From NCBI GenBank assembly GCA_000320545.1, contig ADNK01001699.1, forward strand, positions 62,001-126,000: a DNA stretch of 64,000 nucleotides, written 5' to 3'. Positions within the stretch are counted from its first letter, which is position 1. The number at the start of each line of letters is the position of its first letter. Shown here in pieces: positions 1-64,000 of the stretch. The notes beneath the pieces were generated by a model. The model did not search any database and was not told where the DNA came from. It saw only the letters and a program-made list of their open reading frames with translations. The stretch comes from Bigelowiella natans CCMP2755 (Eukaryota; Protista; Cercozoa). The position numbers and the translations under genes are program-made.

Positions 1-225
1 CTAATGTTAATTAGGTGTTTGTGTTAATGGAAATCTTAGTTACGTGATTGCAAAAGAAGGAGGCGGAGGTTGAATCAAGGGTGGGTGGGTAGAGGAGGTG
101 AAGAGAGAAGAAGAAGAAGAAGAAGAAGAAGAAGAAGAAGCAGAAAGCAGTCCTCATACATACATACATACATACATAGACGACAACATCGCTCCTCCTT
201 TTCCCTTTCCTCATCATTATCGTTG

Positions 226-257
<32 letters not shown>

Positions 258-556
258 TGTTGTTCCGTCATCTTCTCTTTGATTTCCTTCTATGAATAGC
301 AATGATAATTAGTTTATTGCTACCTTACTTCTTTTGTTTTCTCCCTATCAAATAATATCATAATCCCCCCCCTTGAATAATACTTATACGGATTTACAAC
401 ATGTTGGTCCATCCATCTTCTTCTCCTTCTTCTCCTTCCTCTACATGTTGGTCCATCCATCTTCTTCTCCTTCTTCTCCTTCCTTCCTCTACCTCCAAAT
501 CATCAACAGGCTGCCGCAAAATTATACTCTCCCTCTCCGCAGCAATACGTTATAGG

Positions 557-839
557 AAACGTCTCAACCTAACATTCTCCAAAGAGCGGCAATTCAAAGG
601 TAGTAGCTTCTAGTAGATCACGAGTAGTAATTGGTGGCAGTAGTAAGTACGTGCTACTAGTAGGTGCTAGTGTTAAGAATAAGCTTATTGTAGAAGTGTA
701 GTAATTGGTAGTAGTAGTAGTAGTACACATTTGTGGAAAGAGTGGTGAGAGTAGTGCCGGTAATGATGATTATGATGAGGATAATTAATTATGCATGGAA
801 AGTATTACAACAAATACTGATCAAGATGTAACACACCCA

Positions 840-897
<58 letters not shown>

Positions 898-1505
898 CTG
901 AGAATTGGTGTGTGTGTGTGTGTGTGTGTGTAATCAATGATAATACGCATACAATAATCATTTGTTCTTTTTCGTCGTTTTGATTTCAATTATTATCATT
1001 ATTATTCAGGATCATTTCTTCAAAATCTATCATACATCCCACCATTTCCGCACACAGCTCTTGTAAAGGATTTGATGATGAGGAAGAACACAAAAGGGGG
1101 GGGGGGTGATCTCTCGTCTGTATTATTTCGAGTACATCTTGATGACTATGTCACTGAGGACGATGGTACTGGGATTGTACATCTTAATCCGGTATTATGA
1201 ATTAATTAAGAATACATGTTAGATATTGATGCTGATAATAATGATGAGGAGGATGATGATGGTGGTGTTGATGACAAACAGAAAAACAGAAAGGGAGAGA
1301 GAAGGGGGGGGGGGGGGATTTCAAAAGCAATGTACCAAGTGATATTTTTAAAAAAACCGCCCCCAAAGAGAGAAAGAGAAAAAGAGAAAAAGGGGGGAAG
1401 AGAAAGAGAGAGAGAGGGTGGGGGGAGAGAGAGTAATATAGCTCTATCATAATACACAAAACATGAATGCACATACTGCAGCAAGTTCTTTCAATAGTTA
1501 TATCA

Positions 1506-1537
<32 letters not shown>

Positions 1538-2125
1538 GAATAGGCACATGGAGAAGATGATCATCGTGTGATGAAGCGAGATGGAGGGTGGTGGGGAGAT
1601 ATTATTAACCCTGCCAAAGGTACTCGATACATACATAATAAACACATAACTTACTAACGTAATAATAGTGCTACTGGTACTAATACAACTAATAACAATA
1701 CCACGAGAAATGTTTTAGTAGTATATATTGGTACTGATGATTACTACATAATATACATTATATGAGTACCTAGTTTGGTAATAATGATGACGATAATAAT
1801 AAATGATGAAGAGAGAAATAAATTCATAGTAAGACGTATATCATTATCATATCACCTTATTATGTGTACTTATACTTTATTTGTACTTGTAGGAGAAGAT
1901 TATCCTCCTCCTCCTTGTCCATTAGACAGCAAAGGACGTTTCACCTCGAAAGTTGGATCCTTGTTGCAGGTAAGTGAAGAAGAGTGAGAAGAAGAAGAAG
2001 AAGAAGATGATGATGACGATGACGACGATGATGATGATGATGATAAATTTTCAATTTGCAGCTTTCTTTTTTTTTGCCTTCTTTTTCTTTCTTCTCCGTC
2101 AATTTAATGAATAACATAGCAAGTG

Positions 2126-2171
<46 letters not shown>

Positions 2172-2181
2172 AAAGAGAGAA

Positions 2182-2223
<42 letters not shown>

Positions 2224-2424
2224 ATTCAAACGACTCGTTTGTCGTCGTCGTCGTCGTCGTCATAGGGTTTATACATAAAGGATGCAGATAAAGTGATTAT
2301 GAAGGATCTCAAGGTAGTAAGTAGTAGTAGTAGTAGTAGTAGTAGTCTAATGACCATTCCTAGAAGAATAGCAACGACAACGGCAACATGTTCGTATTCA
2401 TTCAACATATTTTACTTCTTCCTT

Positions 2425-2459
<35 letters not shown>

Positions 2460-2595
2460 ATCGTATATGCATCATCAATCACATGTAGTTATTGTAATAT
2501 GTTAATAGGCTCGTGGATTGTTGATATCCAAGGAAATAATCACGCATAAATACCCGATGTGTCCTCGGTCTGATACTCCGCTCATATACAGGTGT

Positions 2596-2629
<34 letters not shown>

Positions 2630-2632
2630 ACG

Positions 2633-2664
<32 letters not shown>

Positions 2665-3439
2665 CACTACTACAAGAACAACAACAACAACACTTTGTAG
2701 TAATCGCTTACTAGTTTTCTTCCTCCTCCATTATGTTTATAGACAACATGAATTGATGATAAATGTGCTGCTGCTGCTGCTGCTTATTGACCATACATGT
2801 GTGCAGTCATAAGATGAATACAGTCATACATGTACATACATGTATATACATACATACATACATACATACATGCACTATCGACGAGTGCTTGTTGTTGGGG
2901 TACGTGTATTATGCGATCTGAATAATAATAATAATAATAATAACTATTATTATTATTGTACGACAACTACGACGACGACGTGATCAGATCTATTGGAACA
3001 TGGTTTCTTCGGGTTGAATCTCTTCGGTATTGTTATAGTACTTTATACTTATTTAGTATGCATAATAGGTCTTGTTGTCTGTTATTGTTAATGTTACTTC
3101 TATTACTACTGCTACTACTACTACTACTACGTATCTTCCTTCCAAATACGACGATGATGATGAGGATGTTGAAGGGATATTAAAGATCAATACGGCATAA
3201 TATACAACGCACAATGGGAACCATCATCATCATATTCATCATCACCATCCTGAGCAGTAGAGTAGCGTGTCTGTTTTTCTAGCCTAAATAGCCTAGAGAA
3301 AACAAAACGAAATATTCATATTACTTGATAATCATATGAGTAGTAATTATTGATTATGACTATCTATCCAGGAATCGTATGGTCGAAGTGAATCAAGGTG
3401 GTCACTTTTCTTAATTCTTGCATTATAATTCATTCACAA

Positions 3440-3481
<42 letters not shown>

Positions 3482-4083
3482 TTTGTTGGTGCTGTTGTTA
3501 TTGCCTCTTCTTCTCGACACTCCTCAACGCTAGATTATATACAACTTATAATACATTTGATAGTAGTGTGCTCTCCTCTCCTTCCCCTTCCAACTTAGTG
3601 TTATCTTCGCTCTATTCCCTTGATAGCTGAGTCTTTATTTATTTCTTAGTCGTTCCTATAAAATCACAGCTACATACAGATACTGCTACTAGTGCTACTG
3701 CCACCCATTTACTCACTCCTCCTCCTTCCTACAAAACTTACAAAATATGATGATTAGATATCCGTTGGATACCTTCCCATCTAAAGAAGGGCAGATTTGG
3801 ACATTGGATAGAGGTAGTAGTAGAAGAAGCAGAAGAAGAAGAAGAAGAAGAAGTAGTAATAGTAACAATGTACAGTTAGTAGAAAAATAGTTGTTGTAAT
3901 AGTCATAATGTGTGATTTGGACATTGGATACAGGTAGAGTATTAGTAGTAATCGGTGTAGAAGAAGAAGAAAAAGAAGAAGAAGAAAAAGAGGATTAGTT
4001 TCTCCTACTTCTTTCCTCCTCCTCCTCCTACTACCAACTACTACTACAACTAATACTACAACTACTATAAGTACTACTCTTAT

Positions 4084-4125
<42 letters not shown>

Positions 4126-4249
4126 CTAAGGGGGCTCGTGATTGGGCTATCTCTCGAAACCGCATATGGGGTACACCTATTCCTCTTTGGATCAACAACA
4201 TAACTGTGAGTAGTGAGTCAGATTAGATTATCATCATCATCATCATATG

Positions 4250-4282
<33 letters not shown>

Positions 4283-4713
4283 AACTACCACTACCCAATA
4301 AATGAGATGCATGATGATTTGTGCTTGCTGCCCCCTTCCCTCCAAACCCACACACACACATATGTACAAAATATGTAATATATACTATTTATATATCTTC
4401 TGCGAGATGTAATTCAATATCAGGTAGAAACACTGTACTGCTATCAATCATAAATAAATACTCTCCTTTAGATGATACACACAACTAGACTATTACAACA
4501 TGCAATATATGACTGCCTCACTCAATACCTACTGCTTCCTTACCCTACCCTATCCTACCTACAACAACAACAACAACAACAACAACAAGGGGAGAGTAAT
4601 CTGCATTGGTTCCAGAGAAGAACTCATTAAACATGCTGGTGCTGGTAATGCTGGTGCTGGTGCTGCTGGATATAAAGAAAGAGAGGAAGGTGGAGGAAAC
4701 ATCAAGAACCGGG

Positions 4714-4749
<36 letters not shown>

Positions 4750-5993
4750 AAACTAACAACATTTGTTAAAGAGAAGCATCATCGATGCCGTTGGTTGTTA
4801 ATACTATTACTATTCGTAGTGGTGATTTAAATAGATTATGCAACTGCTAATTACTTGTCACTGTATGTATCAATTTACCTTTAGTAGTAGTAGTAGTAGT
4901 AGCAGCAGCAGCAGCAGTATACAATTATATCTCTATATTTATATCTACATTTATCACCATTATCAACTTTAAATAATAATGTGTTTGTGTGCGTGCGTGT
5001 GTGTTTGTACACATGTGTGCATGATGGCTATAACATGATGGATAGATACCTCCTCCTCAAACAGGTGGTGCTGCAGGATCTTCATCGTGATACCGTTGAT
5101 AATATCAGTTTTTCCATATCCGGTTGGTTGTTTATCTATTCTATTATTTTCTTCCTCATTATCATAAACCAGCTTGCATATATGCATGTGGCACTGTTCT
5201 ATGTTATTATGATATATTGTTATGTATTTAGTTGATTATTTATTATATATACATTGTTGTTGTTTGTAGTTGCGTGTTGTAGTATCATCGTGTAGTAGTA
5301 GTAGTAGGATGTGTTGAGAATGAATATCACATAGTCATGTCTAGTACACTACCAACTCCTCAGGAGAACCTGGATTGTATTCACGTATACCAGAAGTCCT
5401 AGGTGACGACGACGATGATAATGATTATTATTACTATCTTCCGATGCCATAATTGTTTATCTTGTTCTTCTTCTTTTTCTTTATTCTTACTCCTCTATCT
5501 TGTTTTCTAAGTGAGTGAGTAGCGAATGAAGATGGTGGTGCTCTCTCTTCTATCTTGTTATTCTTTCTTGTTGTTGTTGTTCCAGATTGCTGGTTTGAAT
5601 CAGGTTGCATGCCATTCGCACAATTTAATAACAACAATCACAGAACAACAACCCCATTGCAACCAGAAAATCAATCATCATCTTCTCTAGAGGTCATTAT
5701 TATTAATTGAAAAGTAAGGATATTTGGTAGATAGGATTGGTTGATAAATTCGGTGATGATGATGATGGTGGTGGTGATGATGATGATATTAATGATAAGG
5801 AATATAGAGCAATAGATCGGTAGTAGTACTTCTAATGTTATCATCAAACTGGTTTTGTTTCCCAATACGATGATATATACTGATCATCAGGACGGGTATG
5901 GGAGGAACTCTTGTATGAAACAGCATGCTCTTGCTTCAGACGCTCATCTTACTGCTGACTTCATCGCTGAAGGAGTAGATCAAACAAGAGGGT

Positions 5994-6027
<34 letters not shown>

Positions 6028-6625
6028 AAGAAGTAGTGGTAGCAGCAGTAAAGGAGGGAGAGGGGAGGGGAGGGAGACGTGTGCATACATACACGTATGA
6101 GAGTAAGTTATTTCTATATTGTTTAATCGCCATCTTTATAATTTCCATAATTTTGCTTCGATCATCAATCAAACTAGCTCTACGATTCATTGATAATAAG
6201 CATATTCTTCCTGCCCCTCTTTGTTTCTTTTTTTATTTTACTATGTTTGTCCTTTAGCTGGTTCTACACATTACTGGTTCTTTCAGTCGCTCTTTTCAAT
6301 CGAGCACCGTACAAGAATGTCATTGCCAATGGTAGCAGCAGCAGCTGTCTGAATCTATCGTCGTCGTCATAGTCATCATCCTTTATGGGAACAATAAAAT
6401 AATATTAAATACCCACCATTTAAAGGAATCGTCTTAGCTTCTGATGGACGGAAAATGAGCAAACGTTTGAAGAACTATACTCCTCCTGATCTACTGTTAG
6501 ATACACAAGGTAGATACATGCAATTTCATATGTTTACAACAACAACAACAACAACAACAACATCAACAACAATTTGTATGGTTGAGCAGAAAATGTTCAG
6601 GAGGGGTATGTTGGCTAAATATACT

Positions 6626-6662
<37 letters not shown>

Positions 6663-6673
6663 ATGTATAGAGA

Positions 6674-6742
<69 letters not shown>

Positions 6743-7388
6743 AACATCTTGTCTACTATGTCGCGCAGAGAATAGCAGCAGTATATGCCAAACAAATTGC
6801 ATTAGGTGCTGATGCATTGAGGTTGTATCTTCTCAGCTCTGGTCTTCCTAAAGGGGAGGTAGTAGCAAGCAAGATAACTAATAAATATGATTATAATTTT
6901 AGTGGAAATAGATTGTGGTGGTGGTGGTGGTGGTAATAATTATGATGAAATATCATGATATGGATAAATACTATGCTTATGTAGGACGCTGCCTTCAAGG
7001 ATGAAGATTGTAGAGCCGTCGCTCGCCGATGTCTAATTCCATGGTTAAATGCAATGTCATTTCTACAAACTCATGCTAGAATCAATGGCTGGAAGAAAAG
7101 AAAAGAAAAATTGAAGAATCATTGCTATAATGACGGTATGGTTTTCCGTGGATGATGATGAAGAAGCACCGTCAAAGTATTGTCATCTCTTTGACATCTG
7201 GATCGTCTCACGGTGCTATACAATGGTCAGTTAGCCAGAAGAATTAGCAAGGAGTAGTCGTAAGTCCTGTTGTTGTAGTTGTTGTCGTTGGTTTTGTTAA
7301 TTTTCTTTCTATCTATCGTACCAAAAGGCTTCATATTTCTATTTGTTAGTCTCTCAAGGCTAAAGAGGAAAATCATCACCATTTTATA

Positions 7389-7428
<40 letters not shown>

Positions 7429-9019
7429 CATCGCATGATTACCTCAATCGAAATATTCTGATTTTTGATTTGAATAGGTATCAAAGATACGGGAAGCTAT
7501 CAGCAACTACCAACTCACCAACGTAAGATCGATAATCGGTTAAAAAGTAGTCTAGGACTGTAAAGAAAATTAGAATAAATTGAGAAAGTTAATGTGTGCG
7601 CATTTTGGAAGAACTTCTGATAACGATGATCATGACTGGTTTGAAGAACCATTACAATAATAATAGGTTCCAAATTTGATCTTTGGATTCATTGAAGATC
7701 TGACAAATGTTTACATTCGTTTAAATCGTCCAAGATTCAATCCATCCCTCAATCATCATCACCACATAGAAGACATAAAAAGCAATTCCTCTGCAGCGGG
7801 ATTTAGGAACAAGAATGATGTTTTTATCGAATCGTCGTTGCTGTCATCATCTTCCTGTAATGCTGCACACAAGACCCTATTCAAAGTGCTTGGTCTCCTC
7901 TCACGAGCTGCTGCACCATTTGCCCCATTTCTAGCCGACTACACTTACTCACAGTTGCATCAACTTATCAGCATCAACAATATTACTACTACTACTACTA
8001 CGTCAATGCAAAGACAAATACCACTCACTAGATTTCATCAACTTGTTAGTATATCGTCCCCACCTCCTGAGGGGGGGGGGGGGGGTTATTAAACAACCTC
8101 CTTGTAGCGATGAAAGCAGAAATGTTCAAAGGGAAAATCAAGACGATGAGAAGAACAAAGAGGAGCAAAACAAAGGAAGAATCTTAACAAGTCAGCAAAT
8201 TTTAAAGACAACGATTGCATCATCAGCATCTTCTTCTCCTGCTTCTTCATCGTCATTTACCTCTGTCCATTTGGAACCATTTCCTGACGTAGAAGAAAAA
8301 TTTAGGTGTTGATAATAACTGCTTATTTTCAAATTCAAGATATCTAACGCTCATCCAACCACAGACTAAGATGATGCACACACGCATATCAAAAGAGAAT
8401 AATTACTTACACAAACTTGCCAACACTCAACGATGGATGTAGAGACACACAGACTATCTAAATCATTTGTGTAAAACCACTACTACTAATTATTACTAAG
8501 TTCCTACTTTCAACCAATTATTCACCAATGAACAGCGACCCTTCCTTTGTTCGCCAGTCTGATTATAATATGTTGTTATTTCTGGTGCTGATGGTGGTTG
8601 TCATAATGCTAATTGCTCCTGCTGTTAAATAACAGAAATCCCCACGTAGAGGTAATGGTGAGTAAGGTGATTCAAATCTTGAATCTTGGAAGACAATTGC
8701 GAGACAAGGTCTTTGTCGTCATCGTTGTCGTTACTTTCTGTTTTAGCCTCATTATTATCGATAACCTTTAACACTGATGGACAGTCAGTCAGTCAGTCTA
8801 CCTTTTTGTATGGCATAATACGAGCTGTTTAACCTAAGAAATAGTATTTCTCTTTATTTTAGTTGCGTATCAAAGTGAAAACGCCATTGAACGAAATGGT
8901 AGTAACTACTAGCATTAACAACTATAGCAACAACATCATTTACTACTCAATAAACTTGGCTTTCAATATTTATAATTTCCATATTGACATATATTGTGGC
9001 CAGTATCATATTATACAAC

Positions 9020-9061
<42 letters not shown>

Positions 9062-10412
9062 TATTTATATATGTGCATAAATATAAAAAAGAAACATCGA
9101 AATCTAACATTGATCCTGGAACCGTTATTATTGTTACTACCAATAACTTTATTCATATGATCATTAATAACAGATAATTGTTGGCGAGGACGAAAGAATA
9201 AATCATAATTTCAAACCATATGAAGAGGTCATTCTCGTTGCTTCAAAACCGCTGACGTTCGCCTGACGATGATATTGATTGTTTGTTGCCTTCCGTGTGG
9301 GTTGTTCGATTTATGCTGGGTACACAGACCATCATGAGTGAGCTCAATTTGAAGCGAATCCGATACGACAGGCACATCAGAAGATACATATACTACACAG
9401 GTATTGATGAGAAAATTGAGCATGTTTTGATACCCGAAGTTGTTTCTCTTGGATTTTAGTTAATTTTAGCATTTGGTCTCGTGCTTTCATTTGACTTTTT
9501 GTTTGACCCATTTGCGGACAACTCGCAACCTTCCCCCCCCCCCCCTCCCACACACACATAACACACACCAGGAATGCTGCTGTCGATGCAGCGATTTCAT
9601 TTCTGCAACTGTTCTTCTACTTCCTTAGTGAAATTATTGTGCGAAACAAGTGTGTGGGGGACCAATTCTTTTGTGCATGTACATTATGTTCTCAAGCTTG
9701 GAATATAGTATTGATACATTTGTGGATTACTCTCAGCTAAGCCAAACAAAAAGATTCTGCAGAAGAAAATTGGTACTTAAAATCATGGCAATTGCTTATA
9801 TATTCTGTCACGAGTAAAAACACCTGTTCTTTTGTCCTATTTTGATAAATATTACCCATTTATTGCTGGCTAATCTTTTCTGTTTTCAATACTTCCTGAA
9901 AATTTGGCTGCTTTCTGCAAAATCTGTAGTTGATCCATTTTTTGCTACGCCAGCACTTCTGATAAAAACTGCTAGCCTAGATACTGAAACAACGTATTAT
10001 GTTGTTGCATTGAAACAGGGAAGAAGAAATGGAAAGCAGCAGAATTCTTCATCGTTGGCCTTAACTCTGATCGAGTGATGACGCTGAAGAAGCAGGGGTA
10101 CTCCCAAACATGATTCATTTATACATCGATTGGAAATTGCCATTATTCTTATACACGTATCTGTTTCACTTGTAGGTGGTTACATATGAAAGAATTAGAT
10201 GAAACAATAACTTTAAGCGACGTTCATATCTCTACGCACGTCAGAAAGGCGGTTAGTATGCCTCTTTTCATTCAATAACGAAATCGTATTCCTAAATTGA
10301 TTTAACTTCGTTCCGTTGTTTTGTTTTGTTTTAGGAAGATGAGCCTCCGTCTGCATCTGACCCGATGGGACCTGAACTAGGGTAATGATAATAAGTATAA
10401 TTAGTAGATATG

Positions 10413-10473
<61 letters not shown>

Positions 10474-11031
10474 TTTATGGGTATATAGATCATCTTTCGA
10501 GAGAGAGAGAGAGAGAGAGTGGTACTCATATAAGTGTTTTTATGATTTTTACTTTTGTTAGCTATGAGGTTGGGCACGATGGTAACATAACTATATGCCT
10601 CGATAGAAGACTTACACCAAATCTCAGGTAGAAGAAATACGACCATTATAGATCACATTGTTACTATTTCTATGCTTAGTTTTAATTTTAACAAATTGGC
10701 GATGATAACACTGTAAAATGTGCATCATGTCCGTACATTTCAATCAAATGTATACTTAGCAAATTTTCCTCCAATATTATCATCTTATATCATAATAATA
10801 CATCCAAAATTGTATTCACATACCTTTTGCTTCATGACAAAGGCTGTAAAGAATTTTCAAATGGAGATGTTCTATATTAAATAATGCGGATATCTTACTT
10901 CCTTGTGAAATAGACATTGATTTTTTATTTTGAAACGTTGTCCACGATATTGTCACTTATTTAATTAATCAAGGATGGAGGGAGTGCTGCGAGAATTCAC
11001 AAACTCAGTAAATAAAGCGCGTAAAACTATG
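557..11031 (+). CDS. IARS: Isoleucyl-tRNA synthetase (eukaryote-cytosolic/IleRS2 type), multi-exon; 5' end outside the window, 3' end approximate
   Basis: Short GT-AG exons translate in order to IleRS motifs: [17 protein letters not shown] (~1140), HGEDD (~1546), [16 protein letters not shown] (~2545), GRFGHW (~3790), [19 protein letters not shown] (~4134), DLHRD (~5077), CWFESG (~5588), [18 protein letters not shown] (~5953/6260), [12 protein letters not shown] (~6443), ADALRLYL (~6808), APFAPFLAD (~7912), SVHL (~8262), LRIKVKTPL (8863), EGVLRE..N..RK (~10977). The N-terminal HIGH motif is not in the window. Confidence 0.93.
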
Positions 11032-11459
11032 GGTATTACCATATAATAGAAATTTCCCTTAATATAGTATTATTATTGCAAGAAACCCAATATCTATCTA
11101 GTACACGAAATCAGTTAGATTACCCCTCTCCCTCCCCAAAATCCTATCTTGATATAAAAGATTAATTAGAACGATATCGTTACATCTTTATGTTTGATTG
11201 GTCAACAAAAGTAATATGAACAATAGGAATGATGAAGGGTGCCCCTGCAAAGGTTTTTTTCTACTGTGATTCGGACTCGTTATCGCAAAAAGTATTAATA
11301 TAATTTCGTAGTAATCATCAGTAGCGTTTGATGATTACTGTATTTATTTTTCTCTTTGTTGCGAAAAAATAAACCTTCGAAAATAGTTGTAAACCCAAAT
11401 TTGGTGCCTATGTGGTGCTTTTAATTTAGTAAAATAAACCCATGCCCCTGCATCTCTTA

Positions 11460-11513
<54 letters not shown>

Positions 11514-11541
11514 TTTGTATGTTGCGTGCTCGCGCGTACGC

Positions 11542-11577
<36 letters not shown>

Positions 11578-11909
11578 CTATGTGAGTTTTTAATTACCTC
11601 AGCCTGTCTGCTAGGATCACGCACACTTATTTTTGGTTGTAATTTTCATGCTAATTCTTACATAATAATTTAGATACTGGCAAGCATGACCAAGCTTTGT
11701 CATTTGACAGGTACTAGTAAAGGATATATATGACACACAGTAGTAATTTTGGATGATGATGTTGGCGATAGCAATAAATTAGAGTTATGAGCTAATTTTT
11801 CATAGAATTGTTTTGTTCTTTTATAATTTGCCCCATGTATTCTTTGCCTTTTTCTGTCTCAGTTATCAAGCTGATGTATATAACGGGATTTTTTGATGAT
11901 GATAACAGG

Positions 11910-13507
11910 GTGCATCACATTTGTTGAAGACCCTAATCTAGGAAGGCAGAATAGCAGCAACAGCATAAGCCTTGCAGAAACTCAACCCATTGAATACAAA
12001 ATAATGGAGAGTCCCTTACACGATATCAAAACAGAATACGGAAGCATAAGATTCCATGTTATCGATGTAGACACTACAACTAAAGCTCCCACACCTATGA
12101 TACCCCCAATTCAATCATCATCATTTCCCCCGCCACAGTTAAAACTCCAAAATCAATATCGATCGGTTAATTCTGATAGCAAAAAAAACAAAGCGAAGAT
12201 GCTCCCAACCGAAAGAGAACAATACGAAACGCAGCTAAAATCGAAATGCAAGATCGATGATGTAAAAATTGCAAATTGTACTGATGGTTCCAACAATGCC
12301 TTTGGAACTGCTAATACCGGTCTCATGGAAAACGACAATCATTTATTACTTGAGAAAGTAAAGATACTTCTAGATGAGGATGGCTATTTGGTACTAATCA
12401 AATTTTCTGACTATCTATTCTGTTACAAATCCATCTCATCCTGTGCCGAGATTTGATGTAGTGGTTTTCACTTATAATGAATTTGAAGATTATCTTTTAG
12501 ATTTCAAAAACATAATATCTTACCACAGAAAAATGCTTCAATTGTGAATGGTCTGACAAAGGAAGGCGCTGACAGGTGTAGGACTGCAATAAAATGATGA
12601 TACTCACACACTCTAATAAAAAGGAAGAATAGGAGATACCAACCGCATTGTATGATGAGGAATAGAAAATTTAGGGATAAGGATCCCATATATTTGAAGT
12701 AGGAAACTCACCGTATGCGCCACTTATAGCCGCAAGTATCGGAGCTATAATCTGTAATTTTTGTTTTTCAAATCTCCAATTCTACAGGTTGAAACGCCGG
12801 CTTAATATGCTTAGACGCCAGGATGGACCCGCACTCCGCCAAGTCCAGAATCATGTGTAAATAATAATGATCAACACAACTTTTTCTACCTACCAATTAC
12901 CGTATCGGTGTTGTAGGTATACACATCAAGATGCACGAGATAAGAGACTAGCAGCTCAGAACATTGCCAATTCGACCTCTGACAACAAGACTGACGATAA
13001 TACCGGAACAATCAACGATGAGGAATATAAAAGAAAATATCAAGACGTCTTAGAACCTTGGAGAGGTATGATGGTGAAATATGCAGTAATGCTGAGAAAT
13101 TCTTGCCCACACTAGTTTTGATGTTTTTCTCTATACTTGAGAGGTTTGAATCTGATAAAATTTGAAGCTAAGTCTCTTCATCGTGCTGTTTCAGAAGACG
13201 GTTTTGAGCAAGATGAAAGAGAGATTCTAGGGGACGAGATACAGAGATTAACCCCACTTGAACGCTTTCTTCAGAGACAAGACGTCACGTATGTAACTTC
13301 CAATAAAAAATCAAATATTTTTTGGTAAAATAAGTATTATTGGTTAGATATACAGCAGCCCGTCTGGTGGATATGTTGCACCGTTCAAAGTATTTTGAGG
13401 AATATAACCGCCAGTTTGCAACCCCAGAAGGACTCAGAAGGGGTCAATATGGATATTCTGAGGACGAAGATCAAATGAGACTATTTGAGGATACTCCACC
13501 TCAGTGA
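11910..13507 (+). CDS. Spliced hypothetical protein, no recognisable domain; start uncertain
   Basis: Long open exon ~11910-12357 bounded by AG/GT; further exon-like segments near 12501, 12917 and 13143; terminal exon YTAARLVDMLHRSKYFEEYNRQF...EDTPPQ ends at TGA 13505-13507. Confidence 0.55.
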
Positions 13508-14551
13508 AAATAGTTGAATTAATATCATCCTTTCCCAAATTCCTCCTACTGTTTTGTTTCATTATCAAATGATTGAGCGATTGGAATCAGAGTGTCATTG
13601 AACGGCGCAGCGTTTAAATGAATATCGGCACCATTTCAAACGAATAATCTATATGAATATTGCAAATTTATCAATCATTTGACTAAATGTTGTTTCTAAT
13701 CATGCTTTATCGATCAAATGTAGTACCATGTCATCTGTCTTATCTTTTAGATCCTAACACGATATCTCTATGCATACATGCATTGCCCTCTTTTGTCCAT
13801 CAAAAGACACATTCTTTTATAAAAAGCTCAGATTTTTGCTTTTCTCGGTTTCTGACTGAGGATCCTGCTAGTTATTGCTCTGATCTATGCTACGTACATG
13901 ATGAGAATTAAGCTTTGCGGTTTCATATCTGCCGAAATAAATGTGAAAAAAAAGTCTTTCTAATATTCGTCTCTTGATTTTGCTGTAATGGCGATGATAA
14001 AACGACAAGCTGCAGAAAGACCTAGCAAGCAAATTGCATTTACGCGCACATCATACACAGGTGCGACGCTACGCTTCACGCGAGGAGAGGATGACGAAAC
14101 AAATGTACAAACTATTGAAACCGCCTGCTAGCTATAGCGCACATTTATAGAGGCGAATGCTGCGTGCAAACCATGTTAATCGTCGTCCTTAAACGCATGT
14201 AGCATTGATCATGAATGATATTGAATTAGAGAGCCTCGAATAGGTAGTATTACGTTGAAAATAGCCCACTTAGTTCTCATTACGTACCTCTCTTGCGTGT
14301 GCTAGCTAGTTGCTTCATTACAGACAAATTGCAGTTTAATATGTCATCTGATTAAGTAAGCACAGACTATTGCACTGTGCGAGCTAGCGAGCAAAACTAG
14401 TTACAGCATCAAACCGTTTAATGGAACTGCTTGTCAGATATAAATCATATTAGAAACGTCCAACAAATAAACAGCATGCGTGCTAACCATGAATAAACTT
14501 GCTGAGCTATTGTACGTCAAGGTTTTAATTTTTATTGGGATGTTAATCGCA

Positions 14552-15222
14552 TCATTCTCCAAGAACAGAGCGACTGATTATATGCTTCATTATTTCATTT
14601 GTACCCTCCAAGATTTGGTGAACGCGAACATCTCGAAGATATCTTTCTGGAGAATATTCCTTTATGTAACCGTATCCACCATGCCTGAGTGTAGAGAAGA
14701 GAAGAATACCCGATCACTGATAATGCTGTACTTAGTCAGTAGTTTTGTATTATTTGCTCGCTAACAACTAGGACAAAATCGATCGAAATGTAGTACATTT
14801 GTAGAGAATTGTTGCAAATATTGAATCCAACATCTGTCGCAAAACGTTTAGCCATTGCGCAATGCATTGTACGTGCAGGATGTTTCTCATCGTACATCTC
14901 TGCAGCCTGGAATACCTAAGTTTTTAATGCAGCAGCAGCACCAGAAAAACGAGGAGAAAGAAAGAAACATGCATGATCCAAATATGGTAGGTATGATTGT
15001 CTTTTCTGTTCAGGTGGTGTGTTGTCCATTAACATATTTAGAGAAATACTTAACTAAAAGAAAGAATTAGGAATTTGGATTAGTTTATTGGTAGGTGGTG
15101 ACCATCCCATCATATCTCACCAAAAGACGTGCTGCAGTGAGCTCCGTTGCCATGTCAGCAATCTTGAATCTTAGATACTGAAACTGATCTAATGTCCTTC
15201 CGAACTAAAACAAACACACACA

Positions 15223-15276
<54 letters not shown>

Positions 15277-15299
15277 ATTTAAATATATCACACACACAA

Positions 15300-15356
<57 letters not shown>

Positions 15357-15450
15357 GGACATGAGAGGAGGTGTAACATCATGTTCCTAAACAAACACTA
15401 TTATTGCTATCCAACAACAACAACAACAATCACTGCTACAGCTACTACTA

Positions 15451-15482
<32 letters not shown>

Positions 15483-15701
15483 AACGTAAGAATTAGGCAT
15501 AGAACAACCTGCTTTCGAGAGGATATATGATCTGCTGCAAGCTCTAAGCACTCTGCTGCTCCTCCCAATGCAGTCGTTCCGATGTTTATTCTTCCTAATA
15601 ATAATAGCAATTAATGAATGAATGAGAACATCTACTTGATGATGCTTCTCCAGTCATAAGTTAGTTATTAGATGGATGGATACATATCATACGCACACAT
15701 C

Positions 15702-15745
<44 letters not shown>

Positions 15746-17021
15746 TATTGTATGGTATCCTCTTTCACCACTAGCTAATTCTTCTTCCTAGAAATAATCT
15801 ATTTGATCAATCAGCATACTTCTTCTAGAAATAATCTGTTTGATAATTCAGCATGCAGCAGCACACCTCCATCAAGTCCTTGCATTGCAATTTTGAAACC
15901 CATTCCTACCATCCCAAGCATGTTTTCCTTCGGTACTTTACAGTTCTCTAGAATCACTGTACGCATTATTATGTGTATAATATAATATAATAAGAGAGGA
16001 AAGTAAGTACGGATGATAGCATCATTTTGATTAGATATCAACACTATCCCAATATATACTACAACAACAACAACAACTACTACTACTACTACTACTTCGG
16101 TCTTATAATATTTTGATCACACGTCATCACTCACTACCACTTGTTCTTCTACCTCAGCATCATCATAATAAATGTAGTGTTGTTACCAGGCGCGGTTGGT
16201 TGGGAATTCCATCCAAGTTTGTCAAGTTGGGAACCGTAGGAGATACCTTCAGACCTATGTAGCAGTAGTAGTAGTAGCAGTAGTAGTAATATGTGCATCA
16301 TCAGTCGTATAATGAATGTATCTTCAGATCTATGATGTAGTAGTAGTAGTAGTAGTAGTAGTATGATGTGCATCATCAGTCGTATAATCTAATGACGATG
16401 AAAATGTTGTATATACTAGAAGAAGGAGGGGGAGGAGAAGGAGGAGAGGTAACTATTCCTCTTTTTCCTCGTTAAAGAAGATAGATGATGGATCACTAAG
16501 TATCACTGGTTCTTGATTAATACCCATTCATTCTTACTACACAATGTTGATGATTACTCTTTGGGGACAATAAAGCAGCTTATCCCTTTAGGCCCTGAGC
16601 CTCCTGTAAAATGACACATTACTATTATTTCCAACAATAACAAGAACAAGAACAAGAAGATAGATGTGCGACAACAACCACAACAACAGCAGCCATAGCG
16701 AGCAAATCATGAACTAGGAAGAACCTGTACTTTACACTAATATTAATACCGAAAATGATCATCATCACCTGTACGTGCCATGATAAGATAAACATCGCTT
16801 CTTCCTCCCCCACTGATGAAAGCCTTTTCACCCGTTAAATAGTACATATCTCCCCGCAATTCCTTAGGAAGACAATGAATGAAGGATCGAATTGTGTGGT
16901 CATCAAGATAATGCTAACAACCCTAATGCTGCAAGTACAATCAAACACTAGCATTTTACTACTTACTAGTTGAAGTTTGACTTGTGTGTGAGTATGTTCC
17001 CATCACACACACACAAACACA

Positions 17022-17059
<38 letters not shown>

Positions 17060-17414
17060 TTTACACGTAGTCACAAGCGAAAACAACAACAACAACAACA
17101 AGTCGTAAGCAGCAGCAGGTTGTAGTTCTAATGATATATTACTACTTTGGTTCCTTCCTACGTACCTACCTAGCTACATAATAATCTAGCTATCTACCTA
17201 CCGCTTTAGTTTGAAGACTAGAAGCATCAGAACCACTACCTTGAATCAACAAACAATAGGACAACCAAACAACTACTTTGCTTGCTTGCTTGTGGTGACT
17301 ACTACTGTGCCATCTGGCAGGGGGGGGGGAGGGGAAGGGGGATAGTAGGCCAGTGCTAGATAGTAGTAGTATTTAGCAGCAGTGCTAGTAAATGTAGTCG
17401 GTAGGCACAGTAGC

Positions 17415-17448
<34 letters not shown>

Positions 17449-17498
17449 CCGGTGGTATCTTCTGTATTTTTCATTATTATTATATATTAAATATATGC

Positions 17499-17537
<39 letters not shown>

Positions 17538-18250
17538 GTGTACAGTGTGAGATCTATACGTCTAAATAGTAACCAATCAACAGCAGCAAATAATGTATGT
17601 TCATTCATTAATCCAGAATAGTAGCAAGTAGCAGCTTTCATGCTTTCTCTCCATGGCAAAATTTATATAATTTATATATAACCTGGTTCCGTGAGGCAAT
17701 ACGAAGCAAATTTTTCCATAGAACACAATTCAGGTAACCATCTGTAAGTTAGTAATAGTAATAATAATAATAATGCTGTGCGCGAGTGGTTGAATGGATA
17801 GATAGATGATAAGAGCACATTATTACGAATGATAAATGAACAATCAATGGATAGCACAGTAATAATAATAATAATAATAGTGCTGTAAATAAATGCATGA
17901 TTAATGGATAGCAAACATAATACCCCCACCAAGTACTACATTATTACTATTGTCTGTCACATTATGATCTATCATTATAATCCAAGTTGTATTATACTGT
18001 TTTCTTTGTTCTTCAGTCCCAAATTCGTCGATCATCCAACAGCACATATTATGGATTGTAAGATATGCTGTTGTAGATACGCATCCCCGTGCTAAAGCCT
18101 GATTATAATAATAATTATTATTATTATTGTTTAAATCATAATCATGATGAGACATATTTCAGGGCTGTAGTAGTATTTAACCGAACATACCGAACATACA
18201 CTCTCAAACAACACTACATCGGCACTAAATTATATATTGATGATAAGTGA

Positions 18251-18293
<43 letters not shown>

Positions 18294-18373
18294 TCACGCA
18301 ATTCTTAAGCAATAAATACGTATTTAAATACAATGTGTCATAGAAACGATAGCTATATGTGTGTGTTATGTTG

Positions 18374-18412
<39 letters not shown>

Positions 18413-18697
18413 TCAAAGATTATTGCAGCATCCTTTCTACCCAATCCACTTCCTCCAACGTCATCTTTCACGTAAACACCACCAAACCCCAAAGATGCAG
18501 CCTGGTGATAATAATAAATAATAAGCATGAGAGAGGGTATTATTATAAATGGATGAAGATCGATCGATCGTATGGCTGCTGCGTTGTTTCTGAACTGATA
18601 GTACTTGTTGTAATTGTGTGTAAGACACATAGGTAATAAGCACCTCTTGAAGAACATCAGAAGGAAATATTTTTTGTTGGTCCCACCTGTTACCAAG

Positions 18698-18740
<43 letters not shown>

Positions 18741-18918
18741 TTACTACTACTACTACTACTACTACTACTGTGAATAATAATAAATAGCAATGGAAGAAAG
18801 TTCATGATGGATGAGTCAATACTGTGAATAGTAATAAATAGCAATGGAAGAAAGTTCATGATGGATGAATCAATAATGACACGCTGTTGGCCAATCATTC
18901 ATCATCATAGTTATTATT

Positions 18919-18951
<33 letters not shown>

Positions 18952-19450
18952 AACTATGGTCAATCTTGTTGTTGATAAATCGATGGACATGTAGTGATAG
19001 TAGTAGTAGTAGTAGTACTTGTGTGCATGAGGTAATATCTCTTTGCGTGAAAAGTCTGTCGCCACTTGTTGGAAAGCGACCTGCTCCTCATTTAAACCAA
19101 CAGTATCTAATTTCACCAAGTTCAGCAGGAGGGAAGGCAGTTGCAGCAAGTTCAGGAGGAGGGGAGGCAATTGCAGTGAATGTTTGTTGTTACAATAAAG
19201 TGATCTGTGTCATCATCATCATCATCACCACCACCACCACCACAACCATTCAAATTGCAGTGATATATGTTACTACAGCTTTTGTAAACGACGCTGCTGC
19301 TTCTTCTTCTACATATTAAGATTATGTTAACGGTTTGGCCTCACAGTCGATATTCGTAGCCATAAGTCTCTTATTTTGCAGCAGCAATGAGTGACTGGAT
19401 GTTATCCTAGCAGTGCAAGCTGCTATGCTCCCAAAATGACGAATGAGCAT
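14552..19450 (-). CDS. ACAD8: Mitochondrial acyl-CoA dehydrogenase, isobutyryl-CoA dehydrogenase-like, multi-exon
   Basis: N-terminus resembles a mitochondrial presequence ([15 protein letters not shown]...). Exons give [140 protein letters not shown] and [30 protein letters not shown]; stop at 14552-14554. Confidence 0.93.
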
Positions 19451-19822
19451 AATTCTATAATTAGTCTGCAAAAATGAGTGTGAAGAGACGAACAAGCATG
19501 ATCCTGTCATCTTCTAAGTGAATGTCACAGCGAAATTGGTGAATAAGCTTAATTTTGTATCTCCATGATTGAACGAATGATTGTAAAATCAAAATACATC
19601 GGCATGAATCATCTGTGGGTGGGTGATTCTAGTGATAGGAACTAGTATTGCCGATGGTGTACAACTTGTTCTTCTTCTTCTTCGTCTTCTTTTTCTTACT
19701 CTTCTTCTTCCGACAACTTCGTAGCGACGCAGCAGCCCGATGATGAATGGTGAATATTAGAACTGGCAGTAGTTGTAGTAGTATTCAATAGTATATCGAT
19801 CGATGATCTACACTCCCCCCTC

Positions 19823-19902
<80 letters not shown>

Positions 19903-20511
19903 TAGTAGTGTTCGATAGTAGATCAATCGATGATCTACACTTCGTCCCTCGGGGGGAAATGGTGGATGATACCAGGGCTGCTGGATCGATATAGATCTAC
20001 AAATTGTTTAAAATTCTTATTACTGGTATTCATATAATAATTGTAATAAAAACTAGTTGTCTCAAGCCAAGAAAGCCATGGATTTATGATCATTCTGCAC
20101 AAAATAGATGGAAGTGGTACCCAAAATGAACAAAGATCCCCTACATAGATACTTGAAAATATCGATAGAGTATTGTCGCACGTATGGGCTAATAAATATC
20201 GAATGTATATCGAATAATGTGACAAATGAGGATGATTTCAATGATTATTTATTTTCTGAATTTAAGAGGAAGATGGTTTATATTATTATGTTTTAGAGTT
20301 TATAGGAAATTATCGGTGTAAATTCTGTTCTTGCAATAATGGGCAGCTGCTGTAGTTTTAACTCGACCAGTATGGTAAACCGAATGCTTTTGACAAGGAC
20401 GACAATCATTTTCCTGTCTTAAGCCGTAAAACGTCGATATCCGCAGAAACCTCGCTCCGTTCCCCCCCGGATAATCATACGAAAATCTATCAGCACGTTT
20501 AAAGATCTGCT

Positions 20512-23244
20512 ATGAACGACAACGGGGGAGAAGGAAGAACGCTCGATGAGGTTCAGAATGCTGTCCTCTTAGCTCTTAAAGAAGGAATCCAATCAAAGGA
20601 CACACAAAAACTTGAAAAGGCGTTAAACAGAGCAGAAGAATTAAATGTTGAAGAAGACGATCTAGTGAATGAGGCTCGAAAGATGTTAAAAAAAATGCAT
20701 GAATCCAAGGATGGCAATAGCTACGAGTTGAAGAAACAGAGACCTGGGGTACTATCTTTCCTTAAAAACTCTCATTGCTGGAACTGTGTGGCACTATTTT
20801 TCTCCTCCCTCCCCCCTCCCTGGCAACAATTGAATAAAGGCACTCAACAAATCATTGAAACTTCTAGTTTTCCTTAGACTTCTATTTTTTCCTTAGTCGA
20901 CAAATGAAGCGCCCGAAAACACTTTAGCAAGGGAATTGGCTAAGGACCAACAAGATAATGAAGAATTCCACAATGAAAATAAGTCTTTGCAGGTGCGTCG
21001 TCGTCATCATCCGAGAGTACGTACGTTGCACCCTTTCCTTGACTAGGACATCGGATAGATTTTCTATTTCTATATAACGACAAGAATAAGTGCTACTGGC
21101 AGCTGTGGGGGACAGACACTTGTGGTAAATAATAACGTTATTTTTTGTACAGCTGTTGCTTCAAGATCGAGAGGCCGCTTTAGCTGACGAGTTGGCTGGC
21201 CTATCACCAGAAAATAGGAAAAAACTACTCACATTGGATCAGCATGCTGCGGATTTGTTGGCAAAGGTTGAGCCTTGATGACTGGTGTACAACATATAGG
21301 AGAGATATGACTTGAGTACAACAACATATGGAGATGTGAAGAAGCAGAGTTGATTGTAATAAACAAATTGGGTTAATTACTACTATTTCGGCGGCATGGA
21401 TGGATGAATAGGGACAAAACGATCAACATGCAGCAATTGAGGCGATGGAAATGGGGCTGGTCTTTCGTCGAAGCAACTTTGGCCTCAATAGCGTGCAGGT
21501 AAGGAGGAGGAGCATGGAAGAACAAACAACAACCGTTGTGTGGTGGTGGTGGTGGTGATGATGTAGAAGGGGTAATAATGGCACACACTCATTTTTGCAG
21601 TATTACATTCGCATTTCGTCCTCCCCCGCATGCACTTCTTCTTCTTCTTCTTCTTCTTCGAGAATAATAATAATAATATATTGTGGGTCACCTTTCATGA
21701 TGCCTCCTCAAGGGAAGGAGATACATGCCAGTCTTCAATTTAATTATAAAAGCATTATACAACAACAACAAATATTCACATATGAATTGCTGTTGTTGTT
21801 ATTACTTACTTTTTGAAATATAAACGATGATGGCGAACCCTCCCCTCCTGCTGCATCATCATCATCATCATCATTATCAGGTATACGTGTATAGGGAAAA
21901 GCTGGCAAAGGAATATAATCGGATGAGCGTAATTCTGATGGAAGAATCCAACAACTTTGCTCTATGCGCGGAATACTTAGAAAAGGCCCAAATTCTGGGA
22001 GAATTATATCCAGAAGTGGTTGCAGTGACGTACAATAATCTTGCATGCTTCTTTAGAAAGAAGGGGCAGCACAGAACAGCATTGAATTATTTACAAGAAG
22101 CACTTAATGTTGAGAAGACACTTGCTGATTCTCCAATCAACATTTCTGATACGCACTTGAATCTATGCACGGTAGTAGTAAGTAGTACTAATTGCTACGA
22201 GTAATTAGTTGTACGATCACAGTATACATACACAATATATATGAGGGTATAATAACAGAAATAAATAATATAATGTTGGGAGGGAACATACCATTAATAA
22301 CATCTAGAGTAATAGTAGTAGTATCATCAAGGGACGTTGTTGATGCTGCTCATCTCTATTACTGTATCTCTCTCTTTCTTTCCACTTCTCTCCTCACTAA
22401 TATGTTTCTTCTCTTCGTACGTAACAAATGCAATAAATGTCTTCATTCGTTGCTCTGCTGGCTGAAGGTTTATTCCGAGCTTAAGAAGCACAAAGAGGCG
22501 CAATTTCATATAAAGATGGCCATACGGTGGGTCGTTGTGTGACTAATAGATTAATAATGAAATTCAAACTATGATAATCGTGATTTTAATGATACGTGCT
22601 GCATACTAGTCATCAAACGAAGAAGAAGAAGAAGAAGAAGAAGAAGAAAGGACTACCATGAACACATCATGTTTCGTGTCGCGCATTAAAAGTACAGACA
22701 AACAACGTGGAGGGGGGGGACAAGGACAACGATTATCTTGCCCTTGAAGCAAATAAATACACCAATATCATACAAAAGAACAATTTGTTGAAATAAAAAC
22801 TAGACATTTGCAACTGGAGCTCTTCGGTAGAGTGCTTGGAACTTTTGAGGATCCTACTGAAGTCGAGGTAGTAGTAGTAATAGTAGTAGTAATAGTAGTA
22901 GTATGAAATATGATAATGATGCTTCATAGCAAGTGAAAAGAGGATGATGATGAGGATGAGCAGTGTATTATCATTCATTCATTTGTTCATTGTTGTTTCT
23001 TCTTCCTAATGTCATCGTCATCGATTTACAATCAACTCAGATGAAAAACGACAGTGTAGAAGAAGGCCGGGTGATAACATACGGTGTTGCACTGTTCAAT
23101 CTTGCCGTTCAGCTTGAATTCTTAGGCAAATGGGAACAGGTGATACTACTTTCAATCCAATACCATGCATTTACTCCTTCAATCATTTTTCTGCTGATTT
23201 GATGAGCATTTGTGGCATTTTGTTGTTGTTGTTGTTGTTGTTGT

Positions 23245-23279
<35 letters not shown>

Positions 23280-23792
23280 TTAAACAAACACGATGACATT
23301 TACACTATTCAGAGAAGCTGCTAGAGAAAAAAAGCAGCAGGCTTTTTTTGTTTATTATTTTTTCTCACCTCTTTGTTGTTGTTGTTGTTGTTGATTCAAC
23401 CTTATGAATCAATACTTCGCAAATATTATTATCATAAAAATAATTTATGCAGAGTATGGACTCTTACGATAAAGCTTCCACCTTTGCTCGCTTTCACAAT
23501 CTTCCAGAGCAAATACGACAGACAATAAAGGTTAGAAGTGATTGAATTCCACAAACAAAATACTAATAATATGACCTAATAAAGCACACATCTGAAACCA
23601 TAGAAATACATTCTACTACTGATCAGAATGCACGGACCGCAGCATATCCGAAATTGCAAAGAAAGATATCAAAAGAGAAGTAAGTGTCCTCTTCCTCCGT
23701 AAAAGTGTATACTAATACGCAGAAATATATTATGTGGTTATAGAGAGAGTTACTCAAATACCAAGGAACACAAACAACAACGATATGATATA

Positions 23793-23828
<36 letters not shown>

Positions 23829-23842
23829 GCATATATTATTTA

Positions 23843-23878
<36 letters not shown>

Positions 23879-24157
23879 TGTGTGTGTTTCTTTGCGTATT
23901 GATGAAAAAAAGATACGTTCATTGGTGAATAATTGATAGTGTCGTTGATCGATCCTCTATGTAATTATTGCAGAAATATCGTGCATGTGCGTGAGCAAAG
24001 GGAAATGGCGTTGACGATCTCCAGAGCTAGAACACCAATGAGTAAAAAAAGGCTGCAGACGGCAAGCAAAGCGAAAAGGTCGCCATCTAACATAACCGTT
24101 GATATCGAAGCGAAGCTTCGACAATGGTCTATGTACGACAAAGCTAGTAGGAAGTAG
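20512..24157 (+). CDS. Tetratricopeptide-repeat protein (kinesin-light-chain-like TPRs), about 10 exons
   Basis: TPR consensus segments AVTYNNLACFFRKKGQHRTALNYLQEAL, DTHLNLCTVYSELKKHKEAQFHIKMAI and GVALFNLAVQLEFLGKWEQSMDSYDKA in GT-AG exons; coiled-coil N-terminal exon from ATG 20512. Confidence 0.8.
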
Positions 24158-25285
24158 TAGCATCATATTGGCAGGTTTAGCTGAAATTTTTGCATTAAAA
24201 TACGTAAATGCAACCTTGGAATAGCCGATCAATGTAAAGTTCTGCACTTATTATCCATTCAAATTCTACTGATATCTTACGATGCACTCTATGGGGAAAA
24301 TGGCTTACACGCCCTGGCATACCTCTGGTGAAACCATGTTCATGTGCGAAGCCTTGAACAAAAGTTCCGCGCGGGATGTCGGCTCGCCAAATAACATTTT
24401 CGAATGCCTGCTAATCGCTACCTAGATCGCCTCTCGCGATGAACACTTTAATATGGTTAGAAACTTTGTCGTCCGGCCTGGCTAGCCGGATCAACTTACT
24501 TCAATGAACACTGTGAATGTTTTACTGAAATCCATGGACCAGTGGACAGCCCTTCCAGCTAGCTAGTTGTCCTGCTGCGCCCTTGTGAGTGGCGGCGCTA
24601 AATAGCGTCTAGCCTCAAATTCGAAGTCATTTTCTGAAGCGTGCTAGCTTGCACTTGTGTATATGCTAGCATGTGATCATTCGCATGGCCACACACTATT
24701 GGCATGTGTGCGCGCTCTAGCACTTGAAGTTTGCGTCCACAACATTCTATTAAGATGCAATGACGAAGCGCAATGCTAGAGTGGTGCACATGCTGGCTCA
24801 GAAATGATGTTTTGCGCCGCGCTAGCTAGGCAGCTATGCTAGCGCACATTTTCATGTTCCATTTTTATTTCAATCATTGCTATTTCACATTGCCACAAAA
24901 ATAAAATTTTTAGCGCCACACGTGAACCCCCATCAATTTCCGCATATTCCAGCCACTCTTAGATTCATGTGTAATTCGCGCGTGCGTAGGTGTTTTATGC
25001 AAAGGCTAGAAGGGCTTCAAATTCGGTTGCGCAGTTTGTCATTTCTAGCATTTGCCAAAATCCTTGTATTAATTTTCAGAACGCTCAAAAGCACACTTTT
25101 GCTGAATGTTGATACGTACTTATTCGCCTTTGAACTAGCTAGTTTGAGCCTCTCTTGCTATGCAAACCTGACTGGTGCCCCTGGACATTTGGGTTGTGCC
25201 ATTCTAGCATTGTCATCATTTGTTCAAGAATATTTTGAGCAGATATTCAGTGCAGAATGTAGATAGCGAACTATAAGTACAACCT

Positions 25286-28200
25286 TTACTCAAAGAAACT
25301 ATCGATTTCATCGTCACTAAGTGTATTATCTTCTACTCGAGTGCCTGATGAAATGCCTCCATCAGCGTCAACGGAGCCGCAATTCTGCATCGCCCAGGTG
25401 ATCTTCTTAACCATGACGTCTAATGTCGTATACTTTGGGAGTTCAATCGAGAAGCCGCAAGTATGAGCGATTGGAAACCATCCATCAGGATTACCGGCGG
25501 ACCTGCTATGCCCAGTTATGTAAAATCTCTGTGAGAAATCAGACGCGCTTGTAGGCAGCCTTGATCGTCCCCAAACAAACGCTATGAATTGCGAACGCTG
25601 CTCGTCGTTGAAGACATCGCGCATCATTTTCCAGAAGTTCTTAATACATTGGTCTGTCTTTTGGTGACCAGAATAGTTGGTCATTCTCTCCAGAAGGTCA
25701 CAGTCTCCTCGAGTCATTCCCCTCCCACATACTTGAATCATTATTTCCTTCCACGTGAACAACGAAGTAAATTGCAATGGTACCACCTAAATATGACGAC
25801 GACGACGACGATGACGCATATCGATATTAGAGATTTAGATAAATATTGTTGTTTCAGGAATTTGAAACGAAGAGAGCGTAGACTGACAATAGTATAAATA
25901 ATGCAATCCCTTCCATATCTACTACGTACGACGACTATGCGGAATTTTTGGTTATTGTCTTGATAACATCATATTTCTTCTCACCTCTGCAAGGCCCTTT
26001 CGGATTGCTTTTACTTGCACATCGAATTCATTGATGCGGAAATTTAAGAGCAGCTTCATATATTCATTCCTGTTTGCCCATGAAAGTTGCTTGTTTGCAC
26101 CATCTCGACATAATTCAACCTTTTTCCCATCGGAACCCGAAATCTGCATGATTTACAAAAAATAAAAATCAAATTTATGATCGGTTGGACAACGGACGAT
26201 ACATGACGTGACTAAAATAAAATCTGATAATGATGATGATGATGTGTTCTTCAAATTACTACCCACCTCGAAAAAGATGCCTTCCATCTGTTTGTCAAAT
26301 AGTTCTGGTGAAGGTTTAGCTTTCTCTATGGATTTGATCTTATCGAATGTCTTAAAGCACATTTTATCAATGGCTTCTATATCCGAGGCCCCGACATGGT
26401 CATTGATGATTGGCTTCCATACAACGGAGGTAAAGTTTAAGGGAAGTAAGTTACGACTTCGTATGGCCATTCCCATCAGCCTCCCAAGAAATTGGAACAT
26501 TCCAAGATGATGAGGTTGCTTAGAACTTGGCCGAGGTACAACCGCATGTCTATTCTCACCCAGTTTGTTTTTGTTGTTAGGTGACTTCATGAACAAAGGC
26601 AGTGCTGGAGACTCAACCTCCTTGCATATCTTGTCTAATGCGTCACGATACGGCCCACCTGCGTCAGCCGTGTGGAATCCAACGTACGCAACAACAAAAG
26701 CGCGTTGGTTTGGAGGGATCTTCCACATGTTATCGACATTCTTGTCCTTTGTCTGCTGGTACAATTGGCCGAAAAGCGAAATACGGCCCTTATGATCCGT
26801 TTTACGATTTTCAAAGAGCTTCCTGGCACCTATCTGGTCAAGCGATATACTCGGATTCGTACGGCTCTTTGACATGGTATCACGTAGCCCTCGGTCCCAC
26901 ATTTGCTTCTTCATGGCCCACAAGATCAAAGACCGCGAATTTCGAATATTTTGAGCCATACTCGAGTAACCCTTCGGGGCATTCATGTCAACAAGAGGCA
27001 TGATTGTTTCCACAGTTTTGTTAAACTTGATAAGCATGCTGTACCTTGCCATCAAAGATAAAGAGCCATACTCGTACTTAGTCAAGTGAGCATTGGAAGT
27101 CAGAACAGTTTGATTAAGTTCTGATATGAACTTCAAATCGTCAGGCAACCCGTTTTTCTCGGAGTACTCGTTAAGAAGGGAGACTAGGACGAAGTCGGCT
27201 TGTTTAGTGAACATACACGTCAGCAATTTGTAAGGACTGATCGGAAGCTTTGCCTGATCCAACTTATCTTCCTTAGGTGCGAATCCCATGACTTTAACTT
27301 GGTTTAGCACTAGAGGTATCTTTGCCTTCGACAGCTGTATACGCACGAATCTCGTTGTAGGAGCCTTCTGAAGATCAAAGCGAAGGAACTGCTTCTCATT
27401 GTTGCCATCCTTACTGCTTTTTGAAGAGGAAGATAATAATGCCGACTTTTGTTTGGCCATTGCTACCTTGACCTCACGTGGGTAATCATCTTCTTTCCGT
27501 TCTCCTTCAACATGTATAGTCTCAACCTTCAAATCATCCACCTGCACCTCTTTCTCTTCCATCTTTACCTGTACAATACCATTGCAACGAGATCCACTCA
27601 TATTCAATCCTATAATTTCATATCCAGGTTTTGCTGCGTATTCATTCGATGTACTCGCAGAGTTAAAGTTTGATCCTGCGATAAGAATCTCACGGCCTAA
27701 GCTTGTTGTGAATTTGATGCCACTGCCGATGTAGCTATTTCGAGTTTTGTGTAGAACTATCGTTATATACTCTCCCTTTTTTAATTTGAAATGGGGTTTT
27801 GCGTTCCCTCCTTGACGCCCGTACTTATTTCTTGTTGTTTTGCTTACAAATACGAGATGGTCAAGTTCTGCTCCGGCCCACCCTTCAACTCTTATCATTT
27901 TGGGAATGAACTCTTTCACTGTTTTCTTTCCTTGAATAGCCTTGACCGAAGCATAATATTTAGCTTCTTTTTGGGCTTCTGCAAGATCGATGGACTGGAA
28001 TGGCTTGTTGGAACATAAGATGTTGTACCACGGTGGCAATGGAGGAGGAGCAGACTTCTTCTTCTCCTCCTCCTTGTTGTCCTCTTTTCCTTCTTCTTCC
28101 TTTTCTACAAAGAAGGAAACCCGAATGTCGTAGAGGTGGTACTCTTTCCCCAAGTCAACCTCCCAGAACGAAGAATGCCCTCCTTCTCCTCCTTCCTTAG

Positions 28201-31200
28201 TTTTGGAACAAGTCAGCTTGTCATTCCCTGAAAAGCCATCCACTGCATTATTTGCAGAGTAAATCAAATGTTTGATGTCCTGTATTCCACTGTGATGATG
28301 CGAATCTACTGCCCACGAGGGTAGTTGGGAGGTAGAGGACTGTCGTGCTCTCTTTGCTAGTGCAAGATTCATCAACATCAGCTCCTCAGACTTAGTCTTT
28401 TCCTTCTTAGGAGGCATTCCAGTAAGTTTCCAGGCGTTTTTTGGGGCCATCAGAACATTTGTTGAACATCCTATGGAGAGCGCCGGAATGAGCTCTACTC
28501 CCTTTGGCAGTCCCTTGTGTGAGCCTTGTTTCTTTCCATCAACGAAGAAACTCACTTGACCCAGGTTGGAGTCAATCACCATCTTTACCTTCCTCCGGGA
28601 GAATGAACCAAATTGTGAGAATTGAAGCCGACGATCACTTCTGGGATTATGGCCGCCCGCATAGAATGACATTGCCCATGTTTTATCTGCCATACCCAAC
28701 TGACTATCCGGATTGGTATTATTGAACGTTTTGAAGTTAGGCAGTACCACACCACATGCACCGTGGCAGCCTGCAGTAACCACCTGGAACTCGATAGAAA
28801 GAACTCCCACCTTAATACCTTTGTTTGCGGTAATAATTTCATGTCCACACCCTCCTTGTGCGCGCTTTATCTGTACTACACTTCCTTGTTTGAATATTCC
28901 AATCTTCGTGGCTTTTTTCTTCTTTGACCAAGCAAAGCTAGTAGCATCTCCCTCTTCCCCATCACCAGACGAGGCTGCATCTTGAGACATATCATGTAAT
29001 GTACTTGTTGTCCACAATTCACGAATAAAAATATCTGACTCTTTGTGAGTTATTCCAGGCGCAGAAACAGTCTCTACTGCCGCACCCCCAATAAGAACTC
29101 TCTCAAACCATTCTTCATTTGGCGTAGGCTTTGGCGGTGAGTACACTTTTCCCAATTTAGCGGCCTTTTTCTCTGCCGCGGTCCTGGAGATTTTAGCAAG
29201 CTCAATATTGATGACGAGAAGCGAACGGAAGAGGGCAGTGAAGTTTCTCTCTTCTTGTTGTTGTTCATACAGTTGCATCATCAGCTCACGCAAGAATACA
29301 GTACGGGACATGTTGTAACTCAGATTATTGCGCTGCTTCCCTTGGAGGAGAGTTCCGAAAATCTTGAGCAGGACGAGTTGGGCTGCCCCCTTTACTCTCA
29401 CTGCTGCCTCGAGGATGGCATTGATTAAAGCGGGTCCAAACAAGAGCGGTTTGAACACCTTCATCCTAGAGCCCCCATCATTCAATATATCAAGGAAGAG
29501 CTGCAAGATCCAGATTAAGACACCAGTACTTGGGGTATCACCCGAGGCAACTTGGGCAAAATTTGGTGAAGATGATGACGACGAGGAAGAGTCCTGGCTG
29601 AGATCATCTCGTGCATTAAGAAGCATAAGCTGGAACAACGCTTCATGTATAACAGCTTCTGTTAATGGAGCATATTTGTGCAGCATTACGCTGCTGGTTT
29701 GTAGCTGAGGAGAATGATGTTTTGCTTCTCCCCCCCTCGGAGCAAAATTCTTCCACTCGGCGACCATGCGATCAGAGATAACCGTTTTAAGTGACTGCAA
29801 GGAACCTTGGAGCTGCGCGCATTCTAGAGTCCTCAAGAGTTCTACAAGCTGTTTAGGACTGATCGGAAGTGGTTCGGTGCTTGGTAACTTAACCAGAAAA
29901 GTCGCAATCACCCTACGTGAGTACATGATTTCAAGGGCGTGATCAGTGGGAATTCGCGAGGCCAAAAGTTCTCTACGCGATTCCTCAAATGTTTCCATAG
30001 CTTTCCCAACTCGGTTGTCCTCCTCTACACGCCCTACAAACTTGGCGCTGCCTTCTCCAGCCGAGATACCTGCGATTGTCTGGCCGTCTCCACTGAGGAC
30101 CAGCTTGGCATTGCTGATGAAGGGAGATATGTTCAAAATAAGGACTCCTCTGTCCAACTTCCACGTTCCAATCTGTTCGCTTTTAGCCACTTTCAGTTGC
30201 AAACTTGCAGCAAAGTCTTTTTTTAACTTGAGAGTTCCAATTTCGACTCCTTTCTTATCGCGCCAAGTCCAAGTTGCGCCGAGGTAAAAATCTTCAGATC
30301 CTGGCTCAACGACCTCGCGGAAAGTTTTGGGAATCTTGATGTGCACAGTTTGGCGCTTTGCTGGCTGTGTTGCTACAATGGAGTTGTACAGCATGTCTGG
30401 GGTCTCATCCGACCGTAATTTTGCAAGAGGGTTAGCAGCACTGTTTGAAAGCCCTTTGACTGCGGCTTTGACCAAAATACGAATATCAGTGATGTCGATG
30501 GCCTGCGGCTTTCCCGCTGAAACATCTTTTCCTTCTTCTTTATGTTCATCAACATTATACTTTGTGTCTTCTCCTCCATCCGAGGTGTTGCTACGCACGA
30601 TGGCTTTCAGCGCCTCTGAGGCTACTGCACTGCGTGTTGCATTCTTCATCTGTTGGGATTTGGCCTGTATAGTCTTCATACAAAGCCTTGGATCGAAACC
30701 AAAAGAGGATAGCGCCTTTGCATTGGCGATCATATCGGATTGTTTGTCTTTCTCCGCAAAATCACTGCTGTTCTCAAGTAGGAGTCTCATTGTAACAATA
30801 GGTCTCATGCCAGTCTCTCTGAGGGCCTGCTCAACCCAGTGCGAAGGAAATCCCATCCCAGTGAGCCGCGATTTCAGCTTCTTCAGAACGGCTGCCGAGG
30901 CCATGTCGTACGCATCAGCACCATCCGCAGCCTTACCGTACTCTTTAAGCAGCGGTAGAAACTTCACGGCCCCGCGCAGTATTTGTACTCGCCGTGCATA
31001 GAGTTCCTCCCCAGGGGCAAACATGGCACCACCCTTCATAAGAGTTATGGTTTTACCCAACCTAAGAGACTGGGATTGGGATGGAGAGAGACCGCCTTTC
31101 CTAATGGAAACATAGGGCTTCTCATCCAAAGCTACGATCACATCACCAGCTTTCGTATCAATGGATATTTTGATCCTGACCCATGTGCCTAGAGCAATCT

Positions 31201-34200
31201 TAGCACCAGACTCTATCCCGAAGAGCGATAACTTACCACTTGGTTGGAGAACCAAGCCCTCAGTCCCATTAAAGCCTACTTTTTTCTTGATGGCCTCAGT
31301 TTTCCCAACAGGATCCTTGAAAACGAATTTGTTGTCTTCTTTTTCTCCTTTTTTCCTCTCCTCCTCATTCAAAGCAAAGAAGTGGGCCATCATGGCGTGC
31401 GGTTTACCCGTTGATATCATCAGTAAGTCCTCCTTAGATGGCACTTCTCGCCAGATGCCAAGATGCTTAATCATGCCCTTAAAGCAGTCTTTGTAACCAG
31501 CTTGACGGTCACTACCGATCCAAGCCTCTTTCATTTCTACCATACCAAGAACTCCCTCCTCCTCCTCCCCTCCCTCCGCGTTGGATCTAAAACCATTATG
31601 AATAACTTCTTGTACCTTGACTCCATTGTGGTGAAGACTGATAGCTGCGCCGCGAGGATTGTGCACGAACGCAATTGACTCCCACACTCCCGTTCTCAAA
31701 TCTACCTCATCGAATATTTTGACGATTGGTTTCTTTCCACGCGCCTTCCACATCAATGCTGGCTTTCCATCTGCTGTAACAACCCAGTCCACAAAGGCGT
31801 CTTGTACCTCGAATGGGATCAGCTTTTTGTCTCGGATTTTTAGGCCATATTTCTGGAAGACATTAATGTAGCAAGCTTCGACTTCGTGTTGTGAAAGCGA
31901 TTTATTAAAAAACCTCGCGCATTTTATTTCCAGATCTCTGTCGCATCCAATAGCACTCTTTTTACCCGCATCCTCAAACGTGCACAGGCCAAAGATAATG
32001 CGCGAAGAATCTGAACTAAATTTCTGCTCTTTACATTTTGCAGGTTGCCCATAAGATTTACCATTTCGATAGCAACGAATATGTCCACCACTCGAAAAAC
32101 ATACAACGATGTGGATCCAATCCTTGCTCTCATCTAAAGACGGCGGAGCTTTGATTTGAATTGTTCTGTTGTTTGAGTAGGCCGTCCAAGTGTTATTGGC
32201 ACCGTGTACTGCAATACCCTCCGCTGCGTTTTTGGAATATGTCAATCCGGTAGTTGAATTTTCACTGAAGATCTGGTCAAGTACCATCACCCCCTGCCGC
32301 TGCTCTGTTGAAGAACTAGAGGAAGATACTACCTTCACCAACAACTCGTAACTACGATTTTTGCCAACATTGTCCAGATTTGGCGTCATCGCATATCCCC
32401 CGTTTGATCCTGTTTTCAGAACACCGTCCTTGATGGTGGCACCATGAGCCATTGATAAATCTAAGGATTTTTTCTTGTCAAGAATATTCTTCCCCAGTCC
32501 CACCATATCTTTTCCAGTGCCGTTGGAGAAGTCCCATTCAGCATATGGCTGAGGGGGGTTATCATTCAAGGCCGATACAAATCTTCCAGAGATTTCTAAG
32601 TCTCCGCGAACAATGGTTGCGGCTGGTCTCACAGGCATGGTAATACCCTTGCATTTTGCCTTGATAATTTCTGTTCCGCGCTCCTCAAAGAAGCGTAAAG
32701 TGCCTCTTTCGCAGTCGAGACGCAGGCGAAGAAGGGTCGTGCGGCGAGAGCGAAAGGAAGAAGAGCGGCCAATTTCTAGCTTCTTCCACTCTCTTCCGGT
32801 CATAATTCCCCAGCCCTTGAAGTCTTTGTCACCGATATTTCCGTTCATTTTATTTTTGAAGAGAGAATCGGTGATATGCGTGACTGGAACTACACCAATT
32901 GCAGCGGACAAGTCTTCAGCCTTCGACTTATCGTCATCTGCCATTATTTGCACGGTCCACTCATGCACGCCTTTGAAGAGAACTGTATCACATGCAACGT
33001 GCGACAACCCATCTGCTGATGCGTGAGTAGATTGGTTCGTGAGTATGACGGAGCCATTCTTGTATTTGCTTCCCCACGTAGCCACGCGCATCGGAATCCC
33101 CGATGTAGAACTCCCAAGAATTACACCACCTTGCTTGTGGCAACTCTCAAAAGCAAACTTGCTGGGCATCTTTACTTTCACTGACAATGCAACAGGACTT
33201 TTCAGTTCCTGCGAGAGTTTTGCGGCATATGCCCCTGCAGTGCGAAAACATCCTACACTACTAAAGTCATCAGCAGCCTCGTCTTGGCTGCTGCTGCTTC
33301 TTCCCTGAGTTTTGTGATGATGATCACCAAAGTGGACCAAGTTTACTGGTTTTTTTGGCTGCTTAGATGCAGCAAGCTTGATATCTGCGAGAATAGTAAA
33401 CTTGGACACTGTGTCATCGGTCGGTACCTCGGGTTTTAGCCCTGTGGAGATACTTACCTTGCCACCATTCTGAATCACAAGCCCTCTAGTGCGTAGGGGG
33501 TCTACCGTTACGTTACCTTGAATAGAGATAGGACATCCTTCCGTCAGGAGTGCCTTCTCGTCGATCTGGGTCAAGTCATAGTCGGAGACCGTGTCTTGCA
33601 TTGTTTTACTGAGTTCTGTATCAGTGATGGCGTATTTCATGTCACCACCCATAAAGCTTGAAGCGTACTCGGGGTTTACTACCATAGGCCACAATGCTGC
33701 ATCTGATACTCTGACTTCCTCGTTTCCAACCTTAACAAATGTTAGCCTATGATCTGCCTTAGTGTCCATGACTTTCTTTCGATATTGCTGTTCTTGTTCT
33801 GCTCCTCCCCCTCCTATATACTTGCTCGTAACCACCAAATCATCGTTGATGTAAACTCGCACAGGTTTAGCAGCTGCAGCTGGCACCGCCAGCATGCATG
33901 TAAAATAGTTCTTTACATCATCCAGGGCATTTTTTTGCTCCTCATTCAGCGCCACAGTAGTGATTTTTTTATTTCCAGTTTTGAGTTTGATCTCGGAGCC
34001 GTTGTGGATGGACAGCTCGAAACCTAAGTCTTTCGAAGATAGCAACTCTACGTTTGTTGCACCTCGGAGACGAATCGAAGCTGTTAGCCCTGGCTCAGAA
34101 TCCTTCCACTTGGACGACAAGATGTTGAAGCGAGGGAGGCCGGAAAGACTGACATGAAGGCCATTTTTGCATAGATCGATGGAGCCGGATTTATTGTAGT

Positions 34201-37200
34201 CACAAGGTTTCTCAAGGGTAGCTGGCTGATGCATACCCAAATTGCATGGCACAAGCAGTGGCATACATTCTAAACTTGATTCATACGCGAAGAAATGAGC
34301 GACAGATTCCCAACCTGATCTTAATCCTTTTTCAATCTTGTATTCACCATTTTTATGTAAACTGTGATACGTGGCGGAAGCTCCAGCCTTAGGCTCAGTG
34401 AAAGCGTAGAAAAATTTCAATCCTGTTGGTGTCGACTCCCAGCTGCTGCTGCTAGGTTTGGTGTTGGCAACGACGACACGGTAATACGTTGTGGTGGAGT
34501 TGGTTTCGTCTTCTCCTTCCCTTTTCTTAAGCGATGCCGCCTGAGCCTCAATAATGAATTTTTGGGTGCCTTTAACGGGCTTGGAGAATACATAAAAGGC
34601 TTTGCCATCGGGCGCACCACCTTGGCTGCTGCTGCTGTTGCTGTCAGGTGGGCCAGACGGCATGTACCGGATAATGGTGTTTTTGTGATCGAGACAAACC
34701 TTAATGAGGCCGAAGCTTGACATTGGATCCTTTTTGGCGCTGAGAAAACAAGCGGACGGATAGAATCTTCCGCCACTACTACCGCGTTTGGCCCATTGAC
34801 GTACACCATCTAACTCCCGTTGTTCACCCTCGACTACCACCATAAGATTATCCATCATTTCGAGTGCTGCAATAGATGACGGGTACTTGACGGTAACTGG
34901 GGTAGGACAGTACTTATGGGTAGTATTCTTGCGGCCCATTGCGACATTGCCATATCCCCAAGTGTACAGCTTGCCTTCTTTTGTAATGGCGGCACAGTGA
35001 TAGTACGCGCAGGCGAAGTCAACGAAGCACAGATCTTTCTGAAGAATTGGTTTCGGCTGATATATTGAGGCTGTGTTGGAATGCCCGAGAGATCCACAGT
35101 AGTTGTAGCCCCAAGAATACATCTTGCCTTTGTCACTCAGAACATATGTCGTTTGTTGTGTGCATTTTATTTGAATGATTACATCATCCTCTTCCGACCG
35201 AACTTTCAGCAGTTTCGGCTTGTGTAGCTTCGTATTTGGATTTTTATGACCATGGTACGGATTATTCCCCCATGTGTAGAGCTTTCCGTCGGCAGTGACG
35301 CCACCAGCCATATAATTACTTTGTGCCACTTGTACGAATCCATCCTGAGGACAGCCTTTGATTTTAGTAGGAGATGTCTTATTGCTGGTGCCTTCCCCAA
35401 CGCAACCATAATACCCATAACCCATACCGAAAAGTGCTCCAGATTCGCACTGCACAAACGAGTTGTAATACCCTGCAGCCACGAAGCGGAAGGTCTGACC
35501 TTCATAATTCGCATGCTTGAGCTGTTTCGGATTGAATGTGTTTTGGTTAGAACCATCGCCAAGTTGCCCGTTACTATTGAATCCCCATCCGAATACCTCC
35601 GATTCGGTGCAACATATTGTGTGATATGTGCCTGTTGCGATGCTTTTGATCTGCTTCCACTCAATCAAGCCTTTAATCTGTTTGGGGGTATTGATGGCTT
35701 GCTGGTGGCCAGTACCAAGACATCCATAGCTTCCGGTTCCATACATAAAGACCTTACCGTCTGCCGATAACATCGCCATGTGGGTTTGGAAGTAGGACAT
35801 GTGCACGATTTCAGCCTCCTCAAAGCTTAGGTCATCTGACTTTTTGAAGTCCTGAAATTCGTTCGTGTTAATGCCGTACTTAACCCCAATGACTTTGAAC
35901 GCATCTCTCTTTGTTGGTGCAAAGTACAAGCTGTCCGAACTACCACCACTTTTCTTCTTCTTAGAAACCTTCTTGGCAGCATCTTCTGCGTTCTGGGAGT
36001 CCAGGATGTCGGCAGGACTTCCTTTCGCAAATCTGTCAATCGCAAGGGCCCTCGATTGGAGATTTTCAATGGAAATGCCCATTCCATCGGCAAACTCAGG
36101 AATAACTTCCAGACTGCGGGATAGCAGTAACCGAATGGCTTCTTGCTCTTTTACGGCCCTTGAACAAAGAACGGGCCGATTCAGCATGCCCTGAAGAACC
36201 TTTAAACACATACGTCGAACTCGTGGAATCAGTCTCTTTGCAGACTTGTTGCCGCCGCTGCTATTCTTTGAGTCCCCCTTTGTGTCATTGTCTTTGTTTT
36301 TTTCGTTGTCACAGCTGCTGCTTGAGGTTAGGAATTCCAGGATTAAGATCAGAATCTTGGTTGGTTCTGTGAGGCGGTGGTACGGCACGGGGGCTTGCAA
36401 GATTCTGAGCGAATCAAGCTTCGTGACCCGAGTAACCGCCTCGTCGACCAGCACATCACAGAATGCGATATCCCCTCCGTCATTCTTTCCCAAATCAACG
36501 TCTATGTTTTTAAATTTGGCTTCCAGTTTCGTCACGACACGTACGATAATACCAGTCTCCTCCCGACCATTCTGCTCAATTGCGACACTTGATCCCTCGT
36601 GCAGTGGCTCTTCCTCCCCGCCTAGAAGGCACAACGCGCTTAGTAGGCGCCATATCTTGAGGAAGTTCTGTTCAATATTGTCAAAGAACTGAGCTGGTTG
36701 CTCTTTGAGAGGAAGAAGGCAATCCAAAAGATGCTGATTGCTTGTTTCCCTCCATGAATCTCCATATTTCTTTAGCTTTTTAGGCAAAGATTCTTCCCCA
36801 CCAGATAGAAGACTGCGATATAGAGCCAACTGCTCCCATCCAGGACCTGAGACTAACCCAAACCGTCGGTCAAATGCCGTTTCAGTAGGAAGTAGTTTAT
36901 CTTCTTCCTTTTCCCTCAAGTTTAAGATCTCCACTTCGTGAATCATTATGCTATGTGCCACTGAATTCATAATTCGCTCCACGAGTTCTTTACCGGATGG
37001 TACGATCATGCTCGATGAGACAGCTACAGAGGGGAGGATTGGCATCAAGATACGCCTTGAAAGAAAGACAACCGCGAACGAGGCGCCAGTCATAGCTTCA
37101 TCCCCGGAAAGATCCGGTAGGGCAAGCTTGAGGAGGGTGTTAACCCAAGAAGGATTCTTAGAGAGTATCTCCACGATTCCACTGCGCTTGGACATGCGGA

Positions 37201-40200
37201 CCAGTACCCACAAAAGTTGTGTCAATTGAATATCCAACTCGGCGCGACAAGGAAAGTATTTGCGCCGTATCTCCGGTGTCTGCATCTTATAAAGCTTCAC
37301 GTCGGCCTGGAACCATTGTACCGATGCCTCAGCGACATGTGCACAGTGCGATACGTCCTCCCACCATTCCCGTTCTTGCTCCGCAGTTCCCCAGCGAAAC
37401 TGCGCGCCCGCTTCGGTTCCTAGGCCATCTGCAATGGAATTGTACAGACTACCGTACAGCTCAAAACCGCTGAGGCCAAGGTGCCAAGTGTTCGTCGTAT
37501 TCGGGCCTGTCATCCGCACTCTAAAGGAAGTAAATGGCTTCTTATGGAATCGAGAATCAATGGCCCAAGTGTTCACGCAATTCGAGCCTGCAGAGAAGCT
37601 CTTATCATTTCTATGCTCGCTGAGAACAGTCCATGAATCAGATTCCCTAGCGCGTGCCTCAAGTACCCAGTCAGTAATGAAATAACCGTCTCTGTCATAG
37701 TGCTTGAGGGAGTAGTCACTCACACTAATACAACGAGGAGCGAAATCATACTGAACCCATGTATTTTTTTGTCCAGAGACTCCCGCGACTGTGATGACCT
37801 TGCCATAATTGTCGAGAGAGAGATGTGGCAAAGCCCCGCTCTTTTGGGACGAGTAAGCTACACTAATAACCTTGTTTTCACCCGTCGCAGGGTTTGAGTA
37901 TTGGGCAGCTTTACCTTGATTGGTTCCGAGAAAGTACACGATGCCTTTTTTCCCTAAGCCCTTGCTCTCTTTACTCGGTTTCCATGGAAATTTACGCCCA
38001 TCGGCTACCAGTAGTGACATGTTACGTCGAAGCTGTGGCATCACCGTGGGCAAACCAGCAGGCCCAAAGGCTTGGTTCATCACGGATTCGGCAAGTGACG
38101 TTTTTGTTGCCTTCTTCCCCGCAGTGACGATATCGGTACTTGACGTTGAGGACTTCTTTGAGTTGGCGCAATTTCGTGCCTCAAGTAGGCAGATAATTTG
38201 TTTTTGCAAGTTCTCCAGTATCAAGGGTGGAAGTTCCGTAGCTATCCCTCCCGTGGATGCATGCTCGGCGCAAATGTATGCCACCATGCGAAATACAATC
38301 CACGCAGCATAGCGTACGCGAAAACCCTCCGTAGTGGTGGACCATTCGGCTGAGCCATTAGAAAGGAGCGTGTTGAGAGTCCCAAGGTCCTTGTTCGTTT
38401 TAAGCTCATGCATGATAGGAGGATCTCCACACGGTAATGCCATCATTGGAGCAATACGGTCTAGAACCTTAGACTCGACGATACATCTTAGATCATTTGG
38501 TTTAAGGTCTATGTTGCAGAGCTCTAGAAGAGCCATTTTTCCGGCCTCGTCCAGCTGTTAAGAATAATAGAGGAGAATATATAAATGAATAATTGTAAGG
38601 ACGCTATATTTCAGGGTTTGCACACATAGGAGCTATCATGCCTACTGCTCACTGCCTCCCTCCACAAAGATATAAAGAAATTAAATTAAAAATTAAATTA
38701 AAAACAAATAATGAATCCACACATTATCATAATAACTAGTAGTTACCTTGGGCATGTTAGCCATCTTCGAGATCAAGTGGTAGTAAGCAGTTTCAAGAGC
38801 AGTGCTGAGTACAGGGCCTACATTGTGCACGTCTGAAAGATAATGTCTCGTCTGAGTTACCAATCCAGCTGCTTCTGCGGAGGAGAACTTTCTTATTTCT
38901 TCAGCAACATTGACAAAATCACCCGCCACAGCAGAAACAGACAAGAGTGACGGCGGAACTAGTGTGGTCTGACCACCCGCCCCCGTGTAAGTACACTTTT
39001 TCTTGTTGAATGTCAGACGAGTGGAACAACCAACGGTCAAGCATGGAAACAGAAGTTTGCTTGGAAGCTTCTTGTGCTCGCCTGTCTTATTCCCATTTTC
39101 AAAATAGGAGATGACAAGATCATCCATATTGAGGACAATCTTTACAATTGTTCCCCCTGCCATCGCCCTGTTACCTACCTGGAGACGATTATTGAATCCT
39201 CCTCCAGGATTATGACTCCCTGGATATAAAGAATAAGCCCAGGTTTGATCCTCGTAGCCTAACTTGCCATCTTGCCACTTATTAAAATCCTTTGTGACGA
39301 CACCAACTGCACCGTAGCAGCCTGGGGCATTAACGGTAAACTCAAGAGTCAAAATTCCACTGTCAATGCCAGCGCGGAGACGTATGCATCGATGTCCGCA
39401 GCTTTTAGTGCTATTTTGGCGGCGCACAACTGTGTTGCCTCCCTCTTCCACTACTTCAATGTGGTCACTACCGTTCTTTTCGTCCCATTTCAGATCTTCG
39501 GGAGCGAATGATGATGCGGGGACGGAGGACAATGATGCGCTGTTCTTTTCCAATACTTTCTCATCGTGTGCGGTGTCTTTCAGAGCCAATACTAACTGAG
39601 AAAAGTGTTTTAGTCCACAAATTCGCGTGGTTGCTCGTTCTTCTTGTTTGTTGAGAGCCAGACGACCTAGTTTGATATCAACCTCGTACTCGTCTGCACA
39701 AGCAAAATCTATAACTTCATGAATCACTTTAATTTCATCTGAATTAAAGGAAGAGAGAATGAGGTCTCCGCTCCCGCTTCCTGATTCGTTTTTTAGCATT
39801 CTTTTGAAGGTGTTCATCGATCGGATGGTATTGCGAACGAGGGTCAAGACAGTTTTCGCTTTGTGCCACTTAGATTTGGATTTGAGCTTGTTTGTAGTTG
39901 TAAGGGAATTGGTACGGCTCAGCGATGGTCTGCTTGGCAGCAGCGCAGAAGCCGCTCCCTTCACCTCCAATTTCTGACGAGCTACTTCCGTGACAGACGA
40001 AGCTTGTTTAAGGGCCGGATAAAAATCGAGAATGAATTCAATTCGCGACATCAATTGTTTGTGAAAGTTTTTGACGTCCAAGCCTTGCCCTTTCATTCTT
40101 AAGTAACGCCTCCGCACTTCACTTGTACATGTGAGGATTTGGCCTAGCTGCTTTGGCAAGTTCTTCTTGTCGTCGATACTGGAGAGACCCCCTTTCTTTG

Positions 40201-43200
40201 CAGCTTCTCGGACAGCAGGAAGTAACCCTGTATGCTTAACTGCGGCAATGAATAATGCTCGCATTCCCTCCAGAACCAAGGGTTTTATAGATCTATATAC
40301 GCGCTTGGTGGCACGCGCTTGGCCACTCTCCGCCAATACCTCTGCCATTAGCTTCGCTGCGGTCTCTCCATTTGAGATTACGCTTTTCATAAAAGCAAAA
40401 TCACTCTCCTCCTCCTCTTCACTATTGGCACTGTCAGTGCCCTTGGAATCGGTATTCTTCTTATCTTCAAGACCAGATTTGAATAGAGAAGCCCGTAGCC
40501 ATTTGTCAGCACTAGCTTCTTCAGAAGATCGTGGGCTTGACTTAACCATTGAGGCGCTGATTCTTCCTGCCGTATGCGAAATTAGACGGAAGAGCTCACC
40601 GACTAACCATGTTGCCTTAGGTTCGGCATTGCATATGACAGGATCTACCCACACCGCTTTTGTATCTTTGTCGTCCCCTTTACAACTCACACGTAGGGAA
40701 ATTTCTCTCACCTGCATGAGACATCATACGACGGCGACGACGACGACAAAAGTAGTAGCATTATCCATAAAGTTGTTCACAATTTCACCAATATAATATT
40801 TGTGCTTGCACGATACTATTACGTGCGATGCCGCCTCCACTTTTTTCTAGCATATTATCCTACTATCTCCCCTTTCTAGCATACCTTGTCTGGAAGAGGA
40901 ACTCTGAATTTCTCAATTTCGCCTTTATTTAATATGGGTTTTGATTTCCACTGCTGCTTGCCATCAGCGAAAATTAAAAATTCTAGCTCCGATCCCAACT
41001 GAAGTATAATAATGTGTTAATAATCAATCACTTAAATGTTGCATTTCTGTTAGATGATAACAATGATGATGAAGCACACACCACACGCCCATCATATTTA
41101 GCAAACTAGTAGTCAAAGCCGTATTCAAAGGACGACATGTTCACTGCAACTTCTATCTGCAATTATCTTATTACTACCTTTTTGACCGTGTCGTTCAATG
41201 CTACGGCGCCATCCACAACTAATGGTCGTGGGAGGCCACTGGGAATTTTGAACACAGCATATGCCTGGCAGCCCTTTTTAGCATGCATTCCTATTCCTCT
41301 CTTACGTGGTACACCATTCACAACAATATTTTCATCATTGATCCCGAGCTCACCATTCCTACCGATTACACCGCGCCCAACGAGACAACGGCTTGGCTCA
41401 ATCGCACACAAATCGCGGGTCACGGGTTTCTCGTCCAGCTCGATGGCAGGTTTGACTTCCCTGAGAGCAAGCAAAGTTTTCCCAACTTGCTTTGCAAGTA
41501 AGATAAGGGACGGGGTAATCTTGAGGATCAGCGGTAAATGATGAGAGTTGAGAGATTGTAATCCAACAAGTACATCAATCAAAACTTTCACAGCGGATGT
41601 CTGTTTTAGTCTATTATTCGCCAGCATAATACAATGTTCAAGATTTCTTCCTTTTGGGTCGCTTGCATCGCCGATTGTAGATAGAATATTCCAAAGCTTT
41701 TCTGATTGGTCGTCTGTAACCCCAACGTCTGCACACATCTCTTTGTACTCATCCCTTGTCGTTGATAGAATATACTCTAAGTCGTCGTAGCCTTCTTCGT
41801 CAAATTTGTCCTGGAGCTGCGTGAGATTCGCAAGTTTTAGAAGATCATCGATAGTCTCAGGTTTGGATGGAGGTCTCCATCTGCTTATTTCCTCAACTTT
41901 CTTCTCATAGGCATTAAGTATTTTGGTCGATCCTCGAAGTAGCTTATCACCAATCAAACTCACAATTCTCTCATATTCACCAGCCATATTTTCTGCATCT
42001 GCCACTGTCATTTTGTCCAAAATGAGGGCCTTCTCAACCGTGATTCCCTGCTGTCCCAGTAGACCAATTGCAAACGTCCAGGTCGTATCAATATCGGCCC
42101 TCTTTGAGGCGACACCAACCAGAATACCGTTGATTGCAACTTCGAGTCGTATAGACTTTGAACTAGTGGTGAAAGTTGTGGTGACGTTATCACCCGCTTT
42201 GATGTCTGACATCGACCCTACAGCAGGCTTCTTCAGGATATTAATATCTTCCATGTGTTGATCAGATTTCCCTCCTCCTCCTACGAATTCCTTGGTGATA
42301 AAGTTAAATCCAAACCCTATATCTTCAATTGTATTTTCTGACGATGACACCTTTGAGTCGGATGATGCCACAACACCAACAACGAAACATGAAGAGCGCT
42401 CTTTTTCTTCTCCCCCTTCTTCACTTCCCTTGGAAATGGAATCGATGACCATTGTTGTTACGTAGCGAGTATTGACGAGGTCGTATGGAGAAGCTGCTCG
42501 AACTATTTGCAGCACTTTTTCTTCTTGATTCATAATTGTTGCCTGGTTGTTAGAGAGGGTAGTAGTAGCATTTCCCGAGCTCTGCGAATTAAATCGAAAT
42601 TCAAGAGGCTTGCGGTACGCCTCCTTCTCCTGCCTATCAAGTCCTTCTCCTAAAAAATAATCGTAATGGAGTCACTTCTTTTTCTTAAAAATAATTTTTA
42701 ATTAAAAATCTTGGTGGTGCTTGATAAATGAATTTCATTTATGAATCAATTAGCACTTTATTATTTTGCTCGCTAAAATGTCCAATCATCTGGGGTTGTT
42801 GAATCATCGTTTTTTATCTCCCAACCAAAAATATCCTTGTTTTTAAATTCTGATGCTACTCTAAATTAGTGTGCTGCACTTACGCTCTGACTGCCAGTGA
42901 AGTATTCTAGCAAACATGTGCCTGACTAGGTTCGACAACGATCGCAGTTCAAGAGTCTCTTCAATACCGACTAATGGATCACCGGATAGTTCCTGAAAAT
43001 ATAGATGATTACAATTTGATTGAGAGCCAGTTTCATATTTGCAGTGCTTTGTGAGGTTTGCATTCTATGATTATGGTTAATCAGAAAATACTATAACATT
43101 ATTACCTTAATATCGTGCTCCACCACAGTATTTGTCAGCTGAAGTATGAAATCGCTGAGAATCGAGCGAAACTTCCCTTCAGAGGATGACTCAAATTCTT

Positions 43201-46193
43201 CGAAGGTCTCATATCCTACCGCGAATTTTGCAAATCTTTCTCGAATCACCTAGATTTTGCCCAAAATATTAGCACATCCTGTTCTTATTATTTAAACGAA
43301 TTGTTATCTTTACTACGCCACAAATCACCTTGAGGATCTCCAACTCCGCTTTTGTTGTGTACTGACTAACGTTTGCGGAGTACTCAAGCTGTTCCTGGAT
43401 CCGCTCAGTAAATACACTCAATCCATCTCTCAGAAGTGCAAGAGCTTCCTCCTGAATGAGTTTCTGTCCACAAATAACAAGCTTTTCCATGTCTGTTCCC
43501 TCAGCTGCTGATGCTGCTGCTTTGGTTGGAGTTTCACGGATTATTCGGCGAACATTGGAGAAGAGTTTGTGCAAGATCATGCTGTCAACGCCAATTTCTT
43601 CCCTTGAAAGCCCTGAGGCAACGATTTGTTTGAAATGTACCCGCAGAAGTTGAAGTGAAGATATTCCCGTGGAAATGATAGACACAAATTCATCTTCGTC
43701 GTTATGAGACTCCGATGTACATGCTACCAAACTATGATCAACCAGGGAAGCCAGAGAATGGATGCACTCTGGCGATACATCGACACAAAGCGGGTCCTTC
43801 ATTACCACATCATCGTTGGAATTCAATGCAGCTATTTCTGATGGGATCTTTACACTTGAATCCAGTTTTACGCCATAAAGGGAAGCAAGGTAAGCCTCGA
43901 CCTTGATCCTTTCTTCATCAGAGAGAGACCTTTTGAATGCTGTAATATGAGCAACGTGGAAGTCTGCGCTAGAATTTGATTGTCCACGCCCGATACAGAT
44001 CGTGCCCGGTTGAGGTTGGTTGGACGCTGCAAGCCGTAAAACTCCATCTCTGAAAAGAAAAGGGGGGCAGGAGGATGGGCAGGAAAAGGAGAATATAACA
44101 CGGGGCTCACTCGGTAGCATATTTACTCGTATATTTTGAAGAAATGTTATCCGCATTTTGAGTAAGTAGGATGTTGGAACTTTTTAAGGTGGAAGTAAGT
44201 AGCATTTGGGGTGAGAAACTATTTGCAGCAATATTTTGTTACTACAATGTTTAAGTGTTCATACAGTCTCGTACTACCTGTATAGAGCGACGGTATTATT
44301 AGGAGGTGCCGATCGGAGGGTTGTGATGCGAAACTTGCCCAAATCGAGAGATGTACTCCTCTGTAACTCGGTGCTCCAATGAGAGGTGTTAGATTGCACC
44401 GTTCTTTCTGCCGGAACGGTCTTATCCACGATAAAAATTGTACTACTTCCAGATATTGGTGGCTTCAGTAGCATACCAGTCGTTGCTGAATATTATGTAA
44501 AACCACCAAAATTTAGTAATGAACCTGTGTTGTCTCCAGATTTTAAGAAGTATTAATTTCCTAAATTTGCATTTATAGATTCTGAGATGTACGATATGAA
44601 TAGAGTCGTTCTAAAGAATTCGCAACCCAAAAAAGCAGAGAATGAATATTTTTGTATTACAATTGCACTTCAGAGCTGTGAAGGATTTTTGTGATGCTCC
44701 ATCATGACCACCGTTTGTGACCTTAACTTTATCTCCGACCTTATATCCTGGTTTTATACTACTCGCCTCAGGGAAAGTCAATTCATTTGCATCGTAGTCC
44801 ATTATCAAATTATCGGTGACAGGCAACGTCCTCTTCTTTTTTGCAGTATCATCTTCTACAAGATATTGAGATGCTAACCGTGAGCACTGCGACATAATTA
44901 ATGCGCTGAACATTTTCGTATTGATTTTCGCTCGGCAATTATCCCAAATTTTCTCGTCGGCCGTCACGTCTGGCAGTCCCATGTGCTTCATAAGAGTTTC
45001 TGGAAAAATCGGGAAGGAACCTTCTTTCCCTTCGAGTTTCAGTCGGGTTTTTCGTTCGCTTTGAAATTTGGCCAATTTTTGAAGCAATTTCATTGAATCT
45101 TGATCCATGACTTCCTTACTTTTTATAAGAACCTGGACGAGAGCTAATAGCTTTGGCAATGATCCAAATGCCATTGCAGCATTGAAGAGGATTTCAACAG
45201 AATTTGACGCAAGACGAGGCGAGTTAATCGTCCCATGAAGGAAGCTCAGCATAGGTTCGATGAGTTTTGGGATTTCTGACGACATAGTCTCCGAAGGCCT
45301 CAATGAAAGTATTGGCGTTTTTCCCAAGCTCTGAGAAAATTTATCTAGCACCTTGTGAAGGAGATCTTCGTTCTTTTGTTCAAGTGCGAACTGCAAGAGC
45401 GTTACATTTGACTCCACAGCACAAACTATATTAGATACCGAGCTATAGATAAAAAAAGAAAAGGTACATGAGGACCAACGTGTGAAATATCGTCTTATCT
45501 AAATCACCTTGCACTCAGGGACGCGCCAGCTTGAGAAACAGATTTCTTCAAACTTTCCTTTTTCTTTTCTAGGATATTTTTCTGAGAACTCCCGTGGCGC
45601 TTAACTGCATGGAGAACCTCGGCCAACAATCTTATTCTGAGGGTATGATTCATGTGTAAATATGTGTGTGTGCGTGAGTGCATGTATAACGAATCAAGGC
45701 GCACAATATGTATAAGTAACATAATTTTATGCCGAACCTCCTATCCATCTGTTTTGCTCCAGGGTCAGCGAATAACAGCTTCGAGTCTTCAGCAAAAGCC
45801 TTTTTCACCTCGGCGTCAAGAACATCGCTGTGTTCATATAAACATATCAGAACGATGTGCATGTGGAAGTGGAATTAATACGAAAATACCTTTCTTTCAA
45901 GTCCTTCGAACTAGCCAGCGCATTTGTAATTGGCTAATGAGATAACTAAGTGAGAGCGCGTACAGGATGTTCAGCAGATATTGAACCTCTCCTTTTACGT
46001 CCTTCATAGAAAAGAACCTCGTTGAATCACGCGCATCGTTTGCCTCAAATCCTGTTTCAAAGGTGAAATGAGTAAATTTGCATCATAGTTGATGTCATGT
46101 GCTACCAAATTTCGAGAGATCACCGCCTGGAGTTTCCAGCACTGAAAGTCCATCAAGGAACGCAAGTTGACGATCCAGCTTTGCGTCACTCAT
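25286..46193 (-). CDS. Giant HERC-like HECT E3 ubiquitin ligase (>6,000 aa) with SAM, NPCBM-like, SPRY, discoidin/F5-8-like, RCC1, LamG/ConA-like, UBA, jacalin-like and HECT modules
   Basis: C-terminal HECT motifs (DAGGPYRD; LGRLMGMAIRS; FIAFVWGRSRLP; catalytic AHTCGFSIELPKY). RCC1 repeats (FGWGFNSNGQLGDG, YSWGYNYCGSLGH), UBA (LTGMGFPSHWVEQAL), SPRY-like repeats, SAM-like segment (QLQDKFDEEGYDDLE). Collinear minus-strand ORFs from 25286 to ~45417. Probable start ATG 46193 (MSDAKLDRQLAFLDG) is inferred. Confidence 0.9.
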
Positions 46194-46862
46194 TTTGTTT
46201 TTTCGAGCGTAAGCAGCCGCCGTGCAAACTTTTTAGAATCTCGATATCAATGCAAAAGATAAGTTTGCAATCCTCTACTAGTTTCAGAAACGAGGGATTT
46301 CGTGCGGGGTGGACAGCGGGGCTGCCTACGAAAATGGTACCCTCGTGAAAGATATTTTTGAGGGTTATTTCCTGAATTTCCTTAAATTATCGAGTGCTTT
46401 TCAGCTGTAAGACAATGCTTCTAGAATTGTCACACATCAAAGAACACATTGGTTTTACACCGAAGAAGCTTTCACAGATCTTTCCTGACGAACTTCTCGA
46501 TTCACTTACACATTTCCAGATTTCATTTTTCACTTTTTTTCATGCTTTTCTTCGAGTAATCTCACAAAATCTCGAGGCAGTTTCGTGTTTTTCCGTTTGC
46601 AATCTTGATGTCAAACTCTCTTTGTCGTATTTTCAAAATGGGCTCAAAATTGCACTTAAATATTCGGATTGTTGCTGCAAAGTTAGTCCTAAAAAACTCG
46701 ACAGTCGTACTTCCCCCCCCATGAAACTGAACGATGTCTAACTATTTAATGATACTAGCCTTCCATTCAATCAATGTGGGAGTCTTAAATATTTATTTTC
46801 AAGCTATTCTTTGCATTCAACTGTTCTCTTAACCTTTTATAATTTGTTTTCAGGATTAGAAA

Positions 46863-47349
46863 ATGTCCACAGCAGCAGCTTGGCTTAGAAAAACCGATGA
46901 CCTTGATGATGATACATTCAACGAATTGAAAAAAATTATCGGGAAGCCTATTGTCGAGGTTATAATACCAATTTCAGTTGTTAGCAAATTTTGAAAACAA
47001 TCCAGTAACATTTTACAATGAACATCTCAGGAAGAACAGATGAACGGAGAAACGAAAAGTGAAGCTATGGATATAGTTGCTTCGGCGATTGATTCTTGTC
47101 AGGGTAACAATGCAAAATTGGATTATAAGGTAAAAAAAAATGTGGCCGCTTCTACAAATTATGATACAAATTCACATTAAATTACAGACTGCGGCACAAC
47201 AAATAAAGGAGCAGATGGACAAGAAATTCGGTCCGTGTTGGCATTGCATAATTGGTGAAGCCATGGGGTTCTCAGTGACATTTAACACAGGGAATATGAT
47301 ATATATGTTTTGTGGAGGTAAAATAGCTGTGCTTCTCTTCAAATCGTAG
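46863..47349 (+). CDS. DNAL4: Dynein light chain, LC8 family, axonemal light chain 4-like; 3 exons (~46863-46958, 47031-47129, 47188-47349)
   Basis: AAQQIKEQMDKKFGPCWHCIIGEAMGFSVT..MIYMFCGGKIAVLLFKS matches the dynein light chain type-1 signature; in-frame GT-AG introns. Subfamily assignment is less certain than the family. Confidence 0.85.
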
Positions 47350-47919
47350 CTCAGTTTCTGATACTCCAAATGCTTTAAATGTGCTACTTACTAGACTTAG
47401 TTCTTAACACAGAAACATTTATCGCAAAATAATTTCGCTTTTTCGCATAAGCTAACCCTTTAGTGCACGATTAATTAAAGAAGTATATCTATGTTGAGGC
47501 ATATAAACAATGCAGCGCGTTCGTACTTGCACCATATTGTTGCAACCGCACATGCTAGACTAAATCGACGGTGCGACGGTATCGCATGTGCTTGGATTGC
47601 ATTACGTGTAGCAGACAATGCAGGATCAATGCAATCAGGCACATCTCGCTCACAGATTTGTCGTTAGTAGCCATGCTACGCATGCACAATGGCCGCATGG
47701 TGCGTGTGCACGCGCACGTCGATCTAGACGAAAGATCACAGCATGCAAACAGGCGGGCACCGCTAGACGACGTCCGATCCTGTCCAGAGCGTACAAGCGT
47801 GCGTGTCGTGTGTGGCACACCTGCTAGCCTCTGGACAGTCGCCACATTTCTCATTTCGGCATGCCACAAATAAATATGCGAAAAGCGCAAGTGAGCTGCG
47901 CCGGCTTTGCAAATGCAAG

Positions 47920-48278
47920 CATGCACGCGTTTTTTTCGTGCGAGCGCTTGCGCAATTGTCATTGTGAACACACTGGAACGTGTTTTGACCAGCAGTTGGA
48001 AAAGTTTAGTTTTTGCTACATCGGCTGAAATGATGCCAAAATGACACCTCAGAATCCACATCACTGCATCTAGACCATTTTTTACGTTTTTGTGGTGGTC
48101 GCAGTGGTCTAGGTACATGCATCGCAGTGACATTGACAACATGTGGATTCTGAGGTGTCACTTTGGCATCATTTCAACCGATGCAGCAAAAACTGAACAC
48201 TTTCAACTGGTCAAAACACATTTCAGCGTGTTCACAATGATCGCTGCCAAGCGCTCGTGCGAAAAAAACGTGTGCATG
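47920..48278. mobile_element. Degenerate foldback/MITE-like element with ~140-bp inverted arms
   Basis: 47920-48061 is the reverse complement of 48141-48278 with scattered mismatches, mostly transitions; a shorter inverted repeat lies in the spacer. Confidence 0.7.
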
Positions 48279-48912
48279 ACTCACACTTGTGTTTTGCGAC
48301 AACGGTCCAGGCCAGCAGGCTTGTCTAGTTGTGCGCTTGTCGCCATTGAGTTCATCTTCATGCAGGTGTTGAAATTTTGGCTGTCCATCGACTAGGAGAT
48401 CATCAAACTGATGTGCGAACTGAATGGATGCAACGTGTCAATTTGTCTGACTTGTGTTGCACCGAAATTGCCAGAAAATTCTGAAAAACACCCCACTTCA
48501 AATCATCAAAAATCGCACAAGTGGTGTGGATTTTCATTGCGTGAGTTTTGGACCGTGTCATGTAATCGAACCGATTGCAATCGCGTTGCTGAGAAACTTG
48601 ATTTTTTCGAAAACATTGCTGTACTTAGACAGGTGTGACATGCCATGTTGCTATGGTGCCAGGCAGGAAGCACTCGAGCAGAGATATCTAGTTTCATTCA
48701 TTGTTATAATTGTGATGCATGAAAATAAGCAAGTGCGATGCAGTTACGGTGTGCTATTGGCGTAACAGACGTGATTTTCATGATGCGATGAGCATGGTGT
48801 ACTCTACGTTCCTTGCCGGGCCTAAACCTAGCCTGAGGAAGAGCCCAGATGGATCACACGTCTCACAAATTCTCGAATCAGCCTTCTGATCAGCCTTCTG
48901 AAAATGTATTTA

Positions 48913-50115
48913 TCAACGTTTAGCATCAACACTTTGTTCCGTCTGCTGATAGGTATTTTTCTTTTTCCCAATTATCATCTCTCCCCTTCGAACCAGTCTG
49001 GACTTGCGAGCTTTTGGGAAAATTTTTTGATTTAATGGCCCCATCACAGCACGTTGAAAGCATTTTTGAGACCCGAATCTAACAGGTAATCTATTCTTTG
49101 GAAACTTTTTCGTAAGATGAGGAAAAACTCTAACCAATTTCGTGTCAAAAGAATAGTATTTGCTGTGGTCTTCCTTGAACAACACGCAAAGGATGGCCAT
49201 TTCTGAATGTGTCAATGCATTGGGACTTCTTCTCCTCAGTATCTCAAGAGTCTTCTCTGGTTTGCTTTGATGACAAATTGAGTTCTTAATCCATTGGTTT
49301 TCATCCCAAAGGATCATTGCAACATCGAACATGGATGTTAATAATTCTTCAATTTTTATTACTTCTCCTGACTTCCTTGTTCTCAAAGAATGCAGCAGTT
49401 TCAGTCTGTTTCCAGAATGATTCGTTGCATCTTTAATCAGTTTGGAACGAAGCCCGTTTAGATTGGAGAGTAAATCCTTCACCATAGAGTACCATAAAGT
49501 GGGCTTCCGCGTTGAACGACGTTGTCCTTTAATTCTACGCACAGTGGCAGTAGATTGTGGTCGTGATATTTGCATGTTTCGAGATGTGGACAACGATTTA
49601 TATGCACGACTTGTACCACACAGTAACGGAAATGATCTTCGCATCTCGCCCATGAGGCATTTCGGGTTTGATGAATTTTTCCCTATCTTCTTTTCGGGAA
49701 GACTTATGTTGCTGCTTCCCTTCATTATAAATTGCTCTCTCAGAGCTCCGATGGCATGCAGCCGCTAATTATTGTAGCAGGGACATGTTAGGCAACATGT
49801 TGAGATCTACACGAAGGTGTCAACAGTAATTAGAAGATAACTCGAGATAAGGTGGTGAAGGTACTGTTTAATTTTATTCTAAAGCGTCGTAAGCGAATGC
49901 TCAATTTCACAACCTCGTGTGCCTTTTTCCTCCACTCAGCTTGCTCCTCTTCGATCAAAATCTGTTTTTGTTCGATTTGACTTGGGTAGACTCGAAGATG
50001 CTCTGGCAAATTTTTATTGATTTGATCCAGAGCACTCTCCATTTGATCCATTTGGAGATTCTCCTCCTCTCCTCTAATTCTGGTGAATGTTCGGTTTTTA
50101 TGTTGGTAGGGGCAC
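48913..50115 (-). CDS. Hypothetical basic protein, spliced; 5' exon(s) not resolved
   Basis: 270-aa open terminal exon 48913-49725 plus an upstream exon (...LQMDQMESALDQINKNLPEHLRVYPSQIEQ...) ending at a GT near 49914; no recognisable motif. Confidence 0.55.
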
Positions 50116-50395
50116 TGCTGTTACATACATGACGACAACAGATACGACGACAACCATTAGATCTACGAGTAGTTAGATCTGGAACAGGAAAGATAAATAA
50201 TAATTTAAGTATTTCATCGTATAAATTCGAGAAAGTTATAATTAGGAGGAATTATTGTTGTTGATGTTGCTTCAACATGGCAACGCCGTTGAACAGCACC
50301 GACCGAAACAAACCTCTATTGGTTTTTATCAAAAGGTTCACTTTCAGAAGAGATGTCGTAGCTGGATAATCAATGGTGTGACAGCAGATTGACTA

Positions 50396-50998
50396 CCGTA
50401 AGTTTAGCTCTTATTTGTCACCCCTGGTTACACTCAATTCGTGTTTTTGCCGAAAAAGTTACATGTCACCCCAAATTTGAGATCGCCTGAGTTTAGTTGT
50501 CGGTGAATTTCCGAAGAAAAATTGCCCATTTTGAACCATCTTTAAAATGTTCTTTCGAAACTTTTCGTCTTAATTTTTTACTTGTTTTTGGGAAGTGTGC
50601 ATATTTTCGTAAGATCCGTATGGACACCGTAGGGACAGGAAATATCGTAGCGAGATCTGGACAGTTTTTCTTAGATGTTTTAGGGTGCGAGATTCCCCAT
50701 TCCATGAAAAAGAAACGTGAAAAGTGTGCACATTTTCGCAAGGGGCAGATACGCCGTAGGAACATGCATCGTAGGAACAGGAAATATCGTAGCGAGCTCT
50801 GGACAGTTTTTCTTAGATGTTTTTGGGTGTGAGATTCCCCATTCCACGAAAAAGAAACCATGTGAAAAGTTACATGTCACCCTGTTCTAAATCGATCTGT
50901 CAAAGTTACATGTCACCTGTTCTAAATCGATTTGTCAGTTTAACGCAAAAGTTACATATCACCCGTTTTTGGGTGACAAATAAGAGCTAAACTTACGG
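50396..50998. mobile_element. Non-autonomous Tc1/mariner-superfamily (pogo/Tc2-like) MITE, 603 bp
   Basis: Perfect 28-bp TIRs CCGTAAGTTTAGCTCTTATTTGTCACCC (50396-50423 and 50971-50998) with TA on both flanks (50394-95, 50999-51000). Subterminal AAAGTTACAT(G/A)TCACC occurs four times; ~90-bp internal direct repeat; no transposase ORF. Confidence 0.92.
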
Positions 50999-51267
50999 TA
51001 AATAGGAATGAAATTAGTTAAAAATGGTGGCGATTTTCCCAGATTCTTCCATCATCTGGAAAATTTCATTTGTCAGAATAGAGATCATAAAATTAGTCTC
51101 CATCACATACCTACGACAATACTTTCTTGAGCGGGATTACAAGGAAGGCCGAGCGCAATTTACTCGCCATCCTCCCAGGTGTAGAAGAAGCAGCCAGCCT
51201 CTCCTTCAAGCTCTTCAACCCTTCGACACTGACCCCACCAATTCTAGGAAACCAACTCATTGACACA

Positions 51268-52754
51268 ATGCCGCTTGAAGCAGTTATGGTTTGGTAAGGG
51301 CACCATTCATTTCACACTGCGCAATCTAGTCTCGATATTTAAACTTCCATGTTCTACTAATTCATCACTTGTGTCTCACACATATCTTACATTAGTATGG
51401 ATAACTCTGAGTACCAGAGAAATGGCGATTACTCTCCGAATCGATTGATTGCTCAACGGGAAACAATCAACCACATAGCTTTGTCGAAGACAGAATCGAA
51501 TATGGAGAGTACTGTTGGTGTTTTAACGATGGCTGGAAAATTGAAAGTATTAGCAGCTCCAACAAGAAATCTTGGGTCCATTATGACAGAGCTTAAGTCT
51601 GTTGGTATGCGTGGAAAGTGTGACCTCCTTGCTGGCATCAAAACTGCGCAGTTGGCCCTTAAAAACAGACAGAACAAGAATCAACACCCTAGAATCATTG
51701 TGTTTGTTGGCAGCCCGATAGAGACAGATATGAAGAAACTCACCAAACTTGGTGCACAGCTCAAGAAAAATAGTTACGCGGTGAGCCAACTTATATTCTA
51801 TTATCTGGACGAGTCTGCATCCTATCTCGTTCTTGTGACTTTTCCCTGATCTTAATCATATTCGAGATTGTTAGTAACAATTCGAAAATTGTTCCTCTCA
51901 CATTACTGAATATATCTCATAGCAGTCGATTTGAATACCTTGTTTGAATAACATTTGCTATCCCAAACGCTAGGTTGATGTAATTAATTTTGGCAAGGAA
52001 AACGCTCAAAATACCAACGTGGAGAAACTTGAGGCGTTCATTAATGCTGTAAACAATGAGGACAATAGCCACCTTGTGAATGTACCTCCTGGTCCTCACA
52101 ACCTCTCAGATATGGTAGCGTCTACTATATTGGGTAGTGTGCCTCAAACAGGGGGTTTTGGTGCATCTGGAACAGGGGGCGGTAACCTTTCAAATGGGGG
52201 GGGTATTGCTGGGGCTGCGGCTGGAGCTGGCGGTGCTGGTGCACAAGACAACACGGAAGAAGCTCTACTAGCATATGCTCTTCGCATATCAATGGAGGAA
52301 GCCCGCGATCGTCAACAGAAACCTGGAGAAAGCAAAGCAGAGAGTTCTAAGATGGAAGAGGAGAAAAAGGAAGAAACGGTGAAGGAAGAGGGTAGCAAGA
52401 TGGAAATAGACAATGTTGGTGACGATGAGATGGATGAAGAGGCTGAACTTGCTGCCGCAATAGCTTTATCTATGGCTGATGAAGATGTTGAAGCTGAAGA
52501 TGATGGTGGTAAAGAAGATGCGGTAGGAGGAGACGCCGATGAAGCTATGCTTTCAGTTCTAAAGGAGGAAAAGTTCATTGAAGACTTGATTGATTCCACT
52601 GGCGTGCAGAAGGATGATATAGATATTCAGAAATTGCTGGATTTCAGCGAAGAGGATGAGGTAGGTCCTTTTATATTTACGTATAATTCCAGAATCTAAA
52701 ATGCCTTTTCAACTTTAGGGTAAGAAAGACGAAGATGAAGAAGGCCGCAAATAG
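51268..52754 (+). CDS. RPN10: 26S proteasome ubiquitin receptor RPN10/PSMD4; 4 exons (51268-51293, 51396-51780, 51974-52660, 52719-52754)
   Basis: vWA domain MPLEAVMVCMDNSEYQRNGDYSPNR...AQLALKNRQNKNQHPRIIVFVGSPI, then HLVNVPPGP and UIM motifs LAYALRISMEE and ELAAAIALSM. Confidence 0.97.
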
Positions 52755-52934
52755 GTGGAAAGACCCAAAATAAGCTACCTAGTTAAAGCACCGGAATCTG
52801 CTAAATATAAGCATTTCTATAAGATTTCAAGATGCTGTGGAGAGTTCAGTAAAATTTCGTAGCATATAAATCAACTGATACACAAGAGATGCATGCCGAC
52901 TCGAAAAGCTGTGCAAGCACATTAGTCCACGTGC

Positions 52935-52974
52935 GCGCGCGGTATAGGGACCTATAGGTCCCTGTACCGCGCGC
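52935..52974. repeat. 40-bp near-perfect palindrome
   Basis: GCGCGCGGTATAGGGACCTA|TAGGTCCCTGTACCGCGCGC with one mismatch (T52945/G52964). Confidence 0.9.
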
Positions 52975-53039
52975 TAGCTTACTGCAGTGCAAGCTACGTT
53001 TATTCCGCATCTTGCATGCGCATTGTGGGGTGTTGGCTA

Positions 53040-55630
53040 GAGCTGGGCACAAACATTTTTTTTCATTTGGAAATGCTTTGCTTTGCTTCTGAACAAGTGT
53101 TTGATTTGAACAAACAATGCCCACATGTCGCGAAACTAGTGTTTGGTTTGTTCAAGTGATGTTCGAACAAGAAGCAGTGTTTGCAAATGTTTTCCTGTGG
53201 AAATCATTTGCAAACGATTTGAAAAATTTGAAATGTTCCCGCGCAGCTGCGCGCGCAAAGCACGACATGACAGACCAAATCGCAATGCATTTGAATGCGC
53301 ATTGTGCAACGTGTGACAAAGGGAACAAACAATCGCACAGGCACAACTTCACAACTCATCGCAGATGGACACAGTTGTTGCGTGGACGCCATGCGCATGC
53401 AGATGTGCAGCATCATGGCGCACACATGCTGCCATTGAAAAGATTTTGTCACTTCATTGCATCCGTCTCATTGTCGCGCCTTCGGTTTGTGCATTCATCG
53501 CTTGCGTGGGAGTTGGCATGCTGTCAATGTCCTTGTTGATTGTCTGAACTTGCTTTGCCTGCATGGCAGCAGGCGCGGTGCGATGATGCGACGCGGCATT
53601 GAAACCATTCGCATGCAGAACGGCCGCAGCCGGGCTGTTGTCCTTGAACTCTTCGTCAAGGCAAGCCACGTGCTTCGGAATGGGTGACGCTGATCGGTCA
53701 GCGTGCCGCGGTGGTGGATCTGAGGTGCTGCGCACGTGTGCAGAAGCACGCGAGTCGCAGGGTTGAAGTTGAGACGCACACGCACTGTTGCATGCAACCG
53801 ATTCGTTCTGCATCACGTGCAGCTGTCGATTGTTGCAGCAATGTGCGCCCTCGCATGCAACCGATTCGTTCTGCATCGAGTGCAGCTGTCGATTGTTGCA
53901 GCATTGGGCGTGGTGCAATGCGGTCTCGTGTTGAGAACTGAAGTCGCATGAGTCGTTGAGTTGCATTGTTGTTTGGTCCTTGAGTTGCTTTGTCACTTGA
54001 ACGTTTGAGTTCTGATGTCACTTGGTCGTTTGAGTTCTGAGTGTGCTTGGTTGCTTGCTTGTGCAGTTGAGTTCTGATCTCAATGTGTCACTTGGACTTT
54101 TGAGTTCTGACGTCACTTGGACTTTTGAGTTCTGATGAGTTGTGTCTTGATCGTTGTTGCAGGTGCGACGACGCATGGCTTTTCACTTTGCCATGTCGCG
54201 ACATGGCTTTTCACGCTGCCGTGTCGCGATGCGCGAAACTCCTGAGAGACTTCCGCAAAGTGAGTGAGCTTTTCACTTTGCCATGTCGCGACACGCTGAG
54301 CGCCACTTGGCCGTGTCCAACGTGTGCACTTTTGCACGCGGCCTTGTCGGGCCAGCACAAGCCAACAGGGGGCTCGTCGTGGTCGGGCGGCAAACTGCAT
54401 CGTGGCGCCATGATGGACATGGCAATGCACACATGCAATGCATGCATTGCATTGCGTGTCTGCAACACTTGTGACAGACATGGCAATGCACACACATGAC
54501 ATGCATGTTGCATTGCGTGTCCATGATCGCTGTGCTGGCGTGCGCCACATCATGGCCACTCAGGACTCAGGACTCAGCCCCACAGACTCAGGAACTGTTT
54601 TTCTCCACTTTGCAACCTCCAGCTGTGCCTTTCTCGTGTTTGAGAACTTTCCAAAATCTGTCCAACTTTGACAATTTGTTGAGCATCACCAATGCTTCAG
54701 CTGTGTCTGTCGACAATGCACTTCGACGCGCTGTCAGTGTCAAGCCACACAACAAGAAGATGCGTTCGGACTCGACTGACGCAGCTTCAAATCATCACTT
54801 TCCTTTTCATGCCGAGTGATGCTTCTCCAAAGTGGAGCTTCATGCACAAAGATGCATTCTGATGGAAAGTGACAAGCCCTGCGGGTGGGGTTGTCAATTG
54901 CAAATGCAATTTGAAACAGCACTGACATGGCATCTCATTGGTTGTTTCTTTGGTGAAATCAGGGAAGCAAAAGCAATGCAGCATGTTGCAGACACGTGTT
55001 TTTGATTGCTAGTTTGTTGCACCAATGAGAATGAGCTGCGCTCTCGCAAGATGTGCACGATCGCAACAGCAGCTGCTGCACGTGCTGCTGACTAGCTGGC
55101 CCCAGCCAACTGGAGCTAGCTGCAATGAAGTTTCATCAGTGCGAGATGCTGGCGAGATGGCAGCGAGACGGATGCAATGTGATCATCTGTCACTTTTTTC
55201 AATGGTCCGTCACAACCCAGCAATGCACATGCTGGCATGTGCAGTCCAACAGCACCAGAGCAGCAGTGCGCAGCACGTGTGCCAGCGCATGGCGTGGCGG
55301 CTGCGTGCGTGCATGCTGCGCATGCGCAGCACATGCGCCGGCCTAGCTAGCTGGCCTGGTCGCCGTGGCCACGTGGGTGATTTTTCTTCAGAAGTTCACC
55401 GACAACGCAAGCTCAGGCGATCTCAAGTTTGGCTAGCAATGTCGGCAACAATTGGCCACGCTGGACGCATGCAAAAGCTCAATTTTGGTGATTTTCTTGA
55501 AACGTTTCCAAAAACATTTGCAAACATGTTTGATTTGATTTGGTTTGAACAAATGCGAACACTTTGAAAAATCACTTCCAAACACCAAGTGCTTGCAAAC
55601 TTGTGTTTGGTTTGTTCAAGTGCCACTCTG
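53040..55630. mobile_element. Possible decayed DNA transposon with related subterminal motifs at both ends
   Basis: GTGTTTGGTTTGTTCAAGTG occurs at ~53139 and ~55603; (A)CATTTGCAAAC motifs cluster in both orientations at 53170-53220 and 55505-55600. Termini and target-site duplication not resolved. Confidence 0.35.
53790..54590. repeat. Cluster of short tandem and direct repeats
   Basis: 63-bp-period duplication (GCATGCAACCGATTCGTTCTGCATC...) at 53790/53853; GTCACTTG..TTTGAGTTCTGA about four times (53991-54135); GCTTTTCACTTTGCCATGTCGCGACA at ~54178/54268; GACATGGCAATGCACACA twice. Confidence 0.75.
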
Positions 55631-56929
55631 GCTCGTGCTGTGGTCAGTTTGCGACCACCAAGTGCACGCAAGCGCGCATGCACACGGACAAGTGCAAATG
55701 GCAGTGCACGTTGTGCTTTGTCATGTCCAACACTTTCACGTGAGCATGCTCATGCAGGTTCAGGCCATTGTGCCCACATCTCAGTTGGTCACATGGGGGC
55801 ATGTGACGTGAGTTGCACGCCCAGAAACACAGTTCAGGAGGGGGCACACGCAAATGGGAACATCCTTCTCGGTCACTTCCCCAACCGTGGACGTTCCTAG
55901 GAGCACCCTCGGTGTTTTGCTTGCGACAAGGAGTCGGCCTGCGTGTTGCAACGTCATGGGGGAAAATGGCCTGCACTTTCCCTGACGTTTTGGGCAACTT
56001 CAGCTGCGCAGCACGTTGCTGCTGGCTGGCTGGGGACGCTGTGTGCCCAGCACGTGACGTGCATTGGCGCGCAACGCGCTGGTTTGGCATGCTCTGAAAG
56101 ACCCGCAAGCAAGCGGCAAGCTTTGTCCTTTCACGATCTGCTCGTGCACGACCAGCTCGTGTTCCACGTTCAACAGGGTGTCAGTTTTGTGGCACGAAGC
56201 ATTGTCAAAGCATGCATTGCACAGGTTGTGTTGTCAGCGCTGCGCAATGCAACTGCACTGGTGGCGGACGAACTGCGTCAAGTGGACGATCAAGGGAACT
56301 TGATTGGGGCTCAGGGTGAGCCATGGAACCATGCAGAGGAAGCTGAGGGCAAGGAAATCAAGATTGAAAATCCGGAAGTTTCGACGGGTGGCCATGCGTC
56401 ACGGGAAGGTGTCCCAGTGGCTCAGCCCGTGGCTTCTGAACGTTCAAATCATTGAGCTTGGATCGGGCGCCCGGCATTCCCTGACGACGGATGAGGTTCT
56501 GGAGCAGTTTGGTGACCTGACTGTTTCTGCAGGCCGACGAGTTGCAAAGTGTGTTTTGCACTGCGACGGCATTGACAAAGGTGTGAATGACTCAGTCAGA
56601 GTGACAACTGCTGACTTGGAATCGCGGGAGTTCGCACTTCATCGTTGTTTGGACAAGGGAACAACTTTGCGAACTTGGGCCTGCACGATCAAGAAGTGTG
56701 GAGGCCCACATCGTGCTCCGCCAGGCATGGTGGACACGATGGAGCGGAAGGCCAAGCTGCAGCCTTCGGTCCGAGACGTTGCGGGTGCCATCGACTCGTT
56801 TCGACGGCACTGCCCTGTCAAAGGTGAGCTGTGTGTGGCCACTGTGAGCCCGGCACAGTTCCGTGGGAGTGCTCGTGGGCTTTGTGATGAAATCAAAGCA
56901 CACGCTGCTTTGGTCGGCCAAGCCGACTT

Positions 56930-57345
56930 TTTTAGCAGGCTTGCGGTAGCTGCTTAGCTTTTGTGCGCGGGACTGTGCTGATGTCACTGAGTGTCAACAC
57001 GCGGTCCTGTGTGCGTTTGAATTGTGTTGATGACTTGTGACTTGCGCTGCATGCATGTGCGCATTGGGTTCCGGCGCATTCGCGAAGATTCTCGAATCTT
57101 CCAGAATTCTCTCGAATTCTCTGGAAGATTCTCGAAGCTTCCGGAATGCTCTCGAAGATTCTGGAAGATTCTCGAATCTTCCGGAATGTTCTCGAAGCTT
57201 CTGGAAGATTCTCGAAGCTTCTCGAAGATTCCCGAAGTTCTGAGAACTTCCATGCGCATGTGCGCAGCGCAGCGTGCAGCACGAGTGGACGTGCGCATGC
57301 TGCGACAGCTCCTTGATCGTGGGTGGCGCGGCCAGACCGCTGACA
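56930..57345 (-). repeat. 3' LTR
   Basis: Direct repeat of 63042-63457; reads TGTCAGC...GCTAAAA on the minus strand. Confidence 0.97.
57079..57238. promoter_or_regulatory. Heat-shock-element array in the 3' LTR (16 TTCnnGAAnn decamers)
   Basis: Contiguous alternating nTTCn/nGAAn pentamers; 13 of 16 decamers are perfect TTCnnGAA and 3 are CTCnnGAA. Confidence 0.8.
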
Positions 57346-57354
57346 CGCCCCCAT
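57346..57354 (-). other. Polypurine tract
   Basis: ATGGGGGCG immediately precedes the TG of the 3' LTR on the minus strand. Confidence 0.75.
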
Positions 57355-57690
57355 GGACGTGGTGACCACGATCAGAGTGCTGATGTGCACGTGCCATTTC
57401 TGCCATGGTGACAGAACTTTTGCACGGTGCTGCACATGGACGCCATTCCCAAAGGTTTCGGAGTCCGAATGGTTGGCAAAATTTTGCCGACCAAACATCG
57501 CACCACCAGACGCCTGAAACTCTGTGCAGAGGCACAAAATTCCCAGGCTTGCAACTGGGCAAGGTGCCATGGGCATGGTGCACTCCGAAATCGGCAGGAA
57601 AAATTCTTGCCTGACTGGGCAAGGTGCCACCATTTCGGTACGAACTGGGACTTGTCCAAAAAATTAATTTTTTAAACGACACCAGTGTGC

Positions 57691-57772
57691 TTCCAGAAAA
57701 AATTCTGGAATCCCTCACGTGCTTCCAGAAAACATTCTGGAACATTCTGGAACATTCTGGAACATTCTGGAA
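57691..57772. promoter_or_regulatory. Second HSE-like array in the copia 3' untranslated region
   Basis: TTCCAGAA..TTCTGGAA followed by (CATTCTGGAA)x4. Confidence 0.6.
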
Positions 57773-58414
57773 CACCGATCTGGTTTCCCATAGTCAGGTC
57801 CCCAAATTTAGGAACTTCGATCGACCGTGCTTTTAACTCTTCACCTTGCCCCACCTCTTGTGATGAGGCGAGCTACGTACACGTCCACGTCCCCCAATGG
57901 AGCTCTTCCCTGAGAGACGAAATTGCGGGCTGGGCTCCAAATACTGTTGGCTGGCTGGGTTGCAGCCATGCCAGATCGAGAAGGAATGCCGAAGAGAATA
58001 CAGTCTGCCTTCGTGGGTCTGAAGGCATCATACTCTGGTCATAGCGACATTGTTCTTCCACACCTCCACACAGGGAAGGCAGTTTTTTTCTGTCTTATTT
58101 ATTTTTAATTTCGTAGGTATCTCGTAGTATATAGCCTTATATCTTGTTCTTGTTTTGTAGGTATCCTGTCTTTGTTCCACATTCGCCCCCATGATTGTGC
58201 AGTGTCTGGAAGACAGACACTGTGCAATTATATAATCCATAGCGTAATTTACATTCGCCCCCATCGGAGCTGTGCACATAGCTGTGCATATAGTCCATAG
58301 TAAGATACGCAAGGAAAGGTACACACATATAAAGATGTGTGCCATTAAAACCTTGCAGCCTATATGTTCATATGTTGTAGGTTTCTAGATGGACGTGGGG
58401 CTTTTATAGGGCGT

Positions 58415-61400
58415 CTAAGCGGACGTGGGGCCGACAAGGCGAGGGAGCTTGTAAGGTAGAGCCTTTGTTGTTATTTTTCTTTTTCTGGTGCCTTGTAGCA
58501 TGATGGTTAGTTTTTCTCTGTATGATATAGGGAACAAGAAATCACAGTGTTTCTTGTTGCTAGGTCCTGGTAGAGCCTTGGTAAGTATATCAGCGGGATT
58601 GTCCTCCCCAGGTATTTTGTTTATGCAGATCTGCTTGGTTTGATAGTTATCACGAACATTGTGATATTCTATCCTTATGTTCTTGCCTTTCTGTGTGAAT
58701 CCAGGCTTGGCTGCAATGGAGATAGCTGCTTGAGAGTCACAATACACAGGTACAGGGTTCGGTATTTTCATTTTTAACTCCTGTAGTAACTGAGTGACAT
58801 ACACTAACTCTCTGCATATATCTGATAATGCTATGTACTCAGCCTCGCCACTGGACATAGCAACGACCTTTTGCTTGTTGCTCTTCCAGACAACAGGTGC
58901 GTTGCTTAGCGATATGAAATATCCTGAATATGATTTACCCGTTTTCTTGCAGGTCTTCCAGGAAGCATCGACGTAGGCTTTAAGCTCAGGTTTGGACGCT
59001 GCTTTAAAGGTAATTCTTTTGTCCTTTGTGTTGACCAGATATTGTAGTAAGCGCACTGCAGCGATGTAGTGTATAGTTCTAGGATCTTGACTGTAGGAAG
59101 CTAGACGAGATAGAGTGTAGCAGATGTCTGGCCTAGTAGCCACCGCTGCATACATTGCTGCTCCTATGATGGATCTGTATGCCTTCTGATCTACTTTTTC
59201 ATGTTCCACGTATTCGTCTAACTTTGATCCTGTTATCATTGGTGTTTTTGCTCTTTTCGTAGGCGTGATATCATACTTCTGGGCGAGTCTGGTGAGGTAA
59301 TCTTCCTGCGATATCCAATAGTTTCCCTCATTGTCGCTACCAACTCTTATGCCCAGTGTTTTCTTTAGCTCGCCTTCATCGCGAAACTCAAACTTGTCGC
59401 CTATTCGCTTCATGACAAAGTCCAGGTCTTTCTTATCTTGATATGCTATGCATATGTCATCCACGAAACATGACAATATGATGATTCTTCCTTGTCTGTG
59501 CATTATCATTAGGCAAGGATCGGAGTAAAGCTGGACGAAGCCAATGGCGTTGAGATGCTCGAGCAAGGTAAGGCTGAATATTGCACTTGCTTGTGTCAGC
59601 CCATAAATGCTTTTATTTACCAGTAGGGCTAGTGGAAGGCCACTGTTGTATAGCCGGATTTCATCAGGTGTCTTCGGCTTCCACCCTTTAGGTATTTCCA
59701 TGTATACTTTACAGTCCATCTTTCCAGTTAGGAAAGCTGTAAGTATATCTATCCCGTGTAGTTTTAGCTTGAGGATAGATGCTATGGCTAACATTATCCG
59801 AAAACTATTTAGGGACAACGTCGGGGAATAAGAGAAGAAGGAGTCTTCTCCCGGGATCTGCGTGAACCCTCGCGCGACCAGCCTTGACTTATACCGAATG
59901 GTATAGTCTACATTTATTTTCTTCTTGAATACCCATTTAGATGTAACGAAATTTGTATCCTTAGGTCGCACTACCAGCGTAAACGTTCCAAGTTTTCGAA
60001 GCTGGTGCAGTTCCTCTTCCGTAGAAGGTATCCAATGCTTCTTATCATCTCCTGTGATTGCATCGTCATACGTCTTAGGAAGGTCCTCGATCTCATGTAC
60101 TGATGGAGCTTTTATATTCATCAGGCGGTCGTAATAGCTACCAAGTATTCCGTAACGAATACCAGGTACTCCCCTATTTTCTCTATTCGACCTTCGAGGC
60201 TTACTTTTTGCTTTTGTTTCAGGCCCACCATCCTCTGGCAACTCGTCAGTTGCACTGGATGGTTCGGGGGCGTCCGCGTCGGCAGGACCTTCTGGATAAA
60301 GGTACGCCAAAGCCGAATCACTAACTTTGTTTCTCTTCAGCGAAGGAAACTTAAACACTGTGTGGTACCATTTAGTTACACGGACTCTTTTAATTTTCAG
60401 CGTCTTCGTGGCGACGAGAAAAGTACCAAATCTATCGTCATATCCCAACATACGTACGTATTCACCTCTAGCACCCATACCACCTGCAGGTCGGAGTTCC
60501 TTGTCAATGTGGTTTACTCCGATGCATCCCCAGGTAGTTAGATTCTTTAGATTTGGTTGCTCATGGTGCAGTAGTTCTTTAGGCGTTTTTCTACCAGGTG
60601 TGCTGCGATGTGAGGTGACGTTGTGGAGATATGCTGCAGTCTGAGCTGCGTAGGACCAGTATCCGACCGGTAAGCGTGCATGTTCTAACATAGCTCTTGT
60701 TTTCGCCATGATAGTCTGTATGTGACGCTCGGACATTCCATTTTGCTCAGGTGTTCGGGCGGTGCTAGGAACCCATTTTATTCCTTCGGAGGTGAGCCAG
60801 CTATGTAGCTTTGCGCTCATATATTCACCTCCACCATCCGATCTGAATTCGTCTATGCTTCCACAACCTGGAAGCTTTCTGATGTGCTTTATGAACTGTA
60901 TGGTTTTCTGCGTAACTTCGCTTTTCTTTCTCAAGAGCTCCAAGGTAACCCACCTTGTTCCTTCATGTACGAATATTACGAAATACTTGTAACCATCCAT
61001 GCTGTTAGGCATGGTCTTTACATCAGAGTGAATTCTATTCCACATCCGGTTTTTCTTGTGGATATCAGGTACACATTTTTGCTTCTTTTTGACAGCATCG
61101 TCCTCAATCTTTGCTTTATTCCGATGCTGTTTCATCCTTTCTTGGGCGCTTGGATCAAAGATCGGAGATCTTTTTGTTTTGGCTACATCACAGGCCTTGC
61201 AAAAGATCTTCTTTGGTATTTTTATCGTCTTGGAATAAGGTAAACCTTCTGTAACTGCATAGGTGTCTCTTATCTTATCCGCTGCGATGTGCCCTAGGAT
61301 GTTATGTGCGTGCTTGATTGAAGATGGCTGTTTCATTGGGTAGGATTTAAATCTTTGTGTTTTTGTACTTTTGTTTATTTGTTTATATCTCAAATAAAAT

Positions 61401-62858
61401 AGGCCGTCGTCTTGAAAGTCCCCGAACGCGTATTCCTCTCCGTTGGCGGTAATGCTTATTCCTTGTTTTGTTCCTTTGTACTCGCTGCCACTCTTAACTA
61501 GTCTGTTTAGAGAGATCACATTGCCTGCAGCTTCTTCAGAGTACAAAGCTCCTTGTAGAACAATTTTGTGCATCTTTCCTTGCTTGTTTTTAGTAGTTAG
61601 TTTGACGTCGCCTGCATAATTCACAAAGAATCCTGTCCCATCTTTGCCAACTTCTATGTATCGTGGTTGAATAGGTTTCAACTCGTTGAAGAAGTCGCGG
61701 TCACAGAAGAAGTGGTTGTTGGCTCCGCTGTCGAGAAGGATCAAAGGCTTATGGTTGTACTTCAGCGTTTGCAGGTAAGAATTGTCGCGTGCCATCTTAT
61801 TAATGTAAGAGGGTCTTTGGGAAGGGGAGCCATGATCAATGAAGGAATAGTGTTTTCCTTTGTTCTGCTTGCCTTCATCTCTCATCTTGTTTCTGCATTC
61901 CTTTTCCCAATGTCCTTTCTTGCCACAGTAATGACATTTTGTTCTTTTCTTTAAGTTCAAGAAATAGTCTTCTCTCTTTTGCTTCTTGGAATTGTCTTGA
62001 TATGCTCCGCTGTTGTATCTGTTCTTTCCCTTTTTGAATTTTCTCTTGTAGGTATTCAGCTGACCTGTAAGTTCGTTTAGCCTTTTCTCCAAGCCATCGT
62101 ACATCTTCACGTATTTGTGTTCTGCACTGGTGTGTCCTGCATGTTTCTTTGAAGGTCTCTGCCCGTCATCTAATGATCGGGAGTTTATGTGGGAGCGGAT
62201 CATGTCCACTGCAGAGTCGAAGGTAACATCTTTCTTGTTGTTGATGACTGTAACTATAGTCTCGTATTTTTCGCTAGGTACAAGTCCTCGAAGTAGAGTG
62301 GCAAGCGCTTGGTTGTCGGAGTACCCTTCGTGCTGTGCCCGAAGTCTTCTGATCGTCGAGTCAAGGTCAGAATGATACTTTGTGAAGTCTCCATTGTACT
62401 GACCCATGTTTATATCACTTAGTTTCGAATAAAGTTTCCTGACGGCTACAGGATTGGTAGGCTCGTACTTCTCCAGCAAGGCTGCTAAGGTAACTGCTAC
62501 GTCTTTGGGTTTTCCTTCGAGTAGATCGAAGAATTTGTCAGGAAGGGTAGCAGTGAGGAAGAATCTTCCTCTCTTTCTTTTGTTTATCTTTTCTTGTGAT
62601 CCTCTTCCTTCAGGTTTGGGATTGAGGATATCGAATTGCTCCGGGGATAGCTTGAGTACTTCTCGTCGGTGAGCGGGGTCGGTGCGTACATTGACTTCTG
62701 TCACCTTTCCTTCTATTTCTATGTTGACATTGAAGCATGATTCCAAATCCGCTGCTTCAAAGGCAGACATTAGCTTGTACATGTAGGGCTTGTAGTTGCT
62801 ACCATCGTACTTGAGGGTGAAGTTTTTTTAGTAGGGAGTCTATCTGCTTTTCTGACAT
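58415..62858 (-). CDS. Copia Gag-Pol polyprotein: 1455-aa ORF from 62782; probable true start 62858 across a 1-nt frameshift
   Basis: Zinc knuckle CHYCGKKGHWEKEC; protease LLDSGANNH; integrase HNILGH..CKAC, IHSD, RSDGGGEY, QNGMSER; RT YKSRLVARGF, KSIYGLTQ, FVDD; RNase H YVDASW, SSGEAEY, NPADILTK. Confidence 0.98.
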
Positions 62859-63030
62859 GTTGTTTCGTTCCTATTTTCTTTGTTTTTCAGTGCTTTGGAG
62901 GCTTGACCGAAGATTGGCTGAGGGAATGCTGTTGTCGCTTTCAGTTCCTTCTTCTGGAAGGATGTAGCTGAAGGGGGGTGGGGGGTTGCTTGGTTCTTTT
63001 CTGAGTTGGTTCTCTAGCAAGTCCTCTTGA

Positions 63031-63041
63031 GGCTCATAACC
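63031..63041 (-). other. Primer-binding site for an initiator tRNA-Met half molecule
   Basis: GGTTATGAGCC directly abuts the 5' LTR and is complementary to the tRNA-iMet anticodon arm (GGCUCAUAACC). Confidence 0.9.
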
Positions 63042-63457
63042 TTTTAGCGGGCTTGCGGTAGCTGCTTAGCTTTTGTGCGCGGGACTGTGCTGATGTCACT
63101 GAGTGTCAACACGCGGTCCTGTGTGCGTTTGAATTGTGTTGATGACTTGTGACTTGCGCTGCATGCATGTGCGCATTGGGTTCCGGCGCATTCGCGAAGA
63201 TTCTCGAATCTTCCAGAATTCTCTCGAATTCTCTGGAAGATTCTCGAAGCTTCCGGAATGCTCTCGAAGATTCTGGAAGATTCTCGAATCTTCCGGAATG
63301 TTCTCGAAGCTTCTGGAAGATTCTCGAAGCTTCTCGAAGATTCCCGAAGTTCTGAGAACTTCCATGCGCATGTGCGCAGCGCAGCGTGCAGCACGAGTGG
63401 ACGTGCGCATGCTGCGACAGCTCCTTGATCGTGGGTGGCGCGGCCAGACCGCTGACA
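63042..63457 (-). repeat. 5' LTR
   Basis: Direct repeat of 56930-57345, followed by the PBS. Confidence 0.97.
63191..63350. promoter_or_regulatory. Heat-shock-element array in the 5' LTR U3 (16 decamers)
   Basis: Same as 57079-57238; lies upstream of gag-pol in the promoter LTR. Confidence 0.8.
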
Positions 63458-64000
63458 GACTTGGGGTTCGGTTGCAAATGTTTCCAGACGTGTCCATCCT
63501 CTCGTGCGCTTGAGAGGCTCCGTCGGGAGGCTGTGAGGAACGCGCATGCTTCTGAGAGCCCGGAGACCCAGTTTGAGATGGCTCTGCAGCATCTCTGCGA
63601 TGAGGAGGATGAAGAAAAGCTTCAGCGCGACTTCGAGGATGAGCTCGATTTTCTTCGGCGAAAGCGGCATCGATGTGTTGATGGTGTTGGTGGTTTTTGC
63701 CTTTGAACCACTCACAGTTCCAGTGCTTGGGTTGATCGACGATGGCGCTCAACCTGCTGCCACTTCGGAGGCTCCATGCCAAAAGTCAAAATCCTCTGGT
63801 GTTGGGTTTGGATGCAGGCCGATGGCAGGTGAGGTGGGTGGCTCAAGTTCATCGATTGAAAACGAAATTTTGCGAGAAGTCGATTTCACCGTCCAGATCA
63901 AAAGACACAAAAAGCATGGAGCACACGTCAAACTCCGCACTTTGTCTCTGGCATCACTTGGACCGGTCTCGCAGGACTTTGCATTGGGCACAGGTGCCCT

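Follow-up and report, generated by a model that had tools for sequence, protein, structure and literature searches.

A currently active Ty1/copia family of Bigelowiella natans with a TA-free 3' zone, probably an old hypermutation scar, and a copy inserted into DNA already purged of TA

The APOBEC3 proteins are host deaminases that leave heritable footprints in retroelements and endogenous retroviruses; their edits, C to U on the minus-strand cDNA during replication, are one-directional (G to A) and usually inactivating, and depletion of the target motif lowers the vulnerability of a sequence. RIP is a dinucleotide-specific transition hypermutation that acts on genomic transposon DNA and spills over into the flanks; it turns CpA into TpA and creates stop codons. 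Among the retrotransposons of the copia type, Ty5 and the copia element of Drosophila are primed by the anticodon stem-loop of the initiator tRNA-Met, and ONSEN is a heat-activated copia element with a few heat-shock elements (HSEs) in its U3.

In Bigelowiella natans, a hypermutation that converts TpA into TpG or CpA has already been published (Mettrop et al., bioRxiv 10.64898/2026.01.13.699255). That preprint covers an integrated giant virus, a virophage and genome-wide windows, so that the process has been shown on two viral inserts and by genome-wide statistics only, and LTR elements are never mentioned. Its footprint is defined by a TpA ratio of 0.43 or less together with a CpA+TpG ratio of 1.52 or more. 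The authors show integrated DNA as what mutates, report a hypermutable region that reaches ~21 kb past the viral insert, and offer RNA-guided targeting as one possibility.

Here we describe a complete LTR retrotransposon on the minus strand of a 64,000-nucleotide stretch (hereafter the window) of contig ADNK01001699.1 of B. natans CCMP2755 (assembly GCA_000320545.1). The features of the element and of its surroundings are given in Table 1.

Table 1. Features of the retrotransposon and of the adjoining DNA (positions in the window)
Feature	Position	Strand	Remarks
TA-purged left flank	53138..56929	.	TA ratio 0.03, CA 1.73, TG 1.55
Target-site duplication, left copy	56925..56929	.	GACTT, perfect 5 bp
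Complete Ty1/copia LTR retrotransposon, subfamily A	56930..63457	-	6528 bp; LTR pair, target-site duplication, Pfam domains
3' LTR	56930..57345	-	416 bp; TAs only at 56933, 56947, 56955
Heat-shock-element array	57069..57250	.	~35 phased GAA/TTC pentamers; U3 of 3' LTR
TA-free, conserved, strongly folding block	57346..57638	-	293 nt; end of 3' UTR
Open gag-pol polyprotein	58415..62782	-	1455 aa
Putative primer-binding site (PBS)	63031..63041	-	GGTTATGAGCC; directly after 5' LTR; contains TA
5' LTR	63042..63457	-	416 bp, 5'-TG...AA-3'; TAs only at 63045, 63059, 63067 (U5 end)
Target-site duplication, right copy	63458-63462	.	GACTT, perfect 5 bp
TA-purged right flank	63458..64000	.	0 TA in 543 bp; continues past the window

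A Pfam search of the single polyprotein identified Retrotran_gag_2 (residues 80-198), Pol_BBD (349-432), rve (583-678) and RVT_2 (933-1183, E 6e-45), that is, the order gag, protease (PR-barrel), integrase and RVT_2 that is found in Ty1/copia elements. The element shares with Ty5, copia and ONSEN this order, the 5-bp target-site duplication and HSEs in the U3. The putative PBS, GGTTATGAGCC, would be complementary to the anticodon stem-loop of the initiator tRNA-Met, in the manner of Ty5 and copia. A short polypurine run, GGGGGCG, adjoins the 3' LTR. In all copies the LTR begins with TGTCAG and finishes with GCTAAAA; it thus ends in AA and not in CA, unlike the LTRs of Ty5 and copia and the TG...CA rule for Ty1/copia. 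This terminus is atypical, but on its remaining features the element still belongs to the Ty1/copia superfamily. The LTRs are identical at 415 of 416 positions, and the sole mismatch (A at 56937, G at 63049) falls on a CpG/TpG site that is polymorphic in other copies too. An assembly collapse, which the earlier note had named as a possible source of this identity, is excluded because both LTRs lie on one contig and have different flanks.

Recomputing the TA positions reproduced exactly the distribution that the earlier note had read from the letters: a zone free of TA at 56957-57638 and in the corresponding segment of the 5' LTR, only three TAs in each LTR, confined to the last 27 bp of its PBS-proximal (U5) end, where they lie given that the element is on the minus strand, and ordinary TA content in the body (TA ratio 0.86 in the CDS, 0.73 in the 5' UTR and 0.82 in the proximal 3' UTR). 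Between 55898 and 57639 the TAs of the 3' LTR are the only ones, and none is present from 63068 to the end of the window; the TA-free runs on the left side extend from 53137 to 55010 (1873 bp), from 55898 to 56933 (1035 bp) and from 56955 to 57639 (684 bp). If a TA ratio of 0.8 and the composition of the element itself are assumed, the 682-bp zone should hold ~29 TAs (probability of finding none, ~4e-13), or ~19 if the HSE array is left out (~7e-9). The three surviving TAs of the LTR are all in the context CTA, which is somewhat resistant (~10% survival versus ~0% for ATA), a point that weighs against the account proposed below.

From ~55930 the left flank consists of a purged member of a different LTR retrotransposon family (~6.3 kb), with at least 40 paralogues at 75-89% identity and a first 328 bp that recur at a spacing of ~6.26 kb; a Pfam search of four open reading frames of the flank found no domain. 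The edges between flank and element are razor-sharp, with 0 TAs in 1035 bp and in 543 bp of flank versus 3 in each outermost 27 bp of the element. Five other full-length copies share 98.8-99.8% identity with the element, and at least 17 copies in the genome carry the full open frame, with 98-100% amino-acid identity; other insertions are likewise flanked by perfect 5-bp target-site duplications, each by one of its own. The copy studied here retains 347 intact TAs and has no private substitution relative to the five full-length ones.

Two sister copies (C873 and C485) show what the process does to this family. They keep 19 and 30 of the 347 TAs, respectively, and 323 of the 412 differences of C873 from the studied copy (78%) and 320 of the 447 of C485 (72%) are TA to TG or TA to CA. 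The surrounding DNA is purged as well, the tract of C485 taking in the element with both flanks and that of C873 coming to an end within one flank. As element and flanks were purged jointly, the process is regional, and these copies support the view that it strikes this copia family while the family is active. TG and CA outcomes are randomly interleaved in the purged copies, and CTAG and GTAGC survive; strand-coordinated editing was rejected by a runs test, which found no clustering of TG versus CA (z = 1.8 and -1.5), and the process works site by site on either strand. The LTR pairs of the purged copies differ only at the TAs of U5, plus three other sites in C485, one copy having zero non-TA differences between its LTRs. 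Since purging removes stop codons, both copies retain open frames (1542 and 1751 aa). The zone of C873 is 98.4% identical to that of the studied copy and the body only 92%, in agreement with the expectation of the earlier note that a TA-purged promoter would be immune to further attack; with no TA remaining, the zone offers the host process nothing to degrade.

The TA-free zone is not particular to the studied copy. The same CA/TG choices are present in both of its LTRs and in dozens of insertions with distinct target-site duplications, some of which sit in TA-normal DNA. In a second subfamily, B, which differs from subfamily A by 2% in the CDS and has a different 3' UTR, copies located in TA-normal DNA carry this zone as well, its 5' edge again lying at -295/-296 bp; the zone and this edge are common to both subfamilies and to solo LTRs down to 78% identity. 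As dozens of independent insertions from both subfamilies carry it in identical form, the zone spreads by retrotransposition, and being TA-free in every family copy, it is a family trait and not the mark of a recent mutated parent. The first 38 LTRs collected hold 0-4 TAs each. No U3 variant with TA was found among ~50 LTRs that were sequenced or among 71 LTRs that were checked at one CA/TG site of U3 (64 CA, 7 TG, 0 TA, 0 CG), and a second such site gave no TA variant either; the scar thus predates all extant copies. A few divergent LTRs hold TA where the others have CA or TG, as in CGTAGC versus xGCAGC in the two most divergent ones. Reciprocal CA/TG sites between LTR lineages were considered as a proof of ancestral TA and discarded as ambiguous, given that the decay of CpG could equally produce them; one multi-state site (AACGCG, AATGCG, AACGTG, AACATG) is clearly of that kind.

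The zone is composed of parts of different nature. The HSE array, which is present in identical form in the 5' LTR at ~63181-63362 (LTR positions 96-277, 5-bp phase), has a TA ratio of 0.0 and a CA+TG ratio of 0.48, outside the footprint definition given above; these ~185 bp of the LTR are free of TA by virtue of their motif and say nothing about mutation. In contrast, the zone outside the array combines a TpA ratio of 0.0 with CA+TG ratios of 1.71-2.14 and falls within that definition, as do the flanks (0.03 and 1.55-1.73). The LTR segments on either side of the array reach 2.14 and 1.98, and the 293-nt block, with 31 CA, 31 TG and 0 TA, reaches 1.71; such a rise of CA and TG alike is what purging at the DNA level produces. 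These values reach or exceed the 99th percentile of normal DNA (1.70-1.91; median 1.16) and equal those of purged DNA (median of the purged flank, 1.72). A hypermutation origin of the U3 zone is likely on this compositional evidence. The assembly holds no TA-bearing ancestor or variant of the zone, and it is from its composition that we infer the former presence of TAs in it. Between subfamilies A and B the block shows 98.6% identity, as against 50-87% for the adjoining UTR; the RNA of the block is predicted to fold with -123 kcal/mol (z = -4.3). A conservation far above that of the CDS was rejected by counts per segment (98.6% vs 98.0%), and at the sequence level the block stands out only relative to the neighbouring UTR.

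From these data we propose, with reasonable though not full confidence, an account in three steps. The host DNA, an older LTR retrotransposon copy, was first stripped of TA by the regional TpA to TpG/CpA hypermutation. A copy of the currently active Ty1/copia family integrated afterwards, generating the target-site duplication, and has remained untouched since. The TA-free 3' zone, comprising the 293 nt of distal 3' UTR, U3 and probably R, was made neither at this locus nor in the immediate parent; it is a fixed family trait, most likely an old hypermutation scar left by one or a few events that struck an ancestral master copy at its 3' end. Such a scar can survive at that end for two reasons: U3 and the 3' UTR are noncoding and are copied from the RNA into both LTRs of each daughter, and hits in U5/PBS, the 5' UTR and the coding region are either untransmitted or selected against. 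The zone has been kept since then, the block being conserved and structured and U3 carrying a giant HSE array. The data above show the order of events, the inheritance of the zone and its presence across the family, its purge-like composition and its immunity in purged copies; the former TAs, the number of events and the explanation of the TA border by U3/R are inferences.

The order of the first two steps was also that of the earlier note, and the data bear it out: with the process regional, the absence of any private change in a copy with all its TAs indicates that it arrived after the purge. At ~1.1e-5 per TpA and generation, a rate derived from the preprint (10.64898/2026.01.13.699255), the exposure allowed is less than ~800 generations of active process. 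For this timestamp only, one could argue instead for a later purge of the flanks, directed at the repeat family that surrounds the insertion and sparing the nested copia. The flank does belong to a family of at least 40 copies, RNA-guided targeting is among the possibilities of the preprint, and five unpurged copies lie in short purged tracts; however, the tracts of C873 and C485 ignore the borders of the element, the hypermutable region of the preprint extends well beyond its viral insert, and the two copies of target-site duplications that contain CA or TG are identical in all four insertions with purged flanks, which leaves a late purge improbable. Regarding the zone, the earlier note was right in that a TA-free U3 of purge-like composition is inherited through retrotransposition. 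An origin in a recent parent, still active after hypermutation of its 3' end, of which the studied copy would be the direct progeny, is not supported; the earlier note had itself named a family with no TA-containing U3 variant as a refutation, and taken literally this is what the survey found. This origin would place a purge signature exactly where U3 inheritance transmits it, in a family exposed to the process; the same CA/TG choices and 5' edge in subfamily B and in divergent solo LTRs, together with the lack of TA-bearing U3 variants in the LTRs surveyed, make it very improbable.

A composition that is intrinsic or selected, owing to a structured cis-acting element, GC-rich promoter motifs, the HSE array or selection against UA/TA, would be consistent with the lack of a TA-bearing variant and with an array that is TA-free by motif, and a block that is as conserved as the CDS and folds strongly could owe its composition to function. 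Function by itself does not predict the CA+TG excess outside the array, and a few divergent LTRs have TA at sites where all others have CA or TG; we consider this explanation unlikely. Editing coupled to retrotransposition, with a host deaminase acting at each or some replication cycles on nascent cDNA or on the RNA towards its 3' end, and with no genomic purge of a master copy needed, agrees with the 3'-terminal position of the tract. Nevertheless, the editing of a single strand is one-directional and here the excess concerns CA as well as TG, the zone begins abruptly on its 5' side and shows no gradient, the preprint finds mutation of integrated DNA, and the young copies show no ongoing loss of TA (5 private losses and 5 gains; an apparent excess of 9 vs 0 vanished with a strict definition); this mode of origin is very improbable. 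An old scar in a master copy remains our preferred reading of the zone. A further idea, that the TA-free zone evolved as an escape from a host TpA deaminase, is doubtful. If true, lineages without a target in the promoter with its HSE array, in the polypurine region and in the structured 3' element would be safe from degradation of these cis-signals. Fully purged copies would keep a working heat-inducible promoter and stay transcribable, or could be mobilised in trans or donate their 3' ends by recombination, and such a benefit would account for the loss of all TA-bearing versions in favour of the TA-free one.

The process that shaped this locus has the signature reported for B. natans (10.64898/2026.01.13.699255): TA changes to TG and CA only, TpA depletion with CpA+TpG enrichment, regional tracts and episodic activity. 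What the copia family adds is an active retrotransposon as target, an inherited TA-free U3/3' UTR, the dating of events by a nested insertion, the random interleaving of TG and CA, and the survival of CTAG and GTAGC. With APOBEC3 it shares a deaminase-type footprint in retroelement sequence and the lower vulnerability of motif-depleted sequence; in contrast, here A:T pairs become G:C at TpA, in integrated double-stranded DNA and in both directions, and the scar, limited to the promoter and 3' UTR, is carried by a lineage that is active. The resemblance to RIP lies in a dinucleotide-specific transition hypermutation of genomic transposon DNA that spreads into the flanks, whereas the chemistry is the opposite, given that TpA is destroyed and stop codons are removed; moreover, high copy number is insufficient as a trigger, at least 17 near-identical copies being untouched.

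The family represents a natural time series, in which young copies, some untouched and others fully purged, occur alongside nested insertions; it shows a process that acts regionally and in episodes and is rapid compared with background mutation. It also reveals a limit to this defence, since a retrotransposon cannot be disarmed at a transmitted regulatory end that no longer contains TA. If the TA border 27 bp from the LTR end is taken as the U3/R/U5 boundary, R plus U5 would measure only ~30-55 bp, which is unusually short; should this border prove to be that of U3 and R, the scar would offer a rare read-out of LTR replication from sequence alone. Without TA the promoter has no TATA box. The HSE array contains at least three alternating nGAAn units, as required at motif level of a heat-responsive LTR promoter, and its ~35 phased pentamers far outnumber the few of ONSEN; U3 is a candidate heat-responsive promoter. 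An Rfam search returned nothing but sub-threshold miRNA-like matches on this palindromic array. Finally, because purging removes stop codons, dead copies resemble intact genes, which introduces a bias in annotation.

The last 11 kb of the window contrast sharply in composition with the remainder; from position 53138 on, TA is nearly gone and the frequencies of CA and TG reach 1.6-1.9 times those expected. Positions 57639-63041 interrupt this TA-poor tract with ordinary composition and belong to a complete Ty1/copia element (6528 bp, minus strand) whose LTRs are flanked by GACTT on both sides. In every copy of the element the LTR terminus is AA instead of CA. The sole mismatch between the two LTRs (56937/63049, GCCCGCT versus GCCTGCT) falls on a CpG/TpG site; the family copy C460a is heteroallelic there in the opposite sense, and in the copy C2538 T is fixed. 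Such a recurrent or polymorphic site dates the insertion poorly. The PBS sequence, which we take to pair with the anticodon stem-loop of the initiator tRNA-Met, as in Ty5 and Drosophila copia, holds a TA at 63034-63035. The sequence at this place is GGTCATGAGCC in three otherwise unpurged copies (C2538, C2046 and C460:5767; loci L031, L036 and L030) and in both purged copies, and this variant would mismatch the tRNA primer.

Features of the copia element in the window
Feature	Coordinates	Strand	Description
Direct repeats (LTRs), 416 bp each	56930-57345 and 63042-63457		alignment of both borders
Open frame, 1455 aa	58415-62782	minus	gag, protease barrel, integrase and RVT_2 in copia order
PBS-position sequence GGTTATGAGCC	directly inside 5' LTR		adjoins LTR
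Heat-shock-element array	57069-57250 and 63181-63362		U3 of both LTRs
293-nt block	57346-57638	minus	3' UTR adjoining the LTR

When the TA positions were recomputed they agreed exactly with those of the earlier note: each LTR has three TAs, all confined to the terminal 27 bp on the U5/PBS-proximal side, and none occurs in 56957-57638, the zone formed by the remaining 3' LTR and the neighbouring 293 bp of 3' UTR. TA ratios (observed/expected) are 0.73-0.86 in the coding region and in the proximal parts of both UTRs. With about 29 TAs expected for the zone, and about 19 when the heat-shock-element array is left out, the observed zero excludes chance.

The family was surveyed in the 91.4-Mb assembly that holds the window, where at least 17 copies encode an uninterrupted full-length polyprotein (98-100% identity) and 71 LTR instances match one U3 18-mer. 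The comparison took in eight other full-length copies, about 20 additional 3' ends and eight solo LTRs, together with 1.5 kb of flank; each copy compared has a perfect 5-bp duplication of its own and thus represents an independent transposition, and a few contig pairs with common flanks are probably haplotigs. Two subfamilies are present: A, which includes the window copy, has LTRs of 416 bp; B has LTRs of 358-368 bp and differs from A by 2% in the CDS and also in the proximal 3' UTR. An outgroup copia on contig C1151 shows 30-45% identity. All the LTRs compared, including those of both subfamilies, solo LTRs and LTRs only 78-82% identical, carry 0-4 TAs, mostly in U5. Subfamily B copies with TA-normal bodies in TA-normal DNA share this zone and its 5' edge, the nearest TAs upstream of the LTR lying at 296 and 322 bp, versus 295, 321 and 329 bp in A, and the choice of CA or TG at each site agrees between the LTRs of a copy and from one insertion to another. 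It follows that the element brings the zone with it rather than acquiring it in place, and the event behind the zone is older than the A/B split and than every surviving solo LTR. The earlier note had proposed that a parent copy was hypermutated at its 3' end and passed the mutated U3 to its progeny; inheritance through U3 stands, as a family-wide and probably ancient hypermutation scar, whereas a recent parental event does not: with an event of that age, the window copy is no child of a mutated parent. No TA-containing U3 variant turned up in the LTRs compared, nor among the 71 instances at the one site checked, and this is, taken literally, the outcome that the note named as refuting its proposal. 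The related proposal that a TA-free promoter is immune to further attack is borne out in the purged copy C873, where the zone is 98.4% identical versus 92% for the body.

Inheritance through U3 is a sound explanation of how a scar there can spread, and it also explains why TAs were kept in U5, the PBS (one TA), the 5' UTR and the coding region. A boundary only 27 bp inside the LTR would, as the U3/R border, require a very short R plus U5. The three TAs at the U5 end may instead have been kept by selection on the integrase-binding end, or by a partial resistance of the CTA context, for which a survival of about 10% was observed.

Whether the zone is a scar or owes its composition to function was weighed by region. 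The heat-shock-element array, about 35 consecutive GAA/TTC pentamers in a 5-bp phase over about 185 bp of the LTR, varies in length among copies through 10-60-bp indels; it is TA-free by motif and has no CA/TG excess (CA+TG ratio 0.48), and is thus uninformative either way. Shorter TTCCAGAATG repeats occur in the 3' UTR at about 57700-57760. Outside the array both CA and TG are raised, as in DNA-level purging, the CA+TG ratio being 2.14 in the LTR before the array, 1.98 after it and 1.71 in the 293-nt block, against a median of 1.16 (99th percentile 1.70-1.91) in normal DNA of the window and a median of 1.72 in the purged flank. This signature makes it fairly probable that the zone outside the array is a hypermutation scar. 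Three points speak against a scar. No TA-bearing variant was found: the U3 site GATYRAGG reads CA in 64 LTRs, TG in 7, and TA or CG in none, and a second site shows no TA variant either. Reciprocal CA/TG differences between lineages and a few lineage-specific TAs are suggestive, but could come from CpG decay or ordinary transitions. Furthermore, the 293-nt block matches coding sequence in its conservation (98.6% identity between subfamilies versus 50-87% for the neighbouring UTR) and folds at -123 kcal/mol (z = -4.3), so that function may have shaped its composition; it has no match in Rfam and is a candidate cis-acting RNA or DNA element.

In mutation-accumulation lines of B. natans a regional, episodic hypermutation has been described that affects TpA only, converts it to TpG or CpA at about 1000 times the background rate in an integrated giant virus and virophage, and has been attributed tentatively to an ADAT2-like adenosine deaminase (10.64898/2026.01.13.699255). 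The process itself is thus already published; the preprint makes no mention of LTR elements, copia or retrotransposons, no literature on B. natans LTR elements was found, and the retrotransposon-specific consequences are new and of moderate reach. Two sister copies, C873 and C485, have been purged in this manner, keeping 19 and 30 of 347 TAs, and TA to TG or TA to CA changes make up 323 of 412 and 320 of 447 of their differences from the window copy. Their flanks are also purged, and the tract of C873 stops about 300 bp into one flank, so the process is regional and ignores the limits of elements, in agreement with the preprint. Along both copies TG alternates with CA at random (runs test z = 1.8 and -1.5), the hits being independent site by site, without strand coordination. 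Surviving TAs are mostly in GTAG(C) and in CTAG, where 7 and 10 of 12 sites remain, and ATA-context sites almost never survive. The LTRs of C873 differ at U5 TAs only, which indicates that it was purged while young, in keeping with the preprint counts, from which each TA has a half-life of about 6e4 generations. Because the purge destroys TAA and TAG and makes no new stop, C873 and C485 retain reading frames that stay open over 1542 and 1751 aa, with tyrosine codons lost; dead, fully purged copies would in consequence be annotated as intact genes.

The element was inserted in a purged member of another LTR-retrotransposon family (55930-56929 and beyond 63458), with at least 40 paralogues at 75-89% identity, whose first ~328 bp recurs at a ~6.26-kb spacing on other contigs; four flank ORFs had no match in Pfam. 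Up to the duplication, the flanks have no TA in 1035 bp and 543 bp, and three TAs lie in the outermost 27 bp of each element end. Compared with five siblings, the window copy has lost no TA and shows no private substitution. A regional process that erases the family when active implies that the flank was purged first and that the locus has been quiet since, which supports the claim that flank depletion predates insertion. The bounds are an exposure to active hypermutation equivalent to fewer than about 800 generations and, at the background rate, an insertion within about 1e6-1e7 generations. The rival reading, a purge guided to the flank family with the nested copia spared, is less probable and fits poorly with the regional behaviour.

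Family copies are over-represented in TA-purged DNA far beyond chance: 46% of 59 insertion ends (loci L001-L066; in the window 56630-56929 and 63458-63757) have four or fewer TAs in the adjacent 300 bp, versus about 1% of normal-DNA windows and 20% at 1.2-1.5 kb from the element, and five unpurged subfamily A copies lie within short, sharp-edged purged tracts. This excess reflects either targeting of integration to purged, possibly silent, chromatin or better survival there. Divergence from the window copy is mosaic in C394 (L034), with 55 CDS mismatches and 0-1 in the last 1.5 kb, and similar in C2046, which suggests recombination between family lineages; such exchange would also spread a 3' scar. 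A second small TA-depleted, CA/TG-enriched island (TA ratio 0.09-0.3, CA+TG 1.6-1.86) lies at 47700-48500 in normal surroundings.
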